The translations under genes were made by a program, and so were the position numbers. A stretch of 64,000 bases of DNA from Sulfurospirillaceae bacterium (lineage in GTDB: Bacteria > Campylobacterota > Campylobacteria > Campylobacterales > Sulfurospirillaceae): positions 96,001 to 160,000 of the forward strand of contig JAWVXD010000001.1 of NCBI GenBank assembly GCA_033723415.1, read 5' to 3'. This document shows, piece after piece, positions 1 through 64,000 of this stretch (its first letter is position 1; every line of letters begins with the position of its first letter). The notes below the pieces were generated by a model that was given only the letters and a program-made list of their open reading frames with translations, made no database searches and was not told the origin of the DNA.

Positions 1-735
1 TATTGTATTACTCGCTTTAATCATAGTATTAAGTCTTGCCTGATTTTCACTTGCTACAGACTCTAAAAATGCCCTATATATTGAGATATGTAGATATTCT
101 TTTATCAGAGAGTGCAAAATGTCTTTAGAGTTTAGATAAAATAGCGGCTCTTTTCTTAGTGATCTTTTATGCAATTTTGAAAAATCAGGAGGCAAAACTT
201 TTTCTTCAACAATTTTATAACTGTCTGTTTCTAGTTCTGCGTGTATGAGAGTTATGTTATCAAAGTGCTCTTGCTCAAATATTTCTATGAGATATGAGGA
301 GAGTTCAATCGCATTGACCTCTATAGCCTCAACACTTGAAGTACCGCTTAGATAGTGTTTACATGAGATTTTTCTTGATTTTGCTTCTTGTGCACCTTTT
401 TCACCCATAACAATAGTAATAGAATCTTCAGTCGGAATTTTTTTGAAAAAATTTAAAATATCTTCATTGAAAAAACCACAAAGCCCCTCCTGTGATAAGA
501 AGAGTACATAAATTGTTCTCTTCTTATTGTCTGGATTATATTTTATAAGATGTGGAAAAATTGTGATAATATCTCCAAATGAATCTTCGATGGAGTTTTT
601 GTAAATACGAAAATTTGATAGACTCTTTTTAGCTGTTTGCACATTAAAATTGGCAAAGGCTTTCATTGCTGAGACGATCTCTTCTATCTCTCTCATACTT
701 TGCAGTTTTCTTTTTAATTTTAAAGAAGTGATCAT
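1..735 (-). CDS. atpG: ATP synthase gamma subunit, N-ATPase type (3' end runs off the window)
   Basis: Not in the ORF track. Manual translation from ATG at 735 (ATGA overlap with the atpA stop) gives MITSLKLKRKLQSMREIEEIVSAMKAFA, and the window edge reads ESVASENQARLNTMIKASNTI; both are typical gamma segments. Confidence 0.9.
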   Translation of the reverse strand, partial: MITSLKLKRKLQSMREIEEIVSAMKAFANFNVQTAKKSLSNFRIYKNSIEDSFGDIITIFPHLIKYNPDNKKRTIYVLFLSQEGLCGFFNEDILNFFKKIPTEDSITIVMGEKGAQEAKSRKISCKHYLSGTSSVEAIEVNAIELSSYLIEIFEQEHFDNITLIHAELETDSYKIVEEKVLPPDFSKLHKRSLRKEPLFYLNSKDILHSLIKEYLHISIYRAFLESVASENQARLNTMIKASNTI

Positions 736-2246
736 GACTGCCACTCATTTATAAATGTCTCTGTTGCCGTTTTCAATTGGCTTACCAAATAGTTGTCTAT
801 ATCATTTGCTGTTGCTACAGCCTGTAAGATGTCTTGATAGTGCGTTTGTAGGTAGATAGCAAATTTATCTATAAATAATTCTATATGTTCCAATGGTATC
901 GTCTTCAAATACCCTTCGTTATGAAGAAAAAATATCGCTACTTGTATTGGCATGCTGATATGTTCCAAGCGATCCTGTTTGAGTGCAACCCTGAGCGCTT
1001 GTCCTTTGTCTATAAGTTCTTGAGTTTCTTTCTCTACTTTTGCACCAAATTTTGTAAAAATTTCAACTTCCAGAAACTGGGAGTAATCAAGCTTCAATTT
1101 GATTGCCATTTTCTTGAGTGCTTGTACCTGCGCTTTGGCTCCGATACGAGAAACTGATCGACCAATATCAATAGCAGGTAAAAAACCTCTGTTAAAAAGT
1201 TCTCGATCTAGATAGATTTGACCGTCAGTTATTGAAATGAGATTAGTAGGAATATAGTCAGAAATTCTTCCGGCTTGGGTCTCTACAATAGGAAGTGCCG
1301 TGATCGAACCGCCTTTGTGCCGATCAGATCTTTTACCGGCTCTCTCAAGAAGTTTTGCATGGATAAAAAAGATATCTCCCGGATATGCTTCACGCCCCGG
1401 TGGAATTTCAAGGAGTAAAGAGATACTTCTATACGTATCTGCGTGTTTGGTAAGATCATCATAAATGATTAAGACATCCTTTCCTTGGTCTGCAAAAAAC
1501 TCTGCGATTGCAGAGCCTGAATAAGGGGCTATAAATTTCAGACCAGGCGCTGCATCTGCCGGTGCAGCAATAATAATAGTATAAGAAAGGGCATTACTTT
1601 TTTTTAGGTCATTGATCACTCTGGATATTTGCGCTTTTTTTTGTCCGATGGCAACATATATGCAGTAAACGTTTTTATCTTTTTGATTGATGATGGTATT
1701 GACAGCAATAGAAGTTTTCCCCAAAGATGAATCAGAGATGATAAGCTCCCTTTGTCCTTTTCCTATGGGTATCATCGCATCTATGATTTTGATACCTGTA
1801 TAAAGCGGTTCTTTGACAAAATCACGCTCTGTCATTTTGACAGCTTCTCTCTCTATATGATAATACTCTTTTGTTTTTATCTCTTTTTTTTCATCGATCA
1901 GTTTCGAGAGAGGGTCGATAACTTTGCCAAGTAATTCGTATCCGACCGGGATTGAGATGCTTTGATCGGTACAAGTTACTATATCTTTTACATTAAGAGT
2001 GGTATAATCACCTAAAACCACAGCTTGGACAGACTCTTTTGTGATATTGAGAACCAAAGCAAAAAGATTGTGCGGAAGTTTTAAAAGTTCAAAGTAAGCA
2101 ACACTAGAGAGATCTTTGACCTCTATGATGCCATCACTTATTTTTGAGATATATCCCTCTTCATTTATAGTGATTTTTGGTGTAAACTGATGAGATATCC
2201 GGTAAAGTTTTTCAAATACTTGATCAATTTGTTTTTTTGTTCCCAT
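732..2246 (-). CDS. atpA: ATP synthase alpha subunit, N-ATPase type
   Basis: Motifs IPIGKGQRELII, YDDLTKHA, PPGREAYPGD, TNLISITDGQI, SVSRIG. Walker A is degenerate (SDSSLGKT). Confidence 0.95.
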   Translation of the reverse strand: MGTKKQIDQVFEKLYRISHQFTPKITINEEGYISKISDGIIEVKDLSSVAYFELLKLPHNLFALVLNITKESVQAVVLGDYTTLNVKDIVTCTDQSISIPVGYELLGKVIDPLSKLIDEKKEIKTKEYYHIEREAVKMTERDFVKEPLYTGIKIIDAMIPIGKGQRELIISDSSLGKTSIAVNTIINQKDKNVYCIYVAIGQKKAQISRVINDLKKSNALSYTIIIAAPADAAPGLKFIAPYSGSAIAEFFADQGKDVLIIYDDLTKHADTYRSISLLLEIPPGREAYPGDIFFIHAKLLERAGKRSDRHKGGSITALPIVETQAGRISDYIPTNLISITDGQIYLDRELFNRGFLPAIDIGRSVSRIGAKAQVQALKKMAIKLKLDYSQFLEVEIFTKFGAKVEKETQELIDKGQALRVALKQDRLEHISMPIQVAIFFLHNEGYLKTIPLEHIELFIDKFAIYLQTHYQDILQAVATANDIDNYLVSQLKTATETFINEWQS

Positions 2247-2247
2247 T

Positions 2248-2997
2248 TTACAACTCTTTGAAAACTTTATCTTCCAGTTGTTTCAATCTTCCTTGGATTG
2301 AACCATCTATTATCTTGTTTTCTATTCCTACCCTTATACCGCCTATGAGAGAATTTTCAGTAATAATGTTTAATGAGACTATTTTTAGATCGAAAGTATT
2401 TTCAAGTGTCTCTCTGATCAGACGCATTGTTTCATTTTTTATGTTTAACGGTGTAGATATATTGATCTCACACTCTTTGTTTTTCAGCTCTTCTTTTAAT
2501 ATTTTTATCTCATTTGTATTTTTACTCTTTATTTCATAAAGGAATTTTTCGATAAGTTTTTGATGAATATCTTCATCTATAAATTCTTCTACAAATCTGC
2601 CAAGATAATCAAGACTAAATTGTAAACTTTGCTCTTTGATGTCATTTTCTACTTTCTTTTTTTCATGCTCTAGTATGCTTTTTTGCTTTAATCTCTCTTT
2701 CCCAAGTTCTTTGTCTATTTCTTCCAAAAGACGGATCTTCTCCTGCTCGGCTTCTTTTCTTGCGATACTAAGCTCTTTTTCTTTTAAAGTATCTATCTCT
2801 TTTAGTTTATCTTGATAGTGCAGTTCTTGTTCTTTTAGTTTATCTTCACCGATTTGCAGGTCTTCCAAACGTTTTTTGATATTTTCATCCCTCTTTTGAA
2901 TAATGTTCTTTAACGGGTTGAAAAAGAGTTTGTATAAAATATACAAAACAACAAAAAAGTTAATCGTCTGAAATAAAAAAGTCCACCAATTAAACAT
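2248..2997 (-). CDS. atpF: ATP synthase subunit b with C-terminal delta-like domain (N-ATPase AtpF)
   Basis: N-terminal TM helix (WWTFLFQTINF), coiled coil, and delta/OSCP-like tail LIGGIRV...IDGSI. Confidence 0.9.
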   Translation of the reverse strand: MFNWWTFLFQTINFFVVLYILYKLFFNPLKNIIQKRDENIKKRLEDLQIGEDKLKEQELHYQDKLKEIDTLKEKELSIARKEAEQEKIRLLEEIDKELGKERLKQKSILEHEKKKVENDIKEQSLQFSLDYLGRFVEEFIDEDIHQKLIEKFLYEIKSKNTNEIKILKEELKNKECEINISTPLNIKNETMRLIRETLENTFDLKIVSLNIITENSLIGGIRVGIENKIIDGSIQGRLKQLEDKVFKEL

Positions 2998-3002
2998 GAC
3001 GT

Positions 3003-3269
3003 TTATTTCACTACTAAACTAAGTAAAGGATTGGCAAACAAAATGATCAGCGCAATAACAAGTGAATAGATCGCCACCGATTCAACCATTGCCATTCCGA
3101 CAAAAAGTAGACGAGTTATCTCATTGGCAGATTCAGGTTGTCTTCCAATAGTCTCTATTGCTTTTGTAAGTGCATCGGCTTCACCTCGTGATGGTCCGTA
3201 TCCTCCTATTGCGATCGTCAAACCTGCAGTAATGATAGATACTGCCACGATTATAGTCATACTATCCAT
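3003..3269 (-). CDS. atpE: ATP synthase subunit c, N-ATPase type
   Basis: Start reassigned to MDSM (ATG 3269, preceded by GAGGAG). Two TM helices, RQPE loop, ESVAIY, and an extra Glu in helix 1 (PSRGE). Confidence 0.93.
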   Translation of the reverse strand: MDSMTIIVAVSIITAGLTIAIGGYGPSRGEADALTKAIETIGRQPESANEITRLLFVGMAMVESVAIYSLVIALIILFANPLLSLVVK

Positions 3270-3270
3270 T

Positions 3271-3969
3271 TTATTTCTCCTCAGTTGAATTAAGGTTTTC
3301 TGCTCTGATGCCACCGATGATAAAGATGTAAGTCAACAGGCCAAAAAGAAAAGCATGTAAAACATCTCCTACTATACTAAGCAATATCATGGGTACCGGC
3401 ACTAAAAAACCAACAAGGGCGATCAAAATCGCAACGATCATCTCCCAGCTCAGCATATTACCAAAAAGCCGTATCGCCATCGCGAATATTCTTGAAATAT
3501 CTGCAAATAGGTTGAACGGCAGTAAAAAAACCGAAGGTTCAATATACTTTTTGACATATCTTTTAAAGCCATTAAATTTTATACCATAATAGTGAATAGA
3601 AAAAAAAGCTATGGTTGAAAGTGCAGCCGTGGTACTCAAGTCTCTTGTGGGATTGTGAAAATATGGTATAAGTGATATCAGATTCATAAAACCGACATAG
3701 ATCCATATCGTACCGATAAATGGTACCAATATCCAGCCGGAGATATTTGCAGAACCCTCCAGCGTTTCTTTGATCGCCATCACGATTTTTTCTGAAAAAA
3801 GCTGCGTCTTTGAAGGGTTTAAGATCGATAAGCGTCTACTGATCACAAATGACAAAATAGCTAAGATAGCAATGATGATCCATGTTGTAATAACAGTATC
3901 TGACACAGGTATTGTAAGTCCTGCAGCTTTAATTTCAAATTTTACTGTCGGAAAAACATTTTCAATCAT
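3271..3969 (-). CDS. atpB: ATP synthase subunit a
   Basis: PTRDLSTT, PFNL and the conserved Arg in RLFGNM; strongly hydrophobic. Confidence 0.93.
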   Translation of the reverse strand: MIENVFPTVKFEIKAAGLTIPVSDTVITTWIIIAILAILSFVISRRLSILNPSKTQLFSEKIVMAIKETLEGSANISGWILVPFIGTIWIYVGFMNLISLIPYFHNPTRDLSTTAALSTIAFFSIHYYGIKFNGFKRYVKKYIEPSVFLLPFNLFADISRIFAMAIRLFGNMLSWEMIVAILIALVGFLVPVPMILLSIVGDVLHAFLFGLLTYIFIIGGIRAENLNSTEEK

Positions 3970-3987
3970 AATAATCTCTCATGATCC

Positions 3988-5825
<1,838 letters not shown>

Positions 5826-5833
<8 letters not shown>

Positions 5834-6113
5834 AGACAAAGAGAGTGAGAAATTTAAAAAAACCATAGATAAACAGGCATCATGGCTGGTAAAATGGCGA
5901 AAAAAAGGAATTATTTGGGAAAAGGTCATGATAGTTGGTGCGATAGGCTGGATGATCATATTGCCGATGGTAATAGGAGGTTATCTAGGAAAGTATCTGG
6001 ACAAGCATTATAAAATGCAGACAGGTGATATCTCCTGGACGATGACTTTTATCATTTTAGGACTTTTAATCGCTATATACTCTGTCTGGAGAGTATTTTT
6101 TTATAAAAAATGA
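5826..6113 (+). CDS. atpQ: N-ATPase AtpQ (AtpZ/AtpI-like) membrane protein
   Basis: GAIGWMIILPMVIGGYLGKYLD...SWT; two TM helices; follows atpC. A GTG start at 5826 is inferred. Confidence 0.8.
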
Positions 6114-6352
6114 AAGAGCTACTTCTATTTTTTACGGGTGTCGCGATCGGATTTTTCTATTTTTGGCATCTTTATCTACAATTAAATTATCTAAAAAATA
6201 AGCATAAAATTCCTATCTTCTTTACCTTTTCTATACGCTTTGGCTTATTTAGTATCATTCTTGCTATACTATTTCATTTATTTCATTCTTTAGTGCTTTA
6301 TACAATTTTGGGATTTATCATTAGCAAGTTTTGGATCTATTTTTATAAATAA
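6110..6352 (+). CDS. atpR: N-ATPase AtpR-like small membrane protein
   Basis: Hydrophobic 80-aa protein, GxAIGFFYF-L and SIRF; occupies the canonical position after atpQ. Confidence 0.7.
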   Translation: MKELLLFFTGVAIGFFYFWHLYLQLNYLKNKHKIPIFFTFSIRFGLFSIILAILFHLFHSLVLYTILGFIISKFWIYFYK

Positions 6353-6416
6353 TAACGTGATCTCACACAGATAAAGCAATTTTCAACTACATAATGTCCA
6401 TATTTTGTACCTGGTA

Positions 6417-6444
6417 AAGGAAGCCTTTATACCAAAGGCTCCTT
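6417..6444. terminator. Hairpin between convergent atpR and CMD genes
   Basis: AAGGAAGCCTTT-ATACC-AAAGGCTCCTT with one bulge. Confidence 0.5.
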
Positions 6445-6478
6445 CAGTAGTATAATAGCCATATGACATATCAATATC

Positions 6479-6814
6479 TTATGATTTCTTTGTAAAATCG
6501 TTGATGGCTTTTTCTAATGGCATCATATACATCAGTGCAGGTCCTCCGTGCATTAGAACCGCCTGAAATGCCGATTCAAGTATCTCTTCTCTGGTTGCAC
6601 CGGCATCAATTGCCTCTTTTACATGGTATACGATGCATGATTCGCACTGTAGCGCTATTGATAGTGCAACATTGGTAAGCTCTTTTTGTTTTGTATCCAA
6701 TGCACCAGGTTTTGCAGTAGCAACCAAAAATTTAGTGAAGCCTTCCATTTGTTCTGGCATCTCTTTTGACAATCTTGCAAGAAATTCTTTGATTTCTTCT
6801 ACTTTATGTTTCAT
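6479..6814 (-). CDS. Carboxymuconolactone decarboxylase / AhpD-like protein
   Basis: GALDTKQKEL..AL, CESC..YH, GATREEILE, GGPA. Confidence 0.88.
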   Translation of the reverse strand: MKHKVEEIKEFLARLSKEMPEQMEGFTKFLVATAKPGALDTKQKELTNVALSIALQCESCIVYHVKEAIDAGATREEILESAFQAVLMHGGPALMYMMPLEKAINDFTKKS

Positions 6815-6901
6815 TTCTATTCCTTTATTATAAAATTCTGATAACTAATCAGTTTATTGTAGTATTTAGTCTATTCCTTCAACCATATCTCTCCTTTAGG
6901 A

Positions 6902-8626
6902 TTATGTTCTATGAAGCATATTTTTAAGGCTACTTAGATCGTAGGTATTGACGACATCCTTTTTCTCCAGCCATCCTCTTCTTGCTTGGTTGAGTGCATA
7001 TACCATGTAATGCAGAGTCTCTATATTGTGTGCATCGGTACTAAGGGCAAATTTTAGTCCGATTTCTTTGGCCATTTTAGTATAAATATCATTGAGATCA
7101 AGACGTTTGGGTTGAGCGTTTATCTCCATGATACATCCCTTTGCTTTGGCTTCTTCAAAAATACGTTGCATATCTGCCTCATATGCCTCTCTTTCTCCTA
7201 TGAGTCTTCCTGTAGGATGGGCGAGTATGTTCAAGTAGGGATTGTCCATGGCTTTAAGAATTCTTTCGGTCTGCTTTTCTGCTGAGAGTTTGAACTTGTC
7301 ATGGATTGCACCCACGACCAGATCAAGCTCCTTCAAGATAGAATCCGGCCATACCAAAGAACCGTCTTCCAGGATATCGACTTCGGCGCTTTTAAGTATG
7401 GTAAAATCCTGAAGTGTCTCATTGACGCGGTCTATCTCTTCAAGTTGTGCTCTTACTTTCCTTTGATCCATCCCGTGTACGATCGGGATATGTGCAGAAT
7501 GGTCCGTCATGGCAATGTAGCTGTAACCCATTGCTTTTGCCGCTTCTGCCATCTCTAAAACACTATTGTATCCGTCACTGTACACACTGTGCATATGAAG
7601 ATCGCCTTTGATGTCATCTGTCTTGAGAAGTTTTGGAAGTGTGTTATCCCGCGCTGCTTCGAGCTCACCTCTATTCTCTCTCAGCTCGGGCTCAATGTAC
7701 CTTAAACCCACTGTTTTGTACATTTCTTCTTCTGTAGATCCTGCGATCATTTTTCCTTTTGTGTTAAATATACCGTATTCGTTGACTTTGAGCCCCAGAT
7801 CTATTGCGATCTTTCTTATCGCAATATTGTGGGATTTTGAGCCGGTAAAATAGTGCAGGGCAGCACCGTAACTTTCATCTTTGACACAGCGTAGATCGAC
7901 TTGTAAATGATTATTGAGGATGACGGTAGAGCGTGTGTCACCGTGAGAGAGAATCTCTTTTATATCGGGATATGCCACAAAATAGTCTATGAGAGAGGAG
8001 GGAGATTTGGATGTAACGATTATATCTAGGTCTCCAACAGTATCTTTTCTTCTTCTGAAACTTCCAGAAACCGTGACTTTTGAAACATCCTTTGCTGAGC
8101 GGAGATACGATTCCAATGCTTTGGCATGAGGCTCTGCGGTAGAATATAAAAAACGTTGTCCTGCTTTTTTAGCCAAAAGCATGCCTTTGAGGATCGTCTG
8201 TTCCAGTTTTTCGTCAAAACCATCCAATGCTTTTATCCGGTGTTCTTCTGCAGCTTTTCTAAGTGTCTCAAGAGAATCGATGTGCAGTTTTTCATACAAG
8301 AGTTTTGTACGTTTGGGACCGATACCCTCCACTTTGAGCAGATCAAGCAGATGGGGAGGAAAAGAGTGTTTGAGCGCTTCAAGCTTGGCAAGCTTGCCCG
8401 TTTTGACGATCTCCTCGATTTTGAGGGCTATATGTTCTCCTATAGTCGGGATCTGGGAGAGATCTGTACCATCATACACCATTTCGGAAATATCCGTACC
8501 CAGATTTTCTATGGTGCGCGCAGCATTTTTGTATGCCCGTATTTTAAAAGGATTTTCGCCCTTGATCTCCAGCAGGTCCGCAAGATCATCAAAAAAAGCC
8601 GCAATTTCCACATTTGATATCACCAT
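6902..8626 (-). CDS. polX: DNA polymerase X with PHP 3'-5' exonuclease domain
   Basis: GENPFKIRAY, HhH motif GIGPK, GSFRR, GDLD, YFTGSK, and PHP motifs HMHS, TDH, AHP, TDAH. Start reassigned to ATG 8626 after AAGGAG. Confidence 0.93.
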   Translation of the reverse strand: MVISNVEIAAFFDDLADLLEIKGENPFKIRAYKNAARTIENLGTDISEMVYDGTDLSQIPTIGEHIALKIEEIVKTGKLAKLEALKHSFPPHLLDLLKVEGIGPKRTKLLYEKLHIDSLETLRKAAEEHRIKALDGFDEKLEQTILKGMLLAKKAGQRFLYSTAEPHAKALESYLRSAKDVSKVTVSGSFRRRKDTVGDLDIIVTSKSPSSLIDYFVAYPDIKEILSHGDTRSTVILNNHLQVDLRCVKDESYGAALHYFTGSKSHNIAIRKIAIDLGLKVNEYGIFNTKGKMIAGSTEEEMYKTVGLRYIEPELRENRGELEAARDNTLPKLLKTDDIKGDLHMHSVYSDGYNSVLEMAEAAKAMGYSYIAMTDHSAHIPIVHGMDQRKVRAQLEEIDRVNETLQDFTILKSAEVDILEDGSLVWPDSILKELDLVVGAIHDKFKLSAEKQTERILKAMDNPYLNILAHPTGRLIGEREAYEADMQRIFEEAKAKGCIMEINAQPKRLDLNDIYTKMAKEIGLKFALSTDAHNIETLHYMVYALNQARRGWLEKKDVVNTYDLSSLKNMLHRT

Positions 8627-8766
8627 CTGTATGCTCCTTTTTTTGCATCCTGAACATTTTTCAGACACATAAAAAACCGACCATCTCATTCTACATGATA
8701 CCACATTTATTGCTTTTTATTTCAATTTTATTGTAGAATCAAGGTAAGAATTGAAAAGGAGAAACA

Positions 8767-9408
8767 ATGTTTAAAGACCGAAATGATGCCGGTCTAAAAC
8801 TGGCAAATGCACTCCTGAAATACAAAGATACCAATGCACTGGTACTTGCTATTCCTCGTGGTGGAGTAGAATTAGGTTATGAAGTGGCGAAAGCTTTGAA
8901 ATGTGATTTTTCTCTGATCATATGTCGTAAACTTCCTTTCCCCGACAATCCGGAAAGCGGTTTTGGCGCTGTCGCAGAAGACGGTTCTCTCTATATCAAC
9001 CCTGAATCCGCAGCTTATGTATCGGAAGAAGAAATCGTATCTATTATTCAAAAGCAAAACTATGAGATACAAAGACGTATCCATAAGCTAAGAAACAATA
9101 GAGGCTTGCCTCTTATTAAGGGACGGACAGTGATACTGATTGATGATGGCATCGCTATGGGGTCGACCATGCATACGGCAGTTTCCCTTTGTCGCAAACA
9201 TGATGCCGGAAAAATCGTAGTTGCAGTGCCTGTCGCCAGCTCTCAGGCCATTGAAAAATTCACGCAAATGGCCGATGAAGTCGTTGTGCTGGAGTCTCCA
9301 CACAATTTTCATGCTGTTGCTCAGGTATATGAGAATTGGTATGATGTAAGTGATGAGGAAGTCTTATCTATTGTTGAAAAAAGTAAAGGAAAGAGTGATA
9401 AGATCTAA
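8767..9408 (+). CDS. Phosphoribosyltransferase family protein
   Basis: FKDRNDAG, AIPRGG and the PRPP-binding loop VILIDDGIAMGST. Confidence 0.88.
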   Translation: MFKDRNDAGLKLANALLKYKDTNALVLAIPRGGVELGYEVAKALKCDFSLIICRKLPFPDNPESGFGAVAEDGSLYINPESAAYVSEEEIVSIIQKQNYEIQRRIHKLRNNRGLPLIKGRTVILIDDGIAMGSTMHTAVSLCRKHDAGKIVVAVPVASSQAIEKFTQMADEVVVLESPHNFHAVAQVYENWYDVSDEEVLSIVEKSKGKSDKI

Positions 9409-9413
9409 AAAAA

Positions 9414-10976
9414 TTATAATCCGGGAGCTTTCCACATAGAAGTCGTTACTCCGGCATCAACTAGTTTTAATTGAGCTTCGTAAGCGTATTCAAACTTCAC
9501 TTTCAAGGTATCATAAATTTTTTTATTTTCAGGATTCGGCTCAAACACTTTTTCCCAAACGACAAGTTCTTTGGCAGCTGAGGTGAGATCTTTGTATATT
9601 CCGGCTCCAACGCCTGCAGCCATTGCTGCACCTAGTGCCGTGGCTTCCGTGATTTTTGGAATTTTAACTCTGCATCCGGTCACATCACTGAGTACCTGTG
9701 ACCAAAGAGCACCTTTGCTAGCACCTCCGGCAAAGACTATCGTATCTATTTTGATACCGGTAAATTTTTTGATCTTATCAAGGTTTATAGATGAAACGAT
9801 CGCCGCATTTTCTTGTAGGCTTTTAAACATTGAAATACGGTTACAGATAAGCGGATCGAGAGAGAGGTTCAAAAAGCTTGGAGCTGCATGGTACCATTTG
9901 CCGTACTTCATAGAGTCAGAAAATATCGGGATAATTCCATATGAGCCTGCAGGAACATCTTTGGCTTTTTCTTCTAAAATCGTATAGGTATCTATGCCTT
10001 TATTTTTTGCTTCTTGCTTTTCAAGTTCACAAAACGCGTCACGAAACCATCTCATGACAAGACCGCTAAAAAAGGTTATGCCCTCTGCTTGCGAAAGTCC
10101 TCTTATGACATGTGGATTGACTCGAACCGATATATCTTTTGGTGGTATGACATCACTTTTTATATTAACGATCTGTTGCCAAAAAGATCCACCTAAAATC
10201 GCTATATCACCCTCATTTACGACGCCAAGCCCAGCTGAGCCCAGCTGAACATCGCCGCCGCCCATCACGACTTTTGTAGATGTTGAGAGTCCACTCTCAC
10301 GTGCGGCTTTTTCACTGACCGTACCCATAAGGGTGCCGACTTCCAGACATGGAGGGAAGATGTCATCTTTGAGACCGATCTTTTTTGCCATAGAACGATC
10401 CCAATTTCTTTCTTTGAGTGAAAATATCCCGGTAGTCCCGCCGTTGCTCGGATCGGTTGCGAGGATGTTGCTGAGTTTGAAAAGTATCCAGTCGCCGATC
10501 ATGGAGATCGAAGCTACCTTTTCATAGACATCAGGTTTGTTGTTCTTGAGCCACATGATGCGAGGAAGTGCGCCTAGCGCAAAAGTCTGACCAGAAGTTG
10601 CATAGAACGCTTCCTCGATGCCCGGAAAGTTTTCTTTGAGGTATGTGACCTCTTTGTCGGCTCTGGCATCGACATTTGCTACGGCAAAGAGTTCATGCCC
10701 CTCTTTGTCATAAAGCACGATGCCCTCACGCATACTGGTAGCACTGAGTGCCATAATGTCTTCACCTTTGAGATTGGCTAAGGAGAGGGCTTCTTTGATG
10801 CACTGACATGTCAGGATCCAGTTGTTGTGACAATCAAAGCTCATGCTGTTTGGCACTCCAGGTTCGCCCAGGTGCGTCCATTCGCTTTGAGATACGCTGA
10901 TTTGATTGCCGTTTTCATCAAATATAACCGCTCTGACACTCCCAGTCCCCGCATCGATCGCCATCAAATAAGACAT
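9414..10976 (-). CDS. lsrK: Autoinducer-2 (DPD) kinase, FGGY family
   Basis: YLMAIDAGTGSVRAV, TSMREG, NVDARA, SGQT, DPSNGGTTG, GGGDVQLG, GGSFWQQ, RVNPHV and the C-terminus WKAPGL, which matches LsrK. Confidence 0.9.
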   Translation of the reverse strand: MSYLMAIDAGTGSVRAVIFDENGNQISVSQSEWTHLGEPGVPNSMSFDCHNNWILTCQCIKEALSLANLKGEDIMALSATSMREGIVLYDKEGHELFAVANVDARADKEVTYLKENFPGIEEAFYATSGQTFALGALPRIMWLKNNKPDVYEKVASISMIGDWILFKLSNILATDPSNGGTTGIFSLKERNWDRSMAKKIGLKDDIFPPCLEVGTLMGTVSEKAARESGLSTSTKVVMGGGDVQLGSAGLGVVNEGDIAILGGSFWQQIVNIKSDVIPPKDISVRVNPHVIRGLSQAEGITFFSGLVMRWFRDAFCELEKQEAKNKGIDTYTILEEKAKDVPAGSYGIIPIFSDSMKYGKWYHAAPSFLNLSLDPLICNRISMFKSLQENAAIVSSINLDKIKKFTGIKIDTIVFAGGASKGALWSQVLSDVTGCRVKIPKITEATALGAAMAAGVGAGIYKDLTSAAKELVVWEKVFEPNPENKKIYDTLKVKFEYAYEAQLKLVDAGVTTSMWKAPGL

Positions 10977-10977
10977 A

Positions 10978-12153
10978 TTACTTCCTTAGTTTTGCTTGTT
11001 CAAGTTCCCAATACTCCATCTCAAAGCTGTCCTTTAAACTGATGCTTTTATATCCGCCTAATTGATCTGCACGCAGTACGGCTAACATCGTGTGCTCTAC
11101 GATATCGTTGATGATCAAAGCTTCTTTCTCGTTTTTCCCAAAACTCACGATACCAAAGTCTTTGATGATTGCATAGTTCGGAGCAGGGTTCAAGCAGATT
11201 TCATCATGAGCAAAAGCATTAAAATAGTTTTTGTAGTCTGCTTCGTATTTTTGAATCGCATCTTCGATATTTTCATCTTCCAAGATCAATGGAACGCGTT
11301 TGGTTCTGATGATATGCTCCGGTGTTAAAACACCTCTTTGGGCAAAATCTTGAAGGTTTTCATGCGCAGCGTAAGTATATGCCAGATCAGACGTATTGAC
11401 ATGCAAGATCACATCATGACCTTTGTGCTCAGAGATGATGTGTTGCAGTTTGTTCAGATCGACCGGATTTTTTGGAGTGGCATTTTTGAGCGTTATATGT
11501 GCATTTTTTTGCAAAAATGCTTCCGCTTTACTGATAGCATCGATCATCTTGGTATAGGATCTTTTGGCGTCATCATCAAAGGTAAAGATACCATGATGAT
11601 GCAGTATGATCCCCTCACACTTCGACCAGTCTAAATCTTTGCTTTTTTCATAAATGCTCTGTGCCAAGATAAATCCAGGCATCACGTATGGAATGATCAA
11701 AAAGTTTGGAAATAGCTTTTGGATATGTTCCTCTCCCGAAACTGAGTTTGAAATCGTTACAACGGCATCAGCATGCGTATGATCGACAAACTTAAAGGGA
11801 ATGAGGGCATGAAGTATGGCTTCGACCGATGGATTTGGAGCGGTTTTGTCGATCATGGCAGCTTTTTGAGAGCTGACCATATCGGTGTCGCTTAGCGTCT
11901 TGAGCTTTGCCATCTCTAGCAAAACGTCAAGTTTCACAGGCGCGAAACCTTCTGCTTTGATGCTCACCAAGTCCCAGCCGCTGCCTTTGACGTAGAGTAT
12001 CTCTTCGCCGTTTACTGTAGTTTTTACCGAGGTATTGCCGCCACCGTGAAGTACCAGCTCATCACTTCTGCCTAAGAGATTTGAGGTGTAAACACGAAGT
12101 TTTAAGTCACTATCGAAGGCTTTTGCTTCTTCATCGACAAATAGATTTTTCAA
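10978..12153 (-). CDS. Class II aldolase/adducin family protein (RhaD-like domain, no fused SDR)
   Basis: HGGGNTSVK, KGSGWDL, PSVEAILH, HTHAD, HHG, TPEH, EYWELEQAKL. Confidence 0.85.
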   Translation of the reverse strand: MKNLFVDEEAKAFDSDLKLRVYTSNLLGRSDELVLHGGGNTSVKTTVNGEEILYVKGSGWDLVSIKAEGFAPVKLDVLLEMAKLKTLSDTDMVSSQKAAMIDKTAPNPSVEAILHALIPFKFVDHTHADAVVTISNSVSGEEHIQKLFPNFLIIPYVMPGFILAQSIYEKSKDLDWSKCEGIILHHHGIFTFDDDAKRSYTKMIDAISKAEAFLQKNAHITLKNATPKNPVDLNKLQHIISEHKGHDVILHVNTSDLAYTYAAHENLQDFAQRGVLTPEHIIRTKRVPLILEDENIEDAIQKYEADYKNYFNAFAHDEICLNPAPNYAIIKDFGIVSFGKNEKEALIINDIVEHTMLAVLRADQLGGYKSISLKDSFEMEYWELEQAKLRK

Positions 12154-12156
12154 GAC

Positions 12157-12444
12157 TTAGCCCAGTACTTCAAGCTCATCCGTATATTTTTCTAAACAAT
12201 ACGGCTCATAGCTAGATTTGTATATCGCATAGTGCGCTGAGGCTTTGTGTCCATCAAGGGCTGCTTCATCTCTCCAACACTCGTATGCCATGAATTTATT
12301 TGGCTTGTTTTTGTATTGGAAGATCTCATAAAAAAGACATCCGTCTTCTGCCTTGGAAGGTTTGACCATCGCACTTAAAAGTTCTTTCATCTTTTCGATA
12401 CCATCGGGTTTTGCTATAAAGGTTACACGTTTTGTAATTGTCAT
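12157..12444 (-). CDS. ABM-family (putative quinol monooxygenase / LsrG-like) protein
   Basis: AEDGCLFY, YECW, HKASAHY; in the same operon as lsrK. Start at ATG 12444 after AGGA. Confidence 0.75.
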   Translation of the reverse strand: MTITKRVTFIAKPDGIEKMKELLSAMVKPSKAEDGCLFYEIFQYKNKPNKFMAYECWRDEAALDGHKASAHYAIYKSSYEPYCLEKYTDELEVLG

Positions 12445-12461
12445 GATACGTCCTATTTTAT

Positions 12462-12525
12462 TAGATATTTTGCACAACCCATATTATCGCTAAGGCTTCA
12501 CATGATGGGTTGGGCAAAAAATCTA
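12462..12525. promoter_or_regulatory. 21-bp-arm inverted repeat upstream of the lsrK operon (putative operator)
   Basis: TAGATATTTTGCACAACCCAT-N22-ATGGGTTGGGCAAAAAATCTA; 19 of 21 positions complementary. Confidence 0.55.
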
Positions 12526-13245
12526 TTTATTTGAAAATTGTTTCAGTGCTTTTGCTAAATCTTCTTTTGTGTCGATTCCAAAACTTTTGCTTTCAACTTG
12601 AACCATGGCGACTTTTTTACCATGATAGATTGCACGTAATTGCTCTAGTTTTTCGATGTTTTCTAAAGGCGAAGAGGGAAGGGTGCAAAAGTCATTGAGT
12701 GATTTTTTTGTAAAACCGTAAATACCAAGATGTCCAAAATAATGGTCATATTTTTCTCTATCATATGGGATTTTACTTCTTGAAAAGTAGATCGCATAAT
12801 CATATATATCCGTGATGACTTTGACATGGTTTGGATCGTTCGCTTCACTGTCACCGATAAGCTTATAACAGCTTGTCATCATGATATCTTCATTCTTATC
12901 TATAGAAGTTTGAACCCTGTCTATCACTTTTTGGACGACTTGTGACTCGATAAAAGGTTCATCCGCTTGAACATTGACGATGATCTCATCATCTGTAAGT
13001 CCCAGTTTATTGACAGCTTCGTTGATGCGATCGGTGCCGCTTTGATGTGATTGGCTTGTCATGAAAGCACGAAAACCATAATCTTTGGCTAGATTGACGA
13101 TCTCTTGTGAGTCTGTAGCGATGGCGACTTCATCCAAATCTGCAACGCGTTTTGCCGTGGCGATGACCATGGGCAGACCGTTGATATTCGCCAACACTTT
13201 GTTTGGAAATCGATTTGAAGCAATCCTTGCCGGGATGAGTATCAT
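12523..13245 (-). CDS. kdsB: 3-deoxy-manno-octulosonate cytidylyltransferase
   Basis: IPAR..S.RFPNK, SGTDRI, NVQADEP, HLGIYG, EKLEQLRA. Confidence 0.95.
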   Translation of the reverse strand: MILIPARIASNRFPNKVLANINGLPMVIATAKRVADLDEVAIATDSQEIVNLAKDYGFRAFMTSQSHQSGTDRINEAVNKLGLTDDEIIVNVQADEPFIESQVVQKVIDRVQTSIDKNEDIMMTSCYKLIGDSEANDPNHVKVITDIYDYAIYFSRSKIPYDREKYDHYFGHLGIYGFTKKSLNDFCTLPSSPLENIEKLEQLRAIYHGKKVAMVQVESKSFGIDTKEDLAKALKQFSNK

Positions 13246-13250
13246 AATGA

Positions 13251-14726
13251 TCAACCTTTGATGAAATTTAGAATTTCTTGTTCGATATGGTTTTTATCGA
13301 CGATCTTGTCATGTACGATTTTTTTATCAAAGAGCTCGTTGACCATTGGTGGGATTTTGACGTTTAGGGCATCGCCAAAAGTTTTTAGTGCTTCAAAATC
13401 GCTATATTTTTTATCATCATCTTTGAGTGCATTGAGCATCGTCGGTGCAAATTTTGTCCACTCTGCCGTTGAACAAGCAATTACCGGTATATTTTTTTCA
13501 GCTATATTTTCATAAGCCTTGATAGTTGTCGCAGTATGCGGGTCCATGACATAGTTTTTATCTGCATATTTTTTGATCGTATCTTTTGCAAAATCATCAT
13601 CGCAATAAACAGCATCAAAATCTTCTCTAATACTTGACAACTCGGCATCTGTAAGTTTGTAAAATTTATTTTTTTGAAGGCTGTCCATCAATTCTTTGCA
13701 TCTGATTGAGCCAAATTTATCAAATAAAACTCTCTCAACATTTGAAGATATTAGTATATCCATAGCAGGAGAAGTCGTTTGTAAAAGCTTTCTATTTCTT
13801 AGGTCATAAACACCTGTGTTGATAAGATCAGTTAGTATGTTGTTTATATTTGATGCTATGAGTATCTTTTTGATAGGCAATCCCATCTTCTTTGCATAAT
13901 ACGCACCAAGAGCATTTCCGAAATTTCCACTTGGAATGATCGCATAAAATGGATCTCCAAAATTTATCTTTTTTTGTTTTAAAAGATTTATATATCCAAA
14001 TACGTGATAGATGATCTGGAAAATTATTCTTCCAAAATTTACAGAGTTTGCGGCACTTAGTTTTATATTTTCTTTTTCTAATTCTTGTTTAAATGATTCA
14101 GAAGCAAGCAGTGCCTTTAGGGAGCTTTGTGCATCATCGAAATTTCCGTGAATTCCTAGAACTTTCAGGTTATGGGCATCTTGCGTAACCATCTGGAGTC
14201 TTTGCACATCACTGGTTCCGCCATCAGGGTAAAGACAGGCTACTTTGATATTGTCTTTGTCTGCAAAGGTGTCTAGTGTCGCAGGACCGGTATCTCCACT
14301 CGTAGCTGCTAAGATCAGATATTTCTCGCCTATTTTTTTTGCAAGATGAGACAGTATATAACCAAAAGGCTGTAAAGCCATATCTTTAAATGCACGAGTA
14401 GGCCCGTGAAATAGTTCATTGATATAAAGATTTTTTTCTATTTGCACCAGAGGAACCGGGTCTTCCTTATCATCAAAATTATCATAGAGACTTAAAGCGT
14501 CGTCTATGACATTTTCATCAATGTCAATTTTAAATTTCAGTAGTATCTCTTTTGCAACTTCTTTATAGTTCTTAGATGATGCATCTCTAAAGAAATCATT
14601 GTCTAAATTAGGTAAAACTTCAGGTACATATAATCCGCCAAAACTGGCACTTGGATTGAGTATGGCATATGAAAATTCTACTTTATTTGGTCTTTTACTG
14701 TCATTTCCTCTTGTTTCTATAAACAT
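13251..14726 (-). CDS. thrC: Threonine synthase
   Basis: GGLYVP, ELFHGPTRAFKD, ATSGDTG, NSVNFGRI, PSGNFGN, DPHTA. Confidence 0.95.
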   Translation of the reverse strand: MFIETRGNDSKRPNKVEFSYAILNPSASFGGLYVPEVLPNLDNDFFRDASSKNYKEVAKEILLKFKIDIDENVIDDALSLYDNFDDKEDPVPLVQIEKNLYINELFHGPTRAFKDMALQPFGYILSHLAKKIGEKYLILAATSGDTGPATLDTFADKDNIKVACLYPDGGTSDVQRLQMVTQDAHNLKVLGIHGNFDDAQSSLKALLASESFKQELEKENIKLSAANSVNFGRIIFQIIYHVFGYINLLKQKKINFGDPFYAIIPSGNFGNALGAYYAKKMGLPIKKILIASNINNILTDLINTGVYDLRNRKLLQTTSPAMDILISSNVERVLFDKFGSIRCKELMDSLQKNKFYKLTDAELSSIREDFDAVYCDDDFAKDTIKKYADKNYVMDPHTATTIKAYENIAEKNIPVIACSTAEWTKFAPTMLNALKDDDKKYSDFEALKTFGDALNVKIPPMVNELFDKKIVHDKIVDKNHIEQEILNFIKG

Positions 14727-14739
14727 TGTTCCCTCTTCT

Positions 14740-15585
14740 TTATTTTATCTTCGTTCCGATTCCATCATTTGTAAAAAGCTCTAGCAATATTGAATGCTCA
14801 ACTCTGCCGTCTATTATGTGTGCGCTCTTGACACCGCCGTTTAGCGCATCAATACAGGCATCTGTTTTTGGGATCATCCCTCCATGGATCGTTCCATGCT
14901 CTTGGAGAATTTTAATATCATCTCTATGCAATGTTGAGATCAATTGCTTATCATGATCAAGAATACCCAAAGTGTCTGTTAAAAATATGATCTTTTCTGC
15001 ATTTAAAGCTACGGCTATCTCGCTAGCTGCTAAGTCTGCATTGACATTAAAGCCGGGATGATTGACACCACCGGTTGCAATAGGTGCGATGACAGGTATA
15101 AAATTTTGAGTTACTAAATCGTCTATAACATCTTTTTTGATATGTGTTATTTCACCGACTAAGCCATATTTACCGTCATTTAAAGCTTTAGCGTGCATAA
15201 AGCTGGCATCTTTACCTGTTATACCTATGGCTTTTGCTCCATGAAAATTTAGTAAGTTTGTTATCTCTTTATTGATATTTCCGCCAAGAACCATCTCTAC
15301 GACTTCCATAATATCATCGTTAGTTACCCTCAGTCCATCTACAAATTCACTTTTCACAGCCAGTTTGTCAAGCATATTATTTATCTTCTTACCACCACCG
15401 TGTATTATAATAGGTTTGATCCCGACAAGATAAAGTAGTACTATATCTTGAGCAAATTTTTCTTTGAGTTCCGGGAGTTCCTGAGCACTTCCCCCGTATT
15501 TGATCACAATAGTTTTTTTATTAAAGAGCTTTATGTACGGCAACGCATCCATCAAGATTCTTGCTTGTTGTATCTTTTCTTTCAT
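14740..15585 (-). CDS. argB: Acetylglutamate kinase
   Basis: IKYGGS, HGGG, GLRVT, NVNAD, GGMIPK, HIIDGR. Confidence 0.96.
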   Translation of the reverse strand: MKEKIQQARILMDALPYIKLFNKKTIVIKYGGSAQELPELKEKFAQDIVLLYLVGIKPIIIHGGGKKINNMLDKLAVKSEFVDGLRVTNDDIMEVVEMVLGGNINKEITNLLNFHGAKAIGITGKDASFMHAKALNDGKYGLVGEITHIKKDVIDDLVTQNFIPVIAPIATGGVNHPGFNVNADLAASEIAVALNAEKIIFLTDTLGILDHDKQLISTLHRDDIKILQEHGTIHGGMIPKTDACIDALNGGVKSAHIIDGRVEHSILLELFTNDGIGTKIK

Positions 15586-15593
15586 ATTTAATG

Positions 15594-15662
15594 TCTCCTT
15601 TTTGTTGAGCGAAGCCCAACAAAAATTCCTCTCACTAAAGCTTTCGCTTTGCGAAGAAATTT
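15594..15662 (-). repeat. Structured intergenic element, copy 1 (upstream of argB)
   Basis: About 49/71 identical by hand alignment to 40187-40257; two hairpins followed by the AAGGAG SD. Confidence 0.6.
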
Positions 15663-15696
15663 ATATTTTTATAACTGCTGTAAGTTTTGGATTTTA

Positions 15697-16626
15697 TCAA
15701 AAATTGGATAAAAAAGCGTTTATTTTGTCTTTTGCTTCTTTTTTAATTTCAATATTTAGATCCAAGATAGATAGGTTTAAGCCAAAATTTTCCATTTTTA
15801 CTGCATCTTTTTGAGTAGTTAAGATAGATGTCGCATCGTATCGTCTCATGATCTCGTTTAATTCTTTTAGATTGTAATCATGGTGATCCTCAAACAAAAC
15901 TTCTCCTGCTAATGCATTTGGCAAATACTTTTTTAACCTCTCAGGCTTAGATATACCTGTTACTAAGACCATATTTTTTGTTGTGTTCTTAATATTAACT
16001 TTTCTTTCAAAATCTGTATCTTCAACCATGACTAAGTCAGCATGTTTATATAAATATCTAGGCTCTCTGTATGCTCCACTTGGTATACAAAAAGGTAGTG
16101 TCGGTTCATTTTTCGGTTTTATTAAGATATCGAATTTTTCTATGTCTGCTTTACTAAACCCATCATCTAAAAATATGGTTTTGACAGACAAGGTTTTTGC
16201 GTATTCTATTGCTCTGATCCGATCTTCTGAGACTATAACGGTAGCGTCTGGCAAAGATTTTGCATAAAGCATCGCTTCATCTCCGCTTTGCTTCACATCA
16301 CATAGTATTTTATTTTTGTGAGATACAAGCAACATCCCTTTACTCTCTCTTCCAAATCCTCTAAGAATTATGGCCGTATTATTGCGATTTTTTGCTAACT
16401 CAATAGTCAATGGAGTCTTTCCGCTTCCCCCAAGTGTAAGATTGCCGATACTTATAATCGCAATGCCAAAATTATTTTTTTTTGCAAAGAATCTTTTGGT
16501 TATAACGATCAAACAATAGAGTGCACTAAAAGGTAAAAGAGTGAAGGAGAGTGCATAGTGAGCAAAGGTCTTTGGATAAAAGAGATATTCTTCTATCCAA
16601 AGTGTTAGTTTTGCCTTATTAAACAC
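15697..16626 (-). CDS. lpxK: Tetraacyldisaccharide 4'-kinase
   Basis: GNLTLGGSGKTP, RGFGR, GDEA, LDDGF, FEDHH, TTQKDAVK. Confidence 0.93.
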   Translation of the reverse strand: MFNKAKLTLWIEEYLFYPKTFAHYALSFTLLPFSALYCLIVITKRFFAKKNNFGIAIISIGNLTLGGSGKTPLTIELAKNRNNTAIILRGFGRESKGMLLVSHKNKILCDVKQSGDEAMLYAKSLPDATVIVSEDRIRAIEYAKTLSVKTIFLDDGFSKADIEKFDILIKPKNEPTLPFCIPSGAYREPRYLYKHADLVMVEDTDFERKVNIKNTTKNMVLVTGISKPERLKKYLPNALAGEVLFEDHHDYNLKELNEIMRRYDATSILTTQKDAVKMENFGLNLSILDLNIEIKKEAKDKINAFLSNF

Positions 16627-17755
16627 GAGTTTTTGATATATCTTTTATCTGCTCGCATATATAATAAACATCATTATCTTTTAATCCATGATATATTGGC
16701 AGAGATAAAATTTTTTGATAATTGCTCAATGCTTTTGGAAAGTCATTAACTTTTATCGAATATTTGTGTTTGTAGTAACTTAAAAGATGTATAGGTATAT
16801 AGTGCAAAGCAGTATTTATGCCTCTGTCTTTTAGATCTCTGGCAAAACTGTCTCTGTTTTTATCTACTTTTATGATATATTGGCTATAGATATGGTCGCC
16901 TTTTTTGACAGGAAGATTGACATGAGGGCAATCTTTTAGTTCTTCATTGTAGATAGCTGCAATTTGTTTTCTTCTTTTGATAAACTCATCATTTTTTTCC
17001 AGTTGTGCTAAAGCAAAAGCTGCATTTAGTTCATTTAAATCATATTTCAAACCTATATCCACAACATCGTAAACATACCCTAGATTTCCGTGATCGTCCC
17101 AACCGTCATTTATAATCGCGTGATTTCTAAGAAGGGAGGCTCTATCTTTTAAATTTTCATTATTTGTAGCTAGTATTCCGCCGCTTGCAAGTGCGTGTTT
17201 CATCTGAGGAGAAAATCTAAAAGTTACTATGTCAGCTTTGAGTCCACCGATCTTTTTACCGTTGTAGGTAGCTCCCATAGCATCTGATGCATCCTCGATT
17301 ATGTTTATATTATATAATTTTGCGATTTTGTAAAGCCTATCAAGATCAGTTGCTTGTCCTGCAATATGATTTATAAATGCACCTTTGAGTTTTTTGCTTC
17401 GGTTCTTTTCAAGCATAATCTCTAAACTGTCCAAATCAATATTAAAATCATCTTCATCAATATCAACAAATACAGGTTCAGCATCAAAATGTCTGATAAC
17501 TTCAGCAACTGAAGGAAATGAATTTACCGAGCATATTATCTTGTCTCCACGTTTGAGATCAAGCGCGCACATAGCAAGATGCATAGCGGATGTTCCGTTA
17601 TTTGTGCTTATGGCATTTTTACTCCCAACATATTCAGTAAATTTTTTTTCTAAAGCTCTAGCCATTTGTGTTTTACTTAGTTCTAAAACTTCGTTGACAT
17701 AAGTTTTTTCTTTAATGTCTATAGATGGCTTGTAAAATGGTATTTCTTTTATCAT
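16619..17755 (-). CDS. DegT/DnrJ/EryC1/StrS family aminotransferase
   Basis: NGTSAMHLA, PVFVDI, IIEDAS, GLKY, HYIPIH, LSLPIY. Confidence 0.88.
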   Translation of the reverse strand: MIKEIPFYKPSIDIKEKTYVNEVLELSKTQMARALEKKFTEYVGSKNAISTNNGTSAMHLAMCALDLKRGDKIICSVNSFPSVAEVIRHFDAEPVFVDIDEDDFNIDLDSLEIMLEKNRSKKLKGAFINHIAGQATDLDRLYKIAKLYNINIIEDASDAMGATYNGKKIGGLKADIVTFRFSPQMKHALASGGILATNNENLKDRASLLRNHAIINDGWDDHGNLGYVYDVVDIGLKYDLNELNAAFALAQLEKNDEFIKRRKQIAAIYNEELKDCPHVNLPVKKGDHIYSQYIIKVDKNRDSFARDLKDRGINTALHYIPIHLLSYYKHKYSIKVNDFPKALSNYQKILSLPIYHGLKDNDVYYICEQIKDISKTRV

Positions 17756-17783
17756 TTATAAATCCTTTTGTATTATGCTTTCG

Positions 17784-18587
17784 CTATAATTTTATATCTC
17801 TGGGATATAAAAAGTCGTGTCCTATGGTCCTATGGCTTATTTTGGCTATAATCGGCATTTTTCTTTTAAACTGGTTCTTGTATATTTTATTTTTTATCAA
17901 CTCGATGATCTTGATGCTAAATCCGGCATCTTGCATCTCTTGTTCGTTCATTCTTTTATCAACATACGCATGAAGTGCTTTATCTATGTCGGCATAAGAA
18001 AATCCCAGATCTGCTTCATCACTTTGACCTTCCCATAAATCGGCTGAAGGAGGTTTTGATAAAATTGATTCAGGAATTTCTAAAAATTTGGCGAACTCAA
18101 ATATCTCAGTTTTGTATAGGTCTCCTATTGGATTTATAGCACTTGCCAAATCGCCAAATAGAGTGCCGTATCCAAGCAGAAGTTCACTTTTGTTACTTGT
18201 CCCTAATACTAGAGCATTTTCTCGTGCGGAAATATCGTATAATACGCACATTCTGGCTCTAGCACTAAAATTACCTATCCTTAGATTATTGGCTTTAATA
18301 CCCTGAAAATAGGATTCTACTAAAGGGGCAATTGAAACTGTTTCATAAGTTATATTAAACTTTTCACATAAGAGTAAAGCATCGTCAAGACTTGTTTTAC
18401 TGGAATATGATGAAGGCATCATAACACCTAAAATATCATCACCAAATGCTTTTTTTGCGAGTACTGATACTACAGCTGAATCTATGCCTCCACTTATGCC
18501 TATAACTACTTTTTTAAGTGAAGTCTTGTAAACTTCATTTTGAAGAAATTTGATAATATATGATTCTATTAGCTTGTATCTTTTCAA
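17784..18587 (-). CDS. nadE: NH3-dependent NAD+ synthetase
   Basis: GISGGIDSA, GN..ARARM, GTSNKSE, PPSADL; TTG start. Confidence 0.95.
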   Translation of the reverse strand: MKRYKLIESYIIKFLQNEVYKTSLKKVVIGISGGIDSAVVSVLAKKAFGDDILGVMMPSSYSSKTSLDDALLLCEKFNITYETVSIAPLVESYFQGIKANNLRIGNFSARARMCVLYDISARENALVLGTSNKSELLLGYGTLFGDLASAINPIGDLYKTEIFEFAKFLEIPESILSKPPSADLWEGQSDEADLGFSYADIDKALHAYVDKRMNEQEMQDAGFSIKIIELIKNKIYKNQFKRKMPIIAKISHRTIGHDFLYPRDIKL

Positions 18588-18732
18588 AAAAATCCTTACT
18601 ATGTATTGCTATTGAATACTTTAGTATAAAATTATACTAAAGAAATTATTAATTGCATCTTTCAAAAGTAGTTTTTTTGTTTAAGTTTTGTATTATGTTA
18701 TAAATTAAATATTTTTTATGCCGGAGAAGCCT

Positions 18733-19326
18733 ATGCAAATAAAGAAAAAACCTTGCGGTCCATACATGACCAATTGTTATATAGTAAAGGTCAATGATGT
18801 AGAATTTATAGTAGATCCAGGGGTTGGTGCTGATGAATGGGTTAAGCAAAATGTAACAAATCCTGTAGCGATCTTGAACACTCATGGGCACTTTGATCAC
18901 ATATGGAGTAATGCTAGTTTGAGTGAATACTACAATATCCCTATATATACACCCAAAGATGATGTTTTTATGTTGACAAACGATCCATTTTCACAAGGAA
19001 CACCGCCTAGTATTGCTGATGTTGAAGTGAAGGGGGATGAAGTATTTGAGATAGAGAATGTTGAAGTTAGATATTTTTTCTTTCCGGGGCACACCCCTGG
19101 TTGTAGTGCAGTTTTGATAGAAGATGCCCTTTTCAGCGGTGATTTTATATTTAAAAATTCTATCGGACGAGTGGATTTCCCATACAGTAACCCAAATGAT
19201 ATGAAAAACAGCATAAAAAAGTTTTTACAAATTGATAAAAATTACACGATTTATCCGGGGCATGGTGAAAATACATCGGTATTTGAAGAGCAAAAGAGCG
19301 TACCTGCTTGGCTTAATTATATATAG
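18733..19326 (+). CDS. MBL-fold metallo-hydrolase (glyoxalase II-like)
   Basis: NCY, THGHFDH, PGHTPG, FSGD, PGHG. Confidence 0.9.
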   Translation: MQIKKKPCGPYMTNCYIVKVNDVEFIVDPGVGADEWVKQNVTNPVAILNTHGHFDHIWSNASLSEYYNIPIYTPKDDVFMLTNDPFSQGTPPSIADVEVKGDEVFEIENVEVRYFFFPGHTPGCSAVLIEDALFSGDFIFKNSIGRVDFPYSNPNDMKNSIKKFLQIDKNYTIYPGHGENTSVFEEQKSVPAWLNYI

Positions 19327-19328
19327 GA

Positions 19329-19883
19329 CTATCTAGCATGATAGTCTATATCTATATTTTTAATCTTTGTCTTTAAGATATGTTTTTCCAATACTACGGC
19401 TTGATAAATTCCTTCAAATACTTTGATCTCACTTATCTGACCGATTACTCTAATCTCTCTTTTTCTTGAGTCTTCGAATTTTGCTTTAGCTTCAAATTCT
19501 ATTACATCACCGCTTTTGGCAGGTGCTAAAAATTTTGTTTTTGCTGCTATGATAACTAGATTTTCTTCGTTTACGGCAACCGCTGCTGCATATTCTGCTG
19601 CACCGAAAATAAAGCCGCTATGTATTAGCCCCTGAGAATCAACACTCATTTCATTTGTAGTTTGAAGGACTGTCTTTGAAGTACTGTTATTCAAAGAAAT
19701 TATATTTCCTGAGAGACTTGTTCTTACTTTTTGATGGGTGCGTAAATCGTCTCTTACATCATATTCACTCTCTTTATGATAATCAGAACTGTCCATATCC
19801 TCAAAATCTTCTTCAAAATTTTCTTCTCTTCCTAAAAGGTTGTCAGTTTCTTCTTTTGCTAAGGCTTCTGCACTAGTTGCCAT
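19329..19883 (-). CDS. Hotdog-fold (PaaI-like) thioesterase family protein with acidic N-terminal extension
   Basis: GLIHSGFIFGAAEYAA, FLAPAKSGD. Confidence 0.75.
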   Translation of the reverse strand: MATSAEALAKEETDNLLGREENFEEDFEDMDSSDYHKESEYDVRDDLRTHQKVRTSLSGNIISLNNSTSKTVLQTTNEMSVDSQGLIHSGFIFGAAEYAAAVAVNEENLVIIAAKTKFLAPAKSGDVIEFEAKAKFEDSRKREIRVIGQISEIKVFEGIYQAVVLEKHILKTKIKNIDIDYHAR

Positions 19884-19925
19884 ATGTTGTCCTTAATGTT
19901 ATCGTTGTATAACAATATCGGTTAA

Positions 19926-20828
19926 TTATTTTCTTATTTTAATGTAGACTCTTTTTGGAGCAGGATAGCCTTCTATAGTTAGGTCATCGTTTTCAGGATC
20001 AAGGAAGTTTTCTAAGCTTTCTCCTTCTATCCATTCTGTTTTTCTTTGTTCATTCAGATTTGTCTTTTTTATGCATAAAACTTCAAAATCTTTGAATCCA
20101 GCTCTTGTACACCAATTTTTAAGTGCATTAACTGTCGGTATAAAATAAATATTTGGAATTTTTGAGTATCTTCCTTCAGGTGTTAAACAAACAGCTTCGT
20201 CTCCGTCTATCATAAAAGTATCCAAGATGACTTCACCGTCTTTGTTCAACCCTTTGTTTAAAGCTTTGAGTGAGCTGATAGGATCACTTCTGTGGTATAA
20301 AACTCCAAGGCAGAAAATCAAATCAAATTTATTTTCATAATATGGAAGATGTTCTATACCTAAAAGTTCAAAGATTATAGGGGACTTTATGAAATGATTT
20401 ATAAAATCAAACTGAGTTTTATAGTGAATTGATGGATCAAAGCCAACTAATTTCTTTGGCTTATGAGTCAACATTCTAAAAAGATAGTAACCGTTGTTAC
20501 ATCCTATGTCGGCTACACATTTGTCTTTTAAGTCAAAATACGGTTCCAAAATATTGTATTTTATATTACTTTGCCATTCGCTGTCTATGTAAGTTCCAAA
20601 AACATCAAACGGACCTTTTCTCCAAGGCCTGAGTTGCCATGCTAGATCACTGATCTTCTCTTTTACATTCTTGTCTAAATTGTAATTTTCCAATTTGACG
20701 ACATCTTGCAGACTGATATGAGTATCTTTTATATCAGGCAGTTTTTGAAGATCTTCTCTGAGAGGTTTTATGTCTTTCCATTCGTACCATTTTAGTCTGT
20801 CACATCTTATTTTGCTTAAATCAATCAA
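19926..20828 (-). CDS. cmoB: tRNA U34 carboxymethyltransferase
   Basis: PWRKGPF, IDSEWQS, DIGCNNGY, GVLYHR, RYSKIPN, TIEGYPAP. Confidence 0.95.
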   Translation of the reverse strand: MIDLSKIRCDRLKWYEWKDIKPLREDLQKLPDIKDTHISLQDVVKLENYNLDKNVKEKISDLAWQLRPWRKGPFDVFGTYIDSEWQSNIKYNILEPYFDLKDKCVADIGCNNGYYLFRMLTHKPKKLVGFDPSIHYKTQFDFINHFIKSPIIFELLGIEHLPYYENKFDLIFCLGVLYHRSDPISSLKALNKGLNKDGEVILDTFMIDGDEAVCLTPEGRYSKIPNIYFIPTVNALKNWCTRAGFKDFEVLCIKKTNLNEQRKTEWIEGESLENFLDPENDDLTIEGYPAPKRVYIKIRK

Positions 20829-21034
20829 TCGGCTATTGCCTTGTAAGTTTTTTTAATATCTTTTTTGACACCTTTATATTCGATCAAATTTTTATCGCAG
20901 TCTTTATGATAAATACCCATGCCGTCATAATATTCATGACATTCATTGTAGTATTGAGTCGAGATGCCTCTATTATTGACATATATGCATCCGCTAAAAA
21001 AAAGTGCTATAATTGCTATTAATGCTATTTTCAT
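20825..21034 (-). CDS. Small lipoprotein
   Basis: MKIALIA...FSGC lipobox; C..YYD..G.YH..C. Start reassigned to 21034. Confidence 0.7.
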   Translation of the reverse strand: MKIALIAIIALFFSGCIYVNNRGISTQYYNECHEYYDGMGIYHKDCDKNLIEYKGVKKDIKKTYKAIAD

Positions 21035-21098
21035 GAGATTATGATAGCATTTCATTCATAATAATGTACTTAAAAAAGTTTGTGCCGGAGGATTGATA

Positions 21099-21656
21099 AT
21101 GTCAGTAGTTTTGATTGTGATTTTGGTTCTTATAGCCTTGTTAGTTCTAATGTACAATTCTTTAGTCGCCAAGAAAAATCAAGTTGACAATATTTTTGCA
21201 AGTGTTGATGTCATGTTAAAAAAAAGATATGATCTGATCCCGAATTTGGTTGCAAGCGTCGGTGAGTATATGGAACATGAAAAAAGTATTTTAGAAGAGA
21301 TAACTACATTAAGATCATCGGCGAATAAAAGAAACCTTAGTGATGAAGAAAAAATTGATTTAGATGCAAAAGTTACTCAAACGCTTAAGTCTATTATGGT
21401 TGCGGTTGAAAATTATCCAAATCTAAAAGCAAATGAAAATGTTTTGCATCTTCAGCGCTCTTTAAATGAGATAGAAGAGCAGATTTCAGCAGCTAGACGG
21501 GCATACAATCAAGCCGTAACTGACTACAACAATGCTTTAGAGATGATCCCTACGAATTTTATGGCTTCTATGATGCATTACAGCCGTAAAAAACTGTTTG
21601 TAACAAGAGAAGAAGAAAGAAAAAACGTGGATGTAAGAAAAATATTTGATAAATGA
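21099..21656 (+). CDS. lemA: LemA family protein
   Basis: TM helix then YNSLV, KRYDLIPNLV, VENYPNLKAN, ARRAYN. Confidence 0.92.
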   Translation: MSVVLIVILVLIALLVLMYNSLVAKKNQVDNIFASVDVMLKKRYDLIPNLVASVGEYMEHEKSILEEITTLRSSANKRNLSDEEKIDLDAKVTQTLKSIMVAVENYPNLKANENVLHLQRSLNEIEEQISAARRAYNQAVTDYNNALEMIPTNFMASMMHYSRKKLFVTREEERKNVDVRKIFDK

Positions 21657-22597
21657 AAAGCATTAGCGAGCTGACAGAGTTTTATTATCATAATCTTTAC
21701 CCTGTATTGGTTGAATTGGATAAAAAAAGAGAGAGTATAAAATTTAGAATTATACTGGCCGTATGCGGTATTGGATTGTTTGATTTCATCTTTTTAACTT
21801 ATATGAATGATGAGATTTATTGGCTGATAGTTGTAAATATAATTATTTTGTCGATCATATATAAGTACTTGACACGTGATTATAAACAGGAGTTTAAAGA
21901 CAGTGTGATTGCACCTCTTGTTGTCGAAATAGACAAGAATTTAAGCTATATGAAAAATGCATATATTGACAAAAAGTCGTTTGAACGATCAAAAATTTTC
22001 ACTTTGCCTCCTGATAAATTAAGCGGTAATGACTATATCCATGGAACTATAGATGGCGTAAAAATCGAGTTTTCAGATATATATGCACAGAAAAAAGAGA
22101 CAAACTCCAAGGGAGAAACAAATTGGAAGACAATATTTCAAGGGCTTTTTATAGTCTCTCAGTTTAATAAAAATTTTAAGGCAGAAACAGTTGTCCTGCC
22201 TGATGGGGCACAAAGCTCCTTTGGCTCGCTGATCGGAGGATGGTTGCAAGCTCATAATATGAATAGAGATGAATTAGTAAAGATGGACAGCATTGAATTT
22301 GAGAAGCAATTTGTCGTTTATTCTAGCGATCAAATAGAAGCCAGATATATACTTACAAATTCATTGATGGATAGACTGCTTACTTTTCAAAGAAAGTCAA
22401 AGCACAGATTATCGGTATCTTTTGTAAATTCACAGATATATATGGCTATAGAATATGGGAAAGATTTGTTTGAGCCGACTATTTTTAATTCACTTTTAAA
22501 ATATAAAACGGCACTAGAATATATATATACTCTTCATTTGGCTGTAGGTATAGTCGAAGAGTTAAAATTAAATGAAAAATTATGGAGTAAAACTTGA
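21653..22597 (+). CDS. DUF3137-like membrane protein
   Basis: Two N-terminal TM helices, TIFQGLF, FEKQFVVYSSDQIEARYILT; next to lemA. Confidence 0.75.
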   Translation: MKSISELTEFYYHNLYPVLVELDKKRESIKFRIILAVCGIGLFDFIFLTYMNDEIYWLIVVNIIILSIIYKYLTRDYKQEFKDSVIAPLVVEIDKNLSYMKNAYIDKKSFERSKIFTLPPDKLSGNDYIHGTIDGVKIEFSDIYAQKKETNSKGETNWKTIFQGLFIVSQFNKNFKAETVVLPDGAQSSFGSLIGGWLQAHNMNRDELVKMDSIEFEKQFVVYSSDQIEARYILTNSLMDRLLTFQRKSKHRLSVSFVNSQIYMAIEYGKDLFEPTIFNSLLKYKTALEYIYTLHLAVGIVEELKLNEKLWSKT

Positions 22598-23379
22598 AGA
22601 ATAATTTATTTGAATTAAGCGTTAGAGATTTTTTGAGTCCAAAAATGTTAAAGTATGCGATTTTGCCTTTTATCATAACTTTGGTTGTCATGTATATAAT
22701 ATTTTTTGGCGTAGCCGGTGTGGGATTGGATCAGTTGCACACGACTTTTGATGTGCAGACAACACAGACTACGATTAATAACGGAGTAGCTCATACAAAT
22801 AATTTTACTGCACATCTGCAAAATTCTTCCATTATAAAATTTTTGATGCAGTATGCACTAACTTCTTGGCTAGCTGCATTTTTAGTCTATGCTATAGGAG
22901 GATTTTTCGTACTTTATCTTTCTATTTTTGTCGCTATTCTTGTGCTTGGTTTTATGACTCCTTTTGTGTTAAAAGAACTTCAGCACAGGCATTATAGAGA
23001 TGTTGAGATGATAGGGTATTCTAATTTATTTGAGGGAATATTTTTGATAATCAAGTGGTCTGTTGTCATGATGCTGCTTTTTATCGTATTTATCCCGCTT
23101 TATTTTTTCCCGCTCATAAATATAATAGCTCTTAATTTTCCGTTATATTATTTTTTTCATAAAATGATGATGTACGATATATCCTCTCATATAGCAACTA
23201 GAGAAGAAGAGCGACAAATTAGATACTTCAAAAAAAATTCCTTAAGAGCAAAGACTTTGATACTGTATATTATATCTCTGGTCCCTTTTGCGATATTTTT
23301 TGGCGCAATATTTTATGTTATATATCTTGGGAATACGTATTTTGTCGAAGTAAAAAAAATCAGAAATAAGGAAATATAA
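22594..23379 (+). CDS. EI24/CysZ-like membrane protein
   Basis: Multi-TM, FMTP..HY, IPLYFFP, FFHK..YD. Confidence 0.65.
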   Translation: MKNNLFELSVRDFLSPKMLKYAILPFIITLVVMYIIFFGVAGVGLDQLHTTFDVQTTQTTINNGVAHTNNFTAHLQNSSIIKFLMQYALTSWLAAFLVYAIGGFFVLYLSIFVAILVLGFMTPFVLKELQHRHYRDVEMIGYSNLFEGIFLIIKWSVVMMLLFIVFIPLYFFPLINIIALNFPLYYFFHKMMMYDISSHIATREEERQIRYFKKNSLRAKTLILYIISLVPFAIFFGAIFYVIYLGNTYFVEVKKIRNKEI

Positions 23380-23381
23380 AA

Positions 23382-24659
23382 ATGAAAAGTACCCTTGAGT
23401 ATTTTGAAGAAATATCAAAAATTCCACGATGCAGTTATGAGGCAGAAAAAATGCAAGAATTTTTGGTACTAGAAGCAAAAAAACTTCATTATGATGTAGA
23501 AATAGACAGTTTTGGCAATATATTGTGCAAAAAAGGAAAACCAAAGATCTGTTTGCAATCACACTATGACATGGTATGTCTAGGAGATGCTCCAAATATA
23601 GAGTTGGTTAAAGAGAACAATATTTTAAAAACAAAGAATTCTACTCTGGGCGCAGACAATGGCATAGGAGTTTCTATCATGCTTTATTGTATGCAAAAAT
23701 ATAATGATCTAGAGTGCTTGTTTACTTCTGATGAAGAAGTGGGATTGATAGGGGCAACAAATCTAAAGCTTCGTATTGATGCACCAAACATCTTAAATCT
23801 AGACGGAGAAGATGAAAAGGAAATATATACAGGCTGTGCGGGAGGTACCGACATGCAGGCGCTTCTTGAGTTAGAATATGAAAGTCTTCCTTTGGAGGCA
23901 AAAGTCTATAAGGCACAAGTCATAGGTCTGCGTGGTGGGCACAGCGGTATTGATATAGATAAAAATATAGCTTCAAGTGCAAAGGTAATATCAAAATTTT
24001 TATCCAAATTTGATTGTGATTTGATCGAATTGAGCGCAGGAGAGAGAAGAAACTCCATAGCCAAAGGAGCTACTGCGATATTCACAAGTGAAGATATCAT
24101 AGAGAGTGATGATGATCATGTGGTAGTTGAGCGTGTGCAAAACATATACTCTAAGAAAATAAAAAATTCAAATAAGATAATAGACTCCCTTCATGCATTT
24201 TCACAAGGTGTAAGAAGCTGGAATAAAGAGTATGGTATACCTGATAACAGTGCAAATATAGGGATAGTTGAAACAAAAGACGATATGGCAAAGATTATAA
24301 TTTCATTGAGATTTATGGATGATCTAAGAGGAGATGAACTCTCTAGTGAGACAGAGGCATTCTTTAAAGTCTGTGGATTTTCAACTGCGATACTTTCATC
24401 TCACGGAGCTTGGACACCAAATGTCGGAGATTTTTCAAATAGAGTAAAAAACACCATCTCAAAATATGTTCCGAATGCAGAGTTTAAAGCTATCCATGCA
24501 GGGCTTGAATGCGGCATTTTAATAAGTACTCAAAAGGAAGAAAAAGAGGCGATTTCTATAGGTCCCATCATAAGATCCCCTCACTCAATAAGAGAAGAGT
24601 GTGATTTGGATTCTGTTGAGAGAATACGCAGTGCGGTAGAAGAGATTATCTCGCTTTAA
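23382..24659 (+). CDS. pepD: Aminoacyl-histidine dipeptidase (M20C)
   Basis: LQSHYDMV, LGADNGIG, DEEVGL, GGHSG, HAGLECG. Confidence 0.9.
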   Translation: MKSTLEYFEEISKIPRCSYEAEKMQEFLVLEAKKLHYDVEIDSFGNILCKKGKPKICLQSHYDMVCLGDAPNIELVKENNILKTKNSTLGADNGIGVSIMLYCMQKYNDLECLFTSDEEVGLIGATNLKLRIDAPNILNLDGEDEKEIYTGCAGGTDMQALLELEYESLPLEAKVYKAQVIGLRGGHSGIDIDKNIASSAKVISKFLSKFDCDLIELSAGERRNSIAKGATAIFTSEDIIESDDDHVVVERVQNIYSKKIKNSNKIIDSLHAFSQGVRSWNKEYGIPDNSANIGIVETKDDMAKIIISLRFMDDLRGDELSSETEAFFKVCGFSTAILSSHGAWTPNVGDFSNRVKNTISKYVPNAEFKAIHAGLECGILISTQKEEKEAISIGPIIRSPHSIREECDLDSVERIRSAVEEIISL

Positions 24660-25290
24660 ATCCCTCTTTGCTTTTACAGTAGTCGATCAAGATACACTCA
24701 TCGCATTTTGGATTTTTGGCAGTGCATACATATCTGCCGAACAAAACCATGGCTTGATGAAGTACATGAAGATTGTCTTTGAAGATCTTTGTGAGATCGA
24801 CTTCTGTTTTTATCGCGGTTTCAGCTTTGCTAAGTCCTAATCTGTGAGCAACTCTAAAAACATGGGTATCCACTGCCATCAAGTTTGCATTGGCATATTC
24901 TATCATGACTACATGAGCTGTTTTTTGACCGACTCCTGCGAGAGTAATCAGTTTTTTTTCATCAAGAGGGATAACACCATCAAAGTTATCTATGACGCTT
25001 TTTGCCATATTTATTATATTTTTAGCCTTGTTGTTAAAAAATGAACATGACTTAATTATCTCTTTTACATCATCAAGGTCCGCAGCAGCCAGCTCTTTTA
25101 CGCTTGGATATTTTTTAAAAAGAGCAGGTGTGATCATATTGACTCTTTTATCCGTGCATTGAGCTGAGAGTATTACAGAGATCAATAGTTCATACAGGTT
25201 TTCATATCTTAATTCCGTTACTGCATTTTCATAATTTTCTAAAAAAATTTCTTTAATTTTTTGGGCTTCATTTTTGGTTGTCTTTTTCAT
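24646..25290 (-). CDS. nth: Endonuclease III
   Basis: LSAQCTDKRVN, GVGQKTA, VDTHV and the Fe-S motif C-x6-C-x2-C-x5-C. Confidence 0.96.
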   Translation of the reverse strand: MKKTTKNEAQKIKEIFLENYENAVTELRYENLYELLISVILSAQCTDKRVNMITPALFKKYPSVKELAAADLDDVKEIIKSCSFFNNKAKNIINMAKSVIDNFDGVIPLDEKKLITLAGVGQKTAHVVMIEYANANLMAVDTHVFRVAHRLGLSKAETAIKTEVDLTKIFKDNLHVLHQAMVLFGRYVCTAKNPKCDECILIDYCKSKEGFKAR

Positions 25291-25391
25291 GACGGGTATT
25301 TTATAGAAATTGGAATTAAAAGAAGATTTATTAATTATTTAAAATAATAGAGTATAATTTACCCCGTAAAATAAATTTAAAAAGGACTTAG

Positions 25392-26204
25392 ATGAAGAAG
25401 ATAATATTTGCAAGTTTTATTGCTATTTTGTTTGGTGTTAGCTTGAATGCTACAGTTTATGCAACAGTTAATGGGAAAGACATAACAGATCAAGATTTGA
25501 AAGTACTACTAAGAGCAATGCCTGGAGTTACATATGAGCAACTTCCTCCAACAACTCAAAAGAAAGTAGTAGAACAAGCTATAGAGAGAGAACTTTTGGC
25601 AAGCAATGCAGTTAAATCAGGCATAGAAAACGATCCTGAATTTAAAAGTGCATTAGTTAAGATTAAGAGTGATCTAGCTTTGGAACTTTGGATGAAAAAA
25701 GAGTATGCACAAATAAAAGTTGATGAAAAATCTATCAAAGATTATTTCAATAAAAATGCCGACAAATTTGTAAAACCGTCTCGTGCAAAAGCAAGACATA
25801 TCCTTTTAAAAACAGAAAAAGATGCTGAAGCAGTTATAAATCAACTTAAAAACTTGAAAGGTGACGCTCTAACTAAAAAATTTATAGAATTAGCAAAAAC
25901 AAAATCAACAGGTCCAAGTGCAAAAGAGGGTGGAGAACTTGGCTGGTTTGACAAAGGCAGAATGGTAAAACCATTTAGCGATGCTGCATTTGCATTAAAC
26001 GTTGGAACTATTACTCTAAAACCTGTACATACACAATTTGGTTACCATGTTATCTTGCTAGAAAACAAAGAAGTAGGTAAAAAAGCTACTTTGGCTGAAA
26101 TGAAACCTAAAATTGAATATGCATTGAAAATGGATAAATTTAGAAAAAAAGTATCAAATATCGCAATCGGACTTAAAAAAGGCGCTAAGATAACAATTAA
26201 ATAA
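25392..26204 (+). CDS. Periplasmic parvulin-type PPIase (Peb4/Cbf2-like)
   Basis: Signal peptide, ARHILL, GGELGWF, MVKPF, FGYHVI; upstream of fbaA. Confidence 0.88.
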   Translation: MKKIIFASFIAILFGVSLNATVYATVNGKDITDQDLKVLLRAMPGVTYEQLPPTTQKKVVEQAIERELLASNAVKSGIENDPEFKSALVKIKSDLALELWMKKEYAQIKVDEKSIKDYFNKNADKFVKPSRAKARHILLKTEKDAEAVINQLKNLKGDALTKKFIELAKTKSTGPSAKEGGELGWFDKGRMVKPFSDAAFALNVGTITLKPVHTQFGYHVILLENKEVGKKATLAEMKPKIEYALKMDKFRKKVSNIAIGLKKGAKITIK

Positions 26205-26215
26205 AGGGCTATTTA

Positions 26216-27292
26216 ATGCAAGGTAAAAAAATATTTGATTTTGTGAAACCAGGGGTTGTTTTTGGTGATGATTTGCAAAAGATTTATGAGATAGCAAAGG
26301 CAAATTCCTTTGCTATCCCTGCTGTAAATGTTGTTGGCACAAATTCTGTAAACGCTGTGATGGAAGCAGCAAAAAATGTTAATTCTCCCGTTATTATTCA
26401 ATTTTCTAACGGAGGAGCAAGTTACTATGCCGGCAAAGGCATCAATGCAAAAGTCTCAGGTGTCTTGGGTGCCATTAGCGGAGCTTTACATGTTCATACT
26501 TTAGCGCAAGCTTATGGAGTGCCTGTTATTTTGCATACAGATCATGCGGCAAAAAAACTTTTACCATGGATAGATGAACTTTTAAGTGCAGGCGAGAAGT
26601 ATTTTAAAGAACATGGGAAACCACTTTTCAGCTCTCATATGCTTGATCTATCTGAAGAGAGTTTGGAAGAAAATGTGTCAATTTGTAAAGATTATCTCAA
26701 GCGTATGAGTGCAATCGGTATGTCTATCGAGATAGAACTTGGCTGTACAGGAGGAGAAGAAGACGGTGTTGATAATACCCATCTAGACAACTCTTCTTTG
26801 TATACGCAGCCAGAAGATGTGGCATATGCGTACAAAGAGCTTATGGAAGTGAGTGATAAATTTACAATTGCCGCATCTTTTGGCAATGTACATGGCGTTT
26901 ATAAGCCCGGTAACGTAAAACTTACTCCAAAAATCTTGGATAATTCACAAAAATTCATACAAGAAAAATTTGGTACAAAAAATATGCCCGTAAGTTTTGT
27001 ATTTCACGGCGGTAGCGGAAGTGATCCGGATGATATACAAGAAGCCATATCTTACGGTGTTGTAAAGATGAATATAGATACAGATACTCAATGGGCTTTT
27101 TGGAATGGAACAAAAGGTTACATTGAACAAAATATTGATTATCTTCAATCCCAAATTGGAAATCCTGACGGCGATGATAAGCCGAATAAAAAATATTATG
27201 ATCCTAGAGTTTGGTTGAGAGCCGGTGAGATAGGCGTTATTGAGCGCCTTGAGACTGCTTTTAACAATCTAAACTGCTTGGATAGAAATTAG
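26216..27292 (+). CDS. fbaA: Fructose-bisphosphate aldolase class II
   Basis: HTDH, SHMLDLS, EIELGCTGGEEDG, GNVHGVY, VFHGGSG, KKYYDPR. Confidence 0.97.
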   Translation: MQGKKIFDFVKPGVVFGDDLQKIYEIAKANSFAIPAVNVVGTNSVNAVMEAAKNVNSPVIIQFSNGGASYYAGKGINAKVSGVLGAISGALHVHTLAQAYGVPVILHTDHAAKKLLPWIDELLSAGEKYFKEHGKPLFSSHMLDLSEESLEENVSICKDYLKRMSAIGMSIEIELGCTGGEEDGVDNTHLDNSSLYTQPEDVAYAYKELMEVSDKFTIAASFGNVHGVYKPGNVKLTPKILDNSQKFIQEKFGTKNMPVSFVFHGGSGSDPDDIQEAISYGVVKMNIDTDTQWAFWNGTKGYIEQNIDYLQSQIGNPDGDDKPNKKYYDPRVWLRAGEIGVIERLETAFNNLNCLDRN

Positions 27293-27293
27293 A

Positions 27294-27316
27294 AGTGAGC
27301 CTTTAAAAGGCTCACT
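27294..27316 (+). terminator. Hairpin after fbaA (terminator or stabiliser; no U-tract)
   Basis: AGTGAGCCTTT-A-AAAGGCTCACT. Confidence 0.45.
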
Positions 27317-27323
27317 AAAACTT

Positions 27324-28199
27324 ATGACATTTGCCTCTTCATTATTTGAAAAACGTTTTTTTGATCAAAGATTATTTTACATTAAAAGAGATGATCTGCT
27401 ACACCCGGATTTTTCGGGAAATAAAGCCAGAAAATTTGAGTATTTTTTAGCACACGATTTTCCAAAAATCAAAAGAGTCGTAAGTTACGGTTCAAACCAA
27501 TCCAATGCAATGTATTCTCTTTCCGTTTTGGCAAAGATGAAAAACTGGGAATTTGTATATTTTTGTGATCATATCCCGTCATTTTTAAAACAAAATCCTG
27601 TTGGAAATTATAAGTATGCATTACAAAACAAAATGAAAATGTTCGAATCTAAAAATAGGGAACATGAAGCACACTTGCTTGAAGATGAAACAACTTTGGT
27701 CATAGAAGAGGGCGGCAGACAAAAAGAAGCAGAGTTTGGTTTGAAAAATTTAGCTCAAGAGCTTTTGAAAGATATAGAGCGATTTAAAATAAATGATCCT
27801 TATATCTTCTTGCCATCAGGAACAGGCACTACAGCTTTGTTTTTGCAAAAACATCTCCCTTTCAATGTTTATACTTGCAGTACTGTCGGAGGAGATGATT
27901 ACTTGATTGATCAGTGGAAAATGGCAGATGAGGCTATTCATAAGTTTCCCCTTATCTTAAGCTCTGCTAAAAAGTACCACTATGGGAAACTTTACAAAGA
28001 AGCCTATGGGATTTGGGACAAATTAAAAACATCAATGGATGTCGAATTTGATTTGCTGTATGATCCTATTGGGTGGTTAAAGTTCTTAGAAAACATAGAT
28101 AGTATGGAGGGTACACCGATTTACATACATCAAGGCGGATTAAAGGGCAATGAATCAATGCAAGCAAGGTATGAGCGAAAGTATGGTAAAATTATCTAA
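27324..28199 (+). CDS. ACC deaminase / D-cysteine desulfhydrase family PLP enzyme
   Basis: KRDDL, GNKARK, QSNAM, SGTGTT, FDLLYD, HQGG. Confidence 0.8.
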   Translation: MTFASSLFEKRFFDQRLFYIKRDDLLHPDFSGNKARKFEYFLAHDFPKIKRVVSYGSNQSNAMYSLSVLAKMKNWEFVYFCDHIPSFLKQNPVGNYKYALQNKMKMFESKNREHEAHLLEDETTLVIEEGGRQKEAEFGLKNLAQELLKDIERFKINDPYIFLPSGTGTTALFLQKHLPFNVYTCSTVGGDDYLIDQWKMADEAIHKFPLILSSAKKYHYGKLYKEAYGIWDKLKTSMDVEFDLLYDPIGWLKFLENIDSMEGTPIYIHQGGLKGNESMQARYERKYGKII

Positions 28200-28218
28200 A
28201 GAATTACGAGGAATTTAG

Positions 28219-29505
28219 ATGCAGATATTAAAAACAAATGATAAAAACTTTAGCACAGAATTTGAAAAACTTCTTGGACGCGGTAAGATGGATATGGAAC
28301 AAGTTTCCAAAATTGTCACCGGTATTATAGATGAAATCAAAAAAGATGGTAATGAAGCTCTCAAAAATCACATTAAAAAATTTGATAATTGGGAAGTTAA
28401 AAGCGATAAAGAACTTGAAATTTGTGTTGATGATATGAAAAAAGCTTTTGATTCACTTGATATTGAATTAAAAAAATCTCTACAACTTGCATATGAGCGT
28501 ATAAAAGCGTACCACCAAAAACTTATGCCAAGTACTTGGATGGAAAAAGATAAATACGGTTCGGTATTAGGGCAAAAGATTACAGCCGTAGATAAAGCCG
28601 GTCTTTATATCCCCGGCGGCAAAGCAGCCTATCCAAGTTCGCTTCTCATGAATGCGATCCCGGCTATAGTCGCGGGAGTCGAAGAGATCGTGGTCTGTAC
28701 TCCGGCACCTGGCAATGAGCTCAATTCTCTTCTTTTGGCAGCGATGCACTTGTGCGGCATCCAAAAAGCTTTTAAAGTAGGCGGAGCGAGTGCAATAGCA
28801 GCCATGGCGTATGGTACGCAGAGCATCCCAAAAGTAGATGTGATCACTGGACCCGGCAATATCTTTGTAGCAACCGCTAAAAAGCTAGTTTACGGTGAAG
28901 TGAATATCGACATGATCGCAGGACCAAGTGAGATCGGCGTACTAGCAGATGAGAGTGCCGATGCAAATTTACTAGCGATCGATCTCTTAAGTCAAGCCGA
29001 ACATGACGAGATGGCAAGCTCGATCCTCATCACTACCAGTGAAAATATTGCAACTCAAACGATCAAAGAGATCGAAAACTGGCTCGGAAAACTAGGTAGA
29101 GAAAAGATAGCCAGAACTTCGATAGAAAACAGAGGTGCTATCATCATAACCAAAGATATGGATGAAGCCATCACGCTTATGAACGAGATAGCCCCAGAAC
29201 ACTTGGAAGTGATGTGTGAAAATCCTATGGACTTTTTACCTCAAATCAAACACGCAGGAGCGATATTTTTGGGACGCTATACCCCAGAACCTATAGGAGA
29301 TTACATAGCAGGACCGAATCACACCTTACCTACAGGTGGAACTGCGAAGTTTTACTCACCGCTAAGCGTAGATAACTTCATAAAAAAATCTTCTATAATC
29401 TCAATGAGCGAAGAGGGCATAAAAAGAATAGGCAAAGAGTGTGAGATGTTAGCAAAAGCTGAAGGCTTAGGAGCACACGCTGCTTCTGTTAGAGAAAGAT
29501 TATAA
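28219..29505 (+). CDS. hisD: Histidinol dehydrogenase
   Basis: GLYIPGGKA.YPSS, GPGN, IDMIAGPSE, SQAEHD, APEHL, GPNHTLPT. Confidence 0.97.
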   Translation: MQILKTNDKNFSTEFEKLLGRGKMDMEQVSKIVTGIIDEIKKDGNEALKNHIKKFDNWEVKSDKELEICVDDMKKAFDSLDIELKKSLQLAYERIKAYHQKLMPSTWMEKDKYGSVLGQKITAVDKAGLYIPGGKAAYPSSLLMNAIPAIVAGVEEIVVCTPAPGNELNSLLLAAMHLCGIQKAFKVGGASAIAAMAYGTQSIPKVDVITGPGNIFVATAKKLVYGEVNIDMIAGPSEIGVLADESADANLLAIDLLSQAEHDEMASSILITTSENIATQTIKEIENWLGKLGREKIARTSIENRGAIIITKDMDEAITLMNEIAPEHLEVMCENPMDFLPQIKHAGAIFLGRYTPEPIGDYIAGPNHTLPTGGTAKFYSPLSVDNFIKKSSIISMSEEGIKRIGKECEMLAKAEGLGAHAASVRERL

Positions 29506-29537
29506 ATATATAATTTGAAAAGGCTTGGATTCTATAT

Positions 29538-30818
29538 CTAAGCCTTTTGTAATAACTTTTCTATTTTCCCCAAGATAAGATTGGCGTGTACTTTCAGATC
29601 ATAGTATTCTCCCATATAGGAGAGTGGAATTTTCGTATCTTTTTGAATCTCATTTAGCATTTTAGTTAAATCCCTCTGAATCGTTAGTAGCTCTTCTCTT
29701 TTTGCGATTAGAAGTTTTGAATCCACTTCATGAAGAATTTTATACCATTTATATATTTGTGATCTTATCCTCCATCTGTATAACGGCAATACCCCTTTGA
29801 TAAGCGGGAAAAGCAGTGTCAAAAGAGGTATGATCATGATAGTGAGTCTTTCTATGGTATTTGCAATCCAAAAGGGCAGTATTTTCTCTAAAAAACTATC
29901 TCCTTTTAGAAGGTACCTTTTTGCATCCTTGCTTATAGGAATCTGTGTGTACTTATAAGTAGGAAACTCATTTTGCGATGAAAATATTGATGATGGAGAA
30001 TGTACTTTTATAGCGGCTCTTAAAAGCAGTTTTACTAGCACAGGATGTAATGTTTTTACAGATACCAATGTAGCAGTGGTCCCCAATAATACCTTATCAG
30101 AAGAAGGTATATTTTTCTCTAGACTGACAACGCCTTCACCGAGACTTAAAGAAGAAAGATATGGAAATTTTTTGCTGTATGCATTTGCTCTTTTAAAACT
30201 GAATAATTTTACATCTTTGTCTGATAATAGATCCTGAACTTTGCTTGAATTTGGTGATATGACGCTAAATATTGCATCGACTTTGCCATTTTTTAATGCT
30301 TGATGAGGATCTTGATTTTTTAAATCAACAAAATTTGTATTGGAACTGTTTATGTTATTTTCTCCTAGTAAAACAAGAGCCAATGCTCTAGTACCGCTTC
30401 CGACATCTCCAATGTAAAGATTTTTGCCTTTGAGCTGATATAGATATTTTAAATCTTTGATCCCTTTGTAAAATATCCAAAGTGGTTCATAGTAGATACT
30501 GCAAAGAGAGTTTAAATTTTGTATATCTTTTGTGCCGGCAGTTCCACCTTGCACAAAGGCTACATCTACTTTGTGTCTCTCTAAGAGCGAGAGAGCTTCT
30601 ACTGAGCCTGCAGTTGGGATAACCTGCAGATCAAAGTTTTCTTTTTTCAATATTTTTTTGTATTCAAGTGCATATTTGTAGTAAGAGCCTGTTGTCTTTC
30701 CTGTTGCTATCTTTATTGTTCGTGGAGCAGGTGGTTCTATAAACTGATATGAAAAAATTCCAACTGCTAAAACGATCAAGATAAATGGAAATAAAACCTT
30801 ACACCAATCACACTTCAT
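29538..30818 (-). CDS. TAXI-family solute-binding protein with N- and C-terminal membrane anchors
   Basis: IATG..GSY, TAGSVE, FVQGG, YYEPLWIFY, GSGT, then a TM helix and YRWRIRSQIYKWY. Confidence 0.8.
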   Translation of the reverse strand: MKCDWCKVLFPFILIVLAVGIFSYQFIEPPAPRTIKIATGKTTGSYYKYALEYKKILKKENFDLQVIPTAGSVEALSLLERHKVDVAFVQGGTAGTKDIQNLNSLCSIYYEPLWIFYKGIKDLKYLYQLKGKNLYIGDVGSGTRALALVLLGENNINSSNTNFVDLKNQDPHQALKNGKVDAIFSVISPNSSKVQDLLSDKDVKLFSFKRANAYSKKFPYLSSLSLGEGVVSLEKNIPSSDKVLLGTTATLVSVKTLHPVLVKLLLRAAIKVHSPSSIFSSQNEFPTYKYTQIPISKDAKRYLLKGDSFLEKILPFWIANTIERLTIMIIPLLTLLFPLIKGVLPLYRWRIRSQIYKWYKILHEVDSKLLIAKREELLTIQRDLTKMLNEIQKDTKIPLSYMGEYYDLKVHANLILGKIEKLLQKA

Positions 30819-30819
30819 A

Positions 30820-31950
<1,131 letters not shown>

Positions 31951-31981
31951 TTATTTTGTTGGTAGCATTTTATCTAAATAT

Positions 31982-32275
31982 TTACCATAATATAAATTTT
32001 GCCTTCTCAGAACCGGCTAACAATCCTAAACCTTGACTCTCTGGTCTTTTGCAGTGGATTGCATCAAATTCTTGAGCTATTGTGGCAGCTGATGGGGAAA
32101 AGTATATTTTGACTTCACACTGTAGTCTTCCTTCTGATTCATGTCTAAAAAAAACAGCCATATCTTCTGGCTCATTTTTCTTTTTATAAGTAGATAAAAA
32201 AAGTGTTTTTATATCTTCCATTATCTCTCCTGCCAACATCGCATCACCAAGATTACAGGTAAACCAAGTATTCAT
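31982..32275 (-). CDS. Hypothetical protein
   Basis: 97-aa ORF preceded by AAGGA; fills the gap between tgt and the COG3400-like gene. Confidence 0.7.
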   Translation of the reverse strand: MNTWFTCNLGDAMLAGEIMEDIKTLFLSTYKKKNEPEDMAVFFRHESEGRLQCEVKIYFSPSAATIAQEFDAIHCKRPESQGLGLLAGSEKAKFILW

Positions 32276-32387
32276 ATCTTTACTTTCCTTATATCGAAAT
32301 TTGTGTTCTATATAGAGACAAAATTATATATTATCTATTTAAAATATCATATTAGGTATAATGTACTCAATTTATTTTGGAGTATAG

Positions 32388-33797
32388 ATGAAAAAAATCC
32401 TTATACTAGCTGATGGCATTTTAGCAAAATATTTTTTAGAAAGAGTTATCAATCTGCAAGACGGAGAAAATAATTATTCTGTCGTATATTATCAGAAAAA
32501 ATCTGTGCCTGAACATATGCCCGAAAATTTTAAGTATCATTATTTTGATCCAACAAGTTTCAAAAAGCTGTCTTCCATCTTTGATGTAGATTTTTTTCAA
32601 GTCATGATAGTAGTGTCAAAAAAGATAGATGCCGTAGAAGCTTACCAAAATATCAGAAAAATTGATTCTCAGATACAAATAGTTATGGTCGATAGATGGG
32701 GAATAAAGTATGATGACAAAAGGTTGTATCTTTTGGATTCTAGAGAAGTTCTATCTTCCAGATTTGCTGATTATTTACCTGACATGCCGGTTATAGCACA
32801 AAATGTCGGACTGGGGCAAGGTGAGATTATGGAAGTTAGAATTCCTACCGGCAGCTCTTATTCATATCGACATCTTGGCAGCATTGAACAAAGTAAATGG
32901 AAAATTGCCGCGATATATAGAGCAAATGCCTTGATCTTACCAAGAGATTCTTTAATGATTCAACCAAACGATGTATTGCTTATTATCGGAAATCCCAATG
33001 TACTAAAAAGTGTGTATAAAAGTGCTAAAAGAGAGATAGGGCAGTTCCCATCACCGTTTGGACAGATAATCTACTGCTTGATCGACATGTTGAGCATGCG
33101 TGAGAAGGACATAGAAACTATCCTAAATGACGCTATGTTGTTACACTCCAAAATCAACTCTAGACGACTTTACATAAAAGTGATAAATCCCACATATTCA
33201 AAACAGTTTGAAAAGATCAAAAGCTATGAAGGAAAATATATAAGCGTCAATATTGATTATTATGAAAATTCTTTGCAAAAAACGCTTAAAACAGATGCCA
33301 AAAATCTAGATATAGGTCTTATCGTAGTTAGACATGATTTTTTTGTTAAGTACATAAAAGATCTATTTGAGATTAGAAAACCGATATTCAAGATTGGTTT
33401 TTGGGGATTTTCTGAAGTAAAAGAAGCAGTTATTTTAAGTAACAACAGTGAAGATATTGAAAAAGAATCTTCGGCTATATTTGATTTTTCCTCTCAACTG
33501 GATTTAAAGATAAAACTATACAATTTCAGACCGGAAGAAACTTCAACAGATGAAGAGTTAAGCGAGCATTTCAACAATCTTTCAAAGATATTTAATAAAG
33601 AAATAGAGATCATAGATTCTAAAAAAAATCCTCTTTTGGTACTTAGAAACAAAAATAATATTTTACAATTTGTACCTTTTAGCAAAAAAGTTTCTAGCTC
33701 AAACATCTTTTCTATCTTCTCTACAGATATGGAAAAGTTGTATTTTAAACTCGCTTCGAATTATCAAGTTTTTATCCCGGTTACAGTAGATTCATAG
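32388..33797 (+). CDS. TrkA-domain (COG3400-like) protein
   Basis: [29 protein letters not shown]; typical of epsilonproteobacteria next to aroB and tgt. Confidence 0.75.
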
Positions 33798-33805
33798 GAG
33801 AATAT

Positions 33806-34852
33806 GTGTTTATAAACATTGATTTTAATACAACGGAAAAAAGAGATTACGAGATTTTTATAGATGAACTGGAAAAGCTTGAATTTGACACTAAAGTAGC
33901 CATAGTTACAAACCCTACTGTGGCAAAATTTCATCTTGATCATGTATTGTCTATTATTAAAGCAGATGCTGTTCATATTATAAGTATACCTGATGGCGAA
34001 GAGTATAAAAATATGGACACGATCCAATATATACTTGATAATTGCTTTGAAAATAGATTGGACAGAAAGTCCATACTGATCGCACTTGGTGGTGGAGTCA
34101 TAGGGGATATGACAGGATTTGCGGCTTCTATCTTTCAGCGAGGAATTAAATTTATACAGATGCCTACTACGCTACTTTCTCAAGTAGATGCTAGCGTCGG
34201 AGGGAAAACCGGTGTAAATTCAAAGTATGGAAAAAATCTAATAGGAACGTTTTGGCAGCCAAGTCGTGTTTATTGCGAAACGAAGTTTTTGGATACATTG
34301 CCAAAGAGAGAATTCTCAGCAGGAATTGCAGAGATCGTTAAAATGGCCGTAACCTTTGATGCAGACTTCTTTAAATGGTTGGAAGAGCATGACCTAAGAG
34401 ACAAAGAAAATCTAAAGATAGCAATTCACAAGAGTATACAAACGAAAGCGAAAGTTGTCAGTGAAGATGAAAGAGAAGAGGGTGTAAGAGCTGTTTTGAA
34501 CTATGGTCACACTTTTGCTCATGTGATCGAAAACGAAACACTATATAAGACTTATCTACATGGAGAAGCTGTTGCTATGGGAATGGTTATGGCAAATAGA
34601 TTAGCTTGCAAGCTTGGTTTGATGAGTGAAAATGAGGCAAAAAGAGTAGAACTAGTATTAAGAAAATATGATTTGCCTACAACTTATAAAGTCAAGAATA
34701 CTGAAGAATTTTATCAACATTTTTTCTTAGACAAGAAAAGTCACCACAACAAAATTACATTTGTTTTAGCTAAAGGTATAGGTTCTTTTGACCTTAGAAA
34801 CGACATAGATAAAACTCTTTTATTATCGGTATTGAGTGAGAGACATGGCTAA
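33806..34852 (+). CDS. aroB: 3-dehydroquinate synthase
   Basis: [36 protein letters not shown]. Confidence 0.96.
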
Positions 34853-36089
34853 GAAGGTATTTTTTAAAACATTTGGATGCAGAACTAATATCTATGATAC
34901 ACAAGTCATGATGCAGAATTTGAAAGATTTTGAAGTAACATCGGATGAAGATGCGGCACATATAGTAGTAGTAAATTCATGTACCGTGACAAATGGTGCA
35001 GATATCGGGGTTAGGAGCTATATAAATTCACTAAATAGAAAAGGCAAACAAGTTTTTATAGGTGGATGCGGTGCTTTTAGCAAGGGTGAAGAACTATTTG
35101 AGAAAGAGAAGGTTTTTGGAGTTTTCGGACACTCTGAAAAAGAGAATCTAAATAAGCTTTTACAAAGAGAAGAGAGATTTGTAGAAATAGGAGATCTAAA
35201 TTCACTAGATGAGACCATAGTAGAGGAATATCTCGGTAAAAGCAAAGCTTTCATAAAAATTCAAGAAGGATGCGATTTTAGGTGTAGTTATTGTATCATC
35301 CCATATGTGAGAGGTAACTCAAGAAGTCAAGATGAAAGCAAAATATTAGAACAGATCGAAAAACTGGCGACTAACGGCTATGGCGAATTTGTATTGACCG
35401 GTACAAATATCGGAAGTTACGGTAAAGACAAGGGAAGTTCACTTGGGAAATTGGTTCAGAATATAGGGAAAATAAGAGGAGTAAGAAGACTTCGATTAGG
35501 AAGCATAGAACCTGTACAGATAGATGAAAGTTTTAGAGAGATACTAAATGAACCATGGCTTGAGAGACACTTACATATAGCCTTGCAACACACTAATGAA
35601 GAGATGCTTCGTCTTATGAGAAGACGAAACAATGCAAAAGACGATCTGGATCTTTTTTATGAATTAGAAGATCTTGGGTTTGCCTTGGGAACTGATTTTA
35701 TAGTCGGTCATCCTGGAGAAAGTGATAGTATTTGGGAAGATGCCCTAAAGAAGATAGAAGATTTTCCTTTGACTCACATACACGCTTTTATATACTCAAA
35801 AAGAGACGGAACACCATCGGCTAAATTGAAAAATGAAATCAGGGGCGACATCTCAAAAATGAGATTAAAAGAATTAGAGTCCATTATCGCAAAGAAAAAT
35901 CTAGAGTTTAGATTGAAAAATAAAAAAAAGTTAGAAATATTAGTAGAAGAGAAGAAAGACGGTTTTTATATCGGATTTGATCAATTTTACAACAAAACTT
36001 TTGTAAAGTCGGATAAGAATATTTCAAAAGAATGGATAGAGATAGGAGATTATGATGTCAGGGAAAATGGAAACTATGCTGAATTTTAA
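34845..36089 (+). CDS. mtaB: tRNA t6A methylthiotransferase
   Basis: [26 protein letters not shown]. Confidence 0.88.
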
Positions 36090-37737
36090 ATCCAAAAAAT
36101 TATTAGTGGCTCTCATAGCGCTTTGTGTTATCGCTATTTTGTTGGGATATCAATATATACAAAATTCTCCTTCCATAATAAATCTTGATACATATAACAA
36201 ACTTCTCGATAAGGGCTCTATCCTCAATGCCAAGATCGAGCAAAACGAAGTCATTTTATATACACAAGATAAAGCTTACTCTATCGCAAAAGATGGCATT
36301 GTCATCAAAGATCTACTTAAACAAGTTCCTATAGAAGTAGCAAGTGATAGTCAATATGTAGATGATCTGACATCAGTCTTTGCATTTGCTTTGATTATGT
36401 TATTTGTGATCTTGTATGCAAAAAAAAGACAGTTAAAAGAAACTCAAGAAGAAGAGCACAAAAAAGAGCCAAAGATGCTCTCTTTGGATTCTCTTGCATC
36501 CTTTGATATGCATCCTGCAATCTCAAAAATAAAGTTTACCGATGTAGCCGGGATCAAGGAAGTCAAAGAAGAATTAGAAGAGATAGTCGACTTTTTAAAA
36601 TACCCTGCGAAATATTTAAAATATGGAATATCACTTCCAAGAGGAGTTTTACTGATAGGTCCTCCGGGAGTAGGAAAAACTCTCATAGCCAAAGCAGTCG
36701 CTGGTGAAGCAAATGTTCCGTTCTTTTATCAAAGCGGTGCCAGTTTTGTGCAGATTTATGTCGGTATGGGTGCAAAGAGAGTAAGAGAACTGTTTTCACA
36801 CGCCAAAGCTTATGCCCCATCTATTATCTTTATAGATGAAATAGATGCCGTAGGCAAAGCAAGAGGCGGTATGAGAAACGATGAGAGAGAATCTACACTC
36901 AATCAGCTTCTAACAGAGATGGACGGTTTTGAAGATAACAGCGGAGTAATCGTCATAGGAGCAACAAATAAGATAGAAGTGATAGATGAAGCTTTACTTC
37001 GCTCTGGTAGATTTGACAGAAGAGTTTTTATTCCTCTTCCTGATCTCTCAGATAGAAAAGAAATATTAAAGATATACTTGAAAAACAAGCCATATGATGC
37101 CAATATAGATGAAATTGCCAAGATGAGCGTGGGGTTTTCAGGTGCTGCCCTTTCCACCTTTGTAAATGAAGCTGCCATAAATGCTTTAAGAAGAGAGAGT
37201 CAGATGATTGAACAAGAAGATTTTACAGCCGTAAAATTAAAAGTACTTCTTGGAAAAACAAAAGTCTTAAGCTATAGTGAAAATGAAAAAAGAATACAAT
37301 CGGTATATCAGGGAGCAAAAGCTTTATGTGCATACTGGTTTGAAGTTGATTTTGACAAAATTACAATAGTGAATGATAGATTAAAAGATATGGACAAAGA
37401 GATAGAGTCCAAAACACAGATGTTGTCAAAAGTAAAAGTGTATCTTGCCGGAATAGTAGCTACAAAGATAAAATACAACGAAAAGTTTTCAAATTCAACA
37501 GATGATTTAAAAAGAGCTACCAGCATAGTTCAAAATATGGTAAACAACTATGGTATGGGAGACGGTGTACTTCCAAATAATATGGATGTAGAAAAAATTT
37601 TAAATGAAGCTTATTCTGAGGTAGAAAATTTTTTATTGGGTATGAGTACCACTCTTGATAACATTTCAGATATTTTATTTGAAAAAGAGAGCGTGTCAAG
37701 AGATGATTTGAAGAAAATCTTAGATGAAGTATTTTAG
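36076..37737 (+). CDS. FtsH-like AAA+ ATPase lacking the HExxH protease motif
   Basis: Two TM helices, [32 protein letters not shown]. The HEAGH position reads YQGAK. Confidence 0.85.
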
Positions 37738-38233
37738 TGGATTCTGCTTCCAGAATGAGCAGAGCTTATTTCAAGAATGGATACAAAACAATGATTTCTC
37801 TATAGCAGGGTTTAGTTACGGAGCTATAAAGGCTTTGGAATATTCGCTATCTTATGGGTATAGGATAGACAAACTTCAGCTTTTTTCTCCGGCTTTTTTT
37901 CAATATAAAGATAAAAACTTCACAAAACTTCAAATGTTCTCTTTTAAACAAGACCAAGAGAAATATGTCCAGGAATTTTTCTCAAACGCTATTTTCCCTT
38001 CTAAAATTGATATTTCAAAATTCATAAAAGCTGATACTTATGAAGCTTTGTCTGAGTTTCTAGATTATAAATGGGAAGCAAAAAAACTAGAATCCATACG
38101 AAAGCGTGGAATCAAGATAGAAGTCTATCTGGGTGCAAAAGATAAGATCATGGACCCAGATAAAGTTTTAGATTTTTTTCTTCCGTATTCTGATGTTTAT
38201 TTTATGAAAGATGTTGGACATATTCTCAAATAA
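37724..38233 (+). CDS. bioV: Pimeloyl-ACP methyl ester esterase
   Basis: FSGFCF.NE, GFSYG nucleophile motif, LFSPAFF, DKI, GHIL. Confidence 0.8.
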   Translation: MKYFSGFCFQNEQSLFQEWIQNNDFSIAGFSYGAIKALEYSLSYGYRIDKLQLFSPAFFQYKDKNFTKLQMFSFKQDQEKYVQEFFSNAIFPSKIDISKFIKADTYEALSEFLDYKWEAKKLESIRKRGIKIEVYLGAKDKIMDPDKVLDFFLPYSDVYFMKDVGHILK

Positions 38234-38819
38234 ATAAGACGGTACATTCCATCGCTCCATGTGCGCCTATGACCAAAGATTGCTCTATGTCAGCAGTTTT
38301 TGATGGACCGCTGATAAATGTTCCAAAAGTACTGTTATCTTTAAATTGTATCTTTTGATATGCTTCATGCATGCTGTCAACAATTTCACTGTTTTTCACA
38401 ACAATTAGCAGTTTACGGGCTATAAAATAGACTGCTCTATTGATATTTTGATCTTCCTTCACCCATACAGCTCCATTTTCAGCTACTGCAAATTCACCTT
38501 GGATTACAGCTAAGTCAATATCTTTGAGATCATGTGGATCTTTAACATTATTTGTGTGTATATGTCCTATATTCAAGTCAATATTTGTTGCAATTTCACC
38601 TATTTGTGTATAGTTGCTTTTTATATATTCCTCTAGTGTTATGTTGGTATCTAACCATCTTGCTACTCCACCTACTGAGTTTAGCATAGTTTCAAACTGT
38701 TTGTTTTTGTTATCATATATCACATGCTCAATCTCAATATCAGGTAAGTTTTTGTCTACATTGTTGCTACCGGCATTTCCTTGTCGAATGCTGTCTAAGA
38801 TTTGTTTTTTAGAGCTCAT
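38226..38819 (-). CDS. lutC: Lactate utilization protein C (LUD domain)
   Basis: AVAENGAVW, FISGPSKTADIEQSLVIGAHG. Start at ATG 38819, overlapping the lutB stop. Confidence 0.88.
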   Translation of the reverse strand: MSSKKQILDSIRQGNAGSNNVDKNLPDIEIEHVIYDNKNKQFETMLNSVGGVARWLDTNITLEEYIKSNYTQIGEIATNIDLNIGHIHTNNVKDPHDLKDIDLAVIQGEFAVAENGAVWVKEDQNINRAVYFIARKLLIVVKNSEIVDSMHEAYQKIQFKDNSTFGTFISGPSKTADIEQSLVIGAHGAMECTVLFI

Positions 38820-40180
38820 TTTTTCCTCTCTTTGTATAACTCTTTGAAGCTGTTTTTTGGGAATTTTGGCAATTCTCTGTTCTTTCCCCAAAGATTTAAC
38901 TTTGAATATATAAAACTTCGTGGCATTATAGGAACTAATTTCCTTGCGATCCTTCCACCAAGAGCCATCATAGAAGGGTGTTGCATGACCCAGGTTGCTA
39001 TCTTTAGTGATCTATGTTTGGTTTTTGAAAGCAGACCGAGAGCAACTACATCTTGTCTATGTAGGTAGAGCTGTTCGTGAAGATCAACTTTGACAGGACA
39101 TATATTTGTACATGATGCACATAACGAACAAGCAAACGGTAGCGTGTAATTTCTTTTTATATCTTTACTCGCACCCAAAGTTGATCCTATCGGACCAGGA
39201 ATAGTGTATCCATAACTGTATCCGCCGCTTCTTCTATAGATTGGACAAGTATTCAAACAAGCGCCGCATCTTATACATTGGAGTGATTTTATATATTTTT
39301 TATTCGCTAATATTTTACTTCTTCCATTGTCCACTATGACAATATGCATCTCTCCGTCTTTTTGAGGAGAATGATAATGTGATGTATAAGTTGTGATAGG
39401 TTGTCCTGTTGCGCTTCTTGCAAGTAATCTTGTGAAAATAGAGAGATCTTTGAGTCTAGGTATAATTTTTTCTATTCCCATTGAAGCGATATGTAGCTTT
39501 GGAAGGCTTGCTCCAAGATCAGCATTTCCCTCATTGGTACAGACTACGATACCGCCTGTTTCACTTATAGCAAAATTTACTCCGGTTAAGGCTGCATCCG
39601 AGCCCAAAAATTTTTGTCTCAAATGTTCTCTTGCTTCTCGCGTCAGGTATGTTGGATCAGAGTTTCCTTTTTGTGTTTTTAAAAATTTTTCAAAAGTTGT
39701 TCCGACATCTTCTTTTTTTAGATGAATCGCAGGCAATACGATATGAGAAGGTGGCTCGTTTCTTAATTGTACGATTCTCTCCCCTAGATCAGTATCTACT
39801 ACTTCGATACCGTTGCTCTCTAAATATGGATTTAAGTGACACTCTTCTGTTAGCATTGATTTGCTTTTTACTAATTTTTTTGCACCTCTTTTTTGAAGAA
39901 TGTCTAAGACTATTCTATTGTGTTCTGTCGCATCTTTTGCCCAATGTACCTCAATACCTCTTTGTTTGGCATTTTTTTCAAATTCTTCAAGATAATAATC
40001 CAATTTACTTAATGCGTGCGTCTTGATCTGATCAGCTTTATTGCGAAGTTCTTCCCATTCATCTAAGCTGTGCGCTTGGATATCTCTTTTTTTACGAACA
40101 AACCACAATGCTTGATCATGCCATTTCATCCTTGGTACGTCTGAAGCAAACTTATCTGCTAACTCAGGATGGCTACTCAT
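38816..40180 (-). CDS. lutB: Lactate utilization protein B (Fe-S)
   Basis: KSKSMLTEE, TDLGE, PSHIVLPA, TNEGNA, CIRCGACLNTCP, CSLCASCTNICP. Confidence 0.92.
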   Translation of the reverse strand: MSSHPELADKFASDVPRMKWHDQALWFVRKKRDIQAHSLDEWEELRNKADQIKTHALSKLDYYLEEFEKNAKQRGIEVHWAKDATEHNRIVLDILQKRGAKKLVKSKSMLTEECHLNPYLESNGIEVVDTDLGERIVQLRNEPPSHIVLPAIHLKKEDVGTTFEKFLKTQKGNSDPTYLTREAREHLRQKFLGSDAALTGVNFAISETGGIVVCTNEGNADLGASLPKLHIASMGIEKIIPRLKDLSIFTRLLARSATGQPITTYTSHYHSPQKDGEMHIVIVDNGRSKILANKKYIKSLQCIRCGACLNTCPIYRRSGGYSYGYTIPGPIGSTLGASKDIKRNYTLPFACSLCASCTNICPVKVDLHEQLYLHRQDVVALGLLSKTKHRSLKIATWVMQHPSMMALGGRIARKLVPIMPRSFIYSKLNLWGKNRELPKFPKNSFKELYKERKK

Positions 40181-40186
40181 CGTCTT

Positions 40187-40257
40187 TCTCCTTTACCTTG
40201 AGCGGAAGCCAAAGTTAAATTCTTAGTACTGAAGCTACTACTTTGTCGAGATGATTT
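40187..40257 (-). repeat. Structured intergenic element, copy 2 (between lutA and lutB)
   Basis: Similar to 15594-15662; ends in the AAGGAG SD of lutB. Confidence 0.6.
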
Positions 40258-41000
40258 CATTTTAACCCCCTCGCTAAAATTTGGGCTATATAGATCGTTT
40301 TGATAGGAAGTTTTTCTCGATCTATAAGACCTTGCATATGCATAAGACATGACATATCGACACCTGTGATATATTGACTCCCCGCTTTTATATGATCCTC
40401 TAAACGAGCTCTTCCCATGGCAACACTCATTGCCTCTTCAGTAACTGCAAAAGTACCTCCGAAACCACAACATTCATCATTACGTTGAAGCTCTGAAAAT
40501 GAGATATCATTTACCATATCTAGTATATTTTTAATTTTTGAAAAAACAGGAGTATTCCTTTCGCTCATACTGGCAAGTCCCAATTCTCTATGTCCGTGAC
40601 ATGAATTATGAATACCTACTTTATAAGGAAAACTTACGGATAACTCTTTTGGTTTTATGATATCGTGCAAAAATTCTATAAGTTCATAAGTGTTGTTTCG
40701 TATATGTTCAAAACCGTCCATCCCTGATAAAAACTGAGCATAATTGTTCCTTACCATGCTTACACAGCTTCCGCTAGGTGCTACAATGTAGTCATATTTT
40801 TTAAATATTTCCAAAAATCTTTTTGCCAAAATCGAAGCTTCATGAGCACATCCTGTATTTGCCATGGGCTGCCCACAACAAGTTTGTTCGAGAGGATATT
40901 CTACATCCAGACCAAAACTTTCCAGGATTTTTAAAGTATCCATAGATGCCTCAGGATAAAGTTCATTCATAAAACAAGGAATAAAAAGACCAATTTTCAT
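40257..41000 (-). CDS. lutA: Lactate utilization protein A (CCG domains)
   Basis: QTCCGQP, SGSC, HNSCHG, CCGFGG, SCLMH. Confidence 0.92.
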   Translation of the reverse strand: MKIGLFIPCFMNELYPEASMDTLKILESFGLDVEYPLEQTCCGQPMANTGCAHEASILAKRFLEIFKKYDYIVAPSGSCVSMVRNNYAQFLSGMDGFEHIRNNTYELIEFLHDIIKPKELSVSFPYKVGIHNSCHGHRELGLASMSERNTPVFSKIKNILDMVNDISFSELQRNDECCGFGGTFAVTEEAMSVAMGRARLEDHIKAGSQYITGVDMSCLMHMQGLIDREKLPIKTIYIAQILARGLK

Positions 41001-41022
41001 TCAAGTGCTCCTTCTGAGTTTT

Positions 41023-41045
41023 AAGTTACTAATTAATTGTAACTT
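41023..41045. promoter_or_regulatory. Palindrome upstream of lutA (putative operator)
   Basis: AAGTTAC-TAATTAATT-GTAACTT. Confidence 0.4.
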
Positions 41046-41173
41046 TTGCATATAACAAAGAAATGACAAAAGTCCAATCAAGATAGTAATGTATTTAAAA
41101 TATACTCTATAAGTAACACTCCAAGTGTCAGAGAACAAACGATAAATACTACTGTCAATATTTTTTGCATGTT

Positions 41174-41803
41174 CTATCTTTGTGTTAGAGCTAATTTGAT
41201 AGCTAGTAAGCCAAATATACTTCCAGCTACTTTGTTTAATATTCCTTCGGCATTTTTGTTTCTGTTAAACCAATCTCCAAGTTTGCCGGCAACAAGACTA
41301 ACACCGCTAAATACCAAGAAAGTGCAAACTATAAAAATGAATCCCAAAATAAAGATTTGCAATGTTATGTTTCCATTTTTAGCATCTGTGAATTGTGGTA
41401 AAAATGCCAAAAAGAAGATTGAAACTTTAGGATTTGTAATGTTCATGAAGATGCCTCTTCTATAAAGTTTGAAATAGCTGAGTTTTGCCTGATTTGCTTT
41501 TAGATGGTGAGAAGATGAACTTTTGAAAGACAGATATGCCAAATATAGAAGATATAGAGCACCTATGTATTTTAATGCATCAAAAGCCAATTGTGAAGTC
41601 TGAAATATCGCAGCAACACCAAGTGCGACTGCAGTCGTATGAACTATCAATCCGGTACATAGCCCCATAGTCACAAATATACCCGGTTTTGCTCCTTTGC
41701 TCATAGATTGTGTCAAAACAAATATATTGTCAGGTCCAGGGGCCAATGCTAAAAGAACCGAAGCAGTGACAAATAAAACAATTGTATCAATAGAAAACAT
41801 CAA
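41174..41803 (-). CDS. LysE/RhtB family translocator
   Basis: PGPD, GALYL.YLA, GIFMNITNPK, FLPQF. Confidence 0.9.
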   Translation of the reverse strand: MMFSIDTIVLFVTASVLLALAPGPDNIFVLTQSMSKGAKPGIFVTMGLCTGLIVHTTAVALGVAAIFQTSQLAFDALKYIGALYLLYLAYLSFKSSSSHHLKANQAKLSYFKLYRRGIFMNITNPKVSIFFLAFLPQFTDAKNGNITLQIFILGFIFIVCTFLVFSGVSLVAGKLGDWFNRNKNAEGILNKVAGSIFGLLAIKLALTQR

Positions 41804-41972
41804 AATCCTTTTTTCTTTTTATTCTATCAAATAAATCGTTTATATATTATTATTTCATTTCATAGGAAAAGTGAAGAATTTTCATTTAATAACATTTTGA
41901 TGTTTTGTAGCTTATAATTATGAAATATTTTTGAAAAAACTTTTATTTGCAAATTTTTTAAAAGCGAGATGA

Positions 41973-43304
41973 ATGAATCAAAAAACTCTCAAGATTATCT
42001 TTTTAAGTTATTTTGTTTTGATCTTAACAGGCGCAATTGTTCTTATGCTGCCTTTTACCCACGTAGGTCATTTGAAATTTATTGATGCTATATTTACATC
42101 TACTTCTGCGGTTTGCGTAACCGGTCTTATAGTGAAAAGTACGTCAGAATATTTTAATTTTTTTGGTCAATTTGTTATTTTAGTACTTATACAGATCGGT
42201 GGAGTAGGATATATGAGTTTAGTTACTCTTTTCTTTCTGTTTACAAAAAAGAATCTCAACATTCATGAAAAAAATATTGCAAAAGATTCTTTAAATTACT
42301 CGAGCAATTCTGAGATACAAAGTTTTATCAAAAAAGTTTTTTTATTTACATTTACTATAGAGGCAATAGGAATTTTCCTTTTAACTTTACATTTTAGTGC
42401 AAGAACACCATTTCTAAAAGCATTTTGGGAAGCCGTATTTCACACTGTTTCCGCATTTAACAATGCCGGATTTTCTCTCTTTACTGATAGCTTTATCGGG
42501 TATAATAATGATTTTTCTGTCATCATGATAATCTCATTGTTGGTTATACTTGGCGGTATTGGCTACTGGGTATTGGTAGAATTACATACAAAAGCAGTTT
42601 CAAAACGTTATATCTTGTCTGTTCATACAAAGATCACTTTGGTCGGAACGGCTTTTTTACTTATCTCAGGAACAATTTTGTTCTTGGCTATTGAGTGGGA
42701 CAATGCCCCTGTATTTGGACATATGTCCTTATGGCAGCGCGTTTTAAATAGTTTTTTCCTCTCGGTAAATTTTAGAACAGCCGGATTTAACAGTTTGGAT
42801 CTTTCTACTCTTAGTGAGCCTTCACTTTTTTGCTCTACCATATATATGATGATAGGTGGAGGTGCAGGAAGTACGGCCGGCGGTATTAAGATCACTACTG
42901 TTGCAGTACTTATGATATCAACTATTCACACAATCAAACTGAGCAATCAAAAACCGAATCTTTTTAAGAGAACGATTTCATCAGAAGTTATCCAAAGAGC
43001 TTCAGCTATCATAATTGTTGCATCATCAATCGTAATGAGCGCTACTATCATCTTAACAGAGACACAGCATACAGGATTTATGAAAACTCTATTTGAAGCA
43101 ATCTCGGCATTTTGTACCGTAGGAGTATCTGTAGGAGACGGTCACATTCTAAGCTTTTCAAGCGAATTTGACTCATTAGGTAAAGCTTTGATCATTTTAT
43201 TGATGTTAATAGGAAGAATAGGCATATTTGCATTTGGATTTTTAATAATGGGAAAAGAAAAAATAAAACATATACAATACCCTGAAGGAAGGATTTTACT
43301 ATGA
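41973..43304 (+). CDS. ktrB: Ktr/Trk K+ uptake membrane subunit
   Basis: Four pore loops: SAVCVTGL, SAFNNAGF, RTAGF, SAFCTVG; also GGIKITT. Confidence 0.88.
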   Translation: MNQKTLKIIFLSYFVLILTGAIVLMLPFTHVGHLKFIDAIFTSTSAVCVTGLIVKSTSEYFNFFGQFVILVLIQIGGVGYMSLVTLFFLFTKKNLNIHEKNIAKDSLNYSSNSEIQSFIKKVFLFTFTIEAIGIFLLTLHFSARTPFLKAFWEAVFHTVSAFNNAGFSLFTDSFIGYNNDFSVIMIISLLVILGGIGYWVLVELHTKAVSKRYILSVHTKITLVGTAFLLISGTILFLAIEWDNAPVFGHMSLWQRVLNSFFLSVNFRTAGFNSLDLSTLSEPSLFCSTIYMMIGGGAGSTAGGIKITTVAVLMISTIHTIKLSNQKPNLFKRTISSEVIQRASAIIIVASSIVMSATIILTETQHTGFMKTLFEAISAFCTVGVSVGDGHILSFSSEFDSLGKALIILLMLIGRIGIFAFGFLIMGKEKIKHIQYPEGRILL

Positions 43305-43963
43305 AAACATACGCCGTTATAGGGCTTGGAAAGTTTGGATATCATATTGCCAAGGGACTGGCAGAGCAGGGGGCAGATGTGATCGCGATTGACAATGATG
43401 AACATAAGATACAAGAGATCAGTGAATATATAGAAGATGCTATTATATTAGACAGTACGGATATAAAAGCTTTGGAAGAAGCGGGTGTTGTTGGGCTAGA
43501 CACGGTAATCATAAGTATCGGTGAAAATATAGAAGCCAGTATACTAACCCTTATGGCTTTGAAAGAATTAAATAATAAAAATATAATAACAAAAGCCATA
43601 ACTCATACACATGGAGAGATACTTTCCCGCCTGGGTGCTTTTAAGGTGATCTATCCTGAGCGCGAATCTGCTAAAAAGCTTGTAGAAAATCTTGTCGGGG
43701 ATGTTATTATCGATCAGGTTGATTTTAGTAGTACGAACAAAATAGCAAAATTTTTGGTTACCAAAACTTTTATAGGCAAAACTGTTAAAGAAGTTGAGGT
43801 CATGTTCGAAAATGAAATCCATCTTATAGCTTGTAAAACCAGAGATATCTGGTCATTTGACATAGATAAAAGTTATAAGATAAGAGAACACGACACACTT
43901 GCCTTTATCGGTAAAAATGCCTTTATCGGAAAACTTAGAAATCTAACCAGGGAAGAAGAATAA
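43301..43963 (+). CDS. ktrA: Ktr/Trk K+ uptake RCK subunit
   Basis: VIGLGKFG, AID, IYPE. Confidence 0.88.
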   Translation: MKTYAVIGLGKFGYHIAKGLAEQGADVIAIDNDEHKIQEISEYIEDAIILDSTDIKALEEAGVVGLDTVIISIGENIEASILTLMALKELNNKNIITKAITHTHGEILSRLGAFKVIYPERESAKKLVENLVGDVIIDQVDFSSTNKIAKFLVTKTFIGKTVKEVEVMFENEIHLIACKTRDIWSFDIDKSYKIREHDTLAFIGKNAFIGKLRNLTREEE

Positions 43964-44054
43964 TTTTCATTTATATATATTTTCACTAAGCTATTTTTCT
44001 TTTGTTTAAACTACTTTTTGTATAATACTAGATATATCAAAATAAAGAGATTTT

Positions 44055-45101
44055 ATGAGTAGAATGACAAATAAAGAAGCTTTGGATTTAATTCAAAATT
44101 ATGATTTAAACGAACTAGGTCGCTTGGCGACACTTAGAAAAAAAGAGTTGCATCCTGATAAAGTCACTTCTTTTATAGTAGATCGAAATATAAATTATAC
44201 AAATGTTTGCTGGGTTGATTGTAAGTTTTGTGCATTTTATAGACATGCAAAAGAAGAAGATGCTTATGTGTTGAGTTTTGAAGAGATCGGCAAAAAAATA
44301 GAAGAACTCTTAGCGATAGGCGGTACGCAGATCCTCTTTCAAGGCGGCGTGCATCCAAAACTAAAAATCGAGTGGTATGAAGATTTGGTGGAGTGGATAA
44401 GTACGAATTATCCTACTATCACGATACATGGATTTTCGGCAATAGAGATAGATTATATTGCAAAAATTTCAAAAATCTCATATACTGAAGTACTTCAAAG
44501 ATTGAAAAATAAAGGACTTTTCTCTATTCCCGGTGCAGGTGCCGAGATACTAAGCGATAAAGTCAGAGACATCATCGCTCCAAAGAAACTCGATACTAAA
44601 GATTGGATCGACATACACAGACAAGCACACAAAGTAGGCATAAAATCCACGGCTACGATGATGTTCGGTACTGTAGAAAGTGATGAAGACATCATAGAAC
44701 ACTGGGAGCATATCAGAAATCTTCAAGATGAAACAGGCGGTTTTAGAGCCTTTATCATGTGGAGTTTTCAATCTGACAATACTAAACTCAAAGAAGAGAT
44801 CCCGACAATTCAGAAACAATCATCCAACAGATATCTGAGACTTCTGGCAGTGAGTAGATTGTATCTGGATAATTTCCCAAATATTCAAAGTTCATGGGTG
44901 ACTCAGGGGAGCTATGTAGGGCAATTGGCACTGATGTTTGGTGCAAATGACCTGGGTAGTACCATGATGGAAGAAAATGTAGTCGCAGCAGCCGGAGCGA
45001 AGAATAGAATGAATCAAGAAGAGATGATACGACTCATCCGAGATGTCGATGAAATCCCTGCTAAAAGAGATACGGCGTATAATATCCTAGAGAGGTTCTA
45101 A
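44055..45101 (+). CDS. mqnC: Dehypoxanthine futalosine cyclase (radical SAM)
   Basis: DRNINYTNVCWVDCKFCAF, IPGAGAEIL, NIQSSWVTQG, GANDLGSTMMEENVV. Confidence 0.9.
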   Translation: MSRMTNKEALDLIQNYDLNELGRLATLRKKELHPDKVTSFIVDRNINYTNVCWVDCKFCAFYRHAKEEDAYVLSFEEIGKKIEELLAIGGTQILFQGGVHPKLKIEWYEDLVEWISTNYPTITIHGFSAIEIDYIAKISKISYTEVLQRLKNKGLFSIPGAGAEILSDKVRDIIAPKKLDTKDWIDIHRQAHKVGIKSTATMMFGTVESDEDIIEHWEHIRNLQDETGGFRAFIMWSFQSDNTKLKEEIPTIQKQSSNRYLRLLAVSRLYLDNFPNIQSSWVTQGSYVGQLALMFGANDLGSTMMEENVVAAAGAKNRMNQEEMIRLIRDVDEIPAKRDTAYNILERF

Positions 45102-45105
45102 TAAC

Positions 45106-46389
45106 GTGAAATATATATTAATTTTGTTTTTATTTTTGCAAGGAGTATTGATGAGTCAGAGTTTAGACAGCATAGAGGTAAAAGGTGTTAAAATACCAAT
45201 AATTTTTGAAAAAGACAACCATTTGCCTATAGTGTCAATGCAGATAGTTTTAAGATGTGCAGGAAGTATAGAAGATAATGGTCATAGCGGATTAGCCAAG
45301 TTTACTGCAAATATCTTAAATGAGGGTACAAAGAAGATGGGCTCGATAAAATTCTCAGAAGAGTTAGAGCAAAGAGCCATCAATTTAAGTGCAAATGCTG
45401 GAACAGAGACTTTTGTATTTGAAACTTCGTCTCTTAAAGAACAATTCCCTTACTCTATCACAATGTTAAAACAACTATTAGCTGATCCAAATTTTACAGA
45501 TGATAGTTTTTCCAAAGTCAAAAGTCAAACTTTGGGTATGCTTTCGTCTAAACAGAGTGATTTTGATTATCTTGCCGGTATAAATCTAAAAAAATTGATT
45601 TACAAAGATACACCGATGGCCGAACCGTTTTCAGGAACGGTAGAAAGTATAAACAAACTAAAACTCTCAGATGTGGAAAATTTTTATAATAGTCATCTGG
45701 ATTTGACAAATATGATAATAGTAGTAGGTGGAGATATAGGTATTAATGATTTTAAAAAAGAGATATTACCGCTTTTGCAAGAATTAAAAGTAGGTTCAAA
45801 AAGAGAGTTGAAATATTTTGATGCCAACGGAGATAAAAAGAAAGAGGTATTGAAAAAAGATACTGAGCAAGCATATATATACTTTGGAGCACCGTTTCAA
45901 ATGAGGAGTGGAGACAAAGATGACTACAAGGCTAAAGTAGCCAGTTTTATACTAGGTGAAAGTGGTTTTGGCAGTAGATTGATGGAAGCAGTTAGAGTTA
46001 AAAAAGGATTGGCATATTCTATATATTCAAGAAACAATATAAACAAATCTCACAGCTCATTTACAGGTTACTTGCAAACAAAAAATGAAAATTTAGAAGA
46101 AGCAACAAAGATAGTAAAAGAAGTTATAGATGAATTTGTAAAAAAAGGCGCTACAGCAGATGAGTTGGAGCAAGCAAAGAAATTTTTGTTAGGAAGCGAA
46201 CCACTAAGAAATGAGACGCTTTCACAAAGATCGTCTCGTGCCTTTTTCGAGTATTATCGAGGGTTTGAACTAGGACATTCAAAAAAAGTTTTGGAAAAGA
46301 TCGAACAATTGAAACTGAGTGATCTAAATGCATTTATTGAAAAACATAAAGAGATAACAAAGCTTAGTTTTTCTGTAGTTACGAACTAG
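45106..46389 (+). CDS. M16 family peptidase-like protein (non-catalytic subunit type)
   Basis: GLA....L.EGT in place of HxxEH; GFGSRL...VR.KKGLAYS. Confidence 0.82.
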   Translation: MKYILILFLFLQGVLMSQSLDSIEVKGVKIPIIFEKDNHLPIVSMQIVLRCAGSIEDNGHSGLAKFTANILNEGTKKMGSIKFSEELEQRAINLSANAGTETFVFETSSLKEQFPYSITMLKQLLADPNFTDDSFSKVKSQTLGMLSSKQSDFDYLAGINLKKLIYKDTPMAEPFSGTVESINKLKLSDVENFYNSHLDLTNMIIVVGGDIGINDFKKEILPLLQELKVGSKRELKYFDANGDKKKEVLKKDTEQAYIYFGAPFQMRSGDKDDYKAKVASFILGESGFGSRLMEAVRVKKGLAYSIYSRNNINKSHSSFTGYLQTKNENLEEATKIVKEVIDEFVKKGATADELEQAKKFLLGSEPLRNETLSQRSSRAFFEYYRGFELGHSKKVLEKIEQLKLSDLNAFIEKHKEITKLSFSVVTN

Positions 46390-46487
46390 ATCTTTTTTCA
46401 TGGCTCTAGCAGCTATAAACATCTCTTGTATCTAAACACTTTATTATTTGTGCAAAATGATACATGGTGCATAAGGGCAGTTATAAA

Positions 46488-48302
46488 GTGAATATAGAAG
46501 AAGATAAAGAAAAATTCAACAAATTAGGGATAAATAGCCTTTTAGAATTGGCTCTTCTTATCCCTAAATCCTATGACAATAGCTTTATAAACAAAACTCC
46601 GATACTAAATCAACAAAATTGTATAGAAGTAGAAGTTTTAAGATCAGTTAAGACACAAAAGTCTCTAAGTATTGATTTTTTTTGTAAAACTTGGAATGAA
46701 AAGATCAAAGGCGTAGTATTTCGACCAAGTTACTATCATGTTAAACTTTTTAAGCCTGGAGATACTTTGTATGTTAGAGGTAAGATCATATGGAATATGG
46801 GCAAACTTCAAATTCATCAACCTCAAGTTTTAAAAGATATTGATAAAGTCGTACCTAAGTATAAAACTGCGCTACAGAATGCTGTTATGAAAAGTTTAAT
46901 TCAAAAATATATAACAAAAGAATCTCTTATTGCAAACGGATTAGATGAAAAAAGTGCATACAATATATGGTTATTGCATAATCCAAATCTACATTTTTTG
47001 TCTGATTTTGAGAAAAACGGATATACTAATGAGATCCTTGAAGCGTTAAAATTTACAGAAATATACTCATATTTGAAATCACTCAGCGGTAAAAGCATCA
47101 AATACAAGGCAAAAAGTACTTTGGATTCTAGCGAGCTTGATTTTATCAAATCACTTCCATTCTCTTTAACCAATGACCAAATAAAATGTATTGATGAAAT
47201 AAAAAGAGATTTTTTAAGCGATGTAGCAGCTAAACGACTTATTATGGGTGATGTCGGATGCGGTAAAACTATAGTGATGCTAAGTGCAGTCATGATGGCT
47301 TATCCCAAAAGAACCGTTTTGATGGTTCCTACGACTGTTCTGGCAAATCAAATATATGATGAAGCTGTTAAATTCTTGCCAAGTCATGTAAATGTAGCAA
47401 AAGTTGTACAAAACAGTGACAAAGAAGATGATTTAAGTGATTATGATTTTTTGATAGGTACTCATGCACTTCTTTTCAAAGACTTACCTGAGACTCACTT
47501 GATCATGGTAGATGAACAACATCGCTTCGGCACTAATCAAAGAGCAAAGATATCAAACCTTGTGAAAGATGGCACTAAAAGAGCTCATTTTTTACAGTTT
47601 TCCGCAACTCCAATCCCTAGAACTCTCAGTATGATGCATTCTTCATTAGTCGATTTCTCATATATAAAAGAATTACCGTTTAAAAAAGACATAGATACTG
47701 AAATAATAAGAAAAAAAGAATTTCCTAAATTGATAGAACATCTGAAAAGAGAGATTAAAAAAGATCATCAAGCTATCATTGTTTATCCTTTGGTAGAAGA
47801 GAGTGAGGTTATTGATTATCAGTCAATAGAAGAAGGAAGAGGGTATTGGGAAAAAAATTTTGATAAAGTTTTTGTTACTTTTGGTAAAGATAAGTCAAAA
47901 GAAGAGATATTGGAAAATTTTAGAAATGAAGGTAGTATCTTGGTTTCTACAACAGTCATAGAAGTAGGCATATCTCTTCCAAGGCTTACCACGATCATCA
48001 TAGTCGCACCTGAAAGACTTGGATTGGCAAGTTTACATCAACTAAGAGGAAGAGTCAGCAGAAACGGGCTTAAAGGGTATTGTTATTTGTATACAAATCT
48101 TGCAAATAGTGATAGATTGGAAAAATTTTCAAAGACAACAGATGGTTTTGAGATAGCTGAGCTTGATTTAGAATATAGAGCTGGCGGTGATATGTTAAAA
48201 GGTGTTTTTCAAAGCGGCAAAAGTTTTGTTTGGTTCGATATGGCAAAAGATGAAAAAATCTTAAAAAAAGCTAAAGTATCGTTTGAGTATAATTGTGGCT
48301 AA
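46488..48302 (+). CDS. recG: ATP-dependent DNA helicase RecG
   Basis: GDVGCGKT, DEQHRFG, SATPIPRTL, QLRGRV, DGFEIAELDL; GTG start inferred. Confidence 0.95.
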   Translation: MNIEEDKEKFNKLGINSLLELALLIPKSYDNSFINKTPILNQQNCIEVEVLRSVKTQKSLSIDFFCKTWNEKIKGVVFRPSYYHVKLFKPGDTLYVRGKIIWNMGKLQIHQPQVLKDIDKVVPKYKTALQNAVMKSLIQKYITKESLIANGLDEKSAYNIWLLHNPNLHFLSDFEKNGYTNEILEALKFTEIYSYLKSLSGKSIKYKAKSTLDSSELDFIKSLPFSLTNDQIKCIDEIKRDFLSDVAAKRLIMGDVGCGKTIVMLSAVMMAYPKRTVLMVPTTVLANQIYDEAVKFLPSHVNVAKVVQNSDKEDDLSDYDFLIGTHALLFKDLPETHLIMVDEQHRFGTNQRAKISNLVKDGTKRAHFLQFSATPIPRTLSMMHSSLVDFSYIKELPFKKDIDTEIIRKKEFPKLIEHLKREIKKDHQAIIVYPLVEESEVIDYQSIEEGRGYWEKNFDKVFVTFGKDKSKEEILENFRNEGSILVSTTVIEVGISLPRLTTIIIVAPERLGLASLHQLRGRVSRNGLKGYCYLYTNLANSDRLEKFSKTTDGFEIAELDLEYRAGGDMLKGVFQSGKSFVWFDMAKDEKILKKAKVSFEYNCG

Positions 48303-48325
48303 TTTGTCAAAAATTGGAGAGTTTT

Positions 48326-48835
48326 ATGCGAAGACCCGAGCCAAATTCCAACAGATATGATCTTCAGCCGAACGATTTTATAGTTTCCAAGACGGATTTA
48401 AAAGGCAATATTACATATTGCAATCAAATCTTCATTCAAATATCTAAATATAGTGAGACTGAGCTTATAGGTGCTCCTCATAATCTCATTCGACACCCTG
48501 ATATGCCTCGTGTCGTATTTAAACTTTTATGGGATAGAATTAAAAATAAACAAGAGATTTTCGCATTTGTCAAAAATTTATCAAAAGACGGTGGGTATTA
48601 TTGGGTATTTGCAAATGTTACTGCATCGCTAGATTCTAGCGGCAATGTTATAGGTTATTATTCTGTACGTAGAAAACCAAGTGAAGAAGGTATAAAAGTT
48701 TTATCAGAATTGTATGCCAAGCTTATTGAATTAGAAAAAAGCGGTGGAATGGACGCTTCAGAAAAATATTTATTTGATTTACTAGATGAAAAAGGTGTAG
48801 GCTATGACGAGCTCATAGTCTCTCTTCAGGGGTAG
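48326..48835 (+). CDS. Stand-alone Aer/CetB-like PAS sensor
   Basis: [42 protein letters not shown]. Confidence 0.88.
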
Positions 48836-48840
48836 CAGAG

Positions 48841-50130
48841 ATGTTTAATTCAAAAAAAGAGACAAAAAGTTATTTATTGGAAAAGATAAATAAGGTTGTA
48901 ATAAATGCTGCAGAAGGGCATTTTGAAGATAGAATCATAAATATTGATCTAAATGATCCATTGGCAGAAACTGCCTGGAGTATTAACAATCTTCTTGATC
49001 AGCTTGAAGCTTACATGCGAGATGCAAATACTGCTGTCGATCTTGCAAGTCAAGGTTATGGATATAGGAAGATGTATCCATCAGGTCTAAAAGGTCTTTT
49101 TGGTGCTTCAAGTAAAAATATTTCAAAAGGTGTCGAGGGTATTTTGATTGCAGGCAAGGAAAGAGTAAGAGCAAACTTAAGCTTGGAATTTGGTAATCTA
49201 AATGGTGGAATGGCTGCTTCTTTGAGAATTTTACAATCAGATATGTCAGAAGTCATACAAGTAGTCTCAAAGATAAGACAACTTTCTGAAGATACGGCAG
49301 TAAAATCAAATGACAGTCTAATTATCACAAATGAAGTATCAGAAAAACTAAATATTTTGATTGATTTAATAGTTGACATATCGGAAGCTATAAGCTCTCT
49401 AGGTGTAAGATCAGAAGAAATTTCATCTGTTGTAAGTTTGATCAAAGACATAGCAGATCAAACAAATCTGTTGGCATTAAATGCTGCAATAGAAGCAGCA
49501 CGTGCAGGAGAACACGGTAGAGGTTTTGCAGTAGTGGCAGATGAAGTGCGAAAGCTTGCCGAGCGAACAGCTAAAGCGACTTCTGAAATATCTATAACTA
49601 TACAAACACTACAGCAAGAAACCCAAAACATACAAAGCAATGCCAAAGAGATAAATGATATAGCTATCAATTCCGGTCAGGCTATCAGCGGTTTTAAAGA
49701 GACGCTATATAGATTTAACGAAGATGCAAATGAAACATCAAAGGCTTCAAAATATACTGAAGATAAAAGTTCTTCAACCTCGGTAAAGATCGATCATATA
49801 ATTTATAAAACAAAAACATATGCTTCAATATTAAAAGAAAAAATAGATGATGAAATTAGTGATGATGAAGAACATTGCAGATTTGGACAGTGGTATCAAG
49901 GAGCCGGAAAAGAATTGTTTGGCTACACCGAAGCTTATAAATCAGTAAATGATCCACACCACAAAATACATGACAATGTCAAATTGAATATAGATGAACT
50001 GCGTAAAAACGGCTTAACAAATAAAAATGCAAGTTTTTTCTTGAAAAATTTTACAAATATGGAAGAAGCTAGCAAGAAAGTATTTAAATGTCTAGATGAC
50101 ATGGTGCAAGAGAAGTTTAGGAGAGCATAA
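48841..50130 (+). CDS. Soluble methyl-accepting chemotaxis protein with C-terminal CZB domain
   Basis: [37 protein letters not shown] ligands [12 protein letters not shown]; no TM segment. Confidence 0.9.
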
Positions 50131-50140
50131 AAGCTCTCCT
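50119..50140. terminator. Hairpin between convergent MCP and hpf genes
   Basis: AGGAGAGC-ATAAAA-GCTCTCCT. Confidence 0.6.
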
Positions 50141-50146
50141 CATTTG

Positions 50147-50662
50147 TTAATAAAGGCCAAATTTAGCATCAGATCTTTTGTATAGAACTCTAACCTTTTC
50201 TTCTTTATCATGAAAGATCATAAATTGCTGACCATTTTCTTTAAGCTCCATAAGCGCATCATCTACGTCAAGCGGCTTATAGCTTTCCAATCTCATAGGC
50301 ACAATCTCATCTTCAGCATACTCAAGTTCGTCAGTTGACATATCAGGAGATTCTTTTTGTTTAAAGCTTGTTACCTTGTCATGATGTCTTCTCAAAACTT
50401 TTTGAGCACGCTCTATCGCTAAATCTATAGCAGCATAAACGTCTTTGTCTTTTTGCTTGATTACTACAGTGTTCATATGAGCCAGATTTATAGCGAATTC
50501 TACGCTAAAGCCTTTTTTACCGTTTTTTTCATCAGCTGATAGTATACATTTTGTGGAAATGATGTCTAAATTATACTTCTTCAATGTGTCTACGGCACTT
50601 TGAATGTGCTCCTTGATTGGCTCTGTAAGTTCTAATTGTTTTCCTACTATACTTAAATTCAT
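50147..50662 (-). CDS. hpf: Ribosome hibernation promoting factor (long HPF)
   Basis: I.GKQLELT, DVYAAIDLA...LRRHH and C-terminal VLYKR.D..FGLY. Confidence 0.9.
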   Translation of the reverse strand: MNLSIVGKQLELTEPIKEHIQSAVDTLKKYNLDIISTKCILSADEKNGKKGFSVEFAINLAHMNTVVIKQKDKDVYAAIDLAIERAQKVLRRHHDKVTSFKQKESPDMSTDELEYAEDEIVPMRLESYKPLDVDDALMELKENGQQFMIFHDKEEKVRVLYKRSDAKFGLY

Positions 50663-50728
50663 AACTTCTCCTTAATACCCTAAGAATAGGGCTTTTTTGA
50701 GTAAAACTTACCCACCAAAATTATAACA

Positions 50729-50750
50729 AAACTCAGCTTAAGCTGAGTTT
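50729..50750 (-). terminator. Terminator-like palindrome after the pilin operon
   Basis: Perfect palindrome AAACTCAGCTTAAGCTGAGTTT, T-rich downstream on the - strand. Confidence 0.55.
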
Positions 50751-50793
50751 CTGTGAGAAGGAAGCTTTAGTATGCATGGCAGGGAAATGCAAA

Positions 50794-51234
50794 TTATGGT
50801 TTTTGTATAGTTCTTCTGTGAATTCTTATTTGTTCGGTTGAAATTGTAGGGTTTGTTGTAACTGTAGTATCTATAATAACGGTTCTATTAGAATCTGGAG
50901 TAGATATAGTATTGTTCAATATATCATTGCAGCTGATCGGAAGACCATTGCCTATGTACATTATAGACATATTTATGTCATGTGTATAGTTTACCGTGCT
51001 AGGATATTTTATATCTATTGAATTTAGACAACCGGAAGTATTAAAATCATGCCCGCTAAGTGCTAGTAATGCAAACTCTGTACCACTTTTTGCTAGCAAT
51101 TCGGCTTCAATTTTCAAGTAGTCATCAGTAGTTTGTTTTGCAGATTGAGTCGAAAGAGAAAGTGCTAATGTAGCTAATGTTGCAACAACAAATAAAAATA
51201 TAATTGCAGTTATAAGAGAAAATCCTTTACGCAT
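50794..51234 (-). CDS. Minor pilin/pseudopilin lacking Glu+5 (PilX/GspK/MshP-type)
   Basis: MRKG|FSLITAII followed by a hydrophobic helix, A...A.SG.E.A and a Cys pair. Confidence 0.75.
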   Translation of the reverse strand: MRKGFSLITAIIFLFVVATLATLALSLSTQSAKQTTDDYLKIEAELLAKSGTEFALLALSGHDFNTSGCLNSIDIKYPSTVNYTHDINMSIMYIGNGLPISCNDILNNTISTPDSNRTVIIDTTVTTNPTISTEQIRIHRRTIQKP

Positions 51235-52169
51235 TAGTAAACCACCTTCTCTTTACAAAAGGCAAAGTTATCGCTTCCACTTCTAAAGGCATCATTTATA
51301 CACAATTTTAAACGAATTGTATCTCCGATCTTTGTAAATTTAAATGTACTTACATGTTCAGCTAAAAGAGAAACAGATGTATTTACATCATTATAACTTT
51401 CATTTTCCCAAGGCTGATAATTGTAATGAAGAGTCAGATTGAAGTCATTTGTATTAGTTCCTTCAGGAACGATTGAGTATGCGCTCCAAGCTAAATGATA
51501 CTGTTCAAAGATTTCATTTAGACCTTTTGCAGAAACATTTTCATCGAAATTTAACACATCATTTACACCTGGAGTATAAGAAACTTTAAATGTATAATTT
51601 CCATCAACTCCGCTCCATCCGTATTGTGTAACATCAAAATTTGATAGTCCGCTGAATATGATAGCAGGTCTGTTTGGAGTTGTTCCATCTAAACTTACTC
51701 TATTGTCTGATAACGCTTTTATGATAGAGTTTGTTGTATTTAGCTCACTACCTGATGTTTTTATCTTCCCGTAAGTACCCAAGTTTTTATCGGTCATATT
51801 ACTGTCTAAATCGATAAATCCACTCCACCCCGGATTTTTGAGTGCCTTAAAGCTATCATTATCGTATCCGATCCACTCTAATATTTGGTATGAATCATTT
51901 GCATCTGTCAAAGGCACGTAATGTGGGGCAGGTGTAGAAGTTCCGTTAGCATCTCTTGCTATTACACTATCTTTGATCCTATATTGTAATCTTTGTGATA
52001 TTTCGTTTAAAACCAAATCAGTTTGCGTTTGAAGCCTGTTTATGGCTCTAGTCTTTATATAATTTTCATACAGTTTTGATATAATCTCTGCTCCAATACT
52101 AGCTACAATCCCTAAAATTACTATAACCATGATGAGTTCGATCATAGTAAATGCAGACTTTTTATGCAT
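51234..52169 (-). CDS. Prepilin-type N-terminal cleavage/methylation protein (MshO/PilW-like)
   Basis: KKSA|FTMIELIMVIVILGI and a C-terminal Cys pair. Confidence 0.85.
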   Translation of the reverse strand: MHKKSAFTMIELIMVIVILGIVASIGAEIISKLYENYIKTRAINRLQTQTDLVLNEISQRLQYRIKDSVIARDANGTSTPAPHYVPLTDANDSYQILEWIGYDNDSFKALKNPGWSGFIDLDSNMTDKNLGTYGKIKTSGSELNTTNSIIKALSDNRVSLDGTTPNRPAIIFSGLSNFDVTQYGWSGVDGNYTFKVSYTPGVNDVLNFDENVSAKGLNEIFEQYHLAWSAYSIVPEGTNTNDFNLTLHYNYQPWENESYNDVNTSVSLLAEHVSTFKFTKIGDTIRLKLCINDAFRSGSDNFAFCKEKVVY

Positions 52170-52834
52170 CAATAAGCCTTTCTCAAAAGTTCACTTTCTC
52201 CAATATTGCAAGAGTAAGTTCTAAGAGTAAACGGTGAAATATCAGAGCCGGTGATACTTAAAGTCAACATTTTTATATTTGTTGATCCTGTAGTAACAGG
52301 AGTTGTTCCAAAAACAAAGTTGATATTGCTTGCACTATAATTGGCACTGTCGCTTACATATACTACGCTTGTTGTCATGTTGAAATCTTTAACATGATAA
52401 TCTAGATTTGTAGTTTGTGTACTTAACGTCAAATTGGTAGGTGTAGCACTATTGAAATCATCTATATCATTCAAAGCTCCTGTGTCAGGTCCTAAGTTTG
52501 CCGGAGTAGTGGCTTGGTTAAGGGCCGAAAAAAACTTTCTCCTTTTATCACCCTTGACATGTCCAATTCTTCTTACTCCATCGCTGCTTACATTGAGCTC
52601 ATTGTCGCCATTTGTAACTAAAACTTTTATAGTTCCGTTTTGCAATGAATTTTGATCCCATCTGTATGTAAGTGTGTCTCCTATCTTTGTTCTTGCAGCA
52701 AGGATTATTTCTTGTTGCATAGAATATTGATTGTTGTTTTGTGTCTGAGAAAGTAGTAAAGGCAGAGTCATAACTGCAATTCCCATGATAACAATAGCTA
52801 CGATTAGCTCTAGCATTGAAGCAGCATGTCTCAT
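52169..52834 (-). CDS. Minor pilin with atypical +1 residue (MshD/PilV-like)
   Basis: MRHAA|SMLELIVAIVIMGI and DIDDFN. Start at ATG 52834. Confidence 0.75.
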   Translation of the reverse strand: MRHAASMLELIVAIVIMGIAVMTLPLLLSQTQNNNQYSMQQEIILAARTKIGDTLTYRWDQNSLQNGTIKVLVTNGDNELNVSSDGVRRIGHVKGDKRRKFFSALNQATTPANLGPDTGALNDIDDFNSATPTNLTLSTQTTNLDYHVKDFNMTTSVVYVSDSANYSASNINFVFGTTPVTTGSTNIKMLTLSITGSDISPFTLRTYSCNIGESELLRKAY

Positions 52835-55800
52835 CACCAATTAAGCCTTTGGTTTGATCTTACTGATATGTTGGTATCAATTACATGACCAAGTTTTCCT
52901 TGTCCTGCCCAGTTGTTTGCTGCATTTTTAAATTCAACTATAAAATCATTTTCCGTAGCATTAGGATTTGCCTGATTATAGATTAACCAAGATTTTCCAT
53001 ACATCTGAATCTTATCTATATGTGGTGCTGCATGTGAAAGTGTTATAGTTTCTGTTCCATTATTTATTGTTCCTGAGCTACCAGGAGTAGAAGTGCCGCT
53101 TAATGCAGAAAATGAATTTGCTCCATTTGCACTTACATCGCCAAATGAGTTGTTTAAGTGCATTGGATTGAGGTACCAGTTTATTGAATCAACACTTTCA
53201 CTTCCATTTACGTCAAATGAAGATTTATTGCAGTCTTTACAGTAAACTTCATAGTATATCTTTGCATTTCCGGAGTTTCCATCAAACGTATAATCAGGTG
53301 CATGAACACGACCAAAGTAGAATGTGGTATTTTGATCCGTAGTTCGATCAAAATCATTGCCTGTTGTATTATTTGCATCTTGAATAGATATATTAAAGTC
53401 ATTTTTTGTAATTCTAAAAGGTTCATTTGGAAGAGATGCAGATCTTGCAAAGTTAAATCTGACCGCTAGATTAGGTGCAGTGCCATTTAAAAATTCGCTT
53501 TGTGTTGCGTTAAATTCTGCAGAACCAACCGTATTATTGCTGTCAAGAGAAGTATGAACGCCATCATCAAAATATCTTATCCTAGTTTTTGCATCAGGTA
53601 GTCCGTTGAGCCAATTTGTAGGATTATTGATAAGTGAAACAGTAAAATTGACATCTTGAGAGTAACAGTTTGCCGTATAATTAGTCGCAGTAGCATTAGT
53701 ATCTAATATAGCTGTTGTTTGTAAAATGATATTTGCACTCATATTGCCGTCATTGGAAAGATATGTAAAGTTTGAGTTATTAAAGTTTTGAACATTGACA
53801 GTATTGACAAAACTTTTTGGTAAAAATGTGAGTTGCTTGAGAGCAGAGACCATACATCCTACTTTTCCATTTGCATCTGGAGTAGAGCTGGAACTTCCGA
53901 CTACACAATCATCAAATGCTTTACCATCGGAAGCTCCTTGATCAGTTTTAGTCCAATTTTCGTCGTATAGTGTCAAGTTAACATCCCCTACGTTGTTAAA
54001 AACAAGAGGAGAATACGTTGATTGTCCCGCACTGCTAAATACGATGTTTGGCGTTAAACTGATATGATTTGCTGCAAGTCCGCATCCCGGTGGTATAGTC
54101 AAATCCAGAGAAGCATTGAGATCAGAAACATTGAGATCAGAAGCATTGGTTATCGTTTGATTATAATCTGCTGCCAGAGTGCCGCTTGCAGAGGTCGCAT
54201 TGATATCTAAAATATAATTTCTTCCGCCTATCAATGGATTTGTTGTATTTAAAGCAAGAGAGTATGATTTAGGACGTATAGAAAAATTATCTCTAGAGCA
54301 TACATATTTAGTTGTCCCATTTGCAGTATATGCGATTTTAAATGAGAGATTTCTTGATGCAAAAGCACTGTTGACAGACATATTTTTAGAACTAACATTG
54401 CTAAAAGTCAATGTCTGAGTTGTCCCTGCAATTGGCGTCGTAGCATCACATAATTGTTGTTTACAACTATCATGTGCACATAAGTTATAATCCGGCGTAT
54501 TGATCAAAGAAACATTGAGATCACCGGTGTAATTTTTTGTTGTGATTTTATCAGTATTTAATGCCAGTACTTTAACGTTAAATGTTTGTCCGACTATTTG
54601 AGTATTTAGGGCATTGAGTTGAACTCTATTGTCTAAAGGATCTGAAGTTCCGCTGAATTGGTCACTGACGACATTAAAAACTCCGGCAGGAGCGTATGCA
54701 GAAAATGCATTGTTAAAGTAGGAGCATTTCTTTGTCGGTACTCCATCGTAAGCAATGCCAAGTTGATCATTTCTATAGCTAAGTAGGTAAGTGTTTTCGC
54801 TGACATTTTGATCAGCTATGGTTGCATTATATTTGAATTTTGTTACATTACTAAAGTACAGAGTCCCTCCGACGGTGGATGTTGCTCCGGTGCCTAAAAA
54901 ATATTTTGAAGTATTAGTATCTGAAGAAAATGATGCATTGTCCCCATCAACGGCGTCCGTTCTGTTGGTATCATAATAATGTGTACCCGGGATCGGTGCG
55001 ATGTTCATACTTTCGGGAATATATGCGTATCCGGAGCCTTTGTCAAAAATTTTCTCTATGGATACCCCTTTTGCCGGTTCATAATCTTTGTTAGTGACAG
55101 TTACTTCAATAGTCACATTATCATCTAAATACGGCTTGTTGGTTGCACTTATAGGAGCACCTTTATACAAAACTTGTTCTTCGTAACAAACTGCCGGTTG
55201 ATATAATTCAGTTGAAAAGGCAAATACTCCTGGGAAATACTCGTCTGCAGACATGTTGTTTCCACTGCTACTGGTTAACGATATAGTGGTAGAAGTTTGA
55301 GAATTACCGATTATGGCGGGATTCCCCGTTGTTCCGACATCAAAAGTGCGTATATCGACACCAATCGTATTTTGGCAGCTAGGATTTCTATTTGTAATAT
55401 TGACTCCATTAATATCTTCAGAAGACCTGAATATATTGTCCCCAAGAGGTATCGGTGTCGGTGGTTGATTGTTGTTAGTCATTGTGACACTATCATATAG
55501 CGATATGTCCCCTTCACCAGCAAATACTAAAAATTTTGAATCAACAGCACCGAATGATGGCGTTAAAAAGCCTGACAACGTTGTTGATACAGTATTATTA
55601 TAGACATCTTGATAGCCATCAAAAACTGAAATATCTCTGAGTTTTGCAGAAGTATCCTTGTAAACGATCACCAACGCCCAAGCTCCAAAACCATTGTTGC
55701 TTACAGGAGAGTATACATTGGCGACCCATTGGGGTTCATTATATCCAGTACTGTCTATAGTAGCTGCGCCGACACTGTCTATACTGGCTTTTATTTGGCT

Positions 55801-57063
55801 CGTTACATCGGCAACGCCTTGATAATCACCATTGTGCCAGTTAAATTTTGAATTAATCGTCGTAAGGGTCTGATAGCTTGTCTGTCCGTATGGCTTGAAC
55901 TTGACGGTAGCTCCATTTATGACATTACTGTTTGAACCTGTTCTTCCTTGCCAATATAAAAGAGCGTATAAGATGTTTGCACTACCCACCTTTGGGGGAA
56001 GCACAAGATTTGCAGATGTTGAATTAAAAGTACTACTGTCTGCATCTAAATCGGCATCTACGATCGTCAGGTTGTTATTATTTGTATTGAGTGGGGCACA
56101 GACACCTCCGCTGTCTAGTTTGACAGAGTTACCGATAATCTGCATATCTCCGGTTATGTCATCTTTTTTATACAGGGCAAAGGGTCTTAAGTTATTCGTA
56201 CTGTAGTCGTTATTGGCTGGATTGTCATCATCCAATATAGTGATTTGTGCTGTACTTTTACTGATGCTCATCCCTCCTGTTGGATTTGAGAGCGTAATTG
56301 TAAAATATTCATTGTTTTCTATAGTTAGATCACCATTGACCTGTATAGGAATGTACTGAGTCGAAGTTGAGTTAAATGTTAAAGTACCAGATGTAGTGGC
56401 ATTGAAATCGCTGCCATTTGTAGCTGTTCCGTCTGTTATATTGTAATCTACACTATAAGTTCCACCAGTTGCATTTACCAATGTCACAGGTATATTTACC
56501 GTGTGATATCCATTGTTCCCTTCAGCAAAAGATACATCGGAGATTGTAAAAGAAGGGGCTACACTTTTGATATATATATTATCGATTAATACATTTTCCC
56601 CTCTTACCGTAGTATTTGGATTGATGGTCATAGCTAGATCGCCGTTTGCATCAGCTTGAGCAGTTATAGTCGGGAAATTATATGTTCCATTTACATAAGT
56701 TTGTGTAAACAGGCTACCATTTACTGTAACATTGAGGAAGTCTTGACTTTCACCTGAATTTTCCCATCCTCCATAAGGTGTTGCTTGTAGATCAACCGTA
56801 ACAGTCTGATTAGCATAAGCTATCCCAAGATGGTATATTTTTGAAGCTGTACGGTCTTTATCTATATTCATTTCTTGATTATAAGCACTGACGCCGTTCC
56901 CCGTCCAGTTATTTAAACCACTGGAGAAATCATCACTAGCTATAGTAGCTGCGAGTAGACTGTATGGGATAAAAAGTAAAAATAAGAAAATACGTAGAAA
57001 AAAGTTTAAATGAAAAATATGAGGCATAAGAACTTTTATTCTTGTGTTATTGTCTATAGTCAT
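52834..57063 (-). CDS. Large secreted adhesin with Calx-beta domain (MshQ/PilY1-analogous candidate)
   Basis: Signal peptide, Calx-beta-like ISDVS..EGN...DGTAT.GSDF...ITILDDD, Asn/Thr-rich beta domains, C-terminal FYFGR.HAP; first gene of the pilin operon. Confidence 0.75.
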   Translation of the reverse strand: MTIDNNTRIKVLMPHIFHLNFFLRIFLFLLFIPYSLLAATIASDDFSSGLNNWTGNGVSAYNQEMNIDKDRTASKIYHLGIAYANQTVTVDLQATPYGGWENSGESQDFLNVTVNGSLFTQTYVNGTYNFPTITAQADANGDLAMTINPNTTVRGENVLIDNIYIKSVAPSFTISDVSFAEGNNGYHTVNIPVTLVNATGGTYSVDYNITDGTATNGSDFNATTSGTLTFNSTSTQYIPIQVNGDLTIENNEYFTITLSNPTGGMSISKSTAQITILDDDNPANNDYSTNNLRPFALYKKDDITGDMQIIGNSVKLDSGGVCAPLNTNNNNLTIVDADLDADSSTFNSTSANLVLPPKVGSANILYALLYWQGRTGSNSNVINGATVKFKPYGQTSYQTLTTINSKFNWHNGDYQGVADVTSQIKASIDSVGAATIDSTGYNEPQWVANVYSPVSNNGFGAWALVIVYKDTSAKLRDISVFDGYQDVYNNTVSTTLSGFLTPSFGAVDSKFLVFAGEGDISLYDSVTMTNNNQPPTPIPLGDNIFRSSEDINGVNITNRNPSCQNTIGVDIRTFDVGTTGNPAIIGNSQTSTTISLTSSSGNNMSADEYFPGVFAFSTELYQPAVCYEEQVLYKGAPISATNKPYLDDNVTIEVTVTNKDYEPAKGVSIEKIFDKGSGYAYIPESMNIAPIPGTHYYDTNRTDAVDGDNASFSSDTNTSKYFLGTGATSTVGGTLYFSNVTKFKYNATIADQNVSENTYLLSYRNDQLGIAYDGVPTKKCSYFNNAFSAYAPAGVFNVVSDQFSGTSDPLDNRVQLNALNTQIVGQTFNVKVLALNTDKITTKNYTGDLNVSLINTPDYNLCAHDSCKQQLCDATTPIAGTTQTLTFSNVSSKNMSVNSAFASRNLSFKIAYTANGTTKYVCSRDNFSIRPKSYSLALNTTNPLIGGRNYILDINATSASGTLAADYNQTITNASDLNVSDLNASLDLTIPPGCGLAANHISLTPNIVFSSAGQSTYSPLVFNNVGDVNLTLYDENWTKTDQGASDGKAFDDCVVGSSSSTPDANGKVGCMVSALKQLTFLPKSFVNTVNVQNFNNSNFTYLSNDGNMSANIILQTTAILDTNATATNYTANCYSQDVNFTVSLINNPTNWLNGLPDAKTRIRYFDDGVHTSLDSNNTVGSAEFNATQSEFLNGTAPNLAVRFNFARSASLPNEPFRITKNDFNISIQDANNTTGNDFDRTTDQNTTFYFGRVHAPDYTFDGNSGNAKIYYEVYCKDCNKSSFDVNGSESVDSINWYLNPMHLNNSFGDVSANGANSFSALSGTSTPGSSGTINNGTETITLSHAAPHIDKIQMYGKSWLIYNQANPNATENDFIVEFKNAANNWAGQGKLGHVIDTNISVRSNQRLNW
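54109..54148. repeat. 15-bp tandem repeat (about 2.7 units) inside the adhesin
   Basis: AGAAGCATTGAGATC AGAAACATTGAGATC AGAAGCATTG, encoding NASDLNVSDLNAS. Confidence 0.8.
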
Positions 57064-57227
57064 GACATGCCTCCTTCCATATAGTATTATACTTTTAGTG
57101 TAGGCATTATTGAAGGTTACAATTATAAATATCTATTTTTTGCAACCCAACCACCCACCTTATTATTATAAAAACATAATAATGTTGCTTATTTATTCTA
57201 CAATGATAAAAGTAAAATTATACTTAA

Positions 57228-57605
57228 TTAAATATACTTAGAAATACTTTCAACTAAGCCAAAATCATTATATTTATTTACATCAAGTAAAACTTGTGCC
57301 ATAATTTTTTTGTCAAGATTGAAAATCAACGGTGCAATGAAATTAATAGTAGAGTCTTCTATCGGTTCTGTCGTAACCATTATGTTGAATATAGAAATAT
57401 TTGTCTCTTTATCTATCTCTAAAAGATTCTTAAAATACTCAGGCACTTCAAAATTATAATCTCTTAGCATAAACGGATTGATAAGAGTAAAAGTAGTTGT
57501 GCCATCAGGACTTTTTATTTTCATAAAAAAATCATCAATTTTTTCTAAATCAATCTTTTTAATTTTGTCAAATCCTAAAATCGGTGATATTATGTCAAAC
57601 GTCAT
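57228..57605 (-). CDS. fliW: Flagellar assembly factor FliW
   Basis: PILGF, FTLINPF.LRDY.F, STINFIAPLIFN, MAQV. Start reassigned to 57605. Confidence 0.9.
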   Translation of the reverse strand: MTFDIISPILGFDKIKKIDLEKIDDFFMKIKSPDGTTTFTLINPFMLRDYNFEVPEYFKNLLEIDKETNISIFNIMVTTEPIEDSTINFIAPLIFNLDKKIMAQVLLDVNKYNDFGLVESISKYI

Positions 57606-57798
57606 AAACTTCCTTCTGGTGTTTAGTAATTTTATTATATCAAAGCACAAATAATATATCGGTAAATATGAAAAAAATTCAACTTTTATTTTCTGATAAC
57701 TAAAAAAAAGATACAATACAAACTCATTAACTAACCTTGTAAAAAGTGAATAAAGACAATACAAGGTCGAGTTATTTAATCTATTAAGGAAAACATTG

Positions 57799-58443
57799 AT
57801 GAAAATCTATAAAGTTTTGTTGATCTCTATTTTTGTACTATTGGTAAGCGGCTGTTCTACGAAAGAAAAAGTTGCTATATATAACAAGCCTGCACTATAC
57901 TGGTATGACAAAATTATCAAAGAAGTACAAAATCAAGATCTAGAAAAAGCAGATGACTATTTTACATCTTTATCTAGTGAACACGTTGAATCACCTCTGC
58001 TTCCAACAAGTATGATGATGCTGGCACATGCTCATATGCAGGCGGAAGAGTATATTCTTGCCAACTTTTATTTGGATGAATATATTAAAAGATTCGGAGA
58101 TGCAAAAAACAGTGAATATGCAAGATTTTTGAAGATTAAAGCAAATTTTGACTCTTTTTCTCACCCAAATAGAAATCAACAGCTTTTGCTAGATACCATA
58201 GCCAATACAAAAGCATTTGTGATAAAATATCCAAATTCAGAGTTTAGGCCGATGGTTGAGACAATGCTGGTAAAATTACAATTGGCAAATCTTCAATTGA
58301 CTGAGCAGATAGCAAGTCTTTACAAACGACTTGATAAGCCAAAAGCCAGTAAAATCTATGAAAAGGAGATTAAAGATTCTTCATTGAAAAATGCGGACAT
58401 GATAAAACCTCATGTTTCATGGTTTAGATCCCTTTTTGAATAA
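57799..58443 (+). CDS. bamD: Outer membrane protein assembly factor BamD
   Basis: VSGC lipobox, YNKPALYWY, TPR-like repeats; upstream of lon. Confidence 0.82.
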   Translation: MKIYKVLLISIFVLLVSGCSTKEKVAIYNKPALYWYDKIIKEVQNQDLEKADDYFTSLSSEHVESPLLPTSMMMLAHAHMQAEEYILANFYLDEYIKRFGDAKNSEYARFLKIKANFDSFSHPNRNQQLLLDTIANTKAFVIKYPNSEFRPMVETMLVKLQLANLQLTEQIASLYKRLDKPKASKIYEKEIKDSSLKNADMIKPHVSWFRSLFE

Positions 58444-58480
58444 ATAACGATAGTTTCTAACATATAACCGAGGAGATATA

Positions 58481-60901
58481 ATGCAATTAAATAACTATAC
58501 ACAATTTCCTACGACTCTACCTATTTTAGTAGAGGATAACATTTTTTTATATCCTTTTATGATTTCTCCGATTTTTTTATCTGATGAAGAGAATATCGAA
58601 GCTGTAAATTCATCATTGGCAAATAATACTTTAATCATGGTTTGTCCTTCCAAATCCTCAGAAGAGGGAGGAAGAGATTTTGCTAGCATCTATGATGCAG
58701 GTGTTATAGGTTCTATCATGAGAAAAGTTGAACTTCCTGATGGAAGAGTGAAGGTGCTTTTCCAAGGAATGCAAAAAGGAAAGATAACGCAAGAGGTTGG
58801 AACAGATCCATTAAGAGCTATAGTGGATGTCATAAAATCCAATGAATCCAAATCTCAAACAAGCGAAGCAGGTCTTGTAATCTTAAAAGAAAAAGTACAG
58901 ACTTTAGCAAGGATAAGTAACTACTTTCCACCAGATTTTTTAAAGACCATCAACGATAATAATGAAGTGCATAGAGTTTGCGATCTTGTTGCAAGCAGTA
59001 TGAGGCTAAAAAAAGATCAGGCATATGAGCTTTTTATCATTGAAGATGACGAAGCAAAACTTCTGAAGCTTATGGAGTTTTTGATGGCAGAGATCGAAGC
59101 AAGCAAGCTTCAAAAAGAGATAAAAACAAAAACACACTCTCAAATAGATAAGATAAACAAAGAATACTTTCTAAAAGAACAATTAAAACAGATTCAAAAA
59201 GAATTAGGCACTGATAATCAAAGAGATGAAGAGATCGGAGAATATAGAAGAAAATTAGAGCTGAAAAAGAAATATATGGAAGAAGATGCATACAAAGAGA
59301 TATCAAAACAGATTGATAAACTATCACGTATGCATCCGGATTCTAGTGACGCTAGCATGATACAGAGTTATCTTGACTGGGTTATTGAGATCCCGTTTGA
59401 GAAACAAGCATCAAAGAAACTAGATATTTTAGATGTCAGATCACAGCTTGACAAAGATCATTACTCTTTGAAAAAGCCAAAAGATAGAATAGAGGAGTAT
59501 TTTGCAGTAAGAGAGCTTCTAGATAGAAGAGGTATAAAAGATAAAACTTCAAAGGGTGCCATACTCTGTTTTGCAGGACCTCCCGGTGTTGGGAAAACAT
59601 CACTTGCAAACTCAATTGCTACGGCATTAAAAAGAGAGTTGATTAGAGTAGCTCTTGGCGGGCTTGAAGATGTAAATGAGCTAAGAGGACACAGAAGAAC
59701 GTATATCGGAGCTATGCCTGGACGTATAATCCAAGGTATTATCGAAGCAAAACAGATGAATCCGGTTGTAGTTTTAGATGAGATCGATAAGGTAGCAAGA
59801 AGCTATAGAGGGGATCCTACGGCTGTTTTACTTGAGATTTTAGATCCTGAACAAAACAATAAATTTAGAGATTATTATCTCAATTTTAATGTAGATCTAA
59901 GTAAGGTTATTTTTATTGCAACGGCGAATGATGTGTCTTCTATCCCGGCACCTTTGCGTGACAGGATGGAATTTATATTTTTAAATTCATATACGCCTCA
60001 AGAAAAATATCAAATAGCTAGAAAATATCTTCTTCCTCAAGAATTGAAAAAACATGGATTGAAAAATAGTGAGATATCTATAGCAAAACCTACTTTAGAG
60101 ATGATTATTGCAAATTATACCAGAGAATCAGGTGTACGTAATCTAAGAAGAAGATTAGCTGAGATCTTGAGAAAATGTGCTAAGCAACTCTTATTGAACC
60201 CAAGTAACGAAAAGATTATTATAAATAACAAAAATATAAAAGATTATCTAGAAAAAACTGTTTTTGAAATCGAAGAAAAAGAGAAAGTTGATCTTATCGG
60301 ACAAGTCAATGGACTTGCATGGACAAGCGTAGGTGGAGATGTTCTGAAAATAGAAGCAATAAAAATACAAGGAAAAGGTGGGTTACAACTTACTGGTTCT
60401 CTTGGCGATGTCATGAAAGAATCAGCAAGGATTGCACAAAGTGTAATAAAAGTGCTTATTGACAATAATAAACTTGATATCCCCCTTAGTATTATTCCAA
60501 AATCGACATCTGACAAGGACGGCACGAAAGCTAAAGTAACTCCTAGTGATGTTTACAGAAGATATGACTTACACATACATGTACCTGAGGGAGCAACTCC
60601 AAAAGACGGTCCAAGTGCAGGTATAACGATGGCAACGGCTATTGCATCAATACTCTCAAATAAAAAAGTCAGAAGTGATGTGGCAATGACCGGTGAATTG
60701 ACACTTAGTGGGAAAGTGCTACCTATAGGCGGACTAAAAGAGAAGTTGATCGCTGCTTATAAAGCTAAGATAAAAACAGTTTTGATACCTAAGAAAAATT
60801 ATGAGAGAGATTTAGAAGATATACCTGAAGAAGTAAAATCAAAAATGGAATTTATCCCTGTAACTAGGGTAGAAGAAGTTTTAAAGCAAGCACTTATATA
60901 A
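58481..60901 (+). CDS. lon: Lon protease
   Basis: [38 protein letters not shown]. Confidence 0.97.
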
Positions 60902-60912
60902 AGTGCTTGCTT
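60884..60912. terminator. Bidirectional terminator between lon and rpsR
   Basis: AAGCAAGCACTT-ATATA-AAGTGCTTGCTT, a perfect 12-bp stem. Confidence 0.7.
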
Positions 60913-60918
60913 GTTAAA

Positions 60919-61185
60919 TTATTGAGTTAGTAGATCAAATGGAGTTGCAACAACTTTTTTAGTGTTTACAACATATGGGATCAACGCAGTAGCTCTTGCT
61001 CTTTTAATAGCTAGTTCTACCATCTCTTGATGTCTTTTGCAGTTGCCTGTTAATCTTCTAGGCATGATTTTATATCGCTCAGATAAAGAGTGTTTGAACA
61101 ATTTTGTATCTTTATAATCCATGAACTCTATCTTTGCTTCACAATATGTACAATATTTTCTTGCGTATTTTCTTTTTTCTGCCAT
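60919..61185 (-). CDS. rpsR: 30S ribosomal protein S18
   Basis: Cxx[23 protein letters not shown]. Confidence 0.96.
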
Positions 61186-61209
61186 TTTTTATCCTTTTTT
61201 CATCTTATA

Positions 61210-61674
61210 CTAAAATGGTATTTCATCTTCATCTATATCGATGACAGGTGTTTCATTACCATTGTGTTGGGGAGCAGTTTGTTTATAATTTTTTTGCTCA
61301 CTACTATAACTTTGTTGCTCAGGTTTATAGTCGCTGCCCTCGTTTGAGCCTTTAGAGTCTAACATTTGCATATTATCAACTACAACAGAGTGTTTACTTC
61401 TCTTATTGCCTGTTTGGTCAGTCCACTGGTCAAGTTTTAATCTACCCTCAACCATGATCTTTTTACCTCTGTTGAGATATTGATTTGCGATTTCAGCTGT
61501 TCTCCCAAAGAAAGTTATATCTATAAAACAGACTTCTTCACTCATGCTTCCGTCTTGTTTTTTAAATTTTCTGTTGGTTGCAATTCCTGTTGTACAAACA
61601 GCTCCACCACTTGGCATATATCTAAGTTCCGGATCTCTTGTTAAGTTTCCTAATAAAATTACTTTGTTAAACAT
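61210..61674 (-). CDS. ssb: Single-stranded DNA-binding protein
   Basis: NKVILLGNLTRDPELR, VEGRL and C-terminal EIPF. Confidence 0.96.
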   Translation of the reverse strand: MFNKVILLGNLTRDPELRYMPSGGAVCTTGIATNRKFKKQDGSMSEEVCFIDITFFGRTAEIANQYLNRGKKIMVEGRLKLDQWTDQTGNKRSKHSVVVDNMQMLDSKGSNEGSDYKPEQQSYSSEQKNYKQTAPQHNGNETPVIDIDEDEIPF

Positions 61675-61694
61675 GGTGCGACTCCTGTATATCT

Positions 61695-62108
61695 CTAGTC
61701 TTCGACAGTTTCTGTTGCTACACTTTCTTCTGCTTTTTCTTCGACTGTTTCTTCAGCTTTTTCTTCGACTATCTTTGGCGAATATTTTGCAACTTGTTTG
61801 TTCCAGAAGCTAAGTTCTTTTTGGTTCTCGAACTTAACGCTCATGTATCTGATGAATTCTTCAGTTATTCGTATAATTCTCTCTAGTTCGGCAATTGCAG
61901 ATGTAGGAGCTTTAAAATAAAATACACTGTAATATCCTCTATCATGCTTTTCGATAGGATATGCAAGTCTTCTTGTCTTCATATCTTGAATAGCAGCGAT
62001 TTCGGCACCGTTTTTTTCCAAAACTTCTTTAATGAAGTTAATCTTTGCCTTTGTCTCTTCTTCTGTAAGAGTAGGCTTAAGTACTGTTAGCAACTCATAA
62101 TGTCGCAT
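61695..62108 (-). CDS. rpsF: 30S ribosomal protein S6
   Basis: MRHYE, RRLAYPI.K..RG.Y, ELER. Confidence 0.96.
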
Positions 62109-62113
62109 TTTTT

Positions 62114-62147
62114 CTCCTTGTGGTTTTCACCCATTACTGAGTAAGGA
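62114..62147 (-). ncRNA. S6:S18 autoregulatory leader (S6S18CBM-like)
   Basis: mRNA reads UCCUU-ACUCA-GUAA-UGGGU-GAAAA-CCA-C-AAGGAG: anti-SD stem, inner hairpin and a CCR loop just before the SD. Confidence 0.7.
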
Positions 62148-62193
62148 TGGTATATTGCTTTGACTATAAAAATAGTTCAAGGGTGCGATTATA

Positions 62194-63180
62194 CTATAAG
62201 AAAGTTTGAAGTTTTATTAATGTTGATAGGAGAAGCGAGTTTTTATCTATATTTTGCATTTTTTTTAGTTTTAATTCATTTTCAAAAAGTAAGTCAAACA
62301 TACTTTTGTAAGCTTCTAGATTTATCATCATACTTAATTTTGATTTTTCATTTGCAATTTGAGGCGGAAGAGGGTATCCAAGTATTTCTTTTGGGTCAAA
62401 TCTGCCGTTGATCTTTATAAATGAGTGAAATAAAAACAGTTGGGTCAAGTTTGTCTCAATAGCATTAATAATGCGCACTTCATCGGCATTGCCAGATTCT
62501 AGAAGTTTGGTATATGTTTCTCGTATATCTTTCTTTTGTAGTAGTTCAGTTATAAATTTATCCATACTTATAGTGCCTACTCCATAAATAAGTCGGTCAA
62601 TATCTGCTATTTCTATATCTTTATCCAAAATACTGAGTTTGTTTAGATCATTTATACAAAGTGCTATGTCTTCATCTTCAAGCTGGAATAAATGTGAAAG
62701 AGCAAATTTACTTATTTTTATATTCATCTCTTTTGCTGCCATATCCAGCATAAACAAAGCTTCTCCCTGATTTGGGCGAAAAAATCTCACAAAACCTGCA
62801 TGCATCTTTGTTGTAAACGATTTCTCAAGGTTTTTAGCTTTTTTATCATCTCCGAAAAATTGATAAATTAAAAAATTTCCCTCATTCTTTAAACATAATC
62901 CTACTAAGACATCCAGCTCTTTTTTAGGAACTACGACATCTGTTTTTATGATCAAAATATTTCTGTCCCCAAAAAGTGAAGACTGAGAGAGGAAATTTTT
63001 TGCAGCTGCAATATTGTATTCATCATAATGAAGCAATAATTTTTCTTCAGGCTGTGCACCCAGCTTTTCTAAAGTTTTGGCTGCATTCTGGTTATTTTGA
63101 TATATACAACTACCGTAAAACAGTATTGATTTCGGTAATTGTCCTTTTTGTAAAATATTTTCAAATTCTCTTTTATACAT
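62194..63180 (-). CDS. holA: DNA polymerase III delta subunit
   Basis: MYKREF, LFYG, SSLFG, VRFF.P, ILGY..P; sits between rnr and rpsF. Confidence 0.85.
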   Translation of the reverse strand: MYKREFENILQKGQLPKSILFYGSCIYQNNQNAAKTLEKLGAQPEEKLLLHYDEYNIAAAKNFLSQSSLFGDRNILIIKTDVVVPKKELDVLVGLCLKNEGNFLIYQFFGDDKKAKNLEKSFTTKMHAGFVRFFRPNQGEALFMLDMAAKEMNIKISKFALSHLFQLEDEDIALCINDLNKLSILDKDIEIADIDRLIYGVGTISMDKFITELLQKKDIRETYTKLLESGNADEVRIINAIETNLTQLFLFHSFIKINGRFDPKEILGYPLPPQIANEKSKLSMMINLEAYKSMFDLLFENELKLKKMQNIDKNSLLLSTLIKLQTFL

Positions 63181-64000
63181 CTGATTCTACTACTTTTGCA
63201 TATATTCTTGCAGATGCTATATCCGCTTCAACGATCTTCACTACTATTTTTTGAAATAATTGTACATTGTTATCAAGTAAAAATAATCGTGCGCCTTTTA
63301 TATCATCATCCAGCTTTGCTATCATGGTTCTTTCTGCATTGGTTACGACTGCTTTAAAGCTCTCTCCTATATGTAACATCGCCCATCTGGCAAATTTTCT
63401 GTCCATAAAATCCCAGGCTACTTTTGCACTTTCTCTCTCTAACTCACTTATCTTGTCGCACAGGGCACCCACGTCTTTTAAAAGATAATTAAATCTTTTT
63501 TTATCTTCATGCATATTTGCTTTTAGGAGTCTATGCAATAAAAGATCACTGTATCTTCGTATCGGAGAGGTGAAGTGCGTATATGATTTGAACCCTAGGC
63601 CAAAATGACCTCTGTTCTCCGGTTCGTATTTTGCTTTTTTTTGAGATCTGATTATTAGTTTATCAACTTCTTTTCTAATGTCTAGATTTAACGCTTTTTC
63701 TTGTATGATTTTTATCATTTTAGGAATATCTGTAGAAAAATCTACATCAATACCTATCATAGCTAAATCATCCAATAAAGATTGCAGTTTGTCATAAGAA
63801 GGGTCATCATGTGTTCTAAATATACCGTATGCTATTTTTTTTGATGCTGCTTTGTTCGCAAGAAGCATACAATCTTCGATGAGTTGATGAGAAGGAGTTT
63901 CGATCTCTTCTGTGGTAGATATGAGATTTTGTTCTTCATCAAGAGTCATTCTTATCTCGCTTGAGCTGAAATCAAATCCTTCTTTTAATCTATTTTCTCT
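63173..64000 (-). CDS. rnr: Ribonuclease R (5' part outside the window)
   Basis: LIEDCMLLAN, HFGLG...YTHFTSPIRRYSDL. The frame stays open to the window edge (RENRLKEGFDF...). Confidence 0.93.
   Translation of the reverse strand, partial: RENRLKEGFDFSSSEIRMTLDEEQNLISTTEEIETPSHQLIEDCMLLANKAASKKIAYGIFRTHDDPSYDKLQSLLDDLAMIGIDVDFSTDIPKMIKIIQEKALNLDIRKEVDKLIIRSQKKAKYEPENRGHFGLGFKSYTHFTSPIRRYSDLLLHRLLKANMHEDKKRFNYLLKDVGALCDKISELERESAKVAWDFMDRKFARWAMLHIGESFKAVVTNAERTMIAKLDDDIKGARLFLLDNNVQLFQKIVVKIVEADIASARIYAKVVESDV

What the first reader, a model, noticed from the sequence alone, without database searches (positions are those of the whole stretch)
9414..12444. Minimal AI-2/DPD catabolic operon with a class II aldolase in place of LsrF
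Seen: a tightly coupled ABM protein, class II aldolase and LsrK (gaps of 3 and 1 bp), with no lsrACDB, lsrF or lsrR in the window. Known: the enteric route is LsrK (phosphorylation of DPD), then LsrG (ABM-fold isomerase), then LsrF (class I aldolase-fold thiolase giving DHAP and acetyl-CoA), and many Campylobacterota make DPD through LuxS during SAM recycling. The aldolase ends at EYWELEQAKL, where the SDR half of bifunctional rhamnulose-1-P aldolase/dehydrogenases would begin. The ABM protein keeps LsrG-like YE...HK..HY but seems to have Met at the LsrG Asn25 position. Inference: an alternative, possibly undescribed route that cleaves phospho-DPD with a metal-dependent aldolase, salvaging the cell's own LuxS by-product or quenching community AI-2.
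Basis: partly seen in the sequence, partly recalled or inferred. Interest (0 to 1): 0.75.

Follow-up and report, generated by a model that had tools for sequence, protein, structure and literature searches.

The report
AI-2 breakdown route that bypasses LsrF
Three adjacent genes (an AI-2 kinase, a small isomerase-like protein and a metal aldolase-fold enzyme) likely let this bacterium recycle DPD, the by-product and signal (AI-2) that its own LuxS would make, by a predicted, untested last step that would split it into DHAP and acetate, and the same enzyme family sits in place of the known last enzyme, LsrF, in AI-2 uptake operons of several other bacteria.

Summary
Observation confirmed. The kinase is a true LsrK (864.5 bits, cut-off 528). 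The genome (100% complete) has luxS and pfs but no lsrF, lsrB, lsrR or SAH hydrolase. The aldolase family tracks lsrK almost perfectly: the same 16 of 221 Campylobacterota genomes; in one family, 98 have both and 30 neither, of 131. In 7 alphaproteobacterial lsr operons, including S. meliloti 1021, a homologue sits right after lsrB, where Salmonella has lsrF. The fused SDR half is intact only where mtnK is present (17 of 17), decayed where it is missing (0 of 4) and absent here. Best reading: LsrK makes phospho-DPD, the ABM protein isomerises it to P-HPD, and the metal enzyme hydrolyses it to DHAP plus acetate. P-HPD is already oxidised, so no SDR is needed. The chemistry is inferred, not shown. 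Against: the ABM protein is not an LsrG orthologue, and SDR-less forms also occur without lsrK. I found no description in the papers I could search, but five primary Lsr papers were not held. This scan noted the same module before on other DNA (e1-7797621, e1-7544049, e1-3983440). New variant of a known kind.

The parts
12157..12444 (-). ABM/dimeric alpha-beta barrel protein, 95 aa; predicted phospho-DPD isomerase in the LsrG slot, but a separate clade from LsrG
   Evidence: PF03992 54.2 bits; LsrG NF007791 31.6/135; Met26 at LsrG Asn25, E55/H66/H71/Y72 kept; close orthologues (E<=2e-30) in 14 of 16 lsrK-positive and 0 of 205 lsrK-negative genomes; fused to the aldolase in P0115 and L046
10978..12153 (-). 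Class II aldolase-fold enzyme, 391 aa: the aldolase part of the PRK08324-type aldolase/SDR family without the SDR; predicted terminal C-C cleavage in the LsrF slot
   Evidence: PF00596; NF006197 459/627, matched only over model positions 1-410 of 583; GGGNTS, E111, H125, H127 and H187 invariant in 57 relatives; model pLDDT 93.3; residues 1-215 match 3m4r at Z 30.6 and FucA-type aldolases at Z about 16-18; only PF00596 protein in the genome
9414..10976 (-). LsrK, autoinducer-2 (DPD) kinase, 520 aa
   Evidence: NF008187 864.5/528, next best family xylulokinase 188.6/380; E. coli LsrK structure 5ya0 at E 4e-191 vs glycerol kinases about 1e-27; 55% identity to Salmonella LsrK

Best explanation
The three genes likely form an importer-less salvage route for the cell's own DPD (AI-2): the LsrK-family kinase is predicted to phosphorylate DPD, the ABM protein would isomerise phospho-DPD to P-HPD (3-hydroxy-5-phosphonooxypentane-2,4-dione), and the metal aldolase-fold enzyme would split P-HPD hydrolytically into DHAP and acetate. 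Shown: family identities, gene order, what the genome has and lacks, and the co-occurrence patterns. Inferred: every reaction. Chemical logic (my inference): P-HPD is 5-deoxypentulose-1-phosphate oxidised at the carbon next to the DHAP unit. A metal site that stabilises the DHAP enediolate can release an acid from such a 2,4-diketone by adding water (retro-Claisen). In fused relatives the SDR half would supply that oxidation for reduced substrates from MtnK/MtnA; DPD arrives already oxidised, so the SDR is dispensable. DHAP would enter triose metabolism and acetate would be reactivated by acetyl-CoA synthetase. Odds: about 0.8 that the trio degrades phospho-DPD with DHAP as product, about 0.6 for the whole statement including free acetate.
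For: (1) Kinase above the LsrK cut-off. (2) Genome has luxS and pfs, no SAH hydrolase, so DPD is an obligate by-product; no LsrF, LsrB (124) or LsrR (69); Acs present (106). (3) lsrK and this aldolase family mark the same 16 of 221 phylum genomes, also when unlinked; in one family 98 both, 30 neither, 3 discordant of 131, all 3 in assemblies of 210-250 contigs; 50 of 50 chosen lsrK genomes have it; LsrF above cut-off in 0 of 131 (positive control). (4) luxS within 400 bp of the aldolase in at least 45 of the 100 aldolase-positive family genomes; metK in 24 and mqnE in 31 of 80 loci. (5) Of 11 plasmid-collection lsrK loci opened, 7 have a short homologue directly after lsrB and no lsrF, 3 have lsrF and no such aldolase, 1 has neither within 10 kb. 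(6) mtnK in 17 of 17 genomes with a full-length aldolase-SDR, 0 of 4 with a decayed SDR remnant, 4 (plus 1 below cut-off) of 78 with the short form. (7) mtnA, aldolase-SDR and a true lsrF (493-515 bits vs 297 in the 5 scored) lie together without lsrK in metagenome loci, tying this family to a P-HPD-like intermediate. (8) The relative RhaEW gave neither DHAP nor lactate without NAD+ (PMC3870299).
Against: No biochemistry or expression data. The ABM protein lacks LsrG Asn25 (Met in 8 of 8 Campylobacterota rows, Asn in 4 of 4 alphaproteobacterial rows) and matches generic ABM proteins better than LsrG. SDR-less homologues also occur without lsrK: 8 of 80 metagenome loci, so loss of the SDR does not by itself point to DPD. 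None of those 80 wider-family loci had a true lsrK. luxS is in 128 of 131 family genomes, so its co-occurrence does not discriminate. About 30 luxS-positive relatives lack the module, so it is dispensable. Genomes are kin and most full-length forms are in one genus, so the counts overstate independence. The fold also covers epimerases, dehydratases, decarboxylases and dioxygenases. The authors of PMC3870299 read the NAD+ dependence as cleavage followed by aldehyde oxidation. No active-site residue separates lsr-linked from other members of the subfamily.
Confidence: 0.6

Rival explanations
1. Same pathway and substrate, but the enzyme transfers the acetyl group to an acceptor (CoA, as LsrF does, or phosphate) instead of water, using the second domain (about residues 220-391) to bind it.
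For: It fills the slot of a CoA-dependent thiolase (PMC8016206 passages). The C-terminal domain has invariant residues (T277, P278, H280, K285, E380-W382) and no clear structural match (best Z 3.5).
Against: RhaEW, which shares that domain and its motifs, released free lactate in assays whose listed components include no CoA (PMC3870299). Some operons carry both this enzyme and lsrF, which is easier to explain if the products differ.
Confidence: 0.12
2. Reduce first, then a normal retro-aldol: a reductase encoded elsewhere turns phospho-DPD or P-HPD into 5-deoxypentulose-1-phosphate, which the enzyme cleaves to DHAP and acetaldehyde like the DHAP-shunt aldolase Ald2/DrdA.
For: Standard class II aldolase chemistry; full-length relatives sit behind mtnK-mtnA in the Ald2 position (PMC13474568 passages); DrdA structures 6btd/6btg are among the fold matches.
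Against: No recurring reductase among neighbour families of 80 loci or in the 7 alphaproteobacterial operons; the best SDR match in the genome is a generic 28%; the fused SDR decays when mtnK is lost although lsrK stays.
Confidence: 0.08
3. The substrate is not DPD. The kinase phosphorylates another five-carbon ketose (a deoxypentulose from radical-SAM waste, or rhamnulose/xylulose), and the trio is a sugar or deoxysugar route.
For: FGGY kinases are often promiscuous (recalled). An LsrK-like kinase just under the cut-off (488.8/528) is paired with a dehydrogenase and a short homologue in a sugar-ABC context in L194.
Against: 864.5 bits on LsrK vs at most 189 on sugar kinases; no rhamnose isomerase; the only periplasmic sugar-binding-fold protein is joined to a GGDEF/EAL-type gene; luxS adjacency; lsrK is kept alongside mtnK-mtnA in one operon; the aldolase falls outside the RhaEW clade (100/100).
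Confidence: 0.08
4. The aldolase-fold protein does other chemistry on phospho-DPD: an O2-dependent cleavage to 2-phosphoglycolate, or an isomerisation/epimerisation, with the C-C cleavage spontaneous or done elsewhere.
For: Dioxygenases (POD) and epimerases (AraD) share the fold at similar Z; 2-phosphoglycolate was reported from phospho-AI-2 with LsrG (PMC2728841 passage); a cupin accompanies lsrK in some relatives.
Against: It replaces lsrF rather than lsrG by position; the closest assayed relative makes DHAP; the FucA-type phosphate motif and Glu111 are invariant.
Confidence: 0.06
5. The main purpose is to consume AI-2 from neighbours (quorum quenching or scavenging) rather than the cell's own by-product.
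For: That is the role of the homologous module in luxS-less S. meliloti and Rhodobacter (PMC3386761 passages). DPD might enter without an Lsr importer.
Against: No LsrB in this genome or in 131 family genomes (with positive control); no LsrR; clustering with luxS, metK, mtnK/mtnA.
Confidence: 0.06

Closest known systems
Lsr AI-2 uptake and processing system of E. coli/Salmonella (lsrRK, lsrACDBFG)
   Same: Orthologous LsrK (55% identity); an ABM-fold protein in the isomerase role; predicted product DHAP.
   Different: No importer, no repressor, no class I-fold CoA thiolase LsrF; the ABM protein is not an LsrG orthologue; a class II metal enzyme takes the last slot.
lsr-like operon of Sinorhizobium meliloti pSymB (called ait, from memory) and related alphaproteobacterial operons
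   Same: lsrK followed by an ABM gene, and a short homologue of this aldolase (34-39% identity, same C-terminal end) instead of lsrF.
   Different: Those operons keep lsrR and lsrACDB, their ABM keeps Asn25, and S. meliloti lacks luxS (PMC3386761), so they act on outside AI-2. I found no assigned function for their aldolase in the papers I could search; the primary S. meliloti paper was not held.
RhaEW (YuxG), bifunctional L-rhamnulose-1-phosphate aldolase/dehydrogenase (PMC3870299; TIGR02632)
   Same: Same two-domain aldolase part, His triad, GGGNTS motif and C-terminal EYW motif; makes DHAP plus an acid.
   Different: 26-32% identity, separate clade (100/100), 219/568 bits on TIGR02632; no SDR half; no rhamnose genes.
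DHAP shunt for MTA and 5'-deoxyadenosine (MtnK, MtnA, Ald2/DrdA)
   Same: Class II aldolase releasing DHAP from a SAM by-product; the 653-aa fused orthologue follows mtnK-mtnA in many Sulfurimonas genomes.
   Different: This genome has no mtnK. Ald2 is a single-domain FucA-type enzyme giving an aldehyde; this enzyme is predicted to act on an oxidised substrate and give an acid.

Membership tests
LsrK (NF008187) | Score above the equivalog cut-off, full length | tested here: met
   864.5 vs 528, positions 3-521 of 521
LsrK (NF008187) | ATP-dependent phosphorylation of DPD | not testable with these tools
   Needs an enzyme assay
LsrG (NF007791) | Score above the equivalog cut-off | tested here: not met
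   31.6 vs 135; S. meliloti ABM scores 106.4
LsrG (NF007791) | Asn25, Glu54, His65, His70 (their role is recalled from Marques 2011, not held) | tested here: not met
   E55, H66, H71 kept, Asn25 replaced by Met26
Canonical Lsr system | lsrF thiolase in the genome | tested here: not met
   No PF01791 or NF006081 match in a 100% complete genome; model validated on Salmonella and Bacillus records
Canonical Lsr system | LsrACDB importer and LsrR repressor | tested here: not met
   No LsrB or LsrR hit by tblastn; LsrB query negative here, positive in 3 control records
Class II aldolase/adducin superfamily (PF00596) | Fold, three metal-binding His, catalytic acid, phosphate motif | tested here: met
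   70.7 vs 22.2 bits; H125, H127, H187, E111, G39-N40 invariant in 57 sequences; Z 30.6 to 3m4r and about 16-18 to FucA-type enzymes
RhaEW rhamnulose-1-phosphate aldolase/dehydrogenase | Fused SDR domain, TIGR02632 cut-off, location in a rha locus | tested here: not met
   No SDR; 219.3 vs 567.75; no rhaI in the genome; outside the RhaEW clade
DHAP shunt (MtnK-MtnA-Ald2) | mtnK in the genome to supply the ketose 1-phosphate | tested here: not met
   No match to an MtnK query in G000; mtnA and MTA phosphorylase were not searched in G000

The most novel reading that the evidence does not exclude
This enzyme is the missing LsrF alternative, and it defines an unrecognised reaction for a whole branch of class II aldolase-fold proteins: metal-dependent hydrolysis of 2,4-diketo 1-phosphates to DHAP plus an acid. 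The fused SDR halves (including RhaW) would then oxidise the sugar phosphate before cleavage rather than the aldehyde after it. AI-2 breakdown and 5'-deoxyadenosine/MTA salvage would meet at P-HPD, handled by one enzyme in Sulfurimonas-type operons (ABM-lsrK-metK-mtnK-mtnA-aldolase/SDR) and by SDR plus LsrF in mtnA-aldolase/SDR-lsrF operons.
Probability: 0.35. Interest if true: 0.8.

Novelty: new variant of a known kind. Interest (0 to 1): 0.64.

Why it matters
A 2021 paper from the field states that the fate of AI-2 in bacteria without LsrF 'has yet to be determined' (PMC7828210). This names a candidate enzyme, present in S. meliloti 1021, where a knockout and an assay are routine. It also bears on whether LuxS/AI-2 is a signal or waste: three quarters of the sampled Sulfurimonas-family genomes keep a receptor-less, regulator-less kit that looks built to recover DPD carbon, often beside luxS or SAM-cycle genes. 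If the oxidise-first reading holds, the annotated mechanism of a large aldolase/SDR family would need revising.

Tried and rejected
Literature: 10 full-text searches gave no description of this module or of a class II enzyme replacing LsrF; 'lsrK' with 'Sulfurimonas' gave 0 papers. Marques 2011 and 2014, Pereira 2008 and 2009 and Torcato 2019 were not held, so a remark there on the S. meliloti gene cannot be excluded; no supplements were read. Expression: no RNA holder listed. Promoter/terminator scan: 6 and 3 sites against 8.9 and 4.0 in shuffles, uninformative. The one Peripla_BP_4 protein of the genome was considered as an AI-2 receptor and rejected: no LsrB match, overlaps a GGDEF/EAL-type gene. 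A split SDR partner in the genome was not found (best 28%). luxS co-occurrence was dropped as evidence because luxS is near-universal in the family. Trees did not settle whether the SDR was lost once or several times: three subclades are unresolved and the fused Campylobacterota forms nest among short ones. The C-terminal domain had no convincing fold match within the whole model and was not folded alone. No sequence feature marked lsr-linked members. No complex prediction was run, since binding is not claimed.
Full report
1. Observation. The three minus-strand genes are as described: ABM 12157-12444, class II aldolase 10978-12153, kinase 9414-10976, gaps 3 and 1 bp. Upstream (78 bp) lies a kdsB-type gene; a phosphoribosyltransferase gene converges 5 bp downstream. 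The kinase is LsrK by every sequence test: 864.5 bits against a cut-off of 528, at most 189 bits on sugar kinases, E 4e-191 to the E. coli structure 5ya0, 55% identity to Salmonella LsrK. The aldolase matches the N-terminal 400 or so positions of the PRK08324 aldolase/SDR models and stops just after EYWELEQAKL. The ABM protein scores 31.6 of 135 on LsrG, is closer to uncharacterised ABM structures than to LsrG, and has Met at LsrG Asn25 while keeping the Glu, two His and Tyr.

2. The genome. G000 is 100% complete. It has luxS and MTA/SAH nucleosidase and no SAH hydrolase, so by established pathway knowledge it makes DPD whenever it recycles SAH. It has no DeoC/LsrF-fold protein, no LsrB or LsrR, no rhamnose isomerase, no mtnK and no second FGGY kinase or class II aldolase. 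It has acetyl-CoA synthetase. The LsrF and LsrB searches were checked on records known to hold them.

3. Campylobacterota. The best 80 of 256 related kinase loci carry Campylobacterota names in 79 titles; one is unnamed. Within their often truncated flanks 57 hold the aldolase, 56 the ABM gene, 31 mqnE, 24 metK, 7 mtnK, 6 mtnA, 4 a cupin, and none lsrF, lsrB, lsrR or luxS (families named). In 221 genomes drawn across the phylum the same 16 have lsrK and the aldolase family and 205 have neither; close ABM orthologues occur in 14 of the 16 and none of the 205, and the 2 exceptions have a cupin beside lsrK. In 131 genomes of one family, 98 have both, 30 neither and 3 fragmented assemblies only one; none has LsrF above cut-off or LsrB. 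I chose 50 of the 80 locus genomes, including 22 with no short aldolase beside lsrK: all 50 have the family, 48 have luxS. luxS is in 128 of the 131, so presence is not informative, but it lies within 400 bp of the aldolase in at least 45 of the 100 aldolase-positive genomes (48 same-contig cases were entered). These genomes are kin, so no statistic is given.

4. The LsrF slot elsewhere. I opened 11 lsrK loci from the plasmid collection: 2 reached through the aldolase search and 9 picked for diversity from 80 records. S. meliloti ml59 and 1021, Rhizobium WL3, Thalassospira, Paracoccus, Alloyangia and Tritonibacter have lsrR-lsrK-ABM and lsrACDB followed directly by a 413-417 aa homologue (34-39% identity) ending at the same motif, with no lsrF. 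Salmonella and Lacticaseibacillus have lsrF after lsrB, Bacillus has lsrK-cupin-lsrF, and Deinococcus has neither within 10 kb. No opened locus had both. Whole replicons, not whole genomes, were checked for LsrF: none above cut-off in 5 alphaproteobacterial lsr replicons. The lead that the aldolase fills the LsrF slot in other bacteria came from e1-7544049 and was tested here.

5. The SDR half. The family comes full length (about 653 aa), with a decayed remnant (500-585 aa, glycine motif lost) or short. In the family sample mtnK is present in 17 of 17 genomes with a full-length form (intact motifs seen in 10, the rest judged by length), 0 of 4 with a remnant and 4 of 78 with only the short form, plus 1 below cut-off; G280 was left out as too fragmented. 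Some short-form genomes with mtnK carry another aldolase or aldolase candidate in that cluster. Several Sulfurimonas loci read ABM-lsrK-metK-mtnK-mtnA-aldolase/SDR-mqnE with a single aldolase in the genome. So the aldolase part follows lsrK and the SDR part follows mtnK. The tree puts the subfamily apart from RhaEW (100/100) and leaves alphaproteobacterial lsr forms, alphaproteobacterial fused forms and Campylobacterota forms unresolved.

6. The wider family, including what cuts against the reading. Of 80 metagenome loci found with a distant short homologue, none has a true lsrK; 63 are full length, 21 lie near mtnA, and 8 are complete short forms (the 14 scored as lacking the motif include variant motifs in the 8 inspected). 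Three of the short forms lie beside an LsrK-like kinase, with a separate PGDH-like dehydrogenase in the 2 inspected; five stand alone. SDR loss therefore does not prove DPD. It does fit an enzyme that needs an oxidised substrate. Nine loci place LsrF beside the aldolase/SDR without lsrK, six of them (closely related) as mtnA-aldolase/SDR-lsrF. LsrF uses P-HPD, and oxidising the MtnA product 5-deoxyribulose-1-phosphate at C4 would give P-HPD (my inference).

7. Mechanism. The model is confident (pLDDT 93.3); residues 1-215 are a class II aldolase domain with invariant H125, H127, H187, E111 and GGGNTS; the second domain has no clear match. Known: LsrK phosphorylates DPD, LsrG isomerises it, LsrF gives DHAP and acetyl-CoA (PMC8016206, passages). 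Class II enzymes stabilise the DHAP enolate on zinc, and RhaEW gave neither DHAP nor lactate without NAD+ (PMC3870299, passages and section 18 whole). Cleavage of a hydrated phospho-AI-2 isomer to acetate and DHAP was once proposed as a working model for LsrF (PMC2728841, passages). Inferred: this enzyme hydrolyses P-HPD to DHAP and acetate. A precedent recalled from memory is OtnC, a class II-fold enzyme that releases DHAP and CO2 from 3-oxo-tetronate 4-phosphate. The ABM protein is placed as isomerase by context and by fusion to the aldolase (P0115, L046), not by orthology. With no importer or repressor, the likely purpose is recovery or removal of the cell's own DPD.

8. Known or new. It works like the Lsr processing arm but is not a member of the canonical system (no LsrF, LsrG orthologue, importer or repressor) and is not RhaEW. 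Ten full-text searches found no description. PMC7828210 (passages) calls the fate of AI-2 without LsrF undetermined. Also seen as passages only: PMC3420918, PMC13474568, PMC3386761 (which reports that S. meliloti and Salmonella do not grow on AI-2 as sole carbon source) and PMC5362221 (nothing relevant). Five primary Lsr papers were not held and no supplements were read, so an earlier remark on the S. meliloti gene is possible; the names ait/aitF and the roles of LsrG residues are recalled. The scan has noted this module three times on other DNA. New here are the split tracking of aldolase with lsrK and SDR with mtnK, the SDR decay series and the mtnA-aldolase/SDR-lsrF operons.

9. Verdict. 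Real, conserved and coherent; a new variant of a known kind. About 0.8 that the trio degrades phospho-DPD to DHAP, 0.6 for hydrolysis to acetate, 0.35 for the family-wide oxidise-first reading. Interest 0.64: it makes a stated open question directly testable with three purified proteins, but it is a variant of a known pathway and no step has been assayed.

Noticed in passing
L257-L260, L267, L270 (e.g. L260:6939-10934); also L213, L254, L262: Nine of 80 metagenome loci carry an LsrF homologue (60-67% to Salmonella; above cut-off in the 5 scored) beside the aldolase/SDR with no lsrK; six closely related ones as mtnA-aldolase/SDR-lsrF. Suggests LsrF serving 5'-deoxyadenosine/MTA salvage rather than AI-2.
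   Followed up: partly
L162:11571-11921, L164:11690-12103, L158:11563-11961, L037:9639-10013, L142:7388-7756, L144:1874-2248: One cupin family (47-58% identity) follows lsrK in Salmonella, Bacillus, Deinococcus and several Campylobacterota. The two lsrK genomes lacking the ABM clade have it, and the Bacillus locus has lsrK-cupin-lsrF with no lsrG hit: a candidate second isomerase.
   Followed up: partly
L038:10936-12543, L170-L174, P0122-P0130, P0137: Aldolases of 500-585 aa keep a shrunken SDR remnant without the NAD-binding glycine motif; in L173 the aldolase with its remnant runs in frame into mqnE (908 aa).
   Followed up: yes
L194:5329-9272, L196:5065-9278: PGDH-like dehydrogenase, LsrK-like kinase (488.8/528) and a short aldolase homologue with a sugar ABC transporter and a SorC-type regulator: a sister module for another substrate, with a separate oxidoreductase.
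   Followed up: partly
window 6900-12450: The PolX-PHP gene, the phosphoribosyltransferase gene and the triad are GC-rich (0.42-0.43 vs genome 0.345; 0.6% of 3-kb windows reach 0.43). The one same-genus genome sampled lacks the triad and the nearest aldolase is from another family (80%, support 100/99), which suggests recent lateral gain.
   Followed up: partly
window 732-6352 and L084:12760-18745: An alternative ATP synthase operon that looks like an N-ATPase (label recalled, not tested), preceded just outside the window by an acetyl-CoA synthetase-like gene and pyruvate dehydrogenase E1/E2-type genes.
   Followed up: no
L084:1759-3495 and 6139-7992: A reverse transcriptase-like ORF (578 aa, YSDD motif seen by eye) and unassigned ORFs about 15 kb outside the window, possibly a defence island.
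   Followed up: no
L084:8534-11958; also L144:5669-8541: A periplasmic sugar-binding-fold protein overlapping a GGDEF/EAL-type sensor gene; ligand unknown, not LsrB.
   Followed up: partly
L134:7469-8077, L136:2483-3091: A 202-aa protein with no NCBIfam hit lies in the mtnK-mtnA cluster of two short-form genomes; possibly another DHAP-shunt aldolase.
   Followed up: no
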